Part shown: piece after piece, positions 1 to 64,000 of the stretch
Numbering within the stretch: position 1 is the first letter of the stretch
Layout: every line of letters begins with the position of its first letter
Assembly: GCA_964472585.1 (NCBI GenBank)
Contig: CAYYLJ010000002.1
Coordinates: 57,730-121,729 of the forward strand
Source of the DNA: an uncultured Enterobacteriaceae bacterium
Lineage (GTDB): Bacteria; Verrucomicrobiota; Verrucomicrobiia; Opitutales; UBA953
Reading direction: 5' to 3'
DNA: 64,000 nt
Notes under the pieces: generated by a model
Told to the model about the DNA's origin: nothing
The model's input: the letters and a program-made list of their open reading frames with translations, nothing else
The model's database searches: none
Program-made: the position numbers and the translations under genes

Positions 1-1232
1 GCACCCTGCGCTTCCGCGCCGGCTCGGAGCTCCTGCGCGGCATCCGCGGCCCGCTCCGCGTCTGGAACTCCCACGGCGACAAGGTCGCCCGCCTCCCGCG
101 CGGCTTCCGCGCCGTCGCCAGCACCGAGAACTCCGAGCACGCCGTGGTGCAGGACGCCGCCCGCCGCTTCTACGGCATCCAGTTCCACCCCGAGGTCGCC
201 CATTCGGAGCGCGGGATGGATATCCTCCGCAACTTCCTCTTCCGCATCTGCCGCTGCGAGCCCGACTGGGTGATGGGCGACTACGTCGCCACCGCCGTCC
301 GGCAGGTCCGCGAGCAGGTCGGCAAGTCCCACGTCATCCTCGGCCTCTCCGGCGGCGTCGACTCCTCCGTCGCCGCGGCCCTCATCCAGAAGGCCATCGG
401 CCGCCAGCTCACCTGCGTGTTCGTCGACAACGGCCTGCTGCGCCTCGGCGAGCGCGAGCAGGTCGAGCGCATGTTCCGCGGCCGCTTCAAGGTCGACCTC
501 CGGGTGGTCGACGCCTCCGAGCGGTTCCTCCGCCGCCTGCGCGGCGTGACCGACCCCGAGCGCAAGCGCAAGATCATCGGCCACGAGTTCATCCGCGTGT
601 TCGACGCCGAGGTGTCCAGGATCCGCCGGAAGGGCAAGGTCGAGTTCCTCGCCCAGGGCACGCTCTACCCGGACATCATCGAGTCCGTCGCCATCGACGG
701 CAACCCGGCCGCCACCATCAAGAGCCACCACAACGTGGGCGGCCTGCCCAAGCGCATGAAGCTCCGCCTGCTCGAGCCGCTGCGCGAGCTCTTCAAGGAC
801 GAGGTCCGGGCCCTCGGCGAGGCCCTCGGCCTCCCCCGCGAGATGGTCTGGCGCCACCCCTTCCCCGGCCCCGGCCTGGCGGTGCGCGTCTGCGGCGAGA
901 TCACCCGCGAGCGCCTCGAGGTCCTGCGCAAGGCGGACGACATCTTCATCTCCGAGCTCCGGAGCTCCGGCCTCTACGACAAGGTCTGGCAGGCCTTCGC
1001 CGTCTTCCTCCCCGTCCGCTCGGTCGGGGTCATGGGCGACGAGCGCACCTACGACCATGTCTGCGCCCTGCGCGCCGTGACCTCCTCCGACGCCATGACG
1101 GCCGACTGGGCCCACCTGCCGCACGACTTCCTGCGCAAGGTCTCGTCCCGCATCATCAACGAGGTCAAGGGCTTCAACCGCGTCTGCTACGACATCTCCT
1201 CGAAGCCGCCCGCGACCATCGAGTGGGAATGA
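1..1232 (+). CDS. guaA: GMP synthase (glutamine-hydrolysing), 5' end cut by the window edge
   Basis: The frame is open from base 3. The translation shows the GATase tail ([14 protein letters not shown]), the ATP-PPase P-loop SGGVDSSV and the C-terminal dimerisation motif ending PPATIEWE. Confidence 0.93.
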
Positions 1233-1269
1233 TCCCGGCGGCGCCGTTGACACCCCCGCGGCCCCCCGC

Positions 1270-2784
1270 TTGACTCCCCTTCCCTTGGCCGAAGCCGCCT
1301 TCCAGGTCATCGCGCGCCGCTGGCGCCCCCGCACGTTCGGCGAGATCGTGGGGCAGCAGCACATCGTCCGCACGCTGTCCAACTCCCTGGCCTCCGGCCG
1401 CCTCGCCCACGCCTGGCTCTTCGTCGGCCCCCGCGGCACCGGCAAGACCACCACCGCCCGCATCCTCGCCAAGGCGCTCTGCTGCCCCGGCGGCCCCAAG
1501 GCGGACTTCGACCCCGACGACCCCGTCTGCCGCGAGATCGAGCAGGGCTCCTTCCTCGACGTGGTCGAGATCGACGCCGCGTCCAACCGCAAGATCGAGG
1601 ACGCGCACAAGATCCGCGAGGCCTGCCAGGTCCGCCCCGTCGGCGCGCACAAGGTGTTCATCGTCGACGAGGCGCACCAGCTGACCAAGGAGGCCTTCAA
1701 CGCCCTGCTCAAGACGATCGAGGAGCCGCCGCCCTGGGTGAAGTTCGTCTTCGCCACCACGGAGGCCGACAAGGTCCTGGAGACCATCGTCTCGCGCTGC
1801 CAGCGCCTCGAGTTCCAGCCCATCCCCGAGGAACTCATCGCCGAGCGGCTCGAGGCCATCACCAAGGCCGACGGCGTCAAGGCCGAGCGCGCCGCCCTGA
1901 TCGCCATCGCGCGCCTCGCCCAGGGCGGGATGCGCGACTCCCAGTCCATCCTCGACCAGATCATCGCCTTCTCCGGCAAGAAGGTGGCCGAGAAGGACGT
2001 CCTCGACATCTACGGCCTGGCCTCGGCCGCCCAGCTGGCGGAGCTCGCCAAGGGCGTCGCCTCGGGCGACGCGAACGCCGTCCTCGGCCTCGCCGACACC
2101 TTCGCCCGCGAGGGTCGCGACCTCCTGCGCATCCTCGGCGACCTCCAGCAGCACGTGCGCGGCGCCGTCATCGACGCCGTCCGCTCCGGCGGCCGCTCGT
2201 CCTCGCTCGGCGCGGAGCTCGGCTCCGACGCGCTGGTCCGCATCCTCGACACGCTCCAGCAGGCCGAGCCCGGCATCCGCATGGGCCTGTCGCCCCGCGC
2301 CGCCTTCGAGATCGCCCTGCTCAAGTCGCTGGAGGTGGCGCGACAACGCCCGATCGACGCCCTCATCCGCGACCTCAGCGCCGCCGCCAACGGACTCCCC
2401 CGGGAGCCCGGCCAAAAAAAAATAGGGACCCCGCCGCCGCCCGCCGCCCCGGCCCCGGCGGCGCCCGCGCCGCGTCCCGCCGCCGCCGAGCCGCCCCGCG
2501 CGGACGACGGCCCGCCCGACGAGGTCCTGGATGCCGGCGCTCCCGCCGAGCCCGAGACCGAGCCCGAGGCCTGGCCCGAGGCGCCGGCGTCGCCCGCGCC
2601 CGCCGGGCTCCCGCGCCCCGCCGCCGCGCCCCCCGCGCCCGCCGTCCGCCCCGGGCATCCCGACTTCGAGCGTGCCCTCGAGTCCATCCCCAAGGGCGTG
2701 CGCGCCAAGCTCAAGGAGACGCTCGGCGCCGAGTTCACCTCGCTGCGCCCGCCGCCGCCCGGCGGCCTGCGCCGCCCGCGCTGA
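1270..2784 (+). CDS. dnaX: DNA polymerase III subunit tau/gamma
   Basis: TTG start. N-terminus RWRPRTFGEIVGQQHI, Walker A GPRGTGKTT, DEAH box FIVDEAHQL and SRC motif VSRCQRLEF. The C-terminal tail is Pro/Ala-rich. Confidence 0.92.
   Translation: MTPLPLAEAAFQVIARRWRPRTFGEIVGQQHIVRTLSNSLASGRLAHAWLFVGPRGTGKTTTARILAKALCCPGGPKADFDPDDPVCREIEQGSFLDVVEIDAASNRKIEDAHKIREACQVRPVGAHKVFIVDEAHQLTKEAFNALLKTIEEPPPWVKFVFATTEADKVLETIVSRCQRLEFQPIPEELIAERLEAITKADGVKAERAALIAIARLAQGGMRDSQSILDQIIAFSGKKVAEKDVLDIYGLASAAQLAELAKGVASGDANAVLGLADTFAREGRDLLRILGDLQQHVRGAVIDAVRSGGRSSSLGAELGSDALVRILDTLQQAEPGIRMGLSPRAAFEIALLKSLEVARQRPIDALIRDLSAAANGLPREPGQKKIGTPPPPAAPAPAAPAPRPAAAEPPRADDGPPDEVLDAGAPAEPETEPEAWPEAPASPAPAGLPRPAAAPPAPAVRPGHPDFERALESIPKGVRAKLKETLGAEFTSLRPPPPGGLRRPR
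2414..2422 (+). other. A9 homopolymer inside dnaX; candidate slippage site for gamma subunit production
   Basis: ggc caa aaa aaa ata in frame (G381 Q382 K383 K384 I385). TAG at 2423-2425 lies in the +1 frame directly after the run. This is the only A9 tract I saw in this very GC-rich window. Confidence 0.5.
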
Positions 2785-2788
2785 CGCC

Positions 2789-3238
2789 ATGACCCGGCTC
2801 GGCCTCATCGCCGACACCCACGGCCTGCTCCGGCCGCAGGCGCTCGTCGCGCTCGGCGGGTGCGACCGCATCCTGCACGCCGGCGACATCGGCGAGGGCG
2901 ACATCCTCGAGTCGCTCGCGGGGATCGCCCCGGTCGACGCCGTGCGCGGGAACTGCGACGACCTTCCCGGGCTGCCGACGGACCGGATCCTCGATGTCGG
3001 CGGCGTCCGCATCCTCCTGCGCCACGGCCACCTTCCGGAGCCCGGCGCCCACGGCGCCGACGTCGTCGTGAGCGGGCACACCCACGTCCCGCTCGTCGCG
3101 CGGGATGGCGCGACGCTGCGGGTCAACCCCGGCTCCGCCGGCCCGCGCCGCTTCCGGTTGCCGGTCACGGTGGCCGTCCTGGAGGTCGGCGACGGCGCGC
3201 CCCGCGCCGAGATCGTCGAGCTCGACCTCGGCCCATGA
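2789..3238 (+). CDS. YfcE/MJ0936-family metallophosphoesterase
   Basis: ATG at 2789 in the frame of ORF 2531..3238. Motifs: ADTHG, HAGD, GNCD, GHTH. Confidence 0.85.
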   Translation: MTRLGLIADTHGLLRPQALVALGGCDRILHAGDIGEGDILESLAGIAPVDAVRGNCDDLPGLPTDRILDVGGVRILLRHGHLPEPGAHGADVVVSGHTHVPLVARDGATLRVNPGSAGPRRFRLPVTVAVLEVGDGAPRAEIVELDLGP

Positions 3239-5766
3239 GCTCCGGGCTCCCCATCGAGGCGCTCCGCGGCCCCCTCGCCGAGGCCTGCGCCCGCACCCGT
3301 CGGCTCATCCTGCGCGCGCCGACCGGCTCGGGCAAGTCGACCCAGGTGCCGCAGATGCTCGTCGACCTCGGTCTCGTCCGGGGCCAGGTGGTCGTCCTCC
3401 AGCCACGGCGCATCGCCGCGCGCCTCCTCGCCGCCCGCATCGCCGAGGAGCGCGGCGGGCGGCTGGGCGACGAGGTGGGCTACCAGATCCGCTTCGACCG
3501 CGTGGAGTCGGCCGCCACCCGGATCAAGTTCGTCACCGAGGCGCTCCTCCTGCGGCAGATGGCGTCCGACCCGGACCTCTCCGGCGTCGGCGCGGTCGTC
3601 TTCGACGAGTTCCACGAGCGGAACCTGCACGCCGACGTCGCCCTCGCGCTCGCGCGCCGCCTCCAGGAGACGCGCCGCCCGGACCTCCTCCTCGTCGCCA
3701 TGTCGGCGACCCTGGACACCGAGGCGCTCGGCGCCTGGCTGCAGGGAGCGGAGACGCTCGCCGCCGACGGGCGGACCTACCCGGTGGACATCGAGCACGC
3801 GCCCCAGCCCCGCGACCCGCGACGCGGGCCGTGGGACGGCGCCGCGGAGGAGGTCCGCCGCCTGCTCCGCGAGGAGCCGGCGGGCGACATCCTCGTCTTC
3901 ATGCCCGGGGCCTTCGAGATCTCGCGCACCCTCGGCCTGCTCGCCGCCGCGCCGGAGTGCCGCGGCGCCGACCTCCTCCCCCTGCACGGCGAGCTGCCGC
4001 CCGAGGAGCAGGACCGCGCCGTGCGGCCCGGCGAGCGCCGCAAGGTCGTCGTCGCCACGAACGTCGCCGAGACCTCGCTCACCCTGCCCGGCATCCGCGC
4101 GGTGGTCGACGCGGGCCTGGCGCGCGTCGCGCGCTTCGACCCCGTCCGCGGCATCGACACGCTCCTGACCGAGCCCGTCAGCCGCGCCTCCGCCGAGCAG
4201 CGGGCCGGCCGGGCCGGCCGCACCGGTCCTGGCCGCTGCGTGCGCCTCTGGTCCAAGGCCGACCACGACGCGCGGCCCGCCCGGCAGGCCGCGGAGATCC
4301 GCCGGGTCGACCTCTGCGAGACCGTCCTGCTGCTGCGCGCCGGCGGCTGGGGCGACCCCGCGGCCTTCCCCTGGTTCGAGCCGCCCGAGCCGCGCGCGCT
4401 CGCCCGCGCCGAGGCCACCTTGGCGGACCTCGGCGCCCTCGGGCCCGTCGGCGAGCTCACGCCGCTCGGCCGCCGCATGGCCGCCTTCCCCGCGCATCCC
4501 CGGCACGCGCGCATGCTGCTCGCGGCCGGCGAGCTCGGCTGCGTCGCCGAGATCGCCCGCGTCGCCGGGCTCGCCCAGGGGCGCGACATCCTCCTGCGCG
4601 GCGTCGACGCCGCCACCGAGCGCGAGCGCGACGCGGTCGGCGCCGCGCCCGGCTCCGACTTCCTCCTGCGGCTCGCGCTGCTCGACCGCGCCGCCGCCCT
4701 GCGCTTCGACACCGACGCCTGCGACCGCCTCGGCGTCCATGCCCAGGGCGCCCTCCAGGCCCATCGCGCCGCGCAGCAGTTCCTCCGGCTGGCCAAGGGG
4801 CAGGGCCTGCCGGTCGCGGACACGCCCGCCCCGCCCGAGGCCGTCCGCCGCTGCATCCTGCTCGGGCTCGGCGACCGCATCGCGGTCCGGCTCGACCACG
4901 GGACCCTGCGCTGCGCCGTCGTGCACGGCCGGCGCGGCGAGCTCCGGCGCGAGACCGCCGTCCGCGACGCCCGCCTGCTCGTCGCGGCCGAGATGGAGGA
5001 GGTCTCGGTGCGCGGCGAGGTCACGACCCTGCTCTCGCTCGCCACCGAGGTCGAGGAGGCGTGGCTGCGCGAGCTCTTCCCGGGCGACTTCTCCGAGGTC
5101 GCCGCGGCGCGCTACGACCCCGCCCAGCGCCGCGTCGTCACGCGCCTCGAGCGCCGGTTCCGCGACCTCGTCCTGGAGTCCCGCGAGCGCGACGACGCCC
5201 CGTCCGACGCCGCCAGCCGCCTGCTGGCCGACGAGGTGCTCGCCGGGCGGCTCGAGCTGGAGCGCTGGGACGCCGCGGTCGACGCCTGGATCCGCCGCGC
5301 GAACTTCCTCTCCCGCCACGCGCCCGAGCTCGGCATCCCGCCCTTCGACGCCGAGGCCCGCCGGATGGTCGTCGAGGAGCTCTGCGCCGGCGCCACGGCC
5401 TACCGCGACATCCGCGACCGCCCCGTCATGCCCGCCGTGCGGGGCTGGCTGACCCACGAGCAGGCGCTCGCCCTCGAGGACCTCTGCCCCGAGCGCATCG
5501 ACCTGCCGCGCAAGAAGCACCCGGCCCGCATCGAGTACACCGACGACGGCGAGGCGGTGATCGAGGCCACCGTCCAGGAGCTCTACGACTGCCCGGGCTC
5601 CCGGCTGCGCGTCTGCCGCGGCAAGGTGCCCCTGGTCGTCTGCATCCAGTCCCCCGCGCGCCGCACGCAGCAGCGCACCACCGACCTGGACGCCTTCTGG
5701 AAGGGCTCCTACGAGCTCGTGAAGAAGGAGCTGCGGGGCCGCTACCCGAGGCACGAATGGCGATGA
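3235..5766 (+). CDS. hrpB: ATP-dependent RNA helicase HrpB (DEAH box)
   Basis: The ATG overlaps the upstream TGA (ATGA). Motifs: [18 protein letters not shown] and TNVAETSLT, with a long HrpB-type C-terminal domain. About 843 aa. Confidence 0.9.
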
Positions 5767-6431
5767 GCCCGCTCGACCCGCGCCGGCCCTGGGCCGACAT
5801 CCCCCTGCACGTCGTCGACTTCGAGGGCAGCCGCCGGACGGGCGTGGTCGAGTACGGCGTCGCGACCCTGCTGGGCGGCCGCCTGGTGGGCCTGCGCACC
5901 GCCCTCTGCGCGCCGAGCTCGCCCGTGCCCGGCGCCGAGACGCGCTGCCACGGGCTCACCGACCGCGACCTCGAGGGGCGCCGGCCCTTCTCGGCCGAGT
6001 GGCCCCTCTTCAACGAGCTGCGCGGCTCCGGCCTCCTCGCCTCGCACCAGGCCTCCGTCGAGGCCTCCCTGCTCGCGGCGACCTGGCCCCATCCCGCCGC
6101 CGTCCCGGCCGTGTCCGAGACCGAGGTGGCGGAGGCGCAGTGGGGCCCCTGGGTCGACTCCCTGGCGCTCGCCCGCGCCCGCCTGCCCGGCCTGCCCGGC
6201 CATTCCCTCGGGGAGGTCGTCGCCGCCCTCGGCCTCGCCGGCGAGCTCGCCGCGGCGGCGGACGCGCTCTGCCCGGAGGGCCGCCGCCGCCCCCACTGCG
6301 CCGGCTTCGACGCGCTCGCGGCCGCGCTGGCGGTCCTGCGGCTCGCCCCGCCGCGGGGCCGGATCGCCGACCTCCTCGCCATGGGTTCCCCGGGAGGGAG
6401 CGACGCCGCCCAGGGCGAGCTCCCGCTCTGA
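5757..6431 (+). CDS. DEDD-family 3'-5' exonuclease (DnaQ/epsilon-like domain)
   Basis: Exo I VVDFEGS, Exo II-like [11 protein letters not shown] and Exo [14 protein letters not shown]. The start overlaps the hrpB 3' end by 10 nt. Confidence 0.7.
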
Positions 6432-6481
6432 CCGTTTTGCGCTTCCCCTGCGCGGGGCGGAGGCGTTTGGATGTCCGTCCC

Positions 6482-7480
6482 ATGTCCTCCCGCGCTCCCA
6501 TCCGAGTGGCCGTCACCGGCGCCGCCGGCAACATCGGCTACGCCGCCATCTTCCGCCTCGCCTCCGGCGCCGTCTTCGGCCCCGACCAGCCCGTCGCGCT
6601 CAACCTCATCGAGGTCGGGCCCGGCCTCGACGCCCTCGCCGGCGTCAAGATGGAGCTCGAGGACGCCGCGTTCCCGCTGCTCGCGGACGTCGTGACGACG
6701 GGCGACCTCGACGCCGGGTTCAGGGACGCCGACTGGTGCCTCCTCATCGGCGCCGTGCCCCGCAAGGCCGGCATGGAGCGCAAGGACCTGCTCGGCATCA
6801 ACGGCAAGATCTTCGTCGGGCAGGGCCAGGCCATCGCCCGCGCCGCCAAGCCGACCGCCCGCGTCCTCGTCGTCGGCAACCCCTGCAACACCAACGCGCT
6901 CATCGCGCTCCGCGCCGGCGGCCTCGGCGCCGACCGCGTCTTCGCCATGACCCGCCTCGACGAGAACCGCGCCAAGGCCATGCTCGCCGCCAAGGCCGGC
7001 GTCCATGTCTCGGCCGTGCGCAACGTCGCCATCTGGGGCAACCACTCCGCCACCCAGTTCCCCGACTTCGCCAACGCGACCGTCGCCGGGAAGCCCGCCA
7101 CCTCGGCCATCGCCGACCACGCCTGGCTGCGCGAGACCTTCATTCCCGCCGTCCAGCAGCGCGGCGCGGCCGTGATCAAGGCCCGCGGCGCCTCCTCCGC
7201 GGCGTCGGCCGCCAACGCCGCGCTCGACACGGTGCGCAGCCTCCACTTCCCGACCCCCGCCGGCGACTGGCACTCCGTCGCCGTCCTCTCCGACGGCTCC
7301 TACGGCGTGGCCAAGGGCGTCCTCTTCGGCTTCCCCATCCGCACCAAGGCCGACGGCTCCTGGGAGATCGTCCATGGCCTGGCGGTCGACGCCTTCGCCC
7401 GCGAGAAGATCGCCCTCACCGAGAAGGAGCTCCTCGAGGAGCGCGCGACCGCCTCGGAGGCGCTGGGCCTCGCGCTCTGA
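6482..7480 (+). CDS. mdh: Malate dehydrogenase
   Basis: N-terminus [14 protein letters not shown], plus [10 protein letters not shown] and IWGNHS motifs. About 332 aa. Confidence 0.93.
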
Positions 7481-7481
7481 C

Positions 7482-7958
7482 GTGGCGCACGCCGACGCCG
7501 CCGCGGGCGACGCGGCCGACCTCCCCCGCGACCTCGCCGCGCTGCTCGCCGGCGAGCCGTCGCTCGTCGCCAACTGCGCCAACGCCGCCTCGCTCCTCTG
7601 GCATCGCCTGCCTGGGCTGAACTGGGCCGGCTTCTACCTGCTGCGCGGCGACACCCTCGTCCTCGGGCCCTTCCAGGGCCGCCCCGCCTGCACGCGCATC
7701 GGCCCGGGCCGCGGCGTCTGCGGCGCCGCGGTCGCCCGCCGCGCCACGGTCAACGTCCCGGATGTCGCGGCCTTTCCCGGGCATATCGCCTGCGACGCGG
7801 CCTCGAGGAGCGAGCTCGTCGTCCCGCTGCTGCGCGGCGAGCGGCTCCTGGGCGTCCTCGACCTCGACAGCCCGCTTCCCGCGCGCTTCGACGCCGCGAC
7901 CGTCGCCCTGGCCGAGGCGGTCGCCCGCCAGGTCGCCGAGGCCTCGTCCGAGGCCTGA
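7482..7958 (+). CDS. msrC: GAF-domain free methionine-(R)-sulfoxide reductase-like protein
   Basis: GTG start 1 nt after the mdh stop. Motifs: NWAGFYL, GRGVCGAA, FPGHIACD, SELVVPL. Confidence 0.75.
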   Translation: MAHADAAAGDAADLPRDLAALLAGEPSLVANCANAASLLWHRLPGLNWAGFYLLRGDTLVLGPFQGRPACTRIGPGRGVCGAAVARRATVNVPDVAAFPGHIACDAASRSELVVPLLRGERLLGVLDLDSPLPARFDAATVALAEAVARQVAEASSEA

Positions 7959-7989
7959 GCGGGACGCTGACCCGCCGCGCCGCGGCCGG

Positions 7990-8991
7990 CTAGCGGTCGC
8001 CGAGGCGGACGAGCGTGACCTCCGCGGGCCGGGCCGGGCCCAGCGAGGCGCCGCCCTCCGCCGCCGCCTGGAACAGCGCGGGCTCGGGCGCCGTGGCCGG
8101 CTCGCCGCGCGCCGCGCGGATGCGCAGCCAGCCGAGATGGTCGAGGATGAGGGGGTTGGCGCTCGCGTACAGGCGCGGCTCCGACCGCATCCAGCCGGCG
8201 TCGAAGGCGGGCCCGCCCCGCACCTGATAGCGCTCCAGCGACAACAGGGTGAGCGCGCGCCGGTTGTCGAGCGCCGGCCAGGCCGCCATGCTGACCGCGG
8301 CCACCGCGGCGTTGCGCGGGTTGCCGGCGAAGCGCGCGGTGTTCGTCGCGTTGCCGAGCGAGGCGTCGGCGACCGCGCCGTGGACGCCGAGCTCCGGCGA
8401 GTCGGTCAGCACCGGCAGGTGCACCCAGAAGTCGACCTCCTCGCCGAGGGGGCGCGGCAGCAGGCTCGTGCGCGGGTCGTTCCATTCGGGCAATCCCGAG
8501 CCCGGGGGCGGCGGGACGGGGTTGGCGAAGCCCCACGCGGCCTCGCTCGCCCAGGTCCGCGCCTCGCGGTCCCAGGCGCGCACGGGGAGATCGCCGAAGC
8601 GCGCCGGCTCCCGCGGGTTGGAAGGCAGGAATCCCGCGCGGCGAAGGCCGGCGGACTCGGCGTCGCAGACGACGACGGCGCCCTCGGCGAAGCCCCGGCG
8701 ACGCAGCGCCTCGGCCACGGCGCGGACGAGCGGCTTCGGGGTGGAGAGCCCGGGCCCGGGAAGGGTGGCGACCTTGATCGCCACCTTGCCGCGCGGTCCC
8801 GGCGCCAGGCGCGTCGCCGTGCGCGACTCGAAGGCGGCGAGGACCGCCTCGGCCGCGCGCCCATAGCCGGTGTCGCCAAAATCCTCGAGCGGGTGCTCGA
8901 GCACCAGGCGCCTCGGGTCCTCCGCGGCGCCGCCGGCCGGCGATTGGGCGATGAGGGCGAGCGCGATCGCCAGTAGCCAGTTGCGTCCCAT
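7990..8991 (-). CDS. Secreted hypothetical protein, possibly DUF362-like
   Basis: 333-aa ORF with an N-terminal signal peptide (MGRNWLLAIALALIAQSPAGG) and host-like GC3. GKVAIKV and VVVCD segments weakly recall DUF362. Confidence 0.55.
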   Translation of the reverse strand: MGRNWLLAIALALIAQSPAGGAAEDPRRLVLEHPLEDFGDTGYGRAAEAVLAAFESRTATRLAPGPRGKVAIKVATLPGPGLSTPKPLVRAVAEALRRRGFAEGAVVVCDAESAGLRRAGFLPSNPREPARFGDLPVRAWDREARTWASEAAWGFANPVPPPPGSGLPEWNDPRTSLLPRPLGEEVDFWVHLPVLTDSPELGVHGAVADASLGNATNTARFAGNPRNAAVAAVSMAAWPALDNRRALTLLSLERYQVRGGPAFDAGWMRSEPRLYASANPLILDHLGWLRIRAARGEPATAPEPALFQAAAEGGASLGPARPAEVTLVRLGDR

Positions 8992-9077
8992 GCGCCCATC
9001 CTAGCCCTTGGCCGCCGCTCGGCAAGCGGTCGCTCTTTGGGGTTTGCCCCCCTTCCCGCCGCCCCCACCTTGCCGGA

Positions 9078-10430
9078 ATGGCGGATGCTCCCACCCTCCG
9101 GCGCCGCGCGCTCGGCCTGATCTTTCTCACGGTGTTCATGGACATCGTCGGGTTCGCCGTGATCATCCCGATGTACCCGGCCCTCCTCGGGCATTATCTG
9201 GCCAGCGAGGGCGGTCCCGGGACGATCATGGGCGGGCTGGTCGACGCGGCGCGCTGGCTGGCGGGCGGCGAGCCCCGTCCGGAGCTGGTCGCCGTGCTGC
9301 TCGGCGGCGTCCTCAGCGCCGCCTTCTCGCTCCTGCAGTTCCTTTTCTCCCCCATCTGGGGCGGGCTGTCCGACCGGGTGGGCCGGCGTCCGGTGCTCGT
9401 CGCCACCCTCGCCGGCAACGTCCTTGCCTACCTGCTCTGGGTCGTGTCCGGTCACTTCTGGATCTTCGTGCTTTCCCGGGCCCTCTGCGGCCTGTTCGCC
9501 GGCAACATCGCCGTGGCCTCGGCGGCCGCGGCCGACATCACCCCGCGCGAGGAGCGCGCCAAGGGCATGGCCGTGGTCGGCGTCGCCATCGGCCTGGGCT
9601 TCCTCTTCGGGCCGGTCATCGGCGGCCTGGCCTCCGTCTGGGTCCTTCCGCACGATCCCGACCCGACGACCGCGCTCGCCCTCCACCCCTTCTCCGGCGC
9701 CGCCCTGGTCTCGGCCTTCCTCGCCGTGGCCAACCTCGCGCTGGTGTGGCGCCTCTTCCCCGAGACGCTCGGCGCGGCCGACCGGAGCGCCGACGGCCGC
9801 TCGGGCTTCCTCGGTCTCCTGCGCGCCCCCGCCGGGGGCGTCCGGCGCGCCTCCTTCGCCAACCTCGCCTACCAGGTGGCCTTCACCGGCATGGAGACGA
9901 CCGTGGTGTTCCTCACGGCCGCCCTGTTCCTCTATGCGCCGCGCGACAACGCCTGGCTCTTCCTCTCCAACGGCCTGTGCCTCGTCGCCGCCCAGGGCCT
10001 CGCCGGCCGCTTCGCCGTCCGGCGTTTCGGCGAGCGCGCGGTCGCCACGCTCGGCTTCGTCACCGGCGCGGTCGCCCTCGCCGCCATCGCGTTAATCCCG
10101 TACCCGCCGCCCGGCGCTCCCGCGCAGGCGGGCCTCGTGCCGCTGTTCTTCGCCGCCACCGGCCTGCTCGCCTTCTCCACCGGCCTCATCCTGCCCAGCC
10201 TCTCCTCGCTGGTCTCCCTTTACTCCCCGCCCGACGAGCAGGGCCGCAACCTCGGGATCCTTCGCTCCGCCGGCGCCCTCGCCCGCATCGTCGGCCCCGT
10301 CGCCGCGGCCTACGTGTTCTTCCACACCGGCACGCACCAGTGGGTCTACGCGGCCGGGGCCCTTCTCCTGTTGCCCGGGCTCTGGCTCGTCCGCACCCTT
10401 CCGGAGCCCTCAGCCGACGGCCAGCGCTGA
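9078..10430 (+). CDS. MFS transporter
   Basis: 450 aa with about 12 hydrophobic segments. MFS signature GGLSDRVGRRPVL sits between TM2 and TM3. Confidence 0.85.
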   Translation: MADAPTLRRRALGLIFLTVFMDIVGFAVIIPMYPALLGHYLASEGGPGTIMGGLVDAARWLAGGEPRPELVAVLLGGVLSAAFSLLQFLFSPIWGGLSDRVGRRPVLVATLAGNVLAYLLWVVSGHFWIFVLSRALCGLFAGNIAVASAAAADITPREERAKGMAVVGVAIGLGFLFGPVIGGLASVWVLPHDPDPTTALALHPFSGAALVSAFLAVANLALVWRLFPETLGAADRSADGRSGFLGLLRAPAGGVRRASFANLAYQVAFTGMETTVVFLTAALFLYAPRDNAWLFLSNGLCLVAAQGLAGRFAVRRFGERAVATLGFVTGAVALAAIALIPYPPPGAPAQAGLVPLFFAATGLLAFSTGLILPSLSSLVSLYSPPDEQGRNLGILRSAGALARIVGPVAAAYVFFHTGTHQWVYAAGALLLLPGLWLVRTLPEPSADGQR

Positions 10431-11765
10431 GCCCAGCGCCCGCGCGCGCCGGACCGTCGACATCAGCGAGACGCCGCCGCGGAAGCAGCCGACGAAGGCC
10501 AGTCCGGGCTCCGTCCGCTCCGCCTCGGCCAGGGCCTCCAGCAGGGCCGCGTGCCCGCTGTGGCATTGCGGGATGGAGCGGCCCCAGCGCGCGATCCACT
10601 GGCGCTCCGGCTTGCCCGCCGCGCCCAGCAGCTCGCCGAGCTCGCGGTCGACCACGGCGCCCAGCGCCTCGTCGTCGAGGGTCCCGAGCTCCGGCGACCG
10701 CGAGCCGCCCAGGAAGCAGGACAGCAGCACCTTGCCCTCGGGCGCGCAGCCGGGCAGGACGCTGGAGGGGAAGAGCACGCCGAGCACCTTGCGACCCTCC
10801 TTGCGCGGCGCGAGCAGGCCGAAGCCGCCGAGCGGGTGAGCCACGCGGGCGCGGTCATAGCCCCTGACGACCAGCGCCACCGGGGGCGCCGCCACGCGCT
10901 CCGCCTCGGCCAGGAGCCGCGCCGGCGGATGGTCGAAGGGCAGGGAGGCCCATGCCCACGGGGGCGCCGTGACGACGAGGTGCCGGCACCTGGCGCCATG
11001 CTCCGTGCCGTCCGCCTCGCGCCAGGCCACGTCCCATCCCTCCGGCCCGCGCGCGAGCCGCGTCGCCTCGGCCCCGAGCCTCAGCGCCCCCGGCGGCAGC
11101 GCGGCCGCCATCGCCTCGGCCAGCCGCGCCATGCCGCCGGCGAACCCGACCACGCGGCGCGGCGGTCCCTTGCGCCGCGCGAGCCCGAGCAGCACCGAGC
11201 CGTGCTCGCGCTCGAGGGCCACGAGGGAGGGCAGGGCGTGCTCGGCCACCAGGCGCCCCGGGTCGCCGGCGAAGATGCCGTTGACCATCGGGTCCATGAG
11301 CCGGTCGGCGACCTCGGCGCCGAACCGCCTCCCGGCGAAGCCGAGCAGGCTCTCGCCCGGCTCGCCGCCGCGCGGCACCAGGGGCTCCGCGAGCAGGCGC
11401 AGCTTGCCGCCGAGGCTGAGCAGCCGGGAGCGGAGCAGCGAGAGCGGGCTCGCGGTCAGGGCATGCAGCTCGCCGCCCCAGGCGACGAGGCGCCGCGCGG
11501 CCGCGAGGTCGGCGTCCCGCATCTCCCCTCCCAGCCCGAGCTGCTCGAGGATCGCCGCGTCGCCCGGCTCGTCGAGCTGCAGCGTGTGCGGCCCGAGCTC
11601 GACCGTCCACCCGTCCTCGCGGGCCGTCCTCACCGCCCCGCCCGCCCGGTCGGAAGGCTCGAGCACGCGGACCGACCCGCCACGGGCCGCCAGGGCCGAG
11701 GCGACGCCGAGGCCGGCGGGCCCCGCGCCGAGGATGACCGCGTCCAATTGCATTGCCCAATTCAT
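10410..11765 (-). CDS. hemY: Protoporphyrinogen/coproporphyrinogen oxidase (HemY-type FAD amine oxidase)
   Basis: Dinucleotide fold DAVILGAGPAGLG near the N-terminus, with a PPOX-like length. The start is uncertain (ATG at 11801, 11765 or 11753). The 3' end overlaps the convergent MFS gene by 21 nt. Confidence 0.75.
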   Translation of the reverse strand: MNWAMQLDAVILGAGPAGLGVASALAARGGSVRVLEPSDRAGGAVRTAREDGWTVELGPHTLQLDEPGDAAILEQLGLGGEMRDADLAAARRLVAWGGELHALTASPLSLLRSRLLSLGGKLRLLAEPLVPRGGEPGESLLGFAGRRFGAEVADRLMDPMVNGIFAGDPGRLVAEHALPSLVALEREHGSVLLGLARRKGPPRRVVGFAGGMARLAEAMAAALPPGALRLGAEATRLARGPEGWDVAWREADGTEHGARCRHLVVTAPPWAWASLPFDHPPARLLAEAERVAAPPVALVVRGYDRARVAHPLGGFGLLAPRKEGRKVLGVLFPSSVLPGCAPEGKVLLSCFLGGSRSPELGTLDDEALGAVVDRELGELLGAAGKPERQWIARWGRSIPQCHSGHAALLEALAEAERTEPGLAFVGCFRGGVSLMSTVRRARALGSALAVG

Positions 11766-11816
11766 CGCGAGGTTTTCTCGGTTGGCAACCTTGCCCGCCA
11801 TCCTTTCGATGGCGTC

Positions 11817-12578
11817 ATGTCACCCCGATTCGCCCTGCTCCTCGTCGCCGCCGGCCTTGTCGCCCAGGAGGCTCCCGCGCCCGCCCCCGCCGCTCCGGCC
11901 GCTCCGGCCGCTCCTGCCGCTCCCGCCGGCTGGGCCTACGAGGCCGACCTCGACCTCGGCGGCCGCTCCGGCCGCGAGAACGGCACCGCGCTGAGCGCCG
12001 GCGTCCGCGCCGAGCATGAGACGGCCTCCGTCGACAAGACCGTGGCCAGCCTCCGCGGCAACAGCACGACCACCGGCGACCAGAAGTCCGCCGACGACCT
12101 CCTCGGCAAGGCCAGCTACGAGCGCACGCTCGCCAAGGCCACCTTCTGGTACGTCCGCGCCGACGCCGGCTATGACCGCGTGCGCGACCTCGACCTCATC
12201 GCCCTGGGCACCGGCGGCCTGGGCTATCGCCTCGTCGAGGACGCCAAGGGCAGCTTCGACGTCCGCGCCGGTCTCGGCTATCGCGTCGAGGAGACCGACG
12301 GCTCCGGCATGGAGGACACCCGCTCCGCCGCCCTCGACCTCGGCCTCGCCTTCGAGCGCGACCTCGCCTGGGGCAAGCTCCGCATCGGCGTCGACGCCGT
12401 CCCCTCCCTCGAGGACTTCGCCGACGTCACCATCCGGCACGAGTCGTCCTTCGAGTTCCTGATCAAGGATTCCCCGCTCGCGCTCCGCGTCGGCATCACC
12501 CAGGACTACCGTTCCGAGGACCCCGACGAGAAGCTGCAGAACACCTACTTCCTGCGCCTCGTCTACCGCTGGCGCTGA
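11817..12578 (+). CDS. DUF481-like outer-membrane beta-barrel protein
   Basis: Signal peptide, an (AAP)n linker, alternating beta-strand pattern, and a C-terminus FLRLVYRWR. Confidence 0.65.
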   Translation: MSPRFALLLVAAGLVAQEAPAPAPAAPAAPAAPAAPAGWAYEADLDLGGRSGRENGTALSAGVRAEHETASVDKTVASLRGNSTTTGDQKSADDLLGKASYERTLAKATFWYVRADAGYDRVRDLDLIALGTGGLGYRLVEDAKGSFDVRAGLGYRVEETDGSGMEDTRSAALDLGLAFERDLAWGKLRIGVDAVPSLEDFADVTIRHESSFEFLIKDSPLALRVGITQDYRSEDPDEKLQNTYFLRLVYRWR

Positions 12579-12587
12579 TCCCCTCCC

Positions 12588-12965
12588 ATGCTCGCCGAGT
12601 TCCGCAACTTCATCCTCCGGGGCAACGTCCTCGACCTGGCGGTGGCCGTCATCATCGGCGCCGCCTTCAACGGCATCGTCACCTCGCTGATCGGCGACAT
12701 GGTGACGCCCCTCCTGCTCCAGCCGGCCATGGACGCCCTCGGCGTCGCCGAGCTCGAGAAGGTCCAGTGGCAGGGCGTGAAGTACGGCAAGTTCCTCGCG
12801 GCCGTCCTCGGCTTCCTCGTGACGGCCGCCGTCGTCTTCGGCCTGGTCAAGCTCGCCAACACCCTGAGCGCCCGCAAGGCAGCCGCCCCGGTCACGCCCC
12901 CGCCCCCTTCCAAGGAGGAGCAGCTCCTCACCGAGATTCGCGACCTTCTCAAGGAGCGGCGTTAA
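12588..12965 (+). CDS. mscL: Large-conductance mechanosensitive channel
   Basis: FRNFILRGNVLDLAVAVIIGAAF signature. 125 aa. Confidence 0.93.
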   Translation: MLAEFRNFILRGNVLDLAVAVIIGAAFNGIVTSLIGDMVTPLLLQPAMDALGVAELEKVQWQGVKYGKFLAAVLGFLVTAAVVFGLVKLANTLSARKAAAPVTPPPPSKEEQLLTEIRDLLKERR

Positions 12966-12991
12966 GTTGCCTACTTTCCGACGGGCTTTTT

Positions 12992-13036
12992 TGCCTAAAA
13001 ATAGGCACAAAAGCTCTTATTGCCTAATTTTAGTCA
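12992..13036 (+). promoter_or_regulatory. Two dyad sites (TGCCTA-N4-TAGGCA and TGCCTA-N4-TAGTCA); candidate enhancer-binding-protein sites
   Basis: Perfect 16-bp palindrome at 12992-13007 and an imperfect copy at 13021-13036, with centres 29 bp apart. Both lie upstream of the sigma-54-like motif. A third TTGCCTA half-site is at 12967-12973. Confidence 0.45.
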
Positions 13037-13058
13037 AAGCCGAGTTTTGTTCTAAAGT

Positions 13059-13074
13059 TGGCACAGGGGGTGCT
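13059..13074 (+). promoter_or_regulatory. Sigma-54 (-24/-12) promoter candidate for glnN
   Basis: TGGCACaggggGTGCT against the consensus TGGCAC-N5-TTGCW. GG and GC have the canonical spacing. About 30 nt upstream of the glnN ATG. Confidence 0.6.
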
Positions 13075-13102
13075 TTTATCCCGTAGCTTTCCCAAATCCA
13101 CC

Positions 13103-15283
<2,181 letters not shown>

Positions 15284-15307
15284 GGCCGGCCGCCGCCGGT
15301 CTCGACG

Positions 15308-15335
15308 GGCCGCCCTTCGGGGCGGTCTTTTTTTG
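15308..15335 (+). terminator. Rho-independent terminator of glnN
   Basis: CCGCCC-TTCG-GGGCGG stem-loop followed by TCTTTTTTT. Confidence 0.8.
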
Positions 15336-15352
15336 CCTCCTGAAAGGCCGGC

Positions 15353-15558
15353 GGATGGAAAGGGTGGAAGGGATAGAAGGGATGATTGGGGGCGAATGGA
15401 AGGAGGGCGAGACGCGGCCGGACCAGATTCATGGGGCAGCGAGGATCCATTTTAATCCTTCCTATCATTTCATCCCTTTTATCCCTTCTATCCCTTTTAT
15501 CCTTTTTATCCCTTCCTTCCGTCCCTCCCTCAGTCCCCCTCGTCCTTTCAATCTCCCC
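15353..15558. repeat. 9-mer-array inverted-arm element, copy A
   Basis: The purine arm (15353-15414) includes GGAAGGGATAGAAGGGATGA. The pyrimidine arm (15449-15558) includes TCATCCCTTTTATCCCTTCTATCCCTTTTATCC. 15370-15385 is complementary to 15470-15485 at 15 of 16 positions. The element sits between two terminators. Confidence 0.8.
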
Positions 15559-15587
15559 AAACAAAAGACCCGGCCTGGGGCCGGGTC
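15559..15587 (-). terminator. Rho-independent terminator of rpsU
   Basis: On the minus strand, GACCCGGCC-CCAG-GCCGGGTC is followed by TTTTGTTT. Confidence 0.75.
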
Positions 15588-15613
15588 TCGCGGGGCGGGC
15601 CGTCAGGCCGCGC

Positions 15614-15814
15614 TCACTTGTGCTCCCACTTCTTCCGCAGGTAGGCGTTGAAGGCCTTGACCTTGTTCTTCCGGCGCTTGCGGGTGGTGGGCTTCTCGAA
15701 GCCGCGCTTGGCGCGCGCGTCCTTGATGATGTTCTCGCGGTCGACCTTCTTCTTCAGGCGACGGAGGGCCTTGTCGACGGCCTCTCCCTTGCGGATCTTG
15801 ATTTCGACGGGCAT
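15614..15814 (-). CDS. rpsU: 30S ribosomal protein S21
   Basis: 66 aa: MPVEIKIRKGEAVDKALRRLKKKVDRENIIKDARAKRGFEKP... Confidence 0.93.
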   Translation of the reverse strand: MPVEIKIRKGEAVDKALRRLKKKVDRENIIKDARAKRGFEKPTTRKRRKNKVKAFNAYLRKKWEHK

Positions 15815-15944
15815 GGATGTGGATGAGGGTTGAGCGAAAGGGCAGGGCGGGGCCGGGGTCAACCCCGAAACCGGGCCCGCCGCGCGGGGCACTCGGCGCT
15901 TGCCGCCCCCTCCGGCGGGGGCAAGTCTGCCCGGCACCCCGCCG

Positions 15945-18900
15945 ATGTACCTCAAGGAAATCGTCGCCCAAGGTTTCAAGAGCTTCGCCGACCGCACCCG
16001 CATCGGCCTGGGGCCGGGCATGACCGCCGTCGTCGGCCCCAACGGCTGCGGCAAGTCCAACATCGTCGACGCCATCCGCTGGGTCCTGGGCGAGCAGAGC
16101 GCCAAGTCCCTCCGCGGGACGTCCATGCAGGACGTCATCTTCAGCGGCACCGACCAGCGCAAGGCCCTCCCCATCTGCGAGGTCGAGCTGACCTTCGCCG
16201 ACTGCGAGAAGGAGCTCGGCACGCAGTTCGCCGAGGTCGCCGTCATGCGCCGCCTCCACCGCGAGGGCACGAGCGACTACTTCATCAACGGCAAGCCCTG
16301 CCGGCTGAAGGACATCCAGCGCCTGTTCATGGACACCGGCGTCGGCCGCATGTCCTACTCCTTCATGGTGCAGGGGCAGATCGACCAGATCCTCTCCGCC
16401 AACCCCGCCGAGCGCCGCTACCTCTTCGAGGAGGCCGCGGGCATCACCCGCTACAAGGCCCAGCGCAAGGAGGCCCTGGCCAAGCTCGCCCTCGTCGAGC
16501 AGAACCTCGCGCGCGCCACCGACGTCGTCGAGGAGGTCGGCCGCCAGATCGCCTCGCTCAAGCGGCAGGCCGCCAAGGCGCTCCGCTACCGCCGCCTCCG
16601 GCACCGCCTGACGCACCTCGACCTCGCCTGGCAGGGGCGCCAGTGGGGCGAGCGCCGCGCCCAGGTCGTCGGCCTCGAGGCCTCCGCCCAGTCGACCCGC
16701 GAGGAGGCCGCCGGGCTCGGCGAGGCCCTCGCCGGCCGCGAGGCCGCCCTCGCCCTCGCCAAGGAGGAGCGCGCCGCCGCCGCCGAGCGCCTCGAGGCCG
16801 CCCAGCGCTCGCTCTACGACCTGCGCTCCGCGCGCGACGCCGCCGACGCCGAGGGCCGCACCGCCGGCCTCCGCGCCGACGACCTCGCCGCCCGCGTCGC
16901 CGAGGCCAGGCTCGAGGCCGACGCGCTGTCGGCCGAGCTCGCCGAGATCCAGTCGCGCCTCTCGGGCGGCGCCGCCGAGAAGGCCGCCCGCGAGGGCGAG
17001 GTCAGCCAGGCCGACGGCGCCTACCGCGGCCGCGCGCTCGAGGCCGAGGAGGCCGCGCGCGCCGTCGCCGCCGGCGAGGCCGCCCTGCGCCAGCGCCGGC
17101 AGGACCTCCTCATCGCCGAGGGCGAGATCACCCGGCACCGCGCCGATGTCACCAACCTCGAGGTCGACCTGCGCAGCTTCCAGGCGCGCCGCGCGGCCCT
17201 CGCCGACGCCCTTTACCAGGCGCGCGACGAGCGCGTCGCCGCCGAGCGCCGCGCGTCCGACTGCGCCGCCGTCGTCACCCGCCTCCATGGCGAGGCCGAG
17301 GGCGCCCGCGCGGCCGAGCAGGCCGCCGCCGACCGCGGCAAGGAGCTCCTCGCCGAGTTCCGCTCGCTCCAGCAGACCATCGCCGAGCAGGACCGCGTGG
17401 TGGCCAAGCGCTCCGCCCACCTCTCGCTCCTCGAGCAGATGCAGGCCCGCCTGGAGGGCTTCTCCGAGGGCGCCAAGGCCCTCCTCCGCGGCGAGCTCGG
17501 CGACGCCGTGCCCGCGGGCAAGGCGGCCGCGCTCTCCGCCCTGGTCGAGGTCGCCGACCCGTCGCTCTCGCCCGCCCTCGAGGCCCTGCTCGGCCAGGCC
17601 AGCGAGGCCGTCGCCCTGGACAGCGCCGATTTCCTCCCCGCCGTCGTCGGACGCCTCGCCGAGCGCGACCTCGGCCGCACCGTGCTGCACGTGCCGTCCC
17701 CGGCCCGCGCCGAGCCCGCCGGCCTTCCCGCCTGGCTCCGCCCCGCCGCCTCGGCGGTCCGTCCCCGCGGCGCCGCCGCCGCGCCCCTCGTCGCCGGCCT
17801 CTTCTCCGGCTGCTTCCTCGCGCACTCGGTCGACGAGTTCCTCGCCTGGTGGCGCGCCAACCCCGGCTTCGAGTTCCTCCAGGTCGCGACGCCCGCCGGC
17901 GACCTCGTCGACCGCCGAGGCCTGGTCTTCGCCGGCCGCCGCGCCAAGGAGGAGGCCGCCCCCGCCGGCGTCTTCTCCCGCGAGGCCGAGATCCGCGAGG
18001 GCAAGGCCCGCCTGACCGAGGAGAACGACCGGCTCACCGCCCTCAACGAGCGCGCCATGGCCCTGCAGGCCGAGCTCGACGCCAACGAGACGGAGCGCGC
18101 CGAGCGCCGCTCGGCCTTCGAGGCGGCCACCCGTGAGCACGGCGTCGCCGCCGCCGACGAGCGCGCCGCCCGCGCCGCCCTCGCCGCCGCCGACGAGCGC
18201 ATCGCCCGCGACGAGCGCCAGGTCGCCGAGCTCGAGGCCTCCCAGGCCGCCGCGACCGAGCGGCTCGAGCGCGCGAAGGGCGCCCTCTCCGGCAAGGAGC
18301 TCGACATCGAGCGCCATCGCGAGGGCATCGCCGCCGCCGAGGCCGCCCTGGCCGGCAGCCGCGCCGCCGCCGACCGCGCCCGCGACTCGCTCGCGGAGTT
18401 CCGGCTCGGCCTGGCCGAGCGCCGCCAGCAGCTCGAGCTCGCCGACCGCGCCGTGGCCGAGCTCGCCCAGCGCCGCCGCGAGGCCGAGGTCCGCCTCGAG
18501 TCCCGCCGCCGCGAGGCCGAGGGTGGCGACGCCCAGGTCGCCGCCCTGCGGGCCGGCGCCGCCGAGGCCGCCCGCCGCGCCGCCGAGGCCGAGGGCCGCG
18601 CCGCCGCCGCGGAGACCGCGCTCGAGGCCGAGCGCGCCGCCCAGACCGCCCGCGAGGCCGCGCTCGAGGCCGAGGAGCAGGGCCTGGCCGCCGGCCGCGA
18701 GGCCCGCCGCGACGCCGAGACGCGCCTCCGCGGCCTGGAGGTCTCGCTGGCCGAGGCGGCCTCGCAGTGCGCCTTCATCTCCGAGAAGGTGCTCGCCGAG
18801 CACCAGGTGGACGTGGCGTCCGTCGACTGGCGCCGCCAGCTCTGGCTCGCCGACGAGCCCTTCGAGCCGTCGCCCGGCCTGGGCGAGCTGGACGAGGACG

Positions 18901-19676
18901 AGGCCGAGGAGGGCGCGGCCCCCGCCGCCGCCCCCGCGCGCCCCGCGCGCGGCGAGCCGTCGGAGGACGACCTCCGCGCCCTCGACGCGACCGACTGGCC
19001 CCCGCTCGTCCGGGAGATCGCCGCCCTGCGCGAGCGCCTCGCCGGCATGGGCGCCGTCAACCTCGTCGCGGTCGAGGAGTACGCCTCGCTCCGCCAGCGC
19101 CACGACTTCCTTCGGACCCAGAGCGACGACCTCTGGAGGTCGAAGGAGGAGCTGACCAAGGCGATCGACGAGATCAACGCGACCTCGCTCCAGCTCTTCA
19201 CCGACACCTTCGAGCAGGTCCGGAAGAACTTCGCCTTCACCTTCGAGCGCCTCTTCAACGGCGGCAGGGCCGACCTCCACCTCGTGCAGGCCGAGGACGT
19301 CCTCGATAGCGGCATCGAGATCATCGCCCAGCCGCCCGGCACCAAGCTCCGGGGCATCTCGCTCCTCTCCGGCGGCCAGCGCACCATGACCGCGGTGGCC
19401 CTCCTCTTCGCCATCTACATGGTGAAGCCCTCGCCCTTCTGCGTGCTCGATGAGCTCGACGCGCCCCTGGACGACGTCAACGTCGGCCGGTTCACGGACA
19501 TCGTCCGCGAGTTCACCCGCCACTCCCAGTTCCTCGTCATCACCCACAAGAAGGGCACCGTGGCCGCGGCCGACGCCATCTTCGGGGTCACCATGCAGGA
19601 GAAGGGCGTGACCCGGGTCTATTCCATGCGCTTCAACCGCGAGCGCGGGGAGGCCGAGGCCTCCGGGACCCGCTGA
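15945..19676 (+). CDS. smc: Chromosome segregation protein SMC
   Basis: MYLKEIVAQGFKSFAD start, Walker A GPNGCGKSN, long Ala/Glu/Arg coiled coils, signature LSGGQRT and Walker B FCVLDELDAPLD. Confidence 0.93.
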   Translation: MYLKEIVAQGFKSFADRTRIGLGPGMTAVVGPNGCGKSNIVDAIRWVLGEQSAKSLRGTSMQDVIFSGTDQRKALPICEVELTFADCEKELGTQFAEVAVMRRLHREGTSDYFINGKPCRLKDIQRLFMDTGVGRMSYSFMVQGQIDQILSANPAERRYLFEEAAGITRYKAQRKEALAKLALVEQNLARATDVVEEVGRQIASLKRQAAKALRYRRLRHRLTHLDLAWQGRQWGERRAQVVGLEASAQSTREEAAGLGEALAGREAALALAKEERAAAAERLEAAQRSLYDLRSARDAADAEGRTAGLRADDLAARVAEARLEADALSAELAEIQSRLSGGAAEKAAREGEVSQADGAYRGRALEAEEAARAVAAGEAALRQRRQDLLIAEGEITRHRADVTNLEVDLRSFQARRAALADALYQARDERVAAERRASDCAAVVTRLHGEAEGARAAEQAAADRGKELLAEFRSLQQTIAEQDRVVAKRSAHLSLLEQMQARLEGFSEGAKALLRGELGDAVPAGKAAALSALVEVADPSLSPALEALLGQASEAVALDSADFLPAVVGRLAERDLGRTVLHVPSPARAEPAGLPAWLRPAASAVRPRGAAAAPLVAGLFSGCFLAHSVDEFLAWWRANPGFEFLQVATPAGDLVDRRGLVFAGRRAKEEAAPAGVFSREAEIREGKARLTEENDRLTALNERAMALQAELDANETERAERRSAFEAATREHGVAAADERAARAALAAADERIARDERQVAELEASQAAATERLERAKGALSGKELDIERHREGIAAAEAALAGSRAAADRARDSLAEFRLGLAERRQQLELADRAVAELAQRRREAEVRLESRRREAEGGDAQVAALRAGAAEAARRAAEAEGRAAAAETALEAERAAQTAREAALEAEEQGLAAGREARRDAETRLRGLEVSLAEAASQCAFISEKVLAEHQVDVASVDWRRQLWLADEPFEPSPGLGELDEDEAEEGAAPAAAPARPARGEPSEDDLRALDATDWPPLVREIAALRERLAGMGAVNLVAVEEYASLRQRHDFLRTQSDDLWRSKEELTKAIDEINATSLQLFTDTFEQVRKNFAFTFERLFNGGRADLHLVQAEDVLDSGIEIIAQPPGTKLRGISLLSGGQRTMTAVALLFAIYMVKPSPFCVLDELDAPLDDVNVGRFTDIVREFTRHSQFLVITHKKGTVAAADAIFGVTMQEKGVTRVYSMRFNRERGEAEASGTR

Positions 19677-19714
19677 CCGCTTGCCTCGCCCGCGGGGCGG
19701 GGTAGGGTGGCCCC

Positions 19715-20821
19715 ATGGCACTCGTCCGAATCCTCGCCCTCGCGCTGGTCGCCGGGACGCTCGCCGCCCGCGAGCGCGTCCCCCTGGCCGTCGACACCCG
19801 CCCGCTCGACCGCACCCGCCCGGGCGCGAGCCACGCCGAGATGCTGTCGCGGGTCACGCCCGCGGTGGTCAGCGTCCGCCTGGCGCTCGAGGTGGGCGAG
19901 GGCGACCTGCGCCGCGTCCCCGTCCCCAACCCGCGCCTCGTCCGCCGCGACCCCGCCACGGGCAAGTTCCTCGTCCCCATCGCCCTGGGCTCGGGCGTCG
20001 TCGTGCACCCTTCCGGGTACATCATCACCAACCACCATGTCGTCACCGCCCAGGGCCAGGTGGTCTCGCGCGTGGCGATGGTCCAGTTCGCCGACGGCCG
20101 CGACCTCCGCGGCACGCTCGTCGGGTCCGATTCCCGGACGGACATCGCCGTGGTCAAGGTCGAGGCCAAGGACCTGCCGCACCTGCGGCTTTCCGACAGC
20201 GACCAGCTCCGCGTCGGCGACGCCGTCTTCGCCGTCGGCAACCCCCTGGACGTCGGCCTCAGCGTCTCCTCCGGCATCGTCTCCGGCCTCGGGCGCAACA
20301 ACCTCACCCTCCGCGGCGGGCCCGACTACCAGGACTTCATCCAGACCAGCGCCCCGATCAACCCGGGCAATTCCGGCGGCGCGCTGGTGGACGCCGAGGG
20401 CCGGCTGGTCGGCATCAACACCGCCGTCCGGGCGGACGGCGCCGGCATCGGCTACGCCGTCTCGGGCAACCTCGCCCGCTTCATCGCGGAGTCCCTGATC
20501 GAGCGCGGCACCGTCGTGCGCGGCTATTTCGGCGCGACCGGCGAGGATGTGCCCTTCGCGGAGGCCGTCGCCGCGGGCGTCGCCCGCGGCCAGGCCTGCC
20601 GCATCATCCAGGTCGAGCCCGGCTCGCCCGCCCAGAAGGGCGGCCTGCGGGAGGGGGACCTCGTGACCTCGGTCAACGGCTACCAGCCCTCGGACTGGAG
20701 CGACCTTCGCCTCATCATATCGGGCCTCCGGCCGGGCACCCAGGCCAATGTCTCGGTCATCAGGGACGGCAAGGCGCTGTCCCTCCGCATTCCCGTCGTG
20801 GAGCGCCCCAAGGGCTTCTGA
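19715..20821 (+). CDS. HtrA/DegP-family serine protease with one PDZ domain
   Basis: Signal peptide. Catalytic triad contexts TNHHVV, TDIAVVKV and GNSGGAL. C-terminal PDZ domain (GSPAQKGGLREGDLVTSVNG). Confidence 0.88.
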   Translation: MALVRILALALVAGTLAARERVPLAVDTRPLDRTRPGASHAEMLSRVTPAVVSVRLALEVGEGDLRRVPVPNPRLVRRDPATGKFLVPIALGSGVVVHPSGYIITNHHVVTAQGQVVSRVAMVQFADGRDLRGTLVGSDSRTDIAVVKVEAKDLPHLRLSDSDQLRVGDAVFAVGNPLDVGLSVSSGIVSGLGRNNLTLRGGPDYQDFIQTSAPINPGNSGGALVDAEGRLVGINTAVRADGAGIGYAVSGNLARFIAESLIERGTVVRGYFGATGEDVPFAEAVAAGVARGQACRIIQVEPGSPAQKGGLREGDLVTSVNGYQPSDWSDLRLIISGLRPGTQANVSVIRDGKALSLRIPVVERPKGF

Positions 20822-20824
20822 ACC

Positions 20825-21535
20825 ATGGCCGCCGGCGCCCCTAGCTCCCCGCGCCGCGCGGCTTGGATGGTCCTTGTCGCCGTCGGGCTGCTCCTCGCCC
20901 TTTTGCGACCCGGCACCGTCGCCCCCGGCCCCGCCCAGCCCGACCCCTCTCCCGGTCTCAGGATGCTGGCCGACGACTCCGCCTGGCTCGACCGCGCCCG
21001 GCTCGCCGACCCGGCCTTCCTGGTCACCCCCCCGGTGCGTCCGGTCGCCGGCGGGGCTGACGGCTCCATGCCCGAGGCGACCCCCTTCCCCCCGATACCC
21101 CCCGACTTCGTCGCCTCCCCCGAGGGCGCCTTCAAGCTCCCCCTGGCCTCGGTCGATCCCGCCGAGCCCCTGATGACAGACCCCTTCCCCAAGCTGGATC
21201 GCCCCCTCGAGACCATCGGAGAAAGGGTACCCCGGGCTTTGCCCCTGGCCCGAGCCCCCATCCTTAGGGCCACCTCCTTGGATGGCCGATTGGTCATCGA
21301 GCGCCCTTTGGAGGATGAAAGTTTAGTTAAGTCTCTATTTATAAACGATTTAAGTTATAAAAATCTTCCCACTTTAGGCCTTGGAATCGATGCTTTTGGA
21401 CTGCAAGGCGCCCCCGTCTTGCTGGCGGGGACCGGGGTCGCCGATCGCGACGAGGCCCTTTTGCAGTGGGCGACCAAGCAACCTTGGGCCTCTTGGCTGC
21501 CCCCCGGCGCCTATAGGGTGGAAGTCGGCCCTTGA
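20825..21535 (+). CDS. Hypothetical membrane-anchored protein with a Pro-rich linker
   Basis: 236-aa ORF starting 3 nt after the htrA-like stop, with an N-terminal TM segment. The 5' part has host-like GC3. The 3' third (from about 21240) shifts to A/T-ending codons. Confidence 0.5.
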   Translation: MAAGAPSSPRRAAWMVLVAVGLLLALLRPGTVAPGPAQPDPSPGLRMLADDSAWLDRARLADPAFLVTPPVRPVAGGADGSMPEATPFPPIPPDFVASPEGAFKLPLASVDPAEPLMTDPFPKLDRPLETIGERVPRALPLARAPILRATSLDGRLVIERPLEDESLVKSLFINDLSYKNLPTLGLGIDAFGLQGAPVLLAGTGVADRDEALLQWATKQPWASWLPPGAYRVEVGP

Positions 21536-21637
21536 AGTCTCTCGGCGTGTCCTTGGCCCGCCTGTGAAATCTCGGTCAAAATTCCGCTTGACGGTGCTCG
21601 GGCGAAGCCTCATCAACCCCCTTCCTTCGGGCAGGTC

Positions 21638-21713
<76 letters not shown>

Positions 21714-21773
21714 CTCGACCGCACCACCTTCCACCACACCACCACCCTAACCCTCCAACCCAACCGCACGCAC

Positions 21774-22961
<1,188 letters not shown>

Positions 22962-22985
22962 CCCTCGCCTGACACCCAACCGCGG

Positions 22986-23020
22986 GGTGCCGCGGGGCCC
23001 GGAAGGGCCCTTGCGGCACC
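22986..23020 (+). other. GC-rich nested hairpin between tuf and tRNA-Trp, with no U tract
   Basis: GGTGCCGC-G-GGGCCC-GGAA-GGGCCC-TT-GCGGCACC. Confidence 0.5.
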
Positions 23021-23042
23021 GTCGCTTCCCCCTCCCCCGACT

Positions 23043-23118
23043 AGGACGGTAGCTCAATTGGCAGAGTAGCGGTCTCCAAAACCGTTGGTTGTGGGTTCGA
23101 CTCCCACCCGTCCTGCCA
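23043..23118 (+). tRNA. tRNA-Trp (anticodon CCA)
   Basis: Acceptor AGGACGG/CCGTCCT, anticodon arm GCGGT-CTCCAAA-ACCGT, T arm GTGGG-TTCGACT-CCCAC, with encoded CCA. Confidence 0.9.
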
Positions 23119-23137
23119 CCTCCACCACCCACGCGAC

Positions 23138-23344
23138 ATGCTCCGCCTCATCGGCAACCTCCGAGCCCTCTGGAACGAGACCATCAACGAGGTCTTCGTC
23201 AAGGCGACGTGGCCGACGGGCAAGGAGCTGGTCCATTCCACCCTGGTCGTCATCGCGCTCGTCGCCCTCGCCGGCGTCGTCGTCGTGCTCTGCGACCTCT
23301 CCCTCTCCGGCCTCGTCCAATACGCGACCTCGCTCGTCCGCTGA
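23138..23344 (+). CDS. secE: Preprotein translocase subunit SecE
   Basis: 68 aa with a single C-terminal TM segment. EVFVKATWPTGKEL motif. Canonical position before nusG. Confidence 0.9.
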   Translation: MLRLIGNLRALWNETINEVFVKATWPTGKELVHSTLVVIALVALAGVVVVLCDLSLSGLVQYATSLVR

Positions 23345-23357
23345 GAGGCCCCCGCCC

Positions 23358-23948
23358 ATGTCCGAATCCAACCGCCCGCCCGTCTCCCACCAGCCCCTCT
23401 GGTACACGCTCCAGACCTTCTCCAACAACGAGGCGAAGGTGAAGCGCAACATCGAGCGCGCCATGGCCACGGACGACGCCATCCGCGCCTCCATCGAGCA
23501 GGTGCTGATGCCCGAGCGCACGGTCAAGGAGACCCGCAACCGCAAGGAGCGCCAGACCAAGCAGAAGCTCTACCCGAGCTACCTCTTCCTCCGCGCCCGC
23601 CTCGGCACCGCCGACGGCGAGCTCGACGAGTACACCTGGAGCTTCCTCCGCCAGCTCGACGGCGTGATGGGCCTCATCGGCGGGGACAACCCGGTCGCCC
23701 TCAAGGAGGCCGAGATCCGCTCCATCCTCGAGCAGGTCGAGGAGAACCAGAACAAGGTCCTGCCCAAGATGACCTTCGCCGTCGGCGAGCGCGTCAAGAT
23801 CACCGACGGCCCGATGATGAACCTCTCGGGCACCGTCGACAGCGCCGACGTCAACCACGGCAAGCTGCAGGTCTCGGTCGACATCTTCGGCCGCCCCACC
23901 CCCGTCGAGCTCGAGTTCTGGCAGGTCGAGCGCGACGACCGCAACTGA
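23358..23948 (+). CDS. nusG: Transcription termination/antitermination factor NusG
   Basis: WYTLQTFSNNEAKV NGN domain and C-terminal KOW (GERVKITDGPMMNLSGTV). Confidence 0.93.
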   Translation: MSESNRPPVSHQPLWYTLQTFSNNEAKVKRNIERAMATDDAIRASIEQVLMPERTVKETRNRKERQTKQKLYPSYLFLRARLGTADGELDEYTWSFLRQLDGVMGLIGGDNPVALKEAEIRSILEQVEENQNKVLPKMTFAVGERVKITDGPMMNLSGTVDSADVNHGKLQVSVDIFGRPTPVELEFWQVERDDRN

Positions 23949-23980
23949 TCCCCTTCCACCCAACAACCGCTTAAACCACC

Positions 23981-24406
23981 ATGGCCAAGAAAGTCGTCGG
24001 CGAAATCAGGCTCCAGCTTCCCGCCGGAGCCGCCAACCCCGCCCCTCCCGTGGGCCCCGCGCTCGGCGCCAAGGGCGTCAACATCATGGCGTTCTGCAAG
24101 GAGTTCAACGCCCGCACCAAGGACCAGGCCGGCCTGATCCTCCCCGTCATCATCTCCGTCTTCCAGGACAAGTCCTTCACCTTCATCCTGAAGTCGCCCC
24201 CGGCCTCCGTCCTCCTCAAGAAGGCCGCCAAGATCGAGTCCGGCGCCGCCGTCCCCAACCGCGACAAGGTCGGCAAGGTTACGCGCAAGCAGATCCTCGA
24301 GATCGTCGAGCTGAAGAAGAAGGACCTCAACGCCGCCGACCCCGCGCAGGCCGCCCGCATGATCGAGGGCACCGCCCGCTCGATGGGCATCGAGGTCGTC
24401 GGCTGA
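23981..24406 (+). CDS. rplK: 50S ribosomal protein L11
   Basis: [29 protein letters not shown]... Confidence 0.97.
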
Positions 24407-24467
24407 CCCTTTCCAACCCAACCCAAACCCACCCCATACTGCTACCCGCAGGAGACCCCAAGTCGCC

Positions 24468-25172
24468 ATGAACCGCAATCCCTCCAAGCGCTACGTCGCC
24501 GCCGCCAAGGTGGCCGACCTCGCCCAGGACCACTCCGTCGCCGCCGCGGCGGAGATCCTCAAGAAGATGCCCTCGGCCAAGTTCGACGAGACCGTCGAGA
24601 TCTCGGCCTGCCTGGGCGTCGACCCCAAGCAGTCGGACCAGATGGTCCGCGGCACGGTCTCCCTGCCCAACGGCTCGGGCAAGAAGATCCGCGTCATCGT
24701 CTTCACCGAGAACCCCAAGCAGGCCCTCGACGCCGGCGCCGACGCCGCCGGCCTCAACGACCTCATCGACAAGGTCCTCGGCGGCTGGATGGACTTCGAC
24801 GTCGCCGTCTCCACCACCCCCGCGATGAAGGACGTCCGCAAGGTCGCCCGCGTCCTCGGTCCCCGCGGCCTCATGCCCAACCCCAAGTCGGGCACCGTTT
24901 CCGACGACATCCCCCGCACCATCGCGGAGGTCAAGGCCGGCCGCGTCGAGTTCAAGATGGATAAGACCGCCAACGTCGTGATCGTCGTCGGCAAGAAGTC
25001 CTTCCCCGCCGAGAAGCTCGCCCAGAACGTCGAGGCCGCCCTCGGCGCCCTCGCCAAGTCGCAGCCCTCCGGCTTCGTCGGACCCCGCTTCGTCAAGTCC
25101 GTCACCCTGAGCTCCACCATGAGCCCGGGCATCCGCATCGAACTGCGCGCCGTCGCCGCGCCCGCCGCCTGA
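24468..25172 (+). CDS. rplA: 50S ribosomal protein L1
   Basis: 234 aa. FDETVEISACLGVDPKQSDQMVRG motif. Confidence 0.96.
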   Translation: MNRNPSKRYVAAAKVADLAQDHSVAAAAEILKKMPSAKFDETVEISACLGVDPKQSDQMVRGTVSLPNGSGKKIRVIVFTENPKQALDAGADAAGLNDLIDKVLGGWMDFDVAVSTTPAMKDVRKVARVLGPRGLMPNPKSGTVSDDIPRTIAEVKAGRVEFKMDKTANVVIVVGKKSFPAEKLAQNVEAALGALAKSQPSGFVGPRFVKSVTLSSTMSPGIRIELRAVAAPAA

Positions 25173-25210
25173 TCACGACCCGACCCGAAACCCACCCAGC
25201 ACCCACCGCC

Positions 25211-25711
25211 ATGCGCGCCGAAAAGCAATTCCTCGTCGACGAGGTCGCCGGTCACCTCGCCAAGTCCAAGTACCTCCTGGTCGCCAACTTCACCGGCGTC
25301 ACCGTGAAGGACGCCACCGACATCCGCGCCCACCTCCGCCCCCTCGGCGCGGAGTACCACGTGGTCAAGAACAGCATCCTCGGGATCGCCGCCAAGCAGG
25401 CCGGCCTGCCCGACCTCTCCGCCCACCTCTCGGGCCACACCGCCCTCGTGACCGGCGGCGACAACCCCTCCGGCGTCGCCAAGGTCCTGGTCAAGTTCTT
25501 CAAGGACTTCTCCAAGCTCGAGGTGAAGGCCGGCGTGCTCGACGCCAAGCTCCTCGGCGCGAAGGACATCGAGGCCCTCTCCAAGCTGCCCTCGCTCGAG
25601 GTCATCCGGGCCCAGCTGCTCGCCCTCCTCTCCACGCCCGCGACCCAGGTCGTGCGCATCCTCGTGGCCAAGAACGAGGCGGCCGAGAAGGCCGCCGCGC
25701 CCGCCGCCTGA
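25211..25711 (+). CDS. rplJ: 50S ribosomal protein L10
   Basis: 166 aa. Position between rplA and rplL, with an L10-like N-terminus. Confidence 0.93.
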   Translation: MRAEKQFLVDEVAGHLAKSKYLLVANFTGVTVKDATDIRAHLRPLGAEYHVVKNSILGIAAKQAGLPDLSAHLSGHTALVTGGDNPSGVAKVLVKFFKDFSKLEVKAGVLDAKLLGAKDIEALSKLPSLEVIRAQLLALLSTPATQVVRILVAKNEAAEKAAAPAA

Positions 25712-25858
25712 CCCTTTCCGCCGCGCGCGCGCCAGGTCGGCGCGGGCGGGGCGGGGAACCCAACCCAAACCCAAACCAACACACCAACGAACCCTGGATC
25801 GGGGCCCCGGCCCTCAAATGACCCTCGCGGGTCGCGATCCGTTCAAGGACACACCAAC

Positions 25859-26239
25859 ATGAGCAACATCACCAAGGAACAGGTCATCGAGTGGCTGAGC
25901 GCCCAGTCCGTCATCGACATCGCCGCCCTCGTCAAGGACCTCGAGGCCAAGTGGGGCGTCTCCGCCGCCGCGCCCGTCGTGGCCGTGGCCGCCGGCGCCG
26001 CCGAGGCCGCCGCCCCCGCCGAGGAGAAGACGACCTTCGACGTCATCCTCAAGGACAAGGGCGCCCAGGCCATCAACGTCATCAAGGAGGTCCGCGCCAT
26101 CACCGGCCTCGGCCTCAAGGAGGCCAAGGACCTCGTCGAGAGCGCGCCCAAGCCCGTCAAGGAAGGCGTCTCGAAGGACGAGGCCAAGGACATCGAGGCC
26201 AAGCTCAAGGCCGCCGGCGCCACCGTCGAGGTCAAGTGA
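25859..26239 (+). CDS. rplL: 50S ribosomal protein L7/L12
   Basis: Ala-rich hinge and C-terminal domain [19 protein letters not shown]. Confidence 0.97.
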
Positions 26240-26385
26240 CCTTCCGCGCGCCCCCGCGCGCGCGAGCACGCGGGGCGCGGCCGGACCCACGGGTCCGACC
26301 CGCCCCCCGCTGATTCACCAACGGCCGCCCCGTCCGCACACGGGGCAACCCAATTTCCCAACGCCCGCCCAACGCCCTTCCCGCC

Positions 26386-30234
<3,849 letters not shown>

Positions 30235-30272
30235 CACCCGGACGCCCCGCAACCCCACAACCCCTCAAACAA

Positions 30273-34595
<4,323 letters not shown>

Positions 34596-34615
34596 CCTGA
34601 AAATCAGGCCCTTTC

Positions 34616-34652
34616 GCCCCTTTTTCGCCCGCGAAAAAGGGGCTTTTTGTTT
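34616..34652 (+). terminator. Rho-independent terminator after rpoC
   Basis: 13-bp stem GCCCCTTTTTCGC/GCGAAAAAGGGGC followed by TTTTTGTTT. Confidence 0.85.
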
Positions 34653-34684
34653 GCCAGAACGAGGGGGTGGTATGGAATGGAGAC

Positions 34685-35932
34685 ATGAACGGCACGAGAA
34701 TTGCCCTACCCACGGCTTTGCTGGCCGCCGCGGCCGTCCTGCGGGGCGAGTTCCTGGACTCCCCCATGGTGCGCATCGGCTCCGAGCTCGACCTTTACTT
34801 CACGGCCAAGGCCCGCGTGGAGTACGACGACAACCTCTTCCTCGGCCGACCCGGCAACCTTCCCGATGACGGCGCCTATTACGACCTCATCCCCGGGCTG
34901 GAGCTCCAATACGGCAAGGACCTGCCCCTCAGCGGCAGCTTCGGCATATCCCGCCGCTACCGGACCTTCTTCGACAAGCAGCTGCGCAGCCTCGACGACG
35001 AGCAGGATGCCTATGACTTCGCCGCCACCTACGACGGCGGCGGCCCGCTCCGCATCGAGGCCTCCGCCTCCTACGCCGAGACCGCCCGCAACACCCCCGA
35101 GGAGTCCGAGCTTGCCGGAGGCGGCACGATCGACGGCACCCTGCTGCGCCAGACGACCTACGGCCAGTCCTTGAAGGCGGTCTATCAGTTCACCGAGAAG
35201 ACCAATGCCAGCGTTGGCGCACGTCACAGCTCGAACCGCTACGACCCCGTGGCGTTGCCCGTCGTCGACCCCCTGGTCGATCCTCCCTTCAACACATTCG
35301 GGCTCCGCGAGTACGATTCTTGGGCGGTGCCGCTCGAAGTCCGCTACAAGTACAGTGAGAAGCTCTCGGTCGGCCTTGCCTTGGAGTACGGCGAGTCCGA
35401 CCTCTATGAGGCGCGTCCCTTCACCGCCGGGATCATCGACACCATCGAGCGCGAGTTGGCCAACCTCACCTTCAACTACATGGCCACCGACAAGCTCGAC
35501 TGCGAGCTGCGCGTCGGCGTGCTGCGCTCGACCTACCAGCTGTCCGGTTACTCCAGCACCTCGCCCTCCTTCTCCCTTCGCCTCGGCCACTCCGTCACCG
35601 ACAAGTTGAACCAGGGCCTCCTGGTCGCCCAGGACGCCACCGCCGCGCCCAATGGCGGCCTCTCGGATTCCTTCCGGGTCGGCTATGATCTCAACTACAA
35701 CAACTCCGAGGCCTTCCGCACCTTCTTCCGCGCGACCTACTCCGAGTCCAACGTGCTCGGCCAGGGCGTCTCCACGGGTCGCATCGACATCCGTTCCGCA
35801 AACGCCGTGATCGGCGCCTCCTACGCGCCCGACACCCATTGGGTCTTCTCGGCCAATTATTCCTACACCACCAACCTCGATTCGGACTACGACGTCAACC
35901 GCGTCAGCCTCGAGGCCGCCCTCCGCTGGTGA
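34685..35932 (+). CDS. Putative outer-membrane beta-barrel protein of the polysaccharide export cluster
   Basis: Signal peptide, many amphipathic Y/F-rich strand segments, and a C-terminal aromatic end (LEAALRW). Directly upstream of the wza/wzc-like genes. Confidence 0.6.
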   Translation: MNGTRIALPTALLAAAAVLRGEFLDSPMVRIGSELDLYFTAKARVEYDDNLFLGRPGNLPDDGAYYDLIPGLELQYGKDLPLSGSFGISRRYRTFFDKQLRSLDDEQDAYDFAATYDGGGPLRIEASASYAETARNTPEESELAGGGTIDGTLLRQTTYGQSLKAVYQFTEKTNASVGARHSSNRYDPVALPVVDPLVDPPFNTFGLREYDSWAVPLEVRYKYSEKLSVGLALEYGESDLYEARPFTAGIIDTIERELANLTFNYMATDKLDCELRVGVLRSTYQLSGYSSTSPSFSLRLGHSVTDKLNQGLLVAQDATAAPNGGLSDSFRVGYDLNYNNSEAFRTFFRATYSESNVLGQGVSTGRIDIRSANAVIGASYAPDTHWVFSANYSYTTNLDSDYDVNRVSLEAALRW

Positions 35933-35943
35933 CCAAGCGACCC

Positions 35944-36579
35944 ATGAAAGCTCGCCCCCTCATCGCCGCCCTCGCCCTGCTGCTCGCCGGCTGCGCCAAC
36001 GACGCGCCCGAGTTCGCGACCGAGGGCTCGCCCGCCGCCGCCGAGGCCGCCGCCGAGGCCGGCGCCGAGCGCAACTCCTACCGCCTGCGTGCCCGCGACT
36101 TCGTGCGCGTCGGCGTGATCAACGAGGCCGACACCTTCGTCGAGCGCCGCATCAACCCCGACGGCACCATCGACATCCCCTTCCTCGGCAAGGACAGCAT
36201 CGTGACCATCGCCGGGCTCACCGTCTCCGAGGCCCAGGCCGCCCTCGCCAAGCGCTTCGCCACCTTCTTCAAGGCCCCCGTCGTCACCCTCGAGATCCGC
36301 GGCTACGCCGAGCGGCGCATCTATGTCGACGGCTCGGTCGGGCGCACCGGCGCCGTCGTCATCCCGCCCGAGGAGACGCTCACCCTCAAGAAGGCGCTGG
36401 CCTCGGCCGGCGGCATCCTCCGCGGCGGCAACCGCTCCGCGGTCGTCCTGCGGCGCAAGCAGCCCGACGGGTCCCGCGTGACCATCGAGGTCGACGTCCG
36501 CAAGATCGACCTCGGCGAGGCCCCCGACGTCATCCTCGAGGACGACGACCACATCTTCGTCCGCGAGAGCCGCATCTGA
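35944..36579 (+). CDS. Polysaccharide export lipoprotein (Wza-like, Poly_export + SLBB)
   Basis: Lipobox LLAGC. Motifs: YRLRARDFVRVGV, NPDGTIDIPFLG, IYVDGSV. Confidence 0.8.
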   Translation: MKARPLIAALALLLAGCANDAPEFATEGSPAAAEAAAEAGAERNSYRLRARDFVRVGVINEADTFVERRINPDGTIDIPFLGKDSIVTIAGLTVSEAQAALAKRFATFFKAPVVTLEIRGYAERRIYVDGSVGRTGAVVIPPEETLTLKKALASAGGILRGGNRSAVVLRRKQPDGSRVTIEVDVRKIDLGEAPDVILEDDDHIFVRESRI

Positions 36580-36583
36580 TCCC

Positions 36584-38881
36584 ATGTCCGCCCAGAAACC
36601 CAGCTCAGGCAAGGAACCCGGTTACGGCTATGGCGGCGGCTATGGCGGCTACGGCGGCGTGGGCGGCTACGGCGCCTACGGCCAGTACGGGCAGTACGGG
36701 CAGTACGGCGGCTACGCCGGCTACGGCTACGGCTACGGCCAGCAGGCCAACCCGCTCTCGCAGTACCTCGTCATGGTCCGGGAGCGGATGTGGTACGTGG
36801 TTCTCTCCATCCTCGTCTTCGTCACCGCGGCGCTGATCTACACCGTCAACGCCACCCCCGAGTACCAGGCCAACGGCCGCCTCCGCGTCTACAAGTTCGC
36901 CCCCAACATCGCCGGACGCGGGGCGGGCGAGGAGATCTACGCCATCATGTCGACGGAGGACTTCAACACCGCCGTCGAGGTCATGCGCAGCACCGCCATC
37001 ATCGAGGCGGTCGAGCGCCGGCTCACCGCGAGCGAGCGCAAGGCCGTGCTCGAGCCCTACCAGGGCGGCAACATCTTCTCCGGCCCGCTGACCTCACAGG
37101 AGGTCTTCGCCCGCCAGCGCGGCATCGCGCCGCAGCGCGCCACCCTGGTGGTGAACGTCCAGTTCACCCACCCCGACCGCGACCTCGCCCGCCAGCTCGC
37201 CCGCCTCTTCTGCGAGGCCATCCAGAAGAACAGCGAGGACGAGCGCCTGACGGTCACCAACCCCCTGGTCGAGAAGGCGCGCGTCGAGATCGAGTCGCTC
37301 GAGGAGCGCCTCTCCCGCCTGTATCGCGAGAAGAACGACCTCGTGCAGCGCGAGAAGCTCCTCTCCATCGCCCGCGGCACCGACACCCTCGGCTCCGAGC
37401 GCGCCAGCCTGATCAAGGACCGCGAGGACGTCCGCCGGCAGATCGACGAGCTTGCCATCGTCTGGCAGCAGATCGCCGAGCACCGCGAGGCCAAGAAGGA
37501 CCTCACCCTCATCCCGCTCGTCAAGTCCGACGAGCGCGTCGCCCAGCTCGCGAACCGCCAGACCGAGCTCCAGGTCACCATCCAGACCATGGAGGAGAAG
37601 TACACCGAGAGCCACCCCGCCCTCCGCCTCACCCGCGAGCAGCTGGCGGCCGTCGGCAAGGAGCTCGTCGCCTCGGCCGAGGTCGCCGTCTCCCGCATCG
37701 ACAGCCAGCGCGGCGCCGCCGAGCAGCGCAAGGCCTCCGTCGAGCGCGCCCTCCAGGCCAAGGAGCAGGAGATCGCGCGCCTGCAGAACGCCAACATCGA
37801 GCTCGAGCGCATCGAGAAGGACATCCGCCTGAGCGAGGACTTCCTCGCCCGCCTCAAGCTCAGCTACGAGGACGCCAAGCTGCGCACCTCCACCACCGGC
37901 ACCTCGACCTCCGTCCGCATCCTCGACCAGCCCTCCGTCTCGGACCGACCCATCAACAAGAACTATTACCTCAACGTCGTCGTCGGCCTCGGCCTGGGCG
38001 CCGCCTTCGGCCTCGGCCTCGTCATCCTGCTCGGCGTGATGGACGACCGGATCAAGTCGGCCTCCGACATCGAGGGTGGAATCGGGCTGCCCCTCCTCGG
38101 CACCATCCCGCGCGTCCGCAACGCCTACGGCCCCGACCGCGCCCTGCTCGGCCGCCAGAACAAGGACCGCATGGCCATCGAGTCCCTGCGCGCCATCCAC
38201 TCGGTGATGAAGATCAATCCCGCCGCCGCCGGCGCCAAGGTCATCCTCACCACCTCGACCCGCCCGGGCGAGGGCAAGACCTTCGTCTCGACGAACGTCG
38301 CCCTCACCTTCGCCCAGCACGGCGAGCGCGTCCTCGTCCTCGACGGCGACCTCCGCCTCCCCAACGTCGCCGCCTCCCTCGCCATCGACTCGGACGCCGG
38401 CATCAGCAAGTACTTCAACGGCGAGATCACCCTCGACCAGGCCATCATCCGCGGCATCGAGCCCAACCTCGACATCCTGCCGGTCGGCTCGACCTGCAAG
38501 AACCCCACCCAGGTCATCAACAGCCCGAAGTTCGCCGAGCTGATCGCCGAGCTCCGCAACCGCTACGACCGCATCATCATCGACTCCCCGCCCCTCGGCG
38601 CCGTCTCCGACGCCCTGCACATGGTGTCGCTGGCCGACGGCGTCCTCTATGTCGTGCGCTTCAGCATGGTCAAGAAGCGCAACGCCCTCTCCTGCATCGC
38701 CCGCCTGCGCGAGGCCGGCGTCCCCATCGTCGGCGCCGTCCTCAACTCCATGGTGACCCGGATGGCCTCGTTCTACACCGACAGCTACGACGAGTCCTAC
38801 CGCAAGTATTACGCCGCCGAGGGCGAGGTGGCCCCCGAGGTCGCCGCCCCCGCGCCGGCCCCCTCCAAGGACAAGCCGTGA
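36584..38881 (+). CDS. Polysaccharide co-polymerase / BY-type tyrosine autokinase (Wzc/GumC-like)
   Basis: Wzz-type TM-coiled coil-TM periplasmic domain. Walker A PGEGKT, A' VLVLDGDLRLP, B IIIDSPPL. C-terminal Tyr cluster YTDSYDESYRKYY. An unusual N-terminal Gly/Tyr tract is also present. Confidence 0.85.
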   Translation: MSAQKPSSGKEPGYGYGGGYGGYGGVGGYGAYGQYGQYGQYGGYAGYGYGYGQQANPLSQYLVMVRERMWYVVLSILVFVTAALIYTVNATPEYQANGRLRVYKFAPNIAGRGAGEEIYAIMSTEDFNTAVEVMRSTAIIEAVERRLTASERKAVLEPYQGGNIFSGPLTSQEVFARQRGIAPQRATLVVNVQFTHPDRDLARQLARLFCEAIQKNSEDERLTVTNPLVEKARVEIESLEERLSRLYREKNDLVQREKLLSIARGTDTLGSERASLIKDREDVRRQIDELAIVWQQIAEHREAKKDLTLIPLVKSDERVAQLANRQTELQVTIQTMEEKYTESHPALRLTREQLAAVGKELVASAEVAVSRIDSQRGAAEQRKASVERALQAKEQEIARLQNANIELERIEKDIRLSEDFLARLKLSYEDAKLRTSTTGTSTSVRILDQPSVSDRPINKNYYLNVVVGLGLGAAFGLGLVILLGVMDDRIKSASDIEGGIGLPLLGTIPRVRNAYGPDRALLGRQNKDRMAIESLRAIHSVMKINPAAAGAKVILTTSTRPGEGKTFVSTNVALTFAQHGERVLVLDGDLRLPNVAASLAIDSDAGISKYFNGEITLDQAIIRGIEPNLDILPVGSTCKNPTQVINSPKFAELIAELRNRYDRIIIDSPPLGAVSDALHMVSLADGVLYVVRFSMVKKRNALSCIARLREAGVPIVGAVLNSMVTRMASFYTDSYDESYRKYYAAEGEVAPEVAAPAPAPSKDKP

Positions 38882-39705
38882 CCTTCCTGCGCGCCGCCGC
38901 CCTCGCCGCGGTCGCCGCCCTGCTGGCCGCCTGCCAATCCGTCCCCGGAGGCGGGCGCAGCCAGCTCATCCTGGTCGACGACGCCCTGCTCGCGCGCGAG
39001 GCCGGCGCGGCCTTCGCCCAGATGCCGCGGGCCAGGGACGACGCCGCGCTCGAGCGCATCCGCGCGGTGGCCCGTCGGATCATCGTCGCCGCCCGCGCCT
39101 GCCCGACTTACGGCGACCCCTCGATGCCCCCGCCCGAGCGGTGGGAGATCATCCTCGTCGACGACCCCACGGCCAACGCCTTCGCCATGCCCGGCGGCCG
39201 CATCGGCATCCACCGGGGCATGCTCCCGCTGCTGCCGACGGACGGCGACCTGGCGACCGTCATCAGCCACGAGGTCGCCCACGTGGCCTGCCGCCACGGC
39301 GCCGAGCGCGTCTCGCACTCGCTGCTCGCCGCCCTGGGGGCCGTCGCCGTGGACCAAGCCATGGCCGACAAGCCCGCCGCCCGCCGCCAGGAGGTGCTCC
39401 TCGCCTACGGCGCCGCCGCCACGCTCGGCGTCCTGCTGCCCTACAGCCGCGAGCATGAGAACGAGGCCGACCGCATCGGCATGGCCTACATGGCCCGGGC
39501 CGGCTACGACCCGGCCGCGGCCCTGGCCTTCTGGCGCCGTTTCGCCGCGTCCAAGGAGGGCGGCGTGCCCGAGTACCTCTCCACCCACCCCTCCGACAAG
39601 AACCGCGTGCGGGAACTCGAGGCCATGCTCCCCGAGGCCCGCGCCATCCAGGCCGAGGTCGCCGCTCAGCGCGCCTCGACGCCGCCCACCGGGGCCAGGA
39701 GATAG
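38878..39705 (+). CDS. M48-family zinc metallopeptidase lipoprotein
   Basis: The GTG start overlaps the wzc-like stop (GTGA). Lipobox LLAAC, HEVAH zinc motif and a downstream EADRIG. Confidence 0.8.
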   Translation: MTFLRAAALAAVAALLAACQSVPGGGRSQLILVDDALLAREAGAAFAQMPRARDDAALERIRAVARRIIVAARACPTYGDPSMPPPERWEIILVDDPTANAFAMPGGRIGIHRGMLPLLPTDGDLATVISHEVAHVACRHGAERVSHSLLAALGAVAVDQAMADKPAARRQEVLLAYGAAATLGVLLPYSREHENEADRIGMAYMARAGYDPAAALAFWRRFAASKEGGVPEYLSTHPSDKNRVRELEAMLPEARAIQAEVAAQRASTPPTGARR

Positions 39706-41453
39706 ACGCCGCGCCGGTCGTTCAGCCGGCGCAGCCCCTCGAGCGCCTTCCACTGGGAGCGCAGCAGCTCCATCGCGGGGTCCTTCGCCGCGCCGGCGAA
39801 GATCGGCGCGGGCTCGTCCTCGCCGAAGAGCATCTCGGCCAGCCCGGCCTTGGCCTCGCCCAGCGCCGGGGTCTCGGTCAGGCGAAAGCCGGGCTTCAGC
39901 CCCGCCTCCTCCGCCGCGACGGCAATGGCGTCGCGCAGGCCGCCGAAGCGGTCGACCAGCTTGGCCTTCCGCGCCTGGGCGCCGGTCCAGACGCGCCCCT
40001 GCGCCACCTCATGGACGGCCTCCCGGGGCATCTTGCGACCCCGCGAGACGACGCCGAGGAAGGTCTCGTAGACCGCGTCCACCGAGGCCTGGACCACGGC
40101 CATCTCGGCCTCGCTGGCCGGGCGATGGTTGTCGAGCAGGTCGGCGAAGGGCGACGTCTTCACGCCGTCGGTGCCGACCGAGAAGCGGCCCGCCAGGGCG
40201 CCATAGTTGAAGTGGAGGCCGAAGACCCCGATCGACCCCGTGATGGTCAGGGGGTCGGCGAGGATCCTGCGCGCGGGCGCGGCGATGTAGTAGCCCCCCG
40301 ACGCGGCGCTGTCGCCCATCGAGGCGACGACGGCGACGCCCTTCCCGGACAGGAGCTCCAGTTCCCGGTGGATGAGCTCCGAGGCGAAGGCCGAGCCGCC
40401 GGGGCTGTCGATGCGGAGCACGACGGCCTTGACGTCGTCGTCCGCCCTGAGCCGGCGCAGGGTGCCGGCCAGGCGGTCGCCGCCGATCATCCCGGGCCCG
40501 CCCATGCCGTCCACGATCTCGCCCTCGGCGTAGACGACCGCCAGCGTGTCGCCCGAGCCGCGGGGCAGGCGGACCTTCTGGGCGTAGCGGGCCAGGCCGA
40601 CGTGGCGGAACGAGCCGTCCGCGTCCGCCTTGCCGCCGCGCCCCAGCAGGAGCGCCACGACCTCGTCGCGGTGCATCACCTTGTCGACCAGCCCGAGCTT
40701 GAGCGCCTCGGCCGCGGGATAGTGGCCCGGTTCCGCGCCGATGCGGCGCAGCCGCTCCGGCTGCAGCTTGCGGTCGGCCGCCACGTCGGCCACGAGGCGG
40801 GACCAGATCTCGTCCATCATCTCCTGGCTCTGCGCCTTGGCCTCGGGGCTCATGCGGTCCTGGGTGAAGGGCTCCACCGCCGACTTGTACTTGCCGACGC
40901 GCGTGACCTGCACCCCGATGCCGAGGTCCGAGAGGGTCTTGCCGAGGTAGGTGTTGTAGGAGGCCAGGCCGGCGAAGCTGACCTCACCCATCGGGTGCAG
41001 GACGACCGTGTCCGCCGCGGCCGCCAGGTAGTAGGAGCCGACGCTCGCCCCCTCGGTCCAGGCGACGACGGGCTTGCCCGACTCGCGGAAGGCGGCGAGG
41101 GCCGCGCGGATCTCGCGGCGCGCCGTGAGGCCGGCGCCCAGCCCGTCGGCGATCAGGACGCCAGCGATGGCGCCGTCCTTGGCCGCCAGGTCGATGGCCT
41201 CGAGCGCGCGGTAGAGGTCCACCGTCTCGCCCTGGCCGCCCGAGAGCAGGGAGCCCAGCGTCCGCATCCCGTCGTCGGGAGCCTCGGTGATCGTCAGGCC
41301 GTTCCCGATGACGAGGTAGCTGCCCTTGGCGATGGGCTTCTCGCCCTGGGAGCCGAGGGCGGCGACCAGGACGAGCAGGAACACGAGGCCGGCGCCGAGC
41401 GCGAGGCCGAAGCCGAGGGCGGAGGACAGGATGCCTTGGAAGAACGCTTTCAT
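39666..41453 (-). CDS. sppA: Signal peptide peptidase SppA, 67K type
   Basis: 595 aa with an N-terminal TM segment and two tandem S49 domains (GSAFASE; SMGDSAASGGYYIA). Confidence 0.88.
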   Translation of the reverse strand: MKAFFQGILSSALGFGLALGAGLVFLLVLVAALGSQGEKPIAKGSYLVIGNGLTITEAPDDGMRTLGSLLSGGQGETVDLYRALEAIDLAAKDGAIAGVLIADGLGAGLTARREIRAALAAFRESGKPVVAWTEGASVGSYYLAAAADTVVLHPMGEVSFAGLASYNTYLGKTLSDLGIGVQVTRVGKYKSAVEPFTQDRMSPEAKAQSQEMMDEIWSRLVADVAADRKLQPERLRRIGAEPGHYPAAEALKLGLVDKVMHRDEVVALLLGRGGKADADGSFRHVGLARYAQKVRLPRGSGDTLAVVYAEGEIVDGMGGPGMIGGDRLAGTLRRLRADDDVKAVVLRIDSPGGSAFASELIHRELELLSGKGVAVVASMGDSAASGGYYIAAPARRILADPLTITGSIGVFGLHFNYGALAGRFSVGTDGVKTSPFADLLDNHRPASEAEMAVVQASVDAVYETFLGVVSRGRKMPREAVHEVAQGRVWTGAQARKAKLVDRFGGLRDAIAVAAEEAGLKPGFRLTETPALGEAKAGLAEMLFGEDEPAPIFAGAAKDPAMELLRSQWKALEGLRRLNDRRGVYLLAPVGGVEAR

Positions 41454-41593
41454 GGCGGATGATGCCCTAGGCTAGCGGCGGGGGCCCTCCTGTCCAATCG
41501 CATATGCCGCCGGGCCCGCCGTTTCCCCTCCGTTTCCGGGCCGAAACGACGAACCCCTTTGCCTCCCGGTCCGTCCCCGCCACAGTGGGGCCC

Positions 41594-43042
41594 ATGGATA
41601 GCCCGCCGCCCGTCCCCGGCCCCGACCGCCAGGTCGCCGAGCGCCGCGCCCTCGCCATCAACCTCGACGGGTCCGTCTACGGCACCTTCGCCGAGATCGG
41701 CGCCGGCCAGGAGGTCGTGCGCCACTTCTTCAAGGCCGGCGGGGCCTCCGGCACGGTCGCGAAGAGCATGTCGGCCTACGACATGCGCATCAGCGACGCC
41801 ATCTACGGTCATCCCCGCCGCTATGTCTCCCGCGAGCGCCTCGGCCAGATGCTGGCGCACGAGTACGACCTGCTGGTCGGCCGCCTCGCCGCCGAGCGCG
41901 GCGCCTCCACGCGGTTCTTCGTGCTGGCCGACACCGTCGCCACCACGCCGCGCGACGGCCGGGGCCAGGGCCATTGCTGGATGGGCCTTCGTTTCCAGCA
42001 CGAGCCCGGCGCCGCGCCCTCCGAGATCCACCTGCATCTGCGCCTCTGGGACGCCGCGGCCGCGCGCCAGCAGGACGCGCTGGGGCTCGTCGGTGTCAAC
42101 CTCCTCCACGCCGCCCTCAACGACCGCGCCACGGTCGACGGTTTCCTGCGCTCCCTCCTCGAGGGCGTCGGGCCGGACCGGGTCGAGGTCGACTGGTTCC
42201 ACGCCGAGGGCCCGGCCCTCTCCCACATCGACCCCGCCCAGGCCGCCGTCCGCCTCGTCCGCCTCGGGCTCACGGAGGCCGTCCTCTTCGGCGCCTCGGG
42301 GCAGCCGGAGGTCCCCGGCGAGGCCTTCCACCATCGCGACATCCTGGTCGCGCGCGGCTCGCTCCGCCCCGTCTCCCTGGTCAACCTCGACATGATCGCC
42401 CGCGGGGCCAAGGCGGCGGGCGGCGACCCCCTTCGCCTCCTCGAGATCAGCCTGCGCGACGACCCCGGCACCGAGGCCGAGCTCGTCGCCCGCGCCCGCC
42501 TGGCCAACGAGCTCGGGCTGCCCTGCCTGCTCACCGCCTACCGCGGCTACTATCGGCTGCCCGCCTATTTCCGCCGCCACACCGAGGGCGCCGTCACGCT
42601 CGTCGCCGGCATCAACAACCTGGTCGAGATCCTCAACACCGAGAACTACTCCCAGCTCGAGGGCGGCCTCCTCGAGGCCCTGGGCCGGCTCTTCAAGGGC
42701 GGCGTCCGCCTGCTCGTCTACCCCATGGCCGGCGCCCAGCTCAACCGGCTCTACGCCGACCCCGTGGCCCGCCGCGTCTGCTTCCCGGAGGGCGAGCCCG
42801 TGCCCGAGGACCAGGTCGTCACGCTCGGCTCCCTGCGCCTCCGCCACGAGGTCGCCTGCCTCCTCCAGCACCTCGTGGCCACCCGGGCCCTCGAGGCGCT
42901 CCCCGACGCCTCGCCCGCGGCGTTGGCCTGCCAGCCGCGCACCCTGGCGTCCCGCATCCGCGACGGCGCGGCCGGCTGGGAGCGCGAGCTCGACCCCCGC
43001 ACCGCCGCCTCGATCCGCCGGCTCGGCCTCTGGTCCGCCTGA
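41594..43042 (+). CDS. Conserved hypothetical cytosolic protein of unknown function
   Basis: About 482 aa with good GC3. The block YGTFAEIGAGQEVVRHFFKAGGASGTVAKSMSAYDMRISDAIYG looks conserved, but I cannot assign a family. An alternative start is at 41504. Confidence 0.6.
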   Translation: MDSPPPVPGPDRQVAERRALAINLDGSVYGTFAEIGAGQEVVRHFFKAGGASGTVAKSMSAYDMRISDAIYGHPRRYVSRERLGQMLAHEYDLLVGRLAAERGASTRFFVLADTVATTPRDGRGQGHCWMGLRFQHEPGAAPSEIHLHLRLWDAAAARQQDALGLVGVNLLHAALNDRATVDGFLRSLLEGVGPDRVEVDWFHAEGPALSHIDPAQAAVRLVRLGLTEAVLFGASGQPEVPGEAFHHRDILVARGSLRPVSLVNLDMIARGAKAAGGDPLRLLEISLRDDPGTEAELVARARLANELGLPCLLTAYRGYYRLPAYFRRHTEGAVTLVAGINNLVEILNTENYSQLEGGLLEALGRLFKGGVRLLVYPMAGAQLNRLYADPVARRVCFPEGEPVPEDQVVTLGSLRLRHEVACLLQHLVATRALEALPDASPAALACQPRTLASRIRDGAAGWERELDPRTAASIRRLGLWSA

Positions 43043-43043
43043 C

Positions 43044-43652
43044 ATGGACCCCGTCCCCGCCACCTCGCTCCCGGAATCGGCCGACGCCGAGCTCCGCCTC
43101 TCGCTCGAGCGCGCCCATCGCGAGTCCGCCGCCCTCGACCGTCTGGCGGGGATCTGGGGGCTGCTCCTCGCGAAGTGCTGCCTCGCCCAGGCCGCCATCG
43201 AGCGCTGGAGCCTCCCGCTCGACGGCTGGATCGTCGTCTGGTCGGGCTCGCTCGTCCTTGCCGCGCTCGCGAGCCTGCTCTACCTCCGGTCGCACCTGGG
43301 CTCGCTCGCCCGCGTCCCCGCCGGCTTCCGCGTCTCCACCACCCTCGCGCTCGCCCTGCTCGTCGTGGCGCTCGGCGCCGCCCACGCCTCGGTCGCCCGC
43401 GGGCTGATCGGGCCCGTCGCCCTCGGCGCGCTCGTCTCCGGCCTGGTCGGCGCGCACGCCCTCGTGGTGGCCGCCCTGCGCCATCGCGCCGAGCCGCTCA
43501 TCGGGGCCCTCCTCGCGTGGGCCGCGGCCTCCGCCGGGCTCGCCGCCGAGCGGCCCGACCAGGCGCTGCTCTGGGCCGGGGCCGCCTTCCTCGGCGGCCT
43601 CGCGCTGCCCTTCCTCGCCATGGCCCGCGGCTCGCCGCGGCCGCGGGCGTGA
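43044..43652 (+). CDS. Hypothetical integral membrane protein
   Basis: 202 aa with several hydrophobic segments. Starts 1 nt after the upstream stop. Confidence 0.55.
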   Translation: MDPVPATSLPESADAELRLSLERAHRESAALDRLAGIWGLLLAKCCLAQAAIERWSLPLDGWIVVWSGSLVLAALASLLYLRSHLGSLARVPAGFRVSTTLALALLVVALGAAHASVARGLIGPVALGALVSGLVGAHALVVAALRHRAEPLIGALLAWAAASAGLAAERPDQALLWAGAAFLGGLALPFLAMARGSPRPRA

Positions 43653-44549
43653 TCAGGCCGGCTCCGGGGCGCGGCCCGAGGTCAGCTGGGCGATGAAGCG
43701 CCGCAGGGCGGGGGAGAGCACCCGGCCCTTGCGGTGGATGATGGCGAGCGGGCGCGCGATGCGCCGGTCGCGCAGGCGCAGCTGCACGAGCGAGCCCTGC
43801 TCGGTCTCCTGGCGGATGGTGTCCTCGGGGACGAGCGCCACGCCGGCGTCCACCTCCACCGCGCGCTTGATGGTCTCGATGTTGTCGAACTCCATCGTCG
43901 GCTCGAGCTCCAGCCGCTGCTCGCGGAAGAAGGCGTCGAGGGCCTTGCGCGTCGGGATGTCCTGGTCGAAGCCGATGAACTTGCAGCCCTGCAGGTCGGC
44001 CAGCCCGATCTCGCCGACCTTGGCCAGCGGGTTCTTGGGCGAGCAGATCGGCACGAGCTGGTCCTCCATGAACGGGATGATCTCCAGCTGCCGGTGCTTC
44101 TGCGGGTAGGCCACGAGCCCGATGTCCACCGCGTTGGTCAGCACGTCCTCGTAGACGAGGTTCGAGCGACGGTACTCCACGCGCACGTTGACGTGGGGGT
44201 ATTCCTGCAGGAAGCGCTTCTGGTAAGGGGGCAGCTCGTGCAGGCCGATGGAGACGATGGTCGAGACGTGGATCGAGCCGCTCACGACCTTGCGCATCTC
44301 CTGCAGCTCGCCCCGGGCGCCCTCGTAGTGCGCGAGGATCTCGCGCGCGGCCTCGTGCAGGCGATGGCCCTCCCGCGTGAGCGAGAACTGCTTCTGGCCG
44401 CGGTCGACGATGAGCACGTTGAAATGGCGCTCCATCGCGCGGAGCTGCTGGCTCACCGCCGACTGGGTGATGCCGTTGAGGCGCGCCGCCTTGGAGAAGC
44501 TCCGGTTGTCCACCAGGTCGCAGAAGATCTTGAAGTTCTCGATGTGCAT
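43653..44549 (-). CDS. LysR-family transcriptional regulator
   Basis: The N-terminal wHTH FSKAARLNGITQSAVSQQLRAMERHF and a substrate-binding domain. 298 aa. Confidence 0.9.
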   Translation of the reverse strand: MHIENFKIFCDLVDNRSFSKAARLNGITQSAVSQQLRAMERHFNVLIVDRGQKQFSLTREGHRLHEAAREILAHYEGARGELQEMRKVVSGSIHVSTIVSIGLHELPPYQKRFLQEYPHVNVRVEYRRSNLVYEDVLTNAVDIGLVAYPQKHRQLEIIPFMEDQLVPICSPKNPLAKVGEIGLADLQGCKFIGFDQDIPTRKALDAFFREQRLELEPTMEFDNIETIKRAVEVDAGVALVPEDTIRQETEQGSLVQLRLRDRRIARPLAIIHRKGRVLSPALRRFIAQLTSGRAPEPA

Positions 44550-44660
44550 CGCGGGATAATGCTGCCTAATGGATTCATGCCGCGCAAGTAAGACCCGCTT
44601 ATGCGACCGAGGTAAACCTGCGTTTGACACCCGGTACGGGGCGGTTTTGATAGTAAACAG

Positions 44661-45362
44661 ATGGTCACCTATCCCGAGTTCGAGCGCCGGGCCCAGGCGG
44701 TCCTGGAACGCATCCGCGCGGCCTGCGCCGCCTGCGGTCGCGATCCGGCCTCCGTCGCGCTCCTGCCGGTGACCAAGACCCATCCCGTCGACGCGGCGCT
44801 CTTCGCCCATAGGCTGGGGCTCCGGGCCGTCGGCGAGAACCGCGTGCAGGAAGCCGCCGCGAAGCGACCCGCCGCGCCGCCCGACCTGCGCTGGGAGCTG
44901 ATCGGCCACCTCCAGTCCAACAAGGCCAAGCTCGCCGTCGCCACCTTCGACCGCGTCCAGTCCGTCGACCGGGCCGACCTCGCCGCGCGGCTCGGCCGCA
45001 TGGCCGCCGAGGCCGGGAAGGTCCTGCCCGTCCTCCTGCAGGTGAACTCCGGCGACGACCCCGCGAAGTTCGGCTGCGACCTCGCCGAGGCCCCCGCGTT
45101 GCTGGACGCCGCGCTCGCCCAGCCCGCGCTGCGCGTCGAGGGCCTCATGGCGATCGCGCCGCTCAGCGACGACCCCGACGTCGCCCGCCGCGCCTTCGAC
45201 GCCCTGCGCGATTGCCGCGACCGGCTCGCCGCCGCCGCGGGCGCGCCCCTGCCCGAGCTCTCCATGGGCATGAGCGGCGACCTCGAGGCCGCCGTGGCCG
45301 CCGGCTCCACCTGCCTGCGCGTCGGCTCCGCCCTGTTCGGCGAGCGCCCCGCCGCCCCATGA
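44661..45362 (+). CDS. yggS: YggS-family pyridoxal-phosphate homeostasis protein
   Basis: Motifs: LLPVTKTH, GENRVQE, IGHLQSNK, MGMSGD. Confidence 0.9.
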   Translation: MVTYPEFERRAQAVLERIRAACAACGRDPASVALLPVTKTHPVDAALFAHRLGLRAVGENRVQEAAAKRPAAPPDLRWELIGHLQSNKAKLAVATFDRVQSVDRADLAARLGRMAAEAGKVLPVLLQVNSGDDPAKFGCDLAEAPALLDAALAQPALRVEGLMAIAPLSDDPDVARRAFDALRDCRDRLAAAAGAPLPELSMGMSGDLEAAVAAGSTCLRVGSALFGERPAAP

Positions 45363-47020
45363 TCCGCCGCCTCGTCATCCGCGACCTCGCGCTCATGGAC
45401 CGCGCCGAGCTGGAGCTCGGGCCCGGCTTCACCGTGGTCACCGGCGAGACCGGCGCGGGCAAGTCCGTCCTGCTCGGGGCGCTCTCGCTCCTCGCGGGCA
45501 ACCGCGCGCCCAAGTCCGTCGTGAGGAAGGGCGCGGAGGCCGCGGTCGTGGAGGCGGAGCTCGAGCTGGCCGACCCCGCCGTCGACGCCCTGCTGGCCGA
45601 GATGGACCTGCCGCCGTGCGAGGACGGCCTCCTGCTCCTGCGCCGGACGGTCTCCGCCTCGGCCGCCGGCCGCATCACCGTCAACGGCGCCGCCGCGACG
45701 CTCGCCCAGCTCGCCCGGCTCGGCGAGCGGTGGATCGACTTCCACGGCCCCGGCGAGCCGCAGCGCCTGCTGCGCGACGGCGTCCAGCTCGAGCTGCTCG
45801 ACGCCCACGCCGGCGAGGCGCACGGCCGCGCCCTCGCCGCCTATGGCGAGGCCCACGCCGCCTGGCGGGGCATCCACGCCCGCATCGACGCGCTGCGCGG
45901 CGCCGAGCGGCTGTCCGACGACGAGGCCGCGTTCGTCCGCTCCCAGCTCGAGAAGTTCGACGCGCTCGACCTCTCCGACGACGCGGTGGCCGAGCTCGAG
46001 CGCGCCCATGCCGTCGCCTCCCGGTCCGAGGAGCTCCTCGGCCTTCTCGCCCAGGCCGAGGCCGCGCTCGGCGGGCAGGGCCTCGGGCCCGCGCTGCCCA
46101 AGGCGCTCCGCGCCCTCGCCGAGGCCGCGCGCATCGACCCCTCGCTCGGCGATTCCCGCGCCCGCCTCGAGTCGCTCGCCGCCGAGGCCGAGGACCTCCG
46201 CGCCGACCTCGCCCGGGCCGCCCGCGCGCTCGCCGGCGGCGGCGTCCCGCCCGACCTCGAGCGCCGCATGGACGCGTGGCTCGACCTGCGCCGCCGCCAC
46301 GGGCCCGACGCCGCCTCGGTCCGCGCCAAGCGCGACGCCCTCCGGGCCCGCCTCGCCGGCAGCGAGGGCGCCGACGCCCGCCTCGCCGAGATGCAGGCCG
46401 AGGCCGCCGCCGCCGAGGCCGCGCTGCGGCGGCTGGCCGCCGGGCTGCGCCGCGCGCGGGCCAAGGCCGCCGAGGGCCTGGGCGAGTCGGTGCGTCGCCT
46501 CCTCGGCAACCTCGGCTTCCGCAAGGCGGACTTCCGGGTGGAGGTCGCCGAGGCCCCGCTCTCCGCGACCGGCGACAGCGCGGTCCGCTTCCTCTTCCGC
46601 CCCAACGCCGGGCAGGACCTGCTGCCGCTCACCCAGATCGCCTCGAGCGGCGAGGCGGCGCGCGTCCTCCTGGCCATCAAGACCGTGCTCGCCGCCTCGG
46701 ACCGGACGCCGGTGCTCGTCTTCGACGAGGTCGACGCCAACGTGGGCGGCGAGGTCGGCGCGCAGGTCGGGCGCGAGCTCGCCGGCCTCGGCGGCCGCCA
46801 CCAGGTCGTCTGCGTCACCCACCTCCCCCAGGTCGCCGCCCTCGGTCGCCAGCACCTCGTCGTGACCAAGGAGCAGGACGACGCGTCGACGACCGTCTCC
46901 CTCGCGGCGGTCCACGGCGACCGCGACGCTCGCCTGGGCGAGCTGGCGCGCATGCTCGGCGACCGCGCGAGCAAGTCCGCGCTGGCCCACGCCCGCGAGC
47001 TGCTCGCCGCCGCGCGCTGA
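45359..47020 (+). CDS. recN: DNA repair protein RecN
   Basis: ATGA overlap with yggS. Walker A GETGAGKS, coiled-coil middle, SGGE signature and VFDEVDANVGG. Confidence 0.92.
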   Translation: MIRRLVIRDLALMDRAELELGPGFTVVTGETGAGKSVLLGALSLLAGNRAPKSVVRKGAEAAVVEAELELADPAVDALLAEMDLPPCEDGLLLLRRTVSASAAGRITVNGAAATLAQLARLGERWIDFHGPGEPQRLLRDGVQLELLDAHAGEAHGRALAAYGEAHAAWRGIHARIDALRGAERLSDDEAAFVRSQLEKFDALDLSDDAVAELERAHAVASRSEELLGLLAQAEAALGGQGLGPALPKALRALAEAARIDPSLGDSRARLESLAAEAEDLRADLARAARALAGGGVPPDLERRMDAWLDLRRRHGPDAASVRAKRDALRARLAGSEGADARLAEMQAEAAAAEAALRRLAAGLRRARAKAAEGLGESVRRLLGNLGFRKADFRVEVAEAPLSATGDSAVRFLFRPNAGQDLLPLTQIASSGEAARVLLAIKTVLAASDRTPVLVFDEVDANVGGEVGAQVGRELAGLGGRHQVVCVTHLPQVAALGRQHLVVTKEQDDASTTVSLAAVHGDRDARLGELARMLGDRASKSALAHARELLAAAR

Positions 47021-47031
47021 TCAGCGCGCGG
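47010..47031. terminator. 22-bp perfect palindrome containing both stop codons of the convergent recN and SDR genes
   Basis: CCGCGCGCTGA|TCAGCGCGCGG. No U tract on either strand. Confidence 0.35.
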
Positions 47032-47839
47032 ACCGCCCCAGCTTGCGCTCGATGGCGCGGCGCCCCGCCGCCGCCGCCCAGGCCTTGGGCAGTCGGGCCG
47101 AGAGGGCGCCGAGCAGGCGGTTGGACCAGCCCGTCGCGCGCTCGGGCGCGCCGTCGCGCATGGCCCGCAGGGCCTCGTCGGCGCAGTCCCTCGCGGTCTG
47201 CCCGGGCAGCCCGGTCGGCGCGCTGAAGCCCGCGCCCCGGAAGAAGTTGGTCGACACCGGCCCCGGGCAGATCGCCACGGAGCGGACGCCGCGGGCGCGC
47301 CCCTCCTCGTCGAGGGCCACGCTCCAGTTCAGGAGGAAGGCCTTGGTGGCGGCGTAGGTGGCCATCAGCGGCACCGGTTGGTAGCCGGCGAGCGAGGCGA
47401 GGTTGGCCACCATGCCGCCGCGCTCCAGGAGCCCGGGCCAGAGCAGGCCCGTCAGGTGCACCGGGGCGCGCGCGTTGACGTCGATCATCCGCAGCGTGTG
47501 GGGCAGGCCGGGCGCCGGAAACTCCCCGTAGGCCCCGAACCCGCTGTTATTCACGAGAAGCATCCTGCCCTCGCGCGGCATCAGTTCCCGTAATGCGGCC
47601 GCAACCCCCTCGATGGCAGCGGGTTCGGCGAGGTCGGCCGCCAGGTGTCGCCGCCGTGGGCCGTCGGCCCAGCCCTCCGGAATCGACCGGGAGACATTGC
47701 CCACCCACGCGTTTGGCGCATACTGGTCGATGCGCCCGAGGAGGGCGCGCCCGATGCCGGACGAACCGCCCGTGATCACGATGACCGCGAAGGATCGCAG
47801 GAACTCGGCAGTTCGTCCGTCCAGGGGGCGCGTCTCCAT
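47021..47839 (-). CDS. SDR-family oxidoreductase
   Basis: TGGSSGIG cofactor motif, NNSG and YAATK catalytic motifs. Confidence 0.85.
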   Translation of the reverse strand: METRPLDGRTAEFLRSFAVIVITGGSSGIGRALLGRIDQYAPNAWVGNVSRSIPEGWADGPRRRHLAADLAEPAAIEGVAAALRELMPREGRMLLVNNSGFGAYGEFPAPGLPHTLRMIDVNARAPVHLTGLLWPGLLERGGMVANLASLAGYQPVPLMATYAATKAFLLNWSVALDEEGRARGVRSVAICPGPVSTNFFRGAGFSAPTGLPGQTARDCADEALRAMRDGAPERATGWSNRLLGALSARLPKAWAAAAGRRAIERKLGRSAR

Positions 47840-47867
47840 GGGACCCAACCAAAACCAACAAACCCAA

Positions 47868-48206
47868 ATGAGCAACGCGTCCGTCGTCGTCTCCGGGGTC
47901 CACATGGACCTCACCCCGCCCATCAAGTCCTACGTCGCGTCCAAGGCCGAGCGGCTCTTCCGCCACGACCCGAAGATCCTGCGCGTGCACTTCGAGCTCA
48001 TCCACGGCCGCGCCAGGGACCGCGCCTCCGAGTACGCGGCGCAGGCCAAGATCGAGGTGGCGGGCCCCGACATCGTGGTCCGGGTCGAGAGCGACGACCT
48101 CTACAAGTCCATCGACCTGCTGATGGACAAGCTCGACCGCTCCCTCCGCCGGCGCCACCGCCTGGTCAAGGTGAAGCGGCACCGCGAGCCCAACGGCAAG
48201 GAGTGA
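47868..48206 (+). CDS. hpf: Ribosome hibernation promoting factor / RaiA family
   Basis: 112 aa. GVHMDLTPPIKSYVASKAERL and YKSIDLLMDKLDRSLRR. Confidence 0.88.
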   Translation: MSNASVVVSGVHMDLTPPIKSYVASKAERLFRHDPKILRVHFELIHGRARDRASEYAAQAKIEVAGPDIVVRVESDDLYKSIDLLMDKLDRSLRRRHRLVKVKRHREPNGKE

Positions 48207-48215
48207 TCGGCCGCG

Positions 48216-49688
48216 TCAGAGCCGGCGGGGCGTCTCCCGCCCCCCGGCCCTGATGGCCCGCAGGAGGTCGTCGCGCAGGCGCTCCGCCTCCGCTCGCCGC
48301 TCGCCCGCGAGGTCCCGCGTCTCGCCCGGGTCGGCGACGACGTCGTAGAGCTCGGTGCGCGCGTCCTCGAAGAAGTGGATCGCCTTGAGGTCGCCGCGCC
48401 GCAGCGCCGCGAACGGCTCGATGCCGGGGCCCTTCCCGCCCCAGGCATGGGGATAGTACCAGACGATGTCGGGCCTCGTCGCCGCCTCGCCCCGCAGCGA
48501 CGGCGCCAGGTCGGCGCCATCCAGCCCCGCGGGCACCGCGAGGCCCGCGGCCGCCGCCAGCGTGGGGAGGAGGTCGGTGACGCTCGCGGGCGCGGTCACC
48601 AGCCTGCCCGGCCGCGCCACGCCGGGCCAGCGGATGATGAGGGGTGTCCGCAGCCCGCCCTCGTAGGCCGATCCCTTGCCGCTGCGCAGCGGCGCGTTGA
48701 GCGGCAGGAAGCCGCCCAGGCGCTGGGCGTAGCCGCCGTTGTCGGAGAGGAACACGACGATCGTGTCGCGCGCCAGGCCCAGGCGGTCCAGCGCGTCGAG
48801 CACGCGCCCGACGCCCGCGTCGACGTCGGCGACCATCGTCGCGTAGTCCCGCTCGCGCGGCGGGAGCGCCGCGCCCGCGTAGTCCTTGGCGAAGGCGGCG
48901 GCCGGCTCGATGGGCGTGTGCACGCCGTAGTGCGCGAGGTGGAGGAAGAAGGGCTTCCCGTCGGCCTTGGCCCGCTCCATCTCGGCGATCGCCCGGTCGG
49001 TCAGCGCCTGGGTGAGGGTGATGTCCTTGCCATGATAGGCCTCGAGCCCCCTGACGTCCCAGAGCTCCCGCCCCGGCTTGCCATCGGAGAAGCTCCGCGT
49101 GCCGAGGAAGCTGCCCGGCTGCCCCGCGGCCGAGCCGCCGATGTTGACGTCGAAACCGAGGTTGAGCGGGTCGGCGCCCGGCGTGCCGACCGCCCCGAGA
49201 TGGGCCTTGCCCACGTGGATGGTGCGATAGCCGGCCGCGCGCAGGAGGAAGGGCAGGGTGACGTCCGTCGCGAACCCGCGCTTTCCCTCATAGGTTCCGG
49301 GTTGCAGCCCGTCGCAGTTCCAGTCCGGCAGGGCCAGGGACCTCGTCCTGACGCCGAGGTCCTTCCCCGGGCGCAGGGTCCAGTTCGTCACGCCGTGCCG
49401 CGCCGGGCCGAGCCCCGTCAGCAGGCTGACGCGCGTCGGGGTGCAGACGGGCGTGGCGTAGGCCTCCCGGAAACGGGCGCCCTCGCGGGCCAGGCGCTCG
49501 AGGGCGGGCGTGCGGAAGTGGGCGTTGCGCGCCGGATCCTTGGGCAGGCCCAGGTCCACCGAGGTGTCATTCCAACCCTGGTCGTCGGTCAGGATGACGA
49601 CCATGTTGGGCTGGCCTCCGGGCGCCAGGGCGGCGGTCAGGATGAGGATCAGGGCCAGCACGAGGGCGGGCAGCAGCCGGGGGCGCAT
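48216..49688 (-). CDS. Arylsulfatase-family sulfatase (Cys-type)
   Basis: Signal peptide, ILTDDQGWND and the CTPTR formylglycine motif. About 490 aa. Confidence 0.88.
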   Translation of the reverse strand: MRPRLLPALVLALILILTAALAPGGQPNMVVILTDDQGWNDTSVDLGLPKDPARNAHFRTPALERLAREGARFREAYATPVCTPTRVSLLTGLGPARHGVTNWTLRPGKDLGVRTRSLALPDWNCDGLQPGTYEGKRGFATDVTLPFLLRAAGYRTIHVGKAHLGAVGTPGADPLNLGFDVNIGGSAAGQPGSFLGTRSFSDGKPGRELWDVRGLEAYHGKDITLTQALTDRAIAEMERAKADGKPFFLHLAHYGVHTPIEPAAAFAKDYAGAALPPRERDYATMVADVDAGVGRVLDALDRLGLARDTIVVFLSDNGGYAQRLGGFLPLNAPLRSGKGSAYEGGLRTPLIIRWPGVARPGRLVTAPASVTDLLPTLAAAAGLAVPAGLDGADLAPSLRGEAATRPDIVWYYPHAWGGKGPGIEPFAALRRGDLKAIHFFEDARTELYDVVADPGETRDLAGERRAEAERLRDDLLRAIRAGGRETPRRL

Positions 49689-49723
49689 GGGAGTCCCGAC
49701 AGCCGCCCGCCCCGGTCGTTCCC

Positions 49724-49951
49724 TCAGCGCGCGGCGGGGATGCCCGCCAGAAGGGCGTCGCGGCGGCGACGCGCCTCGGCCACGTCGCGGGTGCGCAGGG
49801 AGCGCCGGACTCGACGGGCGGTGTAGTCGGGCAGGTAGACCGTGTAATGGGCCCACCACGTGCCGTTGTTGTTCCAGATGTGGTGGTTCTCGTTGCCGGT
49901 GAGGCGCAGCGAGAGGAGCTCGGGCGGGGCGGGTATGTTGGGCTGGATCAT
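49724..49951 (-). CDS. 75-aa protein resembling the N-terminal arm-type DNA-binding segment of tyrosine integrases (remnant or standalone)
   Basis: The pattern GTWWAHYTVY...RRSLRTRDVAEARRRRDALLAG matches the W..Y....R.SL.T.D..EA..RRD arrangement of P4-like integrase N-termini. GC3 is host-like. No catalytic domain follows. Confidence 0.4.
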   Translation of the reverse strand: MIQPNIPAPPELLSLRLTGNENHHIWNNNGTWWAHYTVYLPDYTARRVRRSLRTRDVAEARRRRDALLAGIPAAR

Positions 49952-50194
49952 GGCGGTGATGGGAAGGGGGTTCCTGTCGCATCACGGCTTCCGGCCGGGG
50001 AGTGGGTGTTGATCCTTGGGGGATCCTCATCCCGAAGGCCCGCGAGGGGTCTTCGGCTACCACCGTGGCCCTCCTGGGCTCGGTTGGTGCAAGTCGCCGG
50101 CAGGGCCGGTCTTGCTCGTGATGCTTGGGACTGGGGAGAACGCCTCTGACGGTAACACGGCCGTCAAGCCGGGCAAGGTCGGGGTGTGTCATAG

Positions 50195-50225
50195 GCCCCG
50201 CCGGGCGCGTCGCGCCCGGCGGGGC
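50195..50225. repeat. Perfect 15+1+15 GC palindrome
   Basis: GCCCCGCCGGGCGCG-T-CGCGCCCGGCGGGGC. Confidence 0.8.
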
Positions 50226-50243
50226 GGCTGAGCGCATCAAAAC

Positions 50244-50473
50244 GATAGAAGGGATAAAATGGGCGGAAGTGATAAAAGGATGGAAGGGATTAAGGGATAA
50301 AAAGGATATCAGGCCCCTGGCTGCGTAGGTCGGGAAATGGGAAACGGGGTGTTCATGCGCTGCCTCTCCGCCATCTTCATCATCACCCCCCATTCTTTTT
50401 CCTTTCTATCCTTTTATCCCTTAGTCGCTTCTATCCCTGCCATCCCTTCAATCCCCTTTCATTCCCTGATCCC
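50244..50473. repeat. 9-mer-array inverted-arm element, copy B
   Basis: Purine arm GATAGAAGGGATAAAATGGGCGGAAGTGATAAAAGGATGGAAGGGATTAAGGGATAAAAAGGATATC. The pyrimidine arm includes CCTTTCTATCCTTTTATCCCTT...TCTATCCCTGCCATCCCTTCAATCCC and ends exactly at the downstream ATG. Confidence 0.8.
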
Positions 50474-51892
50474 ATGCCCGAGACCACCCACGACGTCGCC
50501 ATCATCGGCGCCGGCATGTCCGGCCTGGCGGCGGCCCTGCGCCTCGGCATGTTCGGCAAGCGCGTGATCCTGCTCGAGCGCCACAACGCGCCGGGCGGAC
50601 TCAATTCCTTCTACGCCAAGGCCGGTCGGAAATACGACGTCGGCCTTCACGCGATGACGAACTGGGTCCCGGAGGGCGCCAAGGGCACGCCCCTGGCCAA
50701 GCTCCTCCGCCAGCTCCGCATCCGGCGCGAGGAGCTCGACCTCGCCCCCCAGCTCGGCTCCCGCATCGCGCTGGGCGGGCGCCAGCTGCGGATGACGAAC
50801 GACTTCGCGGTGCTCGAGTCCGAGGTCGCCCGCGAGTTCCCGGCCCGCATCGACGCCTTCCGGGCGGTCGACGCCGAGCTGCGCGCGATGGACGAGAACG
50901 CGCTCGACGCGCCCCCGGGCATGACCCGCGCCTGGCTCGCGGAGCGCCTGCGCGAGCCCGTCCTCGAGGAGATGCTCCTGCTGCCCGCCTGCTACTACGG
51001 CAGCGCGCACGAGGGCGACATCGAGCTGCGCCAGTTCGCCATCCTCTGGCGCGCCCTCTACCGCGAGGGCTTCGGCCGCCCGCTCGAGGGCGTGCGCGTC
51101 ATCCTCCGCGCCCTCGTCGACCGCCTCCGCGAGCACGGCGTCGAGCGCCGCATGCGCTGCGGCGTGCGCCGCATCCGCGCCGAGGCCGGCCGCGCCGCGG
51201 AGCTGGAGCTGGACGACGGGACGACGGTGCGGGCGGCCCAGGTGCTCTCCTGCGCCGGCCTGCCCGAGACGCTCCGCCTCTGCGACGACCAGCCCGCCGA
51301 CGCGGCCGCGGGCTCGCTCGGCCGCCTCGGCTACGCCGAGACCATCGCCACCTACCGCGCCGACGCCTTCGCGGGCTTCGGCTGGCGCGACACCATCGTC
51401 TTCTTCTGCGAGGGCGAGCGCCTCGACTACCGCTCGCCGGACGGCCTCGTCGACCCGCGCTCGGGCGTCATCTGCATCCCCAACAATTATGACTACGGCC
51501 CGGGGCGCGGGCTCGACGAGGGGTGGCTGCGGGTGACCTCGCTCGCCAACCATGCCGCCTGGAAGGCGCTGTCACCCGGGGACTACGCCTCGGCGAAGGC
51601 CGATTGGTTCGGCCGCCTCAACCGCGTCGCCCGCGCCCACCTGCCCGCCGTCCCCGACGCCGCGCACGACGCCGCGCTCGTCGCGACCGACATGTTCACG
51701 CCGACCACCGTCGCGCGCTACACCGGGCGGATCGACGGCGCCATCTACGGCGCGACCGAGAAGCGGCGCGACGGCCGCACCCACCTCTCGAACCTCTTCC
51801 TCATCGGCGCCGACCAGGGCTTCCTCGGCATCACGGGCGCGATCCTCTCGGGCATCTCGATGGCGAACCTGCACTGCCTGAGGGAAGGGTAG
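50474..51892 (+). CDS. NAD(P)/FAD-dependent oxidoreductase (phytoene-desaturase-like family)
   Basis: N-terminus DVAIIGAGMSGLAAA with an amine-oxidase-like length. The specific function is not recognisable. Confidence 0.7.
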   Translation: MPETTHDVAIIGAGMSGLAAALRLGMFGKRVILLERHNAPGGLNSFYAKAGRKYDVGLHAMTNWVPEGAKGTPLAKLLRQLRIRREELDLAPQLGSRIALGGRQLRMTNDFAVLESEVAREFPARIDAFRAVDAELRAMDENALDAPPGMTRAWLAERLREPVLEEMLLLPACYYGSAHEGDIELRQFAILWRALYREGFGRPLEGVRVILRALVDRLREHGVERRMRCGVRRIRAEAGRAAELELDDGTTVRAAQVLSCAGLPETLRLCDDQPADAAAGSLGRLGYAETIATYRADAFAGFGWRDTIVFFCEGERLDYRSPDGLVDPRSGVICIPNNYDYGPGRGLDEGWLRVTSLANHAAWKALSPGDYASAKADWFGRLNRVARAHLPAVPDAAHDAALVATDMFTPTTVARYTGRIDGAIYGATEKRRDGRTHLSNLFLIGADQGFLGITGAILSGISMANLHCLREG

Positions 51893-51984
51893 ATTCCCAA
51901 GGACGGATTTCAAAGTCCGGAGGCTGCCTCGGTCCCGGCCGCCTTCCTGCACCTTGGATTCCGTCCTTTGAAGTCCGCGCGCGC

Positions 51985-52998
51985 TCAGCGCGCCTCGTCC
52001 CAAGCCACCCGGAAGCCCGTGTGGTTGGTCGCCGTCATCTCGTCCACGCCGTGCCTGGCCGCGGGTCGGAAGCGGAAGCAATAGGTCCGGTCGCACAGCC
52101 AGGAGCCGCCGCGCATCGCGCGCTGGCCGAAGCCGGTGCCCGCCGGGTCGGCGCCCATCGCCGGCCCGCGCGGGTCCACGGCGTCCGCGCGTCCCCGGTA
52201 GGCCGCGGGGTCGTACCAGTCCGAGGTGAGCTCCCAGACATTCCCCGCCATGTCGCGCAGCCCGAAGCCGTTCGCCGGGAAGCTTCCCGCCGGCGCCGTG
52301 CCATGGAAGCCGTCCTCGGCCAGGTCCTTGGAAGGAAAGCCGCCCTGCCAATGGTTGGCCAGGATCCGCCCTTCCGGCCGCTCCTCGTCGCCCCAGACGT
52401 AGGCCTTGCCCTCGAGCCCCCCGCGCGCCGCCCATTCCCACTCGGCCTCCGTGGGCAGGCGGCCGCCGGCCCAGGCGCAATAGGCGAGGGCGTCGCGGTA
52501 CGTCACCTGCACCACGGGGTGGCCCATGCGGTCGTCGATCGAGGAGCCGGGTCCCTCCGGGTGGCGCCAGTCGGCGCCCGGCGTGAAGCGCCACCAAGGC
52601 ATCTCGCCGACGCCGCACATCGTCGCGTCCAGGCCGGGCTGGACGCGGAAGACCATCGCGCCGGGGAGCAGGTCCTCCGGCCGCGCGTTCGGGAACGCCC
52701 GCGGGTCGACCGGCTTCTCGGCGTCGGTGACGTATCCCGTCGCCCGGACGAAGGCCGCGAACTGCCGGTTTGTCACCTCGGTGCGCGAGATCCGGAAGCC
52801 GCGGACGGTCACGCGGTGGACCGGCCCCTCCTCGGGGTGGTGCCCGCCGTCGCCCATGAGGAAGGTCCCTCCCGGTATCGCCGTCGCGCCCTCGCGCGGG
52901 TCGGCGTTGTCATGCAGGACGCCCAGCAGCAGGAAGGGCAGGGCCACCCCCGCGACCATCGCGACCATCAGCCAGGACCTCGCGCGCTCCGGCGTCAT
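51985..52998 (-). CDS. Formylglycine-generating enzyme (SUMF1/FGE family)
   Basis: Motifs: RTEVTNRQFAAFV, RLPTEAEWEWAARGG, RGGSW. Confidence 0.88.
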   Translation of the reverse strand: MTPERARSWLMVAMVAGVALPFLLLGVLHDNADPREGATAIPGGTFLMGDGGHHPEEGPVHRVTVRGFRISRTEVTNRQFAAFVRATGYVTDAEKPVDPRAFPNARPEDLLPGAMVFRVQPGLDATMCGVGEMPWWRFTPGADWRHPEGPGSSIDDRMGHPVVQVTYRDALAYCAWAGGRLPTEAEWEWAARGGLEGKAYVWGDEERPEGRILANHWQGGFPSKDLAEDGFHGTAPAGSFPANGFGLRDMAGNVWELTSDWYDPAAYRGRADAVDPRGPAMGADPAGTGFGQRAMRGGSWLCDRTYCFRFRPAARHGVDEMTATNHTGFRVAWDEAR

Positions 52999-54368
52999 CG
53001 CTTGCCCGCCTTTTTCTCCTTCCAGCCGGGCTCGCCCGGCAGGGGGAAGTCGGGGTTCGGGGTGTGCTCCGCGGCGAAGGCCTTCTCCGCGCGGCGCACG
53101 AGGTCGGGCCGGGTCGCCGCCAGGTTCCGCTGCTCAGCCGGGTCCGACCTTAGGTCGTAGACCTCGATGGGGGATGGCTTTTCGGAGAGGATCTTCCGGC
53201 GGATGGCCTTGGCGCCGTCCTGCCAGACGACCGCCTGCCAGGTCTCGCCCTCATGGAACTCGAAGAAGACGAGCGGTTGCTGGGCCTGGCGTCCCTTGCC
53301 CGTGAGCAGGGGGACCAGGCTCCGGCTGTCGAGCCGCGTGGCGACGGCGACGCCCGCCAGCTCCTCGGCCGTGCGGAAGAGGTCCCAAGCCGCGGTGAGA
53401 TGGTCCGTGCGCCCGCCCGCCGCCACCGTGCCGGGCCACCAGGCGATCTGCGCGGTGCGGATGCCGCCCTCGTGCGGCGAGCGCTTGTCGCCCCTGAGTC
53501 CGGCGCGCCCGCGGAAGTAGCCCGGCTCGTGGCCATAGGCGGGGTCGCAGCCGTTGTCCGAGAGGAACACGACCAAGGTGTTCGTTTCCACGCCCAGCTC
53601 CCTCAGGAGGTCCATCACGCGGCCGACGTCGGCGTCGAGCCGGTGGACCATCGCGGCGTAAAGCCGCGCCTTCTCGGGCCTGGGGTGGTCGCCGAACTTG
53701 TCCTTGAACGGCGCCAGCATCTCCTCCGTCGCCTGCAGCCTCCCGTGGGGCAGGGTGACGGGGAGGAAGAGGAAGAAGGGCTTGCCCGACCTCGCCTGCT
53801 CCCGCGTCCACGCCAGCGCCTCGTCCATGATCCGGCCATGGGCGTATTCCCCCTTGGCGAGCGGCACGTTCTTCTGCCCGCGGCCCTCGTCGAGCGCCTC
53901 CGGGAAGTACTCATGCGCGTGCACCTGGTGGTTGTAGCCGAAGAAACGATCGAAGCCCTGGTCCAGCGGCTCCGAGCCCGAGCCCGGGTAGCCCATGCCC
54001 CACTTCCCGAAGCATCCGGTCGCATAACCCGCGCGCTTCAGGGACTTGGCCACCGTCGGAATCCCCGGGGGCAGGGGATGCTGGCCGGTCGGGTATTCCT
54101 TGTTGGCGCGGATGGGGCCATGGCCCGTGTGCAGGCCGGTCAGCAGGGCGGTGCGGGAGGGGGCGCAGACCGATGAGCCGGCGTAGGCGCGGTCGAAGCA
54201 CAGGCCCTCGCGCGCCATCTGGTCCAGCCGCGGCGTCGGGATGAGCTTCTGGCCGAAGGGCCCGATGTCCCCGGGCCCCAGGTCGTCGGCCAGGATGTAG
54301 ACGATGTTGGGCTTGGCCCCGGCGGCGGCCGCGAGGCCGGAAAGCAGGAGGAGAAGGAGACGGGCCAT
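52995..54368 (-). CDS. Arylsulfatase-family sulfatase (Cys-type)
   Basis: Signal peptide, ILADDLGPGD and the CAPSR motif. Its stop overlaps the FGE start (ATGA). Confidence 0.88.
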   Translation of the reverse strand: MARLLLLLLSGLAAAAGAKPNIVYILADDLGPGDIGPFGQKLIPTPRLDQMAREGLCFDRAYAGSSVCAPSRTALLTGLHTGHGPIRANKEYPTGQHPLPPGIPTVAKSLKRAGYATGCFGKWGMGYPGSGSEPLDQGFDRFFGYNHQVHAHEYFPEALDEGRGQKNVPLAKGEYAHGRIMDEALAWTREQARSGKPFFLFLPVTLPHGRLQATEEMLAPFKDKFGDHPRPEKARLYAAMVHRLDADVGRVMDLLRELGVETNTLVVFLSDNGCDPAYGHEPGYFRGRAGLRGDKRSPHEGGIRTAQIAWWPGTVAAGGRTDHLTAAWDLFRTAEELAGVAVATRLDSRSLVPLLTGKGRQAQQPLVFFEFHEGETWQAVVWQDGAKAIRRKILSEKPSPIEVYDLRSDPAEQRNLAATRPDLVRRAEKAFAAEHTPNPDFPLPGEPGWKEKKAGKR

Positions 54369-54459
54369 GGTGGTCGTCCTATCCAACCCGTCCCCTTCCT
54401 GCAAGTTCCCGCGTCCCATGCCCCTTGCCCCCGGTGCCGCTTGCCACCAACCTGCCTCC

Positions 54460-54804
54460 ATGCGTCTCGAGCATCGCAGCCAACCGCTGGCCCCCCGGCA
54501 TCGCTTCCTCAGGCGCCTCGCGGCCTATGCCTTGGCGGCCGCCCTGCTCATCGGCGTCTCCCTGCTGATCGGGGTGCTCGGCTATCGCCACCTCGCCGGC
54601 CTGGGCTGGGTCGACGCGCTGCTGAACGCCTCGATGATCCTCGGGGGTATGGGGCCGGTGGACATCCTTGCCGATGACGGTGCCAAGGTCTTCGCCTCGC
54701 TCTACGCCCTCTACAGCGGCGTCGCCCTGCTAAGCACCGTCTCGCTCCTCCTGACCCCGGTCGTCCACCGCGTCCTCCATCGGATGCACCTGGAGGGAAG
54801 GTAG
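54460..54804 (+). CDS. Small two-TM membrane protein (ion-channel-pore-like)
   Basis: 114 aa with two hydrophobic helices flanking LNASMILGGMGPVD. Confidence 0.5.
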   Translation: MRLEHRSQPLAPRHRFLRRLAAYALAAALLIGVSLLIGVLGYRHLAGLGWVDALLNASMILGGMGPVDILADDGAKVFASLYALYSGVALLSTVSLLLTPVVHRVLHRMHLEGR

Positions 54805-54818
54805 GCCTGACGGCCCCG

Positions 54819-54842
54819 CTTTTCGTCCTTCGTTTTTCGTCC
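54819..54842. repeat. Fragment of the GGACGAAAA-type unit array, in the pyrE leader
   Basis: The reverse complement of CTTTTCGTCCTTCGTTTTTCGTCC shares GGACGAAAAACGAAG with 58098-58112. Confidence 0.55.
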
Positions 54843-54864
54843 GCCGTCTGCTTCGCTCCCGTCC

Positions 54865-55437
54865 ATGCCCCCATCCACCGATGACGAGGTCCTGCGCATC
54901 TTCCGCGAGTCGGAGGCGCTCCTGACCGGCCATTTCGTCCTCCGCTCCGGCCTGCACAGCGGGCACTTCTTCCAGTGCGCCAAGGTCTGCCAGCGCATGG
55001 ACAAGGTCACGCGCCTGGTCGAGCTGCTGCTCCCCCGTCTCGCCGCCTACCCGTGCGACACCGTCCTCGCCCCCGCCATGGGCGGCCTCGTCGTGGGCCA
55101 GGAGCTCGCCCGCCAGCTCGGCGCGCGCTTTGTCTTCGCCGAGAAGGAGAACGACCGCCTCGTGATGCGCCGGGGCTTCGCCTTCGCCAAGGGCGAGCGC
55201 GTCCTCATCGCCGAGGATGTCGTCACCCGCGGCGGCCGCGCCCAGGAATGCCTCGACCTGCTCGCCCCCACCGGCGCCGTCCCGGTGGCCGTCGCCTCGC
55301 TCGTCGACCGGTCCGCCGGCCAGACCCGTTTCTCCGTGCCCTTTGTCGCCCTCCTGGAGCTCAGCTTCCCGACCTACCCGGCCGACCGGCTGCCGCCGGA
55401 GCTGGCCGCCCTGCCCGCGACCAAGCCCGGCAGCTGA
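54865..55437 (+). CDS. pyrE: Orotate phosphoribosyltransferase
   Basis: GHFVLRSGLHS and the PRPP motif VLIAEDVVTRGG. Confidence 0.9.
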   Translation: MPPSTDDEVLRIFRESEALLTGHFVLRSGLHSGHFFQCAKVCQRMDKVTRLVELLLPRLAAYPCDTVLAPAMGGLVVGQELARQLGARFVFAEKENDRLVMRRGFAFAKGERVLIAEDVVTRGGRAQECLDLLAPTGAVPVAVASLVDRSAGQTRFSVPFVALLELSFPTYPADRLPPELAALPATKPGS

Positions 55438-55494
55438 TCCCGCTCGCCCGCCCTTGACCCGAGGGGCTTCCGGGCCTTAGTCCGTGGGGTTCTC

Positions 55495-57249
55495 ATGGAC
55501 CGCAAGCATCTGGCACTCGGCTCGATCTTCCTGGCTGGCGCCCTCGGCGCCTTCTATTGGAACGCCAAGGCCACCGCCGCCTACCAGGCGGCCCAAACCC
55601 CGGTCCCGGCCGCCGCGCCCGCCCCCGCGCCCGGCACCCCCGTCGCGACCGCGCCCGTCGCGCCCGCGCCCGCGGCCCCCGTGGTGCCCGCGCTCGCGCC
55701 CGACCCCGCCTTCCAGCCCGCCGTCATCTCCGAGCTCGCCAATCCGGTCCTCCGGCTCCGCCTCACCTCGCACGGCGGCGGCATCGTCGACGCGGCCCTG
55801 CTCCGGCACGCCACGACGCTCGACGACAAGACGCCCTTCCGCTTCAACGCGGGCTCTCCCGACGCCGCGCTCGAGATCCACATCCCCGACCCCGCGACCG
55901 CCAAGCCCGTCGCGGTGAGGCTGGCGATGTCGGCCCTGCCGCCGGTCGACGGCTGGACGCGCTTCCAGGGCGCGCTTCCCGACGGCACCAAGGTCGTCCG
56001 GGCCTATCGCCTGCGGACGGACGCCGAGGGCGAGGGCGCGGCGGACCCCCATGGCGTCGAGTTCGCCGTCACCCTCACCCCGCCCGCGGGCCGCTCCGCG
56101 CCGAAGTTCTGGCTCTCCACCGGCGCCTGGCAGCCCGAGGCCGCCGACACCACCAACCTCTTCCAGACCGTCCTCGTGGCCGACCCCGAGGACGTCTCGC
56201 ACGTCAGCCTCTCGGAGTTCACCGACAGCGCCGGGTTCCTCGGGTTCTTCGCCCACAAGGCCTCGGTGGAGTATCCGCTGGTGCCCGCCGGCGGCGTCCA
56301 TCGCTGGGTCGCCGCGGCCAACCAGTACTTCGTCGCCTCGATCTGCCCGGATCCCGCCCAGCGCGGGGCGCGCTCCGAGGTCGTCGCCCTGCCCGTGACG
56401 CTGGCCGACAACCACCGCGCCGTCCGCGCCCTCGCCTCGTGGGAGGGCCTCGTCGGCGCCGACGGCTCCCGCACCGTCTCGGGCACGCTCTACGTCGGCC
56501 CGAAGCATTACTCCCGCCTCGCCGCCCTGCCCGAGGGCCAGGTCGACACTCTCCAGTTCGTGAAGCTGTTCGGCTTCATCGGCATCGCCTGGATGGCCAA
56601 GCTCCTGCTCTCGCTCCTCGGCGGGGTCCACTGGCTGCTCACCCTCGGCGGCGCGGTCTCCTGGGGCTGGTCCATCCTCCTGCTCACCCTGATCATCAAG
56701 CTCCTCACCTGGCCCCTGACCTCGGCCCAGCTCAAGGCCTCCAAGAAGATGGCCCAGTTCGCCAAGCCGATGCAGGAGCTCCGCGAGAAGCACAAGAACA
56801 ACCCCGAGAAGATGCAGAAGGAGCTCATGAAGCTCTACCAGGAGAACGGCATCAACCCGCTCGCCGGCTGCCTGCCCATCCTCATCCAGATCCCGATCTT
56901 CTTCGGCCTCTACTCCGCCTTCCAGACCGCGCCCGAGATGCGCCTCGAGGGCTTCCTGTGGATCGCCGACCTCGCCAAGGCCGACACCGTCGCCCACCTC
57001 GGCCCCCTCCCGCTCAACCCGCTCCCCCTCCTGATGGGCGCCACCATGTGGTACTCGATGCGCATGACGCCGATGCCCAACCAGGACGAGACCATGAAGA
57101 CCGTCATGACCATCATGATGCTCATCTTCCCGATCATCTGCTACACGATGCCGGCGGCCCTGACCCTCTACTGGACCTTCCAGAACGTCCTGCAGATCGC
57201 CCAGACCTGGCTCCTCAGGCGCGGCGAGCCCGATCCGGCCAAGGCCTGA
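55495..57249 (+). CDS. yidC: Membrane protein insertase YidC
   Basis: N-terminal TM segment, large periplasmic domain and the conserved 60-kDa insertase core (KLLTWPLT..., GCLPILIQIPIFFGLY). Confidence 0.92.
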   Translation: MDRKHLALGSIFLAGALGAFYWNAKATAAYQAAQTPVPAAAPAPAPGTPVATAPVAPAPAAPVVPALAPDPAFQPAVISELANPVLRLRLTSHGGGIVDAALLRHATTLDDKTPFRFNAGSPDAALEIHIPDPATAKPVAVRLAMSALPPVDGWTRFQGALPDGTKVVRAYRLRTDAEGEGAADPHGVEFAVTLTPPAGRSAPKFWLSTGAWQPEAADTTNLFQTVLVADPEDVSHVSLSEFTDSAGFLGFFAHKASVEYPLVPAGGVHRWVAAANQYFVASICPDPAQRGARSEVVALPVTLADNHRAVRALASWEGLVGADGSRTVSGTLYVGPKHYSRLAALPEGQVDTLQFVKLFGFIGIAWMAKLLLSLLGGVHWLLTLGGAVSWGWSILLLTLIIKLLTWPLTSAQLKASKKMAQFAKPMQELREKHKNNPEKMQKELMKLYQENGINPLAGCLPILIQIPIFFGLYSAFQTAPEMRLEGFLWIADLAKADTVAHLGPLPLNPLPLLMGATMWYSMRMTPMPNQDETMKTVMTIMMLIFPIICYTMPAALTLYWTFQNVLQIAQTWLLRRGEPDPAKA

Positions 57250-57274
57250 GTCCCCCTTACCACCCCCCAAGACC

Positions 57275-58015
57275 ATGAGCGGACATAGCAAGTGGCACAC
57301 GACCAAGCGGCACAAGGCGGTCATCGACGCCCGCCGCGGCAAGATCTTCTCGGTGCTCTCCAAGGAGATCACGCTCGCCGCCAAGGCCGGCGGCGGCGTC
57401 CCCGAGAGCAACGCGCGCCTGCGCACCGTGCTCGACAAGGCCAAGGCGGCCAACATGCCGACGGACAACATCAAGCGCGCCATCCAGAAGGGCACGGGCG
57501 AGCTCCCCGGCGCCGTCTATGAGGAGTTCGCCTACGAGGGCTACGCCCCGGGCGGCGTCGGCCTCGTGGTCGAGGTCACGACCGACAACAAGAACCGCGC
57601 CGCCGGCGAGGTCCGCCACACCTTCAACGACAACGGCGGCAACATGGCCCAGGCCGGCGCCGTCACCCACGGCTTCCAGCGCAAGGGCCAGGTGCTCATC
57701 GGCGCCGCCGCCATCGGCGAGGACGCCCTGATGGAGCTCGCGTTGGCCGCGGGCGCCGAGGACGTCGTCAACCACGGCGACCACTACGAGGTGCTCTGCC
57801 CGGTCTCGGAATACTACGCCCTGGCCAAGGCGCTCGAGGACAAGGGCATCAAGCCCGAGTCGAGCGAGCTCGCCTATGTGCCGAACCTCCTCGTCCCCGT
57901 GACCGACGCCGCGACCGCCAAGTCGCTCCTCGCGCTCATCGACGCCCTCGAGGCGCTGGACGACGTCAAGGCCGTCCACGGCAACCACGAGATCGACCCG
58001 AGGCTGCTCGGCTAG
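57275..58015 (+). CDS. yebC: YebC/PmpR-family DNA-binding regulator
   Basis: MSGHSKWHTTKRHKAVIDARRGKIF... Confidence 0.93.
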   Translation: MSGHSKWHTTKRHKAVIDARRGKIFSVLSKEITLAAKAGGGVPESNARLRTVLDKAKAANMPTDNIKRAIQKGTGELPGAVYEEFAYEGYAPGGVGLVVEVTTDNKNRAAGEVRHTFNDNGGNMAQAGAVTHGFQRKGQVLIGAAAIGEDALMELALAAGAEDVVNHGDHYEVLCPVSEYYALAKALEDKGIKPESSELAYVPNLLVPVTDAATAKSLLALIDALEALDDVKAVHGNHEIDPRLLG

Positions 58016-58023
58016 CCCCCTCC

Positions 58024-58258
58024 GCGGGGCGCGGCTTCACGGTGGGCAGCTTCACGGCTTCGCAGGGGCGCGGCTTCGCAGGGTCGCGGCAGGCAAAGGA
58101 CGAAAAACGAAGAGCGAAAAACGAAAGGGCAGGTGGGGTGGGGCGTGGGACTCCAAGGGGCAGGAAATGCATCCTGGTGCGCCCCTGCCCGATGCGGCGC
58201 CCCGCGCTTCTGTGCCGCTGTGAAGCCGCGAAGCCGTGCCGCTGTGAAGCCCCGCGCC
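58024..58258. repeat. Inverted-arm element, copy E (GGCTTCACG and GGACGAAAA units)
   Basis: The left arm GGCGCGGCTTCACGGTGGGCAGCTTCACGGCTTCGC is roughly complementary to the right arm GCGAAGCCGTGCCGCTGTGAAGCCCCGCGCC. The centre holds AAGGACGAAAAACGAAGAGCGAAAAACGAAAGG and the hairpin GGGGCAGG...CCCTGCCC. The element fills the whole yebC/ettA gap. Confidence 0.8.
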
Positions 58259-58260
58259 GG

Positions 58261-59937
58261 TCACCTCGTCAGGCGGCGGTACTTCGGGCGGCGCGGCCGG
58301 TCGGCGTCCTCGCCGAGGCGCTTCCGCCGCTCCTCCTGGTAGGAGGCGAAGTTGCCCTCGTGCCAGACCACCTTGCTGTCGCCCTCGAAGGCGAGGATGT
58401 GGGTGGCCACGCGGTCGAGGAACCAGCGGTCGTGGGTGATGATCACGGCGCAGCCGGCGAAGCCCTCGAGGGCGTCCTCCAGCGCGCGGATGGTGTTCAC
58501 GTCAAGGTCGTTGGTCGGCTCGTCGAGCAGGAGGACGTTGGCGCCCGACTTGATCAGGCGCGCGAGGTGCACGCGGTTGCGCTCGCCGCCCGACATCAGC
58601 CCCACCTTGCGCTGCTGGACGTCGCCGACGAAGCCGAAGCGCGCCGCGTAGGTGCGGGCGGCGACGGGCACCTTGCCCAGGTGCACGACCTCCTCGCCGT
58701 CGGAGATGGCCGACCACACGGGGCTCTCCGCCGGCAGGGCGTCGCGCGACTGGTCCACGTAGGCCAGCTTCACGGTGTCGCCGAGGCGCAGCTCGCCGCC
58801 GTCGGGCCGCTCCTGGCCGACGATCATGCGGAAGAGCGTGGTCTTGCCCGCGCCGTTGGGGCCGACGACGCCGACGATGCCGCCGGCGGGCAGCGAGAAC
58901 GCCACGTCCTCCATGAGCACGCGGTCGCCGAAGGCCTTCATCAGCCCGCGCGCCTCGATGACGGCGCCGCCGAGCCGGGGGCCGGGCGGGATCCAGATCT
59001 CGGCCGTCCGCTCCCGCTCCTGCTGGTCGGCGTCGAGCAGCCGCTCGTAGGCGGCGAGGCGCGCCTTGTTCTTGGCCATGCGCGCCTTGGGCGACTGGGA
59101 GGCCCACTGGCCCTCGCGGGCGAGCGCCCGGGTGCGCGCGTCCGCCTGCCGGTTCTCCATCTCCAGCCGCTCCTGCTTCTGGGCGAGCCACGAGGAGTAG
59201 TTGCCCTTCCAGGGGATGCCGCGTCCGCGGTCGAGCTCGAGGATCCAGCCGGCGACGTTGTCGAGGAAGTAGCGGTCGTGGGTGACGGCGATGACCGTGC
59301 CCTTGTAGCGCGCGAGGTGCTGCTCGAGCCACTGCACGGTGTCGGCGTCGAGGTGGTTGGTCGGCTCGTCGAGCAGGAGGATGTCGGGCTCGAGCAGCAG
59401 CAGCCGGGCCATGGCCACGCGCCGCCGCTCGCCGCCGGACAGCCCCGCGACGGGCGCGTCTCCCGGCGGGCAGCGGAGCGACTCCAGCGCCATCTCGAGG
59501 CGCGCGTCGAGGTCCCACCCTCCCTTGGCGTCGAGCTCCTCCTGGATGGCGGCCTGTCGCTCCAGGATGCGCGCCTGCTCCTTGGGGTCGTCGGTCTCGC
59601 CGACCTTGACGAAGGTGTCGTCGTACTCGTCGAGCAGGGCCCGCAGTCCCGAGGCGGCCTCGGCCACCACCTCGTGCACGGTCTTGGCGGCGTCCAGCTC
59701 GGGCTCCTGGGGCAGGTAGCCCAGGGAGTAGCCCGGCACGCGCGCGATCTCGCCGTCGAACTCCGTGTCGGTCCCGGCGATGATGCGCAGCAGGGTCGAC
59801 TTCCCGGAGCCGTTGAGGCCGAGGAGGCCGATCTTGGCGCCGTGGAAGAACGAGAGGTTGATGTCCTTGAGCACGGGCTTGCGCTCGTGGGACTTCGTCA
59901 CGCCCGTCATGGTGAAGATGACCTTGTCGCCGCTCAT
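58261..59937 (-). CDS. ettA: Energy-dependent translational throttle protein EttA (ABC-F)
   Basis: 558 aa with two ABC domains (GLNGSGKST, GPNGAGKTT; LSGGERRRV, MSGGERNRV). Confidence 0.93.
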   Translation of the reverse strand: MSGDKVIFTMTGVTKSHERKPVLKDINLSFFHGAKIGLLGLNGSGKSTLLRIIAGTDTEFDGEIARVPGYSLGYLPQEPELDAAKTVHEVVAEAASGLRALLDEYDDTFVKVGETDDPKEQARILERQAAIQEELDAKGGWDLDARLEMALESLRCPPGDAPVAGLSGGERRRVAMARLLLLEPDILLLDEPTNHLDADTVQWLEQHLARYKGTVIAVTHDRYFLDNVAGWILELDRGRGIPWKGNYSSWLAQKQERLEMENRQADARTRALAREGQWASQSPKARMAKNKARLAAYERLLDADQQERERTAEIWIPPGPRLGGAVIEARGLMKAFGDRVLMEDVAFSLPAGGIVGVVGPNGAGKTTLFRMIVGQERPDGGELRLGDTVKLAYVDQSRDALPAESPVWSAISDGEEVVHLGKVPVAARTYAARFGFVGDVQQRKVGLMSGGERNRVHLARLIKSGANVLLLDEPTNDLDVNTIRALEDALEGFAGCAVIITHDRWFLDRVATHILAFEGDSKVVWHEGNFASYQEERRKRLGEDADRPRRPKYRRLTR

Positions 59938-59989
59938 GGCAGGGCAGGGTCGCCGCCTCGCCCGCCGGGGCAAGAGGAACCTGCGCGAC

Positions 59990-60258
59990 GGCTTCACGGG
60001 TTGCGGCTTCACGGCTTCACGGGGCGCCTGACGGCGCCGGCCGGCTGATGGCTTAATCGCTTAATGGAAGGGGCAGGGAACCCATGGGTCGTGGTGCTTG
60101 TATGCACTTCACACCCCTTCGCCCCTATTCGTCCCTTTTCGTCCTTTTTATCCCTTAATCCCCCGACATCCTCAGCCCCCTTAGCATCCTTTTAATCCCT
60201 TTCTCCTTTCTATCCTTTCCATCCCCATCCTCATCCCCCTCCTCCTCTCCCGATCCCC
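59990..60258. repeat. Unit-array element, copy C
   Basis: GGCTTCACG x3, GCTTAAT x2, core AATGGAAGGGGCAGGGAACCCATGGG, then about 145 nt of pyrimidine-rich units (TTCGTCCCTTTTCGTCCTTTTTATCCCTTAATCCC...) ending 1 nt before the fucosidase ATG. Confidence 0.8.
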
Positions 60259-62154
60259 ATGCGCCCCCTCGCCGCCCTCCTTGCCCTGATTGTCGCCTCG
60301 CTCCCGGCCGCGGAGCCGCCCAAGCCCTTTGGCCCGACGCCCAGCCCCCGCCAGCTCGCCTGGATGGAGGTCGAGTACTACGGCTTCATCCACTACGGCC
60401 TCAACACCTACACCGGCAAGGAGTGGGGCTACGGCGACGAGTCGCCGTCGATCATGAAGCTCGAGCATTTCGACGCCGACGGCATCGCGCGCACCGCCAA
60501 GGAGGCGGGCATGGGCGGGCTGGTCGTCGTCGCCAAGCACCACGACGGTTTCTGCCTGTGGCCGACCGACACCACCCCGCACAATATCCGCAAGGCGCCC
60601 TACAAGGGCGGCAAGGGCGACATCGTCGGCGAGATGGCCGAGGCCTGCCGCCGCCACGGCCTCAAGCTCGGCATCTATGTCTCGCCCTGGGACCGCAACC
60701 ATCCCGAGTACGGCCGCGAGGGCTACAAGCGCGTGTTCGTCGAGCAGAACCGCGAGGTGCTCACCCGCTACGGCGACCTCTTCATGATGTGGTACGACGG
60801 CGCCAACGGCGGCGACGGCTACTACGGCGGCGCCCGCGAGCGCCGGCAGATCCCCAAGGACTATTATCCCTGGGACGAGGTCCGCGCGCTCATCCGCAAG
60901 CACCAGCCCATGGCCAGCGTCTTCGGCGACGGCGGTCCCGACGTCCGCTGGGTCGGCAACGAGAAGGGCTTCGCCGCCGAGACCTGCTGGGCGGTGACCT
61001 ATGCCGGCACCGGCATCCCCGCCGACTATGACCCGCGCGAGCTCAACGTCGGTTCCCCCAAGGGCAATGTCTGGCGTCCCGCCGAGTGCGACGTGTCCAT
61101 CCGCCCGGGCTGGTTCTACCACGCCCACGAGGACAACCGCGTGAAGGACCTCCGCGCCCTGTCCGAGATCTACTTCGCCTCGGTCGGCCGCGGCCAGGCG
61201 CTCAACCTCAACATCCCGCCCACGCCGCAGGGGCGCCTGCATGAGCGCGACGTCGCCTCGCTCCGCGCCCTCCGCGCCCACCTCGACGCGATGTTCAAGG
61301 TCGACCACGCCCGCGGCGCCAAGGCGGAGTCCGCCACCCGCCGCGGCGGCTCCGCCCGCTTCGCCGCCGCCGCCCTGACCGACGGCGAGCGCGACACCTA
61401 TTGGTGCGGCGAGGACGGCGACCTGACGCCCGAGGCGGTCGTCACCCTCCCCGCGCCCGCGACGGTCGACGTCGTCCGCGTCCGCGAGTACACCCCCCTC
61501 GGCCAGCGCGTCGAGGCCTTCGCCCTCGACGCCTGGGTGGGCGGCGACTGGCAGGAGGTCGCCTACGCGACGACCATCGGCCACCAGCGGATCCTGCGCT
61601 TCCCGGCCGTCACCTCCGACCGCTTCCGCCTGCGCGTCGTCGGCTCGCTCGCGGTCCCCTGCCTGAGCGAGTTCTCCCTCTTCAAGGAGCCGGAGGGCGC
61701 CCGCGGGCCGCAGGCCGCCTTCGCCCGCCGCAAGCCCGTCGGCTGGAAGGTCGTGTCCTCGACCGACGGCGGCAAGGGCGCCCCCGTCGAGCGCGCCATC
61801 GACGGCGACCCCTCCTCCTTCTGGCACACCCACCCGATGTCGGGCGAGCTCGCCCCGCCCCAGTCCTTCGTCGTCGACACCGGCCGCGAGCGCTCGGCCA
61901 AGGGCTTCTTCTACGTGCCCCGCCAGGATGGCACCCGCCACGGCATGACCGACCGCTACCGCTTCGAGGGCAGCCTCGACGGCGCGACCTGGTCCGTCCT
62001 CGCCGAGGGCGAGTTCGGCAACCTGCGCGCCAACCCGCAGGAGCAGGCCGTGACCTTCGCCGCCCCGGCCAAGCTCCGTTACTTCCGCTTCACCGGCCTG
62101 CGCGCCCTCGAGAAGTCCCATGTCAGCGCCGCCGAGGTCGGCCTGCTGGAGTGA
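60259..62154 (+). CDS. GH29 alpha-L-fucosidase with C-terminal F5/8 type C (discoidin) domains
   Basis: Signal peptide. Motifs: GFIHYGLNTY, KHHDGFCLWPT, YVSPWDRN. Two discoidin-like repeats are present (RVREYTPLGQRVEAF; RYFRFTGLRA). Confidence 0.88.
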   Translation: MRPLAALLALIVASLPAAEPPKPFGPTPSPRQLAWMEVEYYGFIHYGLNTYTGKEWGYGDESPSIMKLEHFDADGIARTAKEAGMGGLVVVAKHHDGFCLWPTDTTPHNIRKAPYKGGKGDIVGEMAEACRRHGLKLGIYVSPWDRNHPEYGREGYKRVFVEQNREVLTRYGDLFMMWYDGANGGDGYYGGARERRQIPKDYYPWDEVRALIRKHQPMASVFGDGGPDVRWVGNEKGFAAETCWAVTYAGTGIPADYDPRELNVGSPKGNVWRPAECDVSIRPGWFYHAHEDNRVKDLRALSEIYFASVGRGQALNLNIPPTPQGRLHERDVASLRALRAHLDAMFKVDHARGAKAESATRRGGSARFAAAALTDGERDTYWCGEDGDLTPEAVVTLPAPATVDVVRVREYTPLGQRVEAFALDAWVGGDWQEVAYATTIGHQRILRFPAVTSDRFRLRVVGSLAVPCLSEFSLFKEPEGARGPQAAFARRKPVGWKVVSSTDGGKGAPVERAIDGDPSSFWHTHPMSGELAPPQSFVVDTGRERSAKGFFYVPRQDGTRHGMTDRYRFEGSLDGATWSVLAEGEFGNLRANPQEQAVTFAAPAKLRYFRFTGLRALEKSHVSAAEVGLLE

Positions 62155-62228
62155 GACGCCGCCCCGTCCTCGGGCCTTGACACCGGGCCCCGGGGATGGG
62201 ATAACTCCCCCAGTCGCCTTTTAACGAA

Positions 62229-62259
62229 GGTGGGCTCCGTCCCGGGCCCGCCTTTTTTG
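62229..62259 (+). terminator. Rho-independent terminator after the fucosidase gene
   Basis: Stem GGTGGGC/GCCCGCC (one G-T pair), 10-nt loop, then TTTTTTGT. Confidence 0.6.
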
Positions 62260-62300
62260 TCCCCCGCGCCTTTTCTCACACCCAAACTCCCGTCCGCGCC

Positions 62301-63542
62301 ATGAGCCAAGACATCAAGCCGTTCCTGCAGTACCTCGAGAAGGAGAAGAGCATCTCCCGACCCGACGCCTGCGCCCTCATCGTCGAGGCCATCCGGTCCT
62401 CGGTCGAGAAGTCCGTCATGCAGGGCCACGAGATCGAGGTCCTCGCCGATCCCGATTCCGGCAAGCTCGACGCCTGGGTCGTCTTCCGCGTGACCGACTC
62501 CGTCTCCGACGAGAAGAGGGAGATCAACCCCTCCGAGGCCGCCAAGTACGCCCGCGACCCCAAGGTCGGCGACCTCATCCGCAAGCCCATCGCCGTCTCG
62601 GAGCTCGGCCGCATCGCCGCCAAGTCCACCCAGCAGCTCATCAACCAGCGCTTCCGCGCCATCGAGAAGGAGCACGTCTACCAGGAGTACAAGGACAAGG
62701 AGGGCGACATCGTCACCGGCACCGTCCGCCGCGTCGAGCGCGGGAACGTCATCGTCGAGCTCGGCACCGCCGAGGCCATCCTCCCCTACCGCGAGCGCAG
62801 CCCCGGCGAGGACTTCCGCACCGGCGACCGCATCCGCGCCCTGCTGCTGAAGATCGACATCACCCAGCGCGGCCCCGAGTTCATCCTCTCGCGCGCCAAC
62901 CCCGCCTTCGTCACCCGCCTCCTGCAGCTCGAGGTCGCCGAGATCGCCGACGGCACCGTGTTCGTCGCCGCCATGGCCCGCGACCCCGGCTACCGCACCA
63001 AGCTCGCCGTCGACACCCGCGACCCCAAGGTCGACCCCGTCGGCGCCTGCGTCGGCGCCCGCGGCTCGCGCGTCCGCAACCTGGTCAAGGAGCTCAACAA
63101 CGAGAAGGTCGACATCATCCGCTACATGCCCGAGCCCCTCAAGCTCCTCGAGGAGGCCATCAAGCCCGCCAAGCCCCGCAACGTCCACGTCGACGAGCGC
63201 AACCGCCAGATCCACTTCGAGGTCTCCGAGGACGACATGCGCATCGCCATCGGCAAGGGCGGCCGCAACGCGCGCCTCACCTCCAAGCTCATGGGCTGGC
63301 GCCTCGACATCGCCAAGTCCATCCACGCCCCCGAGTCCGTCGAGGCCCAGGCGGGCCTCCGCGCCCAGCAGCTGGCCGAGCGCCTCGGCCTCACCGCCGA
63401 CCAGGCCGGCCGCCTCGCCGGCATGGGCGTGACCGAGCTCGGCGGCTTCGAGGGCATGACCGCCGACGACCTCGTCGCCGCCGGCTTCGCCGCCGAGGAG
63501 GCCTCCGCCATCCTCGCCGCCGCCGAGAAGGCGCGCGGCTGA
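62301..63542 (+). CDS. nusA: Transcription termination/antitermination factor NusA
   Basis: S1 domain GDIVTGTVRRVERGNVIVELG and KH motifs GACVGARGSRV and AIGKGGRNARL. Confidence 0.95.
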   Translation: MSQDIKPFLQYLEKEKSISRPDACALIVEAIRSSVEKSVMQGHEIEVLADPDSGKLDAWVVFRVTDSVSDEKREINPSEAAKYARDPKVGDLIRKPIAVSELGRIAAKSTQQLINQRFRAIEKEHVYQEYKDKEGDIVTGTVRRVERGNVIVELGTAEAILPYRERSPGEDFRTGDRIRALLLKIDITQRGPEFILSRANPAFVTRLLQLEVAEIADGTVFVAAMARDPGYRTKLAVDTRDPKVDPVGACVGARGSRVRNLVKELNNEKVDIIRYMPEPLKLLEEAIKPAKPRNVHVDERNRQIHFEVSEDDMRIAIGKGGRNARLTSKLMGWRLDIAKSIHAPESVEAQAGLRAQQLAERLGLTADQAGRLAGMGVTELGGFEGMTADDLVAAGFAAEEASAILAAAEKARG

Positions 63543-63567
63543 TGCTCTCCGGCGCCTGACTGGTGCA

Positions 63568-63753
63568 GGGATACAAAGGATAAAAAGGATACAAAGGATA
63601 CAAAGGATAGAAGGGATAAAAAGGAACTAAGACAGGAATCCCCGAGCCCCTCAATTCAGCCCGCCTCATCCCTTTTATCCCTTCCATCCCTTGGTCCCTT
63701 CTCTCCTTTTCATCCCTTCCATCCCTTAGTCCCTTCCATCCCTTTCCTCCCTC
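63568..63753. repeat. 9-mer-array inverted-arm element, copy D (between nusA and infB)
   Basis: Six consecutive 9-mers: GGATACAAA GGATAAAAA GGATACAAA GGATACAAA GGATAGAAG GGATAAAAA. The pyrimidine arm is TCATCCCTTTTATCCCTTCCATCCC...; 63605-63625 is nearly complementary to 63666-63689. Confidence 0.85.
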
Positions 63754-63763
63754 TAACGCATAC

Positions 63764-64000
63764 ATGACCGACAAGAAAAAGAAGGCCGCCCCGGCCAAGA
63801 AGTCCCCCGCCACCCAGCGCTTCAGCGACGTGGCGAAGGAGCTCGGCGTGGAGGTCAAGCAGCTGCTCGCGTGGGTGGACGAGTTCGTCGACGCGTTCCC
63901 CTCCTGGAAGGATTCCGTCTACAGCGAGGGCAAGAAGCCCGCCGCCTCCTCCACCTGCGGCAAGTTCTATCGCGATGAGCTGATGGCGTTCATCGCCCCC
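63764..64000 (+). CDS. infB: Probable translation initiation factor IF-2, N-terminal part (runs off the window)
   Basis: ATG at 63764 with the frame open to the window end and good GC3. Lys-rich start followed by FSDVAKELGVEVKQLLAWV, which resembles the IF2 N-terminal domain. Canonical position after nusA. Confidence 0.55.
   Translation, partial: MTDKKKKAAPAKKSPATQRFSDVAKELGVEVKQLLAWVDEFVDAFPSWKDSVYSEGKKPAASSTCGKFYRDELMAFIAP

Follow-up and report, generated by a model that had tools for sequence, protein, structure and literature searches.

The gap between glnN and rpsU in the window, by which we mean the whole 64,000-nucleotide stretch of DNA that was analysed, holds an element, A, composed of two repeat arms around a nonrepetitive centre. 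The initial annotation had placed it between the convergent terminators of these two genes, and the terminators were indeed located on either side of it. The features are as follows, in window coordinates.

15307–15335, + strand: intrinsic terminator of glnN, the left boundary of element A, outside the element
~15336–15560: element A, between the glnN terminator and the rpsU terminator
15349–15400: left (purine, GGA-type) arm of A, units GGATGGAAA GGGTGGAAG GGATAGAAG GGATGATTG
15401–15444: nonrepetitive centre of A, AATGGAAGGAGGGCGAG...TTCATGGGGCAGCGAGG
15445–15558: right (pyrimidine, TCC-type) arm of A, ~12 units, longer than the left arm
15565–15589, − strand: intrinsic terminator of rpsU, the right boundary of element A

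In the glnN terminator, a T7 run follows the stem GGGCCGCCC/GGGCGGTCT; this terminator is conserved in L121, L123, and L125 (loci fetched for comparison carry L numbers). The arms of A had been described as tandem 9-mers. Units of about 9 nt are visible in the purine arm (GGATGGAAA GGGTGGAAG GGATAGAAG GGATGA), and TRF finds a period of 9 at 15468–15514, with 5.2 copies and 86% matches. The pairing reported for GGGATAGAAGGGATGA and TCATCCCTTTTATCCC is also correct, with 15 of 16 positions pairing and a G-T as the odd one. Among the other copies in the window, B, C, and D have centres in which, by eye, the motifs AATGGAAGG and CATG of the A centre recur.

50236–50473: element B, arms at ~50240–50316 and ~50385–50473
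54819–54842: solo TCC-type half-arm, CTTTTCGTCC TTCGTTTTTCGTCC, of the unit family GGACGAAAA
58020–58260: element C, GC-rich, occupying the entire convergent gap between yebC and the ABC-F gene
58024–58090, then 58094–58130: left arm of C, GGCTTCACG-type units followed by GGACGAAAA-type units
58195–58258: right arm of C, GTGAAGCC-type units
59985–60258: element D, a hybrid, with a GGCTTCACG-type left arm at 59988–60025
60110–60258: right arm of D, CGTCC/ATCC-type, extending to the fucosidase ATG
63556–63762: element E, in the nusA-infB spacer, with a left arm at 63566–63631 that starts CAGGGATACAAAGGATAAAAAGGAT and a right arm at 63663–63753

The four further copies and the fragment lie where they had first been reported, and every window copy is strictly intergenic, as claimed. 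No convincing ORF is present in the elements. All three kinds of gene arrangement are found around them, with B and D between divergent genes; B is flanked by the start of a sulfatase gene (50192, − strand) and an amine-oxidase ATG (50474), and the half-arm is 22 nt upstream of a phosphoribosyltransferase ATG. The copies had been called much more AT-rich than the surrounding DNA. The GC content is 0.48–0.53 in A, B, and E and 0.58 in D, compared with 0.72 for the window, and C, at 0.70, is not AT-rich. The 19-mer TCATCCCTTTTATCCCTTC, thought to be common to A and D, is actually found at 15470 and 63666, and so in A and E. Similarly, CCTTTTATCCCTT, which had been assigned to A–D in exact or variant form, is exact in A, B, and E alone among the window elements and has a 1-nt variant in D, but C has none; C is made of other units, GGCTTCACG and GGACGAAAA. 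Several unrelated unit families (GGATAAAAG, GGACGAAAA, and GGCTTCACG) are present in one genome, and the window copies have units in common, yet they do not align with each other. As a whole, then, the initial observation is partly confirmed.

The family is real. Five chains of at least five GGA motifs at 8–10-nt spacing were observed in the window, while 100 local-composition shuffles gave a mean of 0.06 and a maximum of 1. The arms had also been described as mutually complementary. In A, B, C, and E, their complementarity exceeds that of shuffles that keep the composition of each arm (z −5.0 to −7.1, with 0 of 200 shuffles as good), but the two arms of D are not complementary (z +0.9). The arms of C pair at −117 kcal/mol (z −7.1). 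D-left pairs with C-right instead, at −103 kcal/mol, and the arms of L121, like those of D, are noncomplementary. A-left pairs with D-right and E-right nearly as well as with A-right. Arm composition tracks the local strand skew, with A-rich left arms and C-rich right arms on the + strand, and this results in A·C mismatches. Over 10 canonical pairs, own-arm pairing occurs in 83.1% of cells, compared with 81.0% when the partners are shuffled (18 of 500 as high), and the comparison of own-arm with cross-element identity gives p ~0.11. Compensatory change between the arms, which had been put forward as a test of the element, was not borne out, as the covariation of 0.158 versus 0.124 shuffled (12 of 500 as high) falls within the false-positive range stated for the tool. 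Thus, the arms conform to a consensus, not to the partner arm, and covariation is weak.

These results bear on a reading at the level of RNA. The GGA arm, transcribed first, would be either an array of Csr/Rsm-type A(N)GGA sites or the 5′ half of a long hairpin, and the C-rich, G-poor arm would be a Rho-entry site or a leader masked by the hairpin, so that protein binding versus hairpin formation would set the termination, RNase III processing, or translation of the flanking genes. The units recur every 9 nt, with alternate ones 18 nt apart, the purine-then-pyrimidine order is strongly preferred, and RNA folds of whole elements are better than those of shuffles (z ~−3.5). The outermost conserved unit, ACAGGGAUG(A), matches the published CsrA/RsmE consensus, RUACARGGAUGU/CANGGAYG. 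There are many GGA motifs, as in CsrB, RsmY, and RsmZ, and the units AAGGAUGA, CAGGAUGA, and ACAGGGAUGA resemble CsrB repeats. Furthermore, B, D, and E have pyrimidine arms that extend to start codons, in a clade whose leaders are C/A-rich, G-poor, and without SD sequences, and the A-run and T-run around canonical copies from other genomes are like those of bidirectional terminators. However, A lies beyond both neighbouring intrinsic terminators, and there is no strand preference; E folds at −56.6 kcal/mol on the mRNA strand and better, at −98.5 kcal/mol, on the antisense strand. In the predicted folds, the GGA arm is almost entirely paired with the opposite arm and the GGA motifs are not exposed. 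Unlike the motifs of CsrB, RsmY, and RsmZ, they are not in hairpin loops but opposed by a fully complementary arm, and they occur equally on both strands. The covariation is weak, the arms of D and L121 are noncomplementary, and arms abut gene heads as often as gene tails (26:24). Rfam, searched at the gathering threshold with the window and 18 loci and at E ≤ 10 with A, has no family for the elements; the only matches were to tRNAs, to a cobalamin riboswitch, to a group II intron, and, below threshold, to miRNA precursors, the last a generic long-hairpin signal. Scans of A and of canonical copies for sigma-70 promoters gave nothing above shuffles. Similar arrays are also found in Bacteroidota, which are not known to have CsrA. 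The CsrB-like hairpin that had been suggested as a third role is unsupported as stated, given the weak covariation, the absence of strand bias, the 26:24 ratio, and the position of A outside the terminators, although the outermost unit does genuinely resemble the Csr/Rsm consensus. We find the RNA-level reading doubtful enough to give it little credence.

In the wider set of loci, the arm is a polar module, with an outer anchor followed inward by at least three direct repeats of the ~9-bp unit. The core GGA(T) of the unit is invariant, while the other positions and the unit length (8–10 nt) vary. The canonical arm is TTAA-CAGGGAT[G/A]AA[A/G]GGGAT[A/G]AAAGGGAT. Two modules usually face one another across a variable centre, and inward-facing pairs (~29 loci) are far commoner than outward-facing ones (5 loci). 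In D, L064, and L051, the two arms belong to unrelated families, and such hybrids show that the arms are separable modules. The 26:24 distribution between heads and tails, together with the three gene arrangements in the window, fits DNA that is indifferent to transcription.

Strict polarity, and arms that follow a consensus instead of one another, would also be expected of chromosomal protein-binding arrays, each arm being a set of polar sites for an abundant host protein, either nucleoid-associated or a global regulator. Inward-facing arrays would then nucleate a symmetric complex that serves the host as an insulator, domain boundary, or supercoil sink. The GGA(T) core is kept while other positions and unit length vary, the elements are placed symmetrically whatever the orientation of the genes, and the architecture of A and E is retained even though their sequence is replaced between close strains. 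IHF or HU was hypothesised by Aklujkar et al. for analogous paired repeats in Geobacter (PMC2700814). Nevertheless, relatives with 82–89% NusA identity have no arrays, so that the arrays are dispensable, and copy number and array length vary like neutral DNA. Unrelated unit families coexist in one genome, and no candidate protein was identified. We consider a host array of this kind unlikely, though by no means far-fetched. Of the second role suggested initially, the protein-binding array is compatible with the data and, through the consensus fit, forms part of the model that we favour, whereas phased A-tract curvature is weak, because GC-rich versions (L121, L141, and L134) have no A-tracts and a period of 8–10 bp is not the helical repeat.

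Comparison of orthologous regions, which had been recommended for presence or absence of the element, showed that the A, C, D, and E sites differ between relatives, in which the spacers are empty or short. The exact GlnN and ABC-F protein sequences of the window matched no record. At the A site, L125 (GlnN 88% identical) has no element, and 11 nt separate its two terminators. The gap that holds C measures 245 nt in the window and 2 nt in L131. For D, the gap measures 321 nt in the window and 76–80 nt in L131 and L136, and for E, it measures 221 nt in the window and 123 and 42 nt in the relatives L131 and L136. No nonamer arrays were found in ~60 kb of L131 and L136, and the relatives without arrays at all four sites have NusA sequences 82–89% identical. 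The inverted ends of C match (CCGCGGGGCGCGGCTTCAC/GTGAAGCCCCGCGCCGG); the left end begins 6 nt past the yebC stop codon, and the right end reaches the ABC-F stop codon. The whole C gap is an insertion relative to L131.

The elements are hypervariable. In strains that are 95–98% identical, the element versions are unalignable but the architecture is kept, and copy number and array length differ among strains like neutral DNA. The E segment has been replaced in strains L134 and L135. At A and at E, close strains differ in the unit families found in the one site but have some fragments in common (GCGGAGGATCAGC.. in L121 and L141, and right ends that are alike in the window and L123), and these shared fragments amid differing families point to turnover in situ rather than repeated insertion. 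Slippage is seen directly, as (CTTTAATCC)5 in L139 is a single copy in L141. Assemblies break inside the element: L138 has an N-gap there, and in L140 the contig ends. Judging from the orthologous sites, the elements were gained recently and are changing very fast in this Opitutales lineage.

Relatives of the elements are found in other phyla. Acidobacteriota, Verrucomicrobiota, Geobacter/Geomonas, and other groups have near-identical arms of the form (A-rich)TTAA-CAGGGAT[G/A]AA[A/G]GGGAT..GGGAT, and Planctomycetota have related arms of the CACGGAT type. A stretch of ~35 nt (GAAAATTAACAGGGATGGAAGGGATAAAAGGGAT), which includes nonrepetitive anchors, is near-identical in Acidobacteriota, Opitutaceae, Chthoniobacterales, Geomonas, and Geobacter. 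The canonical copies have A-run and T-run flanks (GAAAAATTAA...TTAATTTTTC) that are absent from the window copies. Some of these copies are MITE-like. Four Pyrinomonadaceae loci (L082, L107, L094, and L099) have a common 175-bp unit, TA|GAGCAAATTTCAAT...ATTGAAATGCGATT|TA, with the nonamer palindrome as its core. The flanks of the four copies are unrelated, and L082 and L107 are on separate contigs of one MAG. The TA on either side is present in 4 of 4 copies, where it could belong to the inverted repeat, and the unit is beside an intrinsic-terminator-like hairpin in 2 of 4 loci (L082 and L107). The arms of six Thermoguttaceae copies are invariant while their centres vary; in the two L018 copies, conservation extends through the centre. 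A scan of 2.9 million viral contigs gave 5 matches, which shows that the family is not phage-borne. BLAST of the canonical element with plasmids and phages gave no match, to which the low-complexity filter may contribute.

The distribution across phyla and the variation between strains can be weighed against a further proposal, that the elements are palindromic minisatellites, self-perpetuating but neither mobile nor functional. Short tandem duplications in G-poor leaders and spacers would grow by slippage, quasi-palindrome template switching would copy one arm onto the other, and the similarity between genomes would be convergence on slippage-prone motifs. The unit-number polymorphism between near-identical strains is in keeping with this, as are the A and E alleles, unalignable but similar in architecture, the arm composition that tracks local strand skew, and the assemblies that break in the arrays. 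However, convergence cannot yield near-identity over ~35 nt, nonrepetitive anchors included, across phyla. Neither the sharply bounded dispersed copies nor a full 245-nt palindrome in a 2-nt gene junction is accounted for, and strict inward polarity is not predicted. A purely minisatellite origin is, in our view, rather unlikely.

The initial annotation did not recognise the elements as a described repeat class. This was nearly right, but the GGGAT nonamer arm has been tabulated, without explanation: the G. bemidjiensis genome paper of Aklujkar et al. (2010) lists 'nonanucleotide repeats', Gbem_R9069-R9090, with the consensus AAARRCNTTTA[MMRGGGATR]3AMWNCRAAAAM, among the multicopy sequences of that single genome and without a known function (PMC2996986, Table S6). 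A literature search by sequence words found nothing relevant. The G. bemidjiensis repeats have the same unit as the present family (ACAGGGATA/AAGGGGATA), three units per arm, and an A/T-rich TTTA anchor; they are intergenic, and their arms are often paired. The Geomonas and Geobacter loci L041, L063, L077, and L081 have the same arms. That paper describes no palindromic architecture, cross-phylum spread, polymorphism, or mechanism. At least three tandem MMRGGGATR units are found in E-left (CAGGGATAC AAAGGATAA AAAGGATAC ... AGAAGGGATAA) and in A-left (GGATGGAAAGGGTGGAAGGGATAGAAGGGATGA). By contrast with the G. bemidjiensis repeats, the window arrays are longer, degenerate, and without the TTAA anchor; the anchors AAARRCNTTTA ... 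AMWNCRAAAAM are absent from the window copies and present in the Geomonas and Geobacter loci. For G. metallireducens, Aklujkar et al. (2009) described paired 'global regulator binding sites' of classes 1–3 (PMC2700814). These are also intergenic, with 3–5 tandem repeats of 7–9 nt on opposite strands at variable distance, and there are several families per genome, with ISGme8/9 at a fixed distance from the sites (PMC2700814). Their units, GTTGCTYN, TCTCCGTS[Y], and MTYCTGA, are different, and the binding of IHF/HU was a hypothesis.

Other repeat classes were also compared with the elements. The REP/BIME/REPIN sequences mobilised by RAYT/TnpA_REP are likewise intergenic, palindromic, hairpin-forming doublets with a variable spacer, present in many copies and in genome-specific sequence families, and targets of IS insertion. 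However, a REP is a single imperfect palindrome of ~20–35 nt with a GTAG end, and the present elements are tandem nonamer arrays with outer ends CTGTTAA, CTGTGAA, CTGTAAA, or CTGTAGT, in which GTAG is not conserved. No RAYT (Y1 HUH) gene is present in the 64-kb window. Cyanobacterial STRRs are intergenic arrays of a 7-nt tandem unit, in several families per genome and sometimes in opposite orientations, and their function is unknown. They differ from the nonamer elements in unit length (7 versus 9 nt) and are unrelated in sequence, and they are not known to have a defined anchor or inward-pairing rule.

Several further identities were considered and rejected. Candidate sigma-54 promoters in the C and D centres (TGGTGC-N5-TGC) have, by eye, a GG-to-GC spacing one base short; the genuine glnN sigma-54 promoter, TGGCAC-N5-GTGCT at ~13059, served as reference. 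In a DnaA-box or iteron array, the units would have to match TTATCCACA, but by eye they do so at 5–6 of 9 positions and without the CACA part. Nor is a replication origin indicated, with five clusters in 64 kb and none adjoining dnaA or dnaN. The contiguous 8–10-mers without spacers are not a CRISPR array. Although there are ATGs in the A–D centres and 9 nt equals 3 codons, frames and lengths are unconserved and some frames enter neighbouring genes, so that the elements are not coding. Matching unit families also flank transcription units (54819 with 58096, and C-right with D-left), as if paired mRNA ends formed a 5′-3′ bracket, but such matches are expected by chance with only three unit families and 14 arms, and the arms of A are beyond the terminators. 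Finally, AUCC before start codons was considered as a shifted SD sequence; the leaders of the clade are merely C/A-rich and G-poor.

Our best reading is a widespread family of MITE/REP-like DNA elements, mobile or selfish and not a structured RNA, of which A–E would be copies that have decayed or expanded. Of the three roles first suggested, a REP/MITE-like mobile element is the best supported, by the four presence/absence sites, the C insertion, and the sharp-ended copies elsewhere; taken together, the three roles are partly supported. Like the Correia and IS630/Tc1-type MITEs, the elements are noncoding, 100–300 bp, and dispersed in intergenic DNA, with inverted ends. Terminal inverted repeats are present in the arms of A, B, C, and E and at the ends of C, and C, sharply bounded by these ends, is inserted in a 2-nt convergent gene junction. 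Also as for MITEs, the elements lie beside terminators and are present or absent between relatives with conserved flanks (A compared with L125; C, D, and E compared with L131 and L136), and in Pyrinomonadaceae the ends are sharp and flanked by TA. Copies that are nearly identical within a single genome are seen for L082/L107, Thermoguttaceae, and L018, but not in the window. Unlike MITEs, the elements have no known parent IS and no proven target duplication, their ends are reiterated nonamer arrays, the copies in this genome have diverged strongly, and one element can combine arms from different families. No target-site duplication was recognisable at A, C, D, or E, and no transposase or other candidate enzyme is found among the window genes. 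Nor is there a transposase between far-apart inward arm pairs in the ~140 fetched loci; the genes found there are a Mur-ligase-like gene and one for a membrane protein. A small ORF of the GxxExxY (PD-(D/E)XK) type was considered as the partner protein and rejected, as it is beside arms in L026 only. The window copies are too divergent to have arisen by recent transposition, and a single transposase could not move the hybrid elements. Nor does this reading account for a 9-bp period shared by several unrelated families of units.

On balance, we tentatively favour, at somewhat less than an even chance, the proposal that A–E are nonautonomous palindromic elements in which the nonamers serve a protein as recognition sites and have been diversified by slippage. 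In the following scheme, we infer the protein, the chemistry of transposition, and the mechanism of conversion. The nonamers would be reiterated sites recognised by a trans-acting DNA-binding protein with sequence specificity, most simply a transposase, comparable to those that act on the terminal and subterminal repeats of complex DDE transposons. This protein would place the element in intergenic DNA, frequently beside terminators. After insertion, the arrays would gain and lose units by replication slippage, and sequence would probably also pass from arm to arm and from copy to copy by template switching or gene conversion. These processes would lead to minisatellite-like hypervariability between strains with retention of the architecture. 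The effects on neighbouring genes, such as a read-through RNA hairpin or a G-poor leader before the ATG, would be side effects and not the raison d'être of the elements.

A broader form of this proposal is a long shot, namely that, in at least half a dozen bacterial phyla, one widespread protein recognises the nonamer arm (TTAA-CAGGGAUGAAAGGGAU...) as a conserved and modular array. In one version, the arms may be the ends of an undescribed bacterial transposon superfamily of very broad host range, with a terminal motif CAGGGATGAAA as in eukaryotic hAT/Ac. The ends of complex DDE transposons (Ac/Ds, Mu, Tn7, and IS21) are an analogy only, in having a terminal site, a reiterated internal motif, and an inward orientation. 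The canonical end CAGGGATGAAA is identical to the 11-bp TIR of maize Ac; hAT elements are eukaryotic, the ends of ISAs1-family IS are listed as CAGGG, and the identity may be a coincidence. In the other version, the arms may be portable, optimal Csr/Rsm-type sites (ACAGGGAUGA) seeded in UTRs, where they would titrate or recruit a global RNA-binding regulator. If either version is true, an entry in a supplementary table of 2010 becomes a new cross-phylum system.

If the favoured reading is correct, the elements make up a family of small repeats, mobile or selfish, that extends across phyla and goes unrecognised by annotation pipelines and by Rfam. They would produce very fast structural variation in the promoters, leaders, and 3′ regions of core genes such as glnN/rpsU and nusA-infB, between strains that are otherwise 95–98% identical. 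In practice, they would be a source of breaks in metagenome assemblies and potential high-resolution, VNTR-style strain markers. Furthermore, a protein that reads a 9-bp GGGAT motif would explain the 'multicopy nucleotide sequences' of the Geobacter genome papers.

The segment between the glnN and rpsU terminators, about 220 bp at 53% G+C in a window of 72% G+C, holds element A.

Features at the glnN-rpsU junction
13103-15283, + strand: glnN (glutamine synthetase type III), with an intrinsic terminator at 15307-15335
15614-15814, - strand: rpsU, with an intrinsic terminator at 15589-15565
Left arm of A: purine-rich units of about 9 nt, GGATGGAAA GGGTGGAAG GGATAGAAG GGATGA..
Centre of A: non-repetitive, between the purine and pyrimidine arms
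Right arm of A: pyrimidine, longer than the left arm, ..TTTCATCCC TTTTATCCC TTCTATCCC TTTTATCC TTTTTATCCC..

The pyrimidine arm has a period of 9, with 5.2 copies and 86% matches (TRF), and the 15/16 pairing between arm segments quoted in the initial annotation is exact. The region upstream of glnN (12960-13102) contains a textbook sigma-54 promoter, TTGGCACAGGGGGTGCTT (about 13058-13075). The AT-rich dyads TTGCCTAAAAAATAGGCACAAAA and TTGCCTAATTTTAG, which precede this promoter, resemble NtrC-type enhancer sites, and the leader 3' of the promoter carries a single CTTTTATCC unit (13073).

Four further elements, B-E, and one half-arm were found where they had been placed, and the gene identities on either side show that every copy is intergenic and that three gene arrangements are represented.

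Gene context of the window copies
A: glnN / rpsU, convergent
C: yebC / ABC-F, convergent
B: sulfatase / amine oxidase, divergent
D: ABC-F / fucosidase, divergent
E: nusA then infB, tandem

The window has 5 chains of at least five GGA spaced 8-10 nt apart, compared with an average of 0.06 when the sequence is shuffled with local composition preserved. The repeat family is real and is not due to chance. The initial description was mostly correct, with three errors. The exact 19-mer assigned to A and D joins A and E instead. The copies were called AT-rich, which is true of A but not of C (70% G+C, with units GGCTTCACG and GGACGAAAA). Finally, the arms are mutually complementary relative to composition-keeping shuffles in A, B, C, and E (z -5 to -7), but not in D (z +0.9), a hybrid whose left arm matches C-right rather than D-right. 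C-right (58195-58258) and D-left (59988-60025) show strong complementarity (-103 kcal/mol) around the ABC-F gene, so pairing between the 5' UTR and the 3' UTR of the ABC-F mRNA is possible. Similarly, a PRTase-yidC-yebC block has a GGACGAAAA-type half-arm on one side (54819) and the inner left arm of C on the other (58094). Both arrangements may be chance, given just three unit families.

GlnN and NusA homologues put the window in the Opitutales (Verrucomicrobiota), and the closest records are metagenomic. Orthologous sites were compared on syntenic contigs of relatives, including those designated L125, L131, and L136.

Gaps at orthologous sites
Site A (glnN-rpsU): window about 330 nt; L125 (GlnN 88% identical) keeps both terminators, 11 nt apart
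Site C: window 245 nt; L131, 2 nt
Site D: window 321 nt; L131 and L136, 76-80 nt
Site E: window 221 nt; L131, 123 nt; L136, 42 nt

No arrays were found in about 60 kb of the relatives with short C, D, and E gaps. These short or empty gaps, together with the array-free relatives, argue that the window's own lineage acquired the elements. Element C is a complete palindrome with matching ends, occupying a gene junction that is closed in L131, and at site D the conserved motif GCAAGMGGAACCT is kept to the left of the insertion. GCAAG(A/C)GGAACCT is conserved in the ABC-F/fucosidase divergent spacer (window 59955-59985, L131 7915-7935, L136 7900-7920) in relatives at 82-89% NusA identity. This motif may represent an ECF-type -35 (GGAAC) or an operator, and the insertion of element D lies immediately to the right of it. 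At 54460-54804, in the sulfatase-PRTase interval, an ORF of about 114 aa apparently encodes a small membrane protein and is absent from the corresponding 166-nt gap of L131.

The elements also differ between strains. Contigs L134 and L135, about 95% identical to the window overall, encode the same NusA protein (nusA 98.3% nt identity). The alignment runs to 14 nt past the nusA stop and resumes at the infB ATG, and the E site has 104 nt of GC-rich purine-then-pyrimidine sequence, of undetectable similarity, in place of the 207 nt in the window. Contigs L138-L141 encode an identical RpsU (rpsU 97-97.5% nt identity), and their A sites have units of the GGAGGACGA/GGAGGCGGA type, with the CTTTAATCC copy number differing between L139 and L141 (five versus one). 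Further, different unit types are found at the A site of L123 (glnN 94% nt identity) and L121. L121 and L141 have the fragment GCGGAGGATCAGC in common, and the right ends of the window and L123 copies are similar, which points to diverged alleles of one insertion rather than independent insertions. Despite the sequence loss, the GGA-type array, the centre, the TCC-type array, and the 8-10 nt period are kept throughout. Assemblies break inside the element, as an N-run scaffold gap in L138 (about 1720-1850) and at the 3' contig end of L140, and thus the nonamer repeats limit assembly contiguity.

Are the arms DNA modules or a selected RNA helix? Whole-element folds are more stable than shuffles (z about -3.5), and the L123 arms also out-pair composition-keeping shuffles (z in the range -5 to -7), whereas the L121 arms do not. 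However, A-left pairs almost equally with the right arms of D, E, and A itself (-71, -67, and -73 kcal/mol), so complementarity is a property of the family rather than of each element. In 10 canonical pairs (arms of the TTAA-CAGGGAT form), taken from different genomes, the paired fraction of cells is 83.1%, compared with 81.0% for shuffled partners (18/500 as high), and covariation is 0.158 versus 0.124 (12/500), within the range of the tool for unconstrained sequences. In variable columns, identity to the own partner is 0.56 versus 0.51 to foreign partners (p about 0.11). Strand preference in fold energy is inconsistent across elements; for E, in the nusA-infB unit, the mRNA strand is much weaker than the antisense (-56.6 versus -98.5), an effect of the A-rich and C-rich arms on the + strand, which follow local skew. 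Gene heads and gene tails lie next to an arm equally often (26:24, by a crude ORF-based call), and the hybrids D, L064, and L051 indicate that arms are separable modules. The weak covariation, lack of strand bias, head/tail parity, hybrids, and cross-pairing thus favour sequence-specific recognition of double-stranded DNA modules rather than a selected RNA helix. That the arms act as RNA through CsrA is improbable: ACAGGGAUGA fits the CsrA/RsmE consensus, a lead only, but A sits outside both flanking terminators, and the pairing, covariation, strand, and placement data point to DNA recognition.

A pattern scan of GTDB species genomes matched at least 120 loci, those listed being from genomes other than that of the window and many of them having the window-type architecture; L073 (collagen-like) and L040 (acidic repeats) were coding false positives. 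Among the matches listed, about 29 loci are inward-facing (purine arm first) versus 5 outward-facing. Viral contigs gave just 5 matches in 2.9 million. One arm, (A-rich)TTAA-CAGGGAT[G/A]AA[A/G]GGGAT[A/G]AAAGGGAT, is shared widely.

Carriers of the shared arm
Acidobacteriota: Pyrinomonadaceae; also Chloracidobacterium, Solibacteraceae, Holophaga
Opitutaceae; Chthoniobacterales and Spartobacteria; Terrimicrobiaceae; Kiritimatiellae
Geomonas and Geobacter

A CACGGAT-type relative with anchor ATTTAAACACGGATTT occurs in Thermoguttaceae and Segetibacter. The Pyrinomonadaceae palindrome forms the core of a sharp-ended 175-bp unit, TA/GAGCAAATTTCAAT...ATTGAAATGCGATT/TA, present at unrelated loci within one MAG and in three other species; it adjoins an intrinsic-terminator-like hairpin at loci L082 and L107. 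This unit behaves as a MITE. In L026, from a Terrimicrobiaceae MAG, a 65-bp unit (TCC-type arm plus outer flank ..CATCCCTGTAGTTTCTTCCCATAAATATCGGCTG..) is repeated in tandem at least 5 times (4980-5923), and a small GxxExxY (PD-(D/E)XK-like) ORF (5163-5548) begins immediately past one arm and terminates within a GGAT arm.

Other window features were noted. Start codons of the clade are without an upstream Shine-Dalgarno (L121 and L125 gene starts; window 50460-50476, 60245-60261, 13085-13105), and leaders are C/A-rich and nearly G-free, for example caccaccaccacaaaccaccaccctcccacccgcaccaccATG before tuf. The most AT-rich stretch (21270-21421, GC 0.45), upstream of tRNA-Thr and tuf, is without nonamer arrays and is probably a strong promoter or UP region. 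A coding tandem repeat at 36634-36739, CGGCGGCTA x 10 followed by CGGCTA x 3.7, lies at the 5' end of a Wzz/tyrosine-kinase-like gene (36584-38881).

A literature search by sequence words returned nothing relevant. The G. bemidjiensis genome paper lists 22 nonamer arms in 17 intergenic regions and two other nonamer families, of function unknown to its authors (PMC2996986). In G. metallireducens, paired opposite-strand sites, each made up of 3-5 tandem repeats of 7-9 nt and separated by a variable distance, were guessed to bind IHF/HU-type global regulators; the distance from these sites to the inserted ISGme8/9 is fixed (PMC2700814). Hence, this kind of element has been noticed before but never characterised.

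We favour the interpretation that the elements are non-autonomous, MITE/REP-like palindromic DNA, a role suggested in the initial annotation and the one favoured by the evidence. A trans-acting protein, in the simplest case a transposase, would bind the reiterated nonamers, much as in complex DDE transposons, whose ends carry terminal and subterminal repeats. The elements would enter intergenic DNA by insertion, and slippage, together with conversion between arms or between copies, would later remodel them. There are several unrelated unit families, all with a unit of about 9 bp. As leads only, ISAs1-family ends are given as CAGGG, and CAGGGATGAAA is identical to the terminal repeat of maize Ac. 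No transposase gene was found in the window or in the intervals that separate distant arm pairs, no target duplication was proven at the elements, and no recent identical copies were found among the window copies examined. The family is not categorically new; it belongs with the small dispersed repeats of bacteria, as a variant about which little is known, and the unusual features that deserve attention are the nonamer-array arms, the conservation of an arm across phyla, and the extreme turnover between strains.
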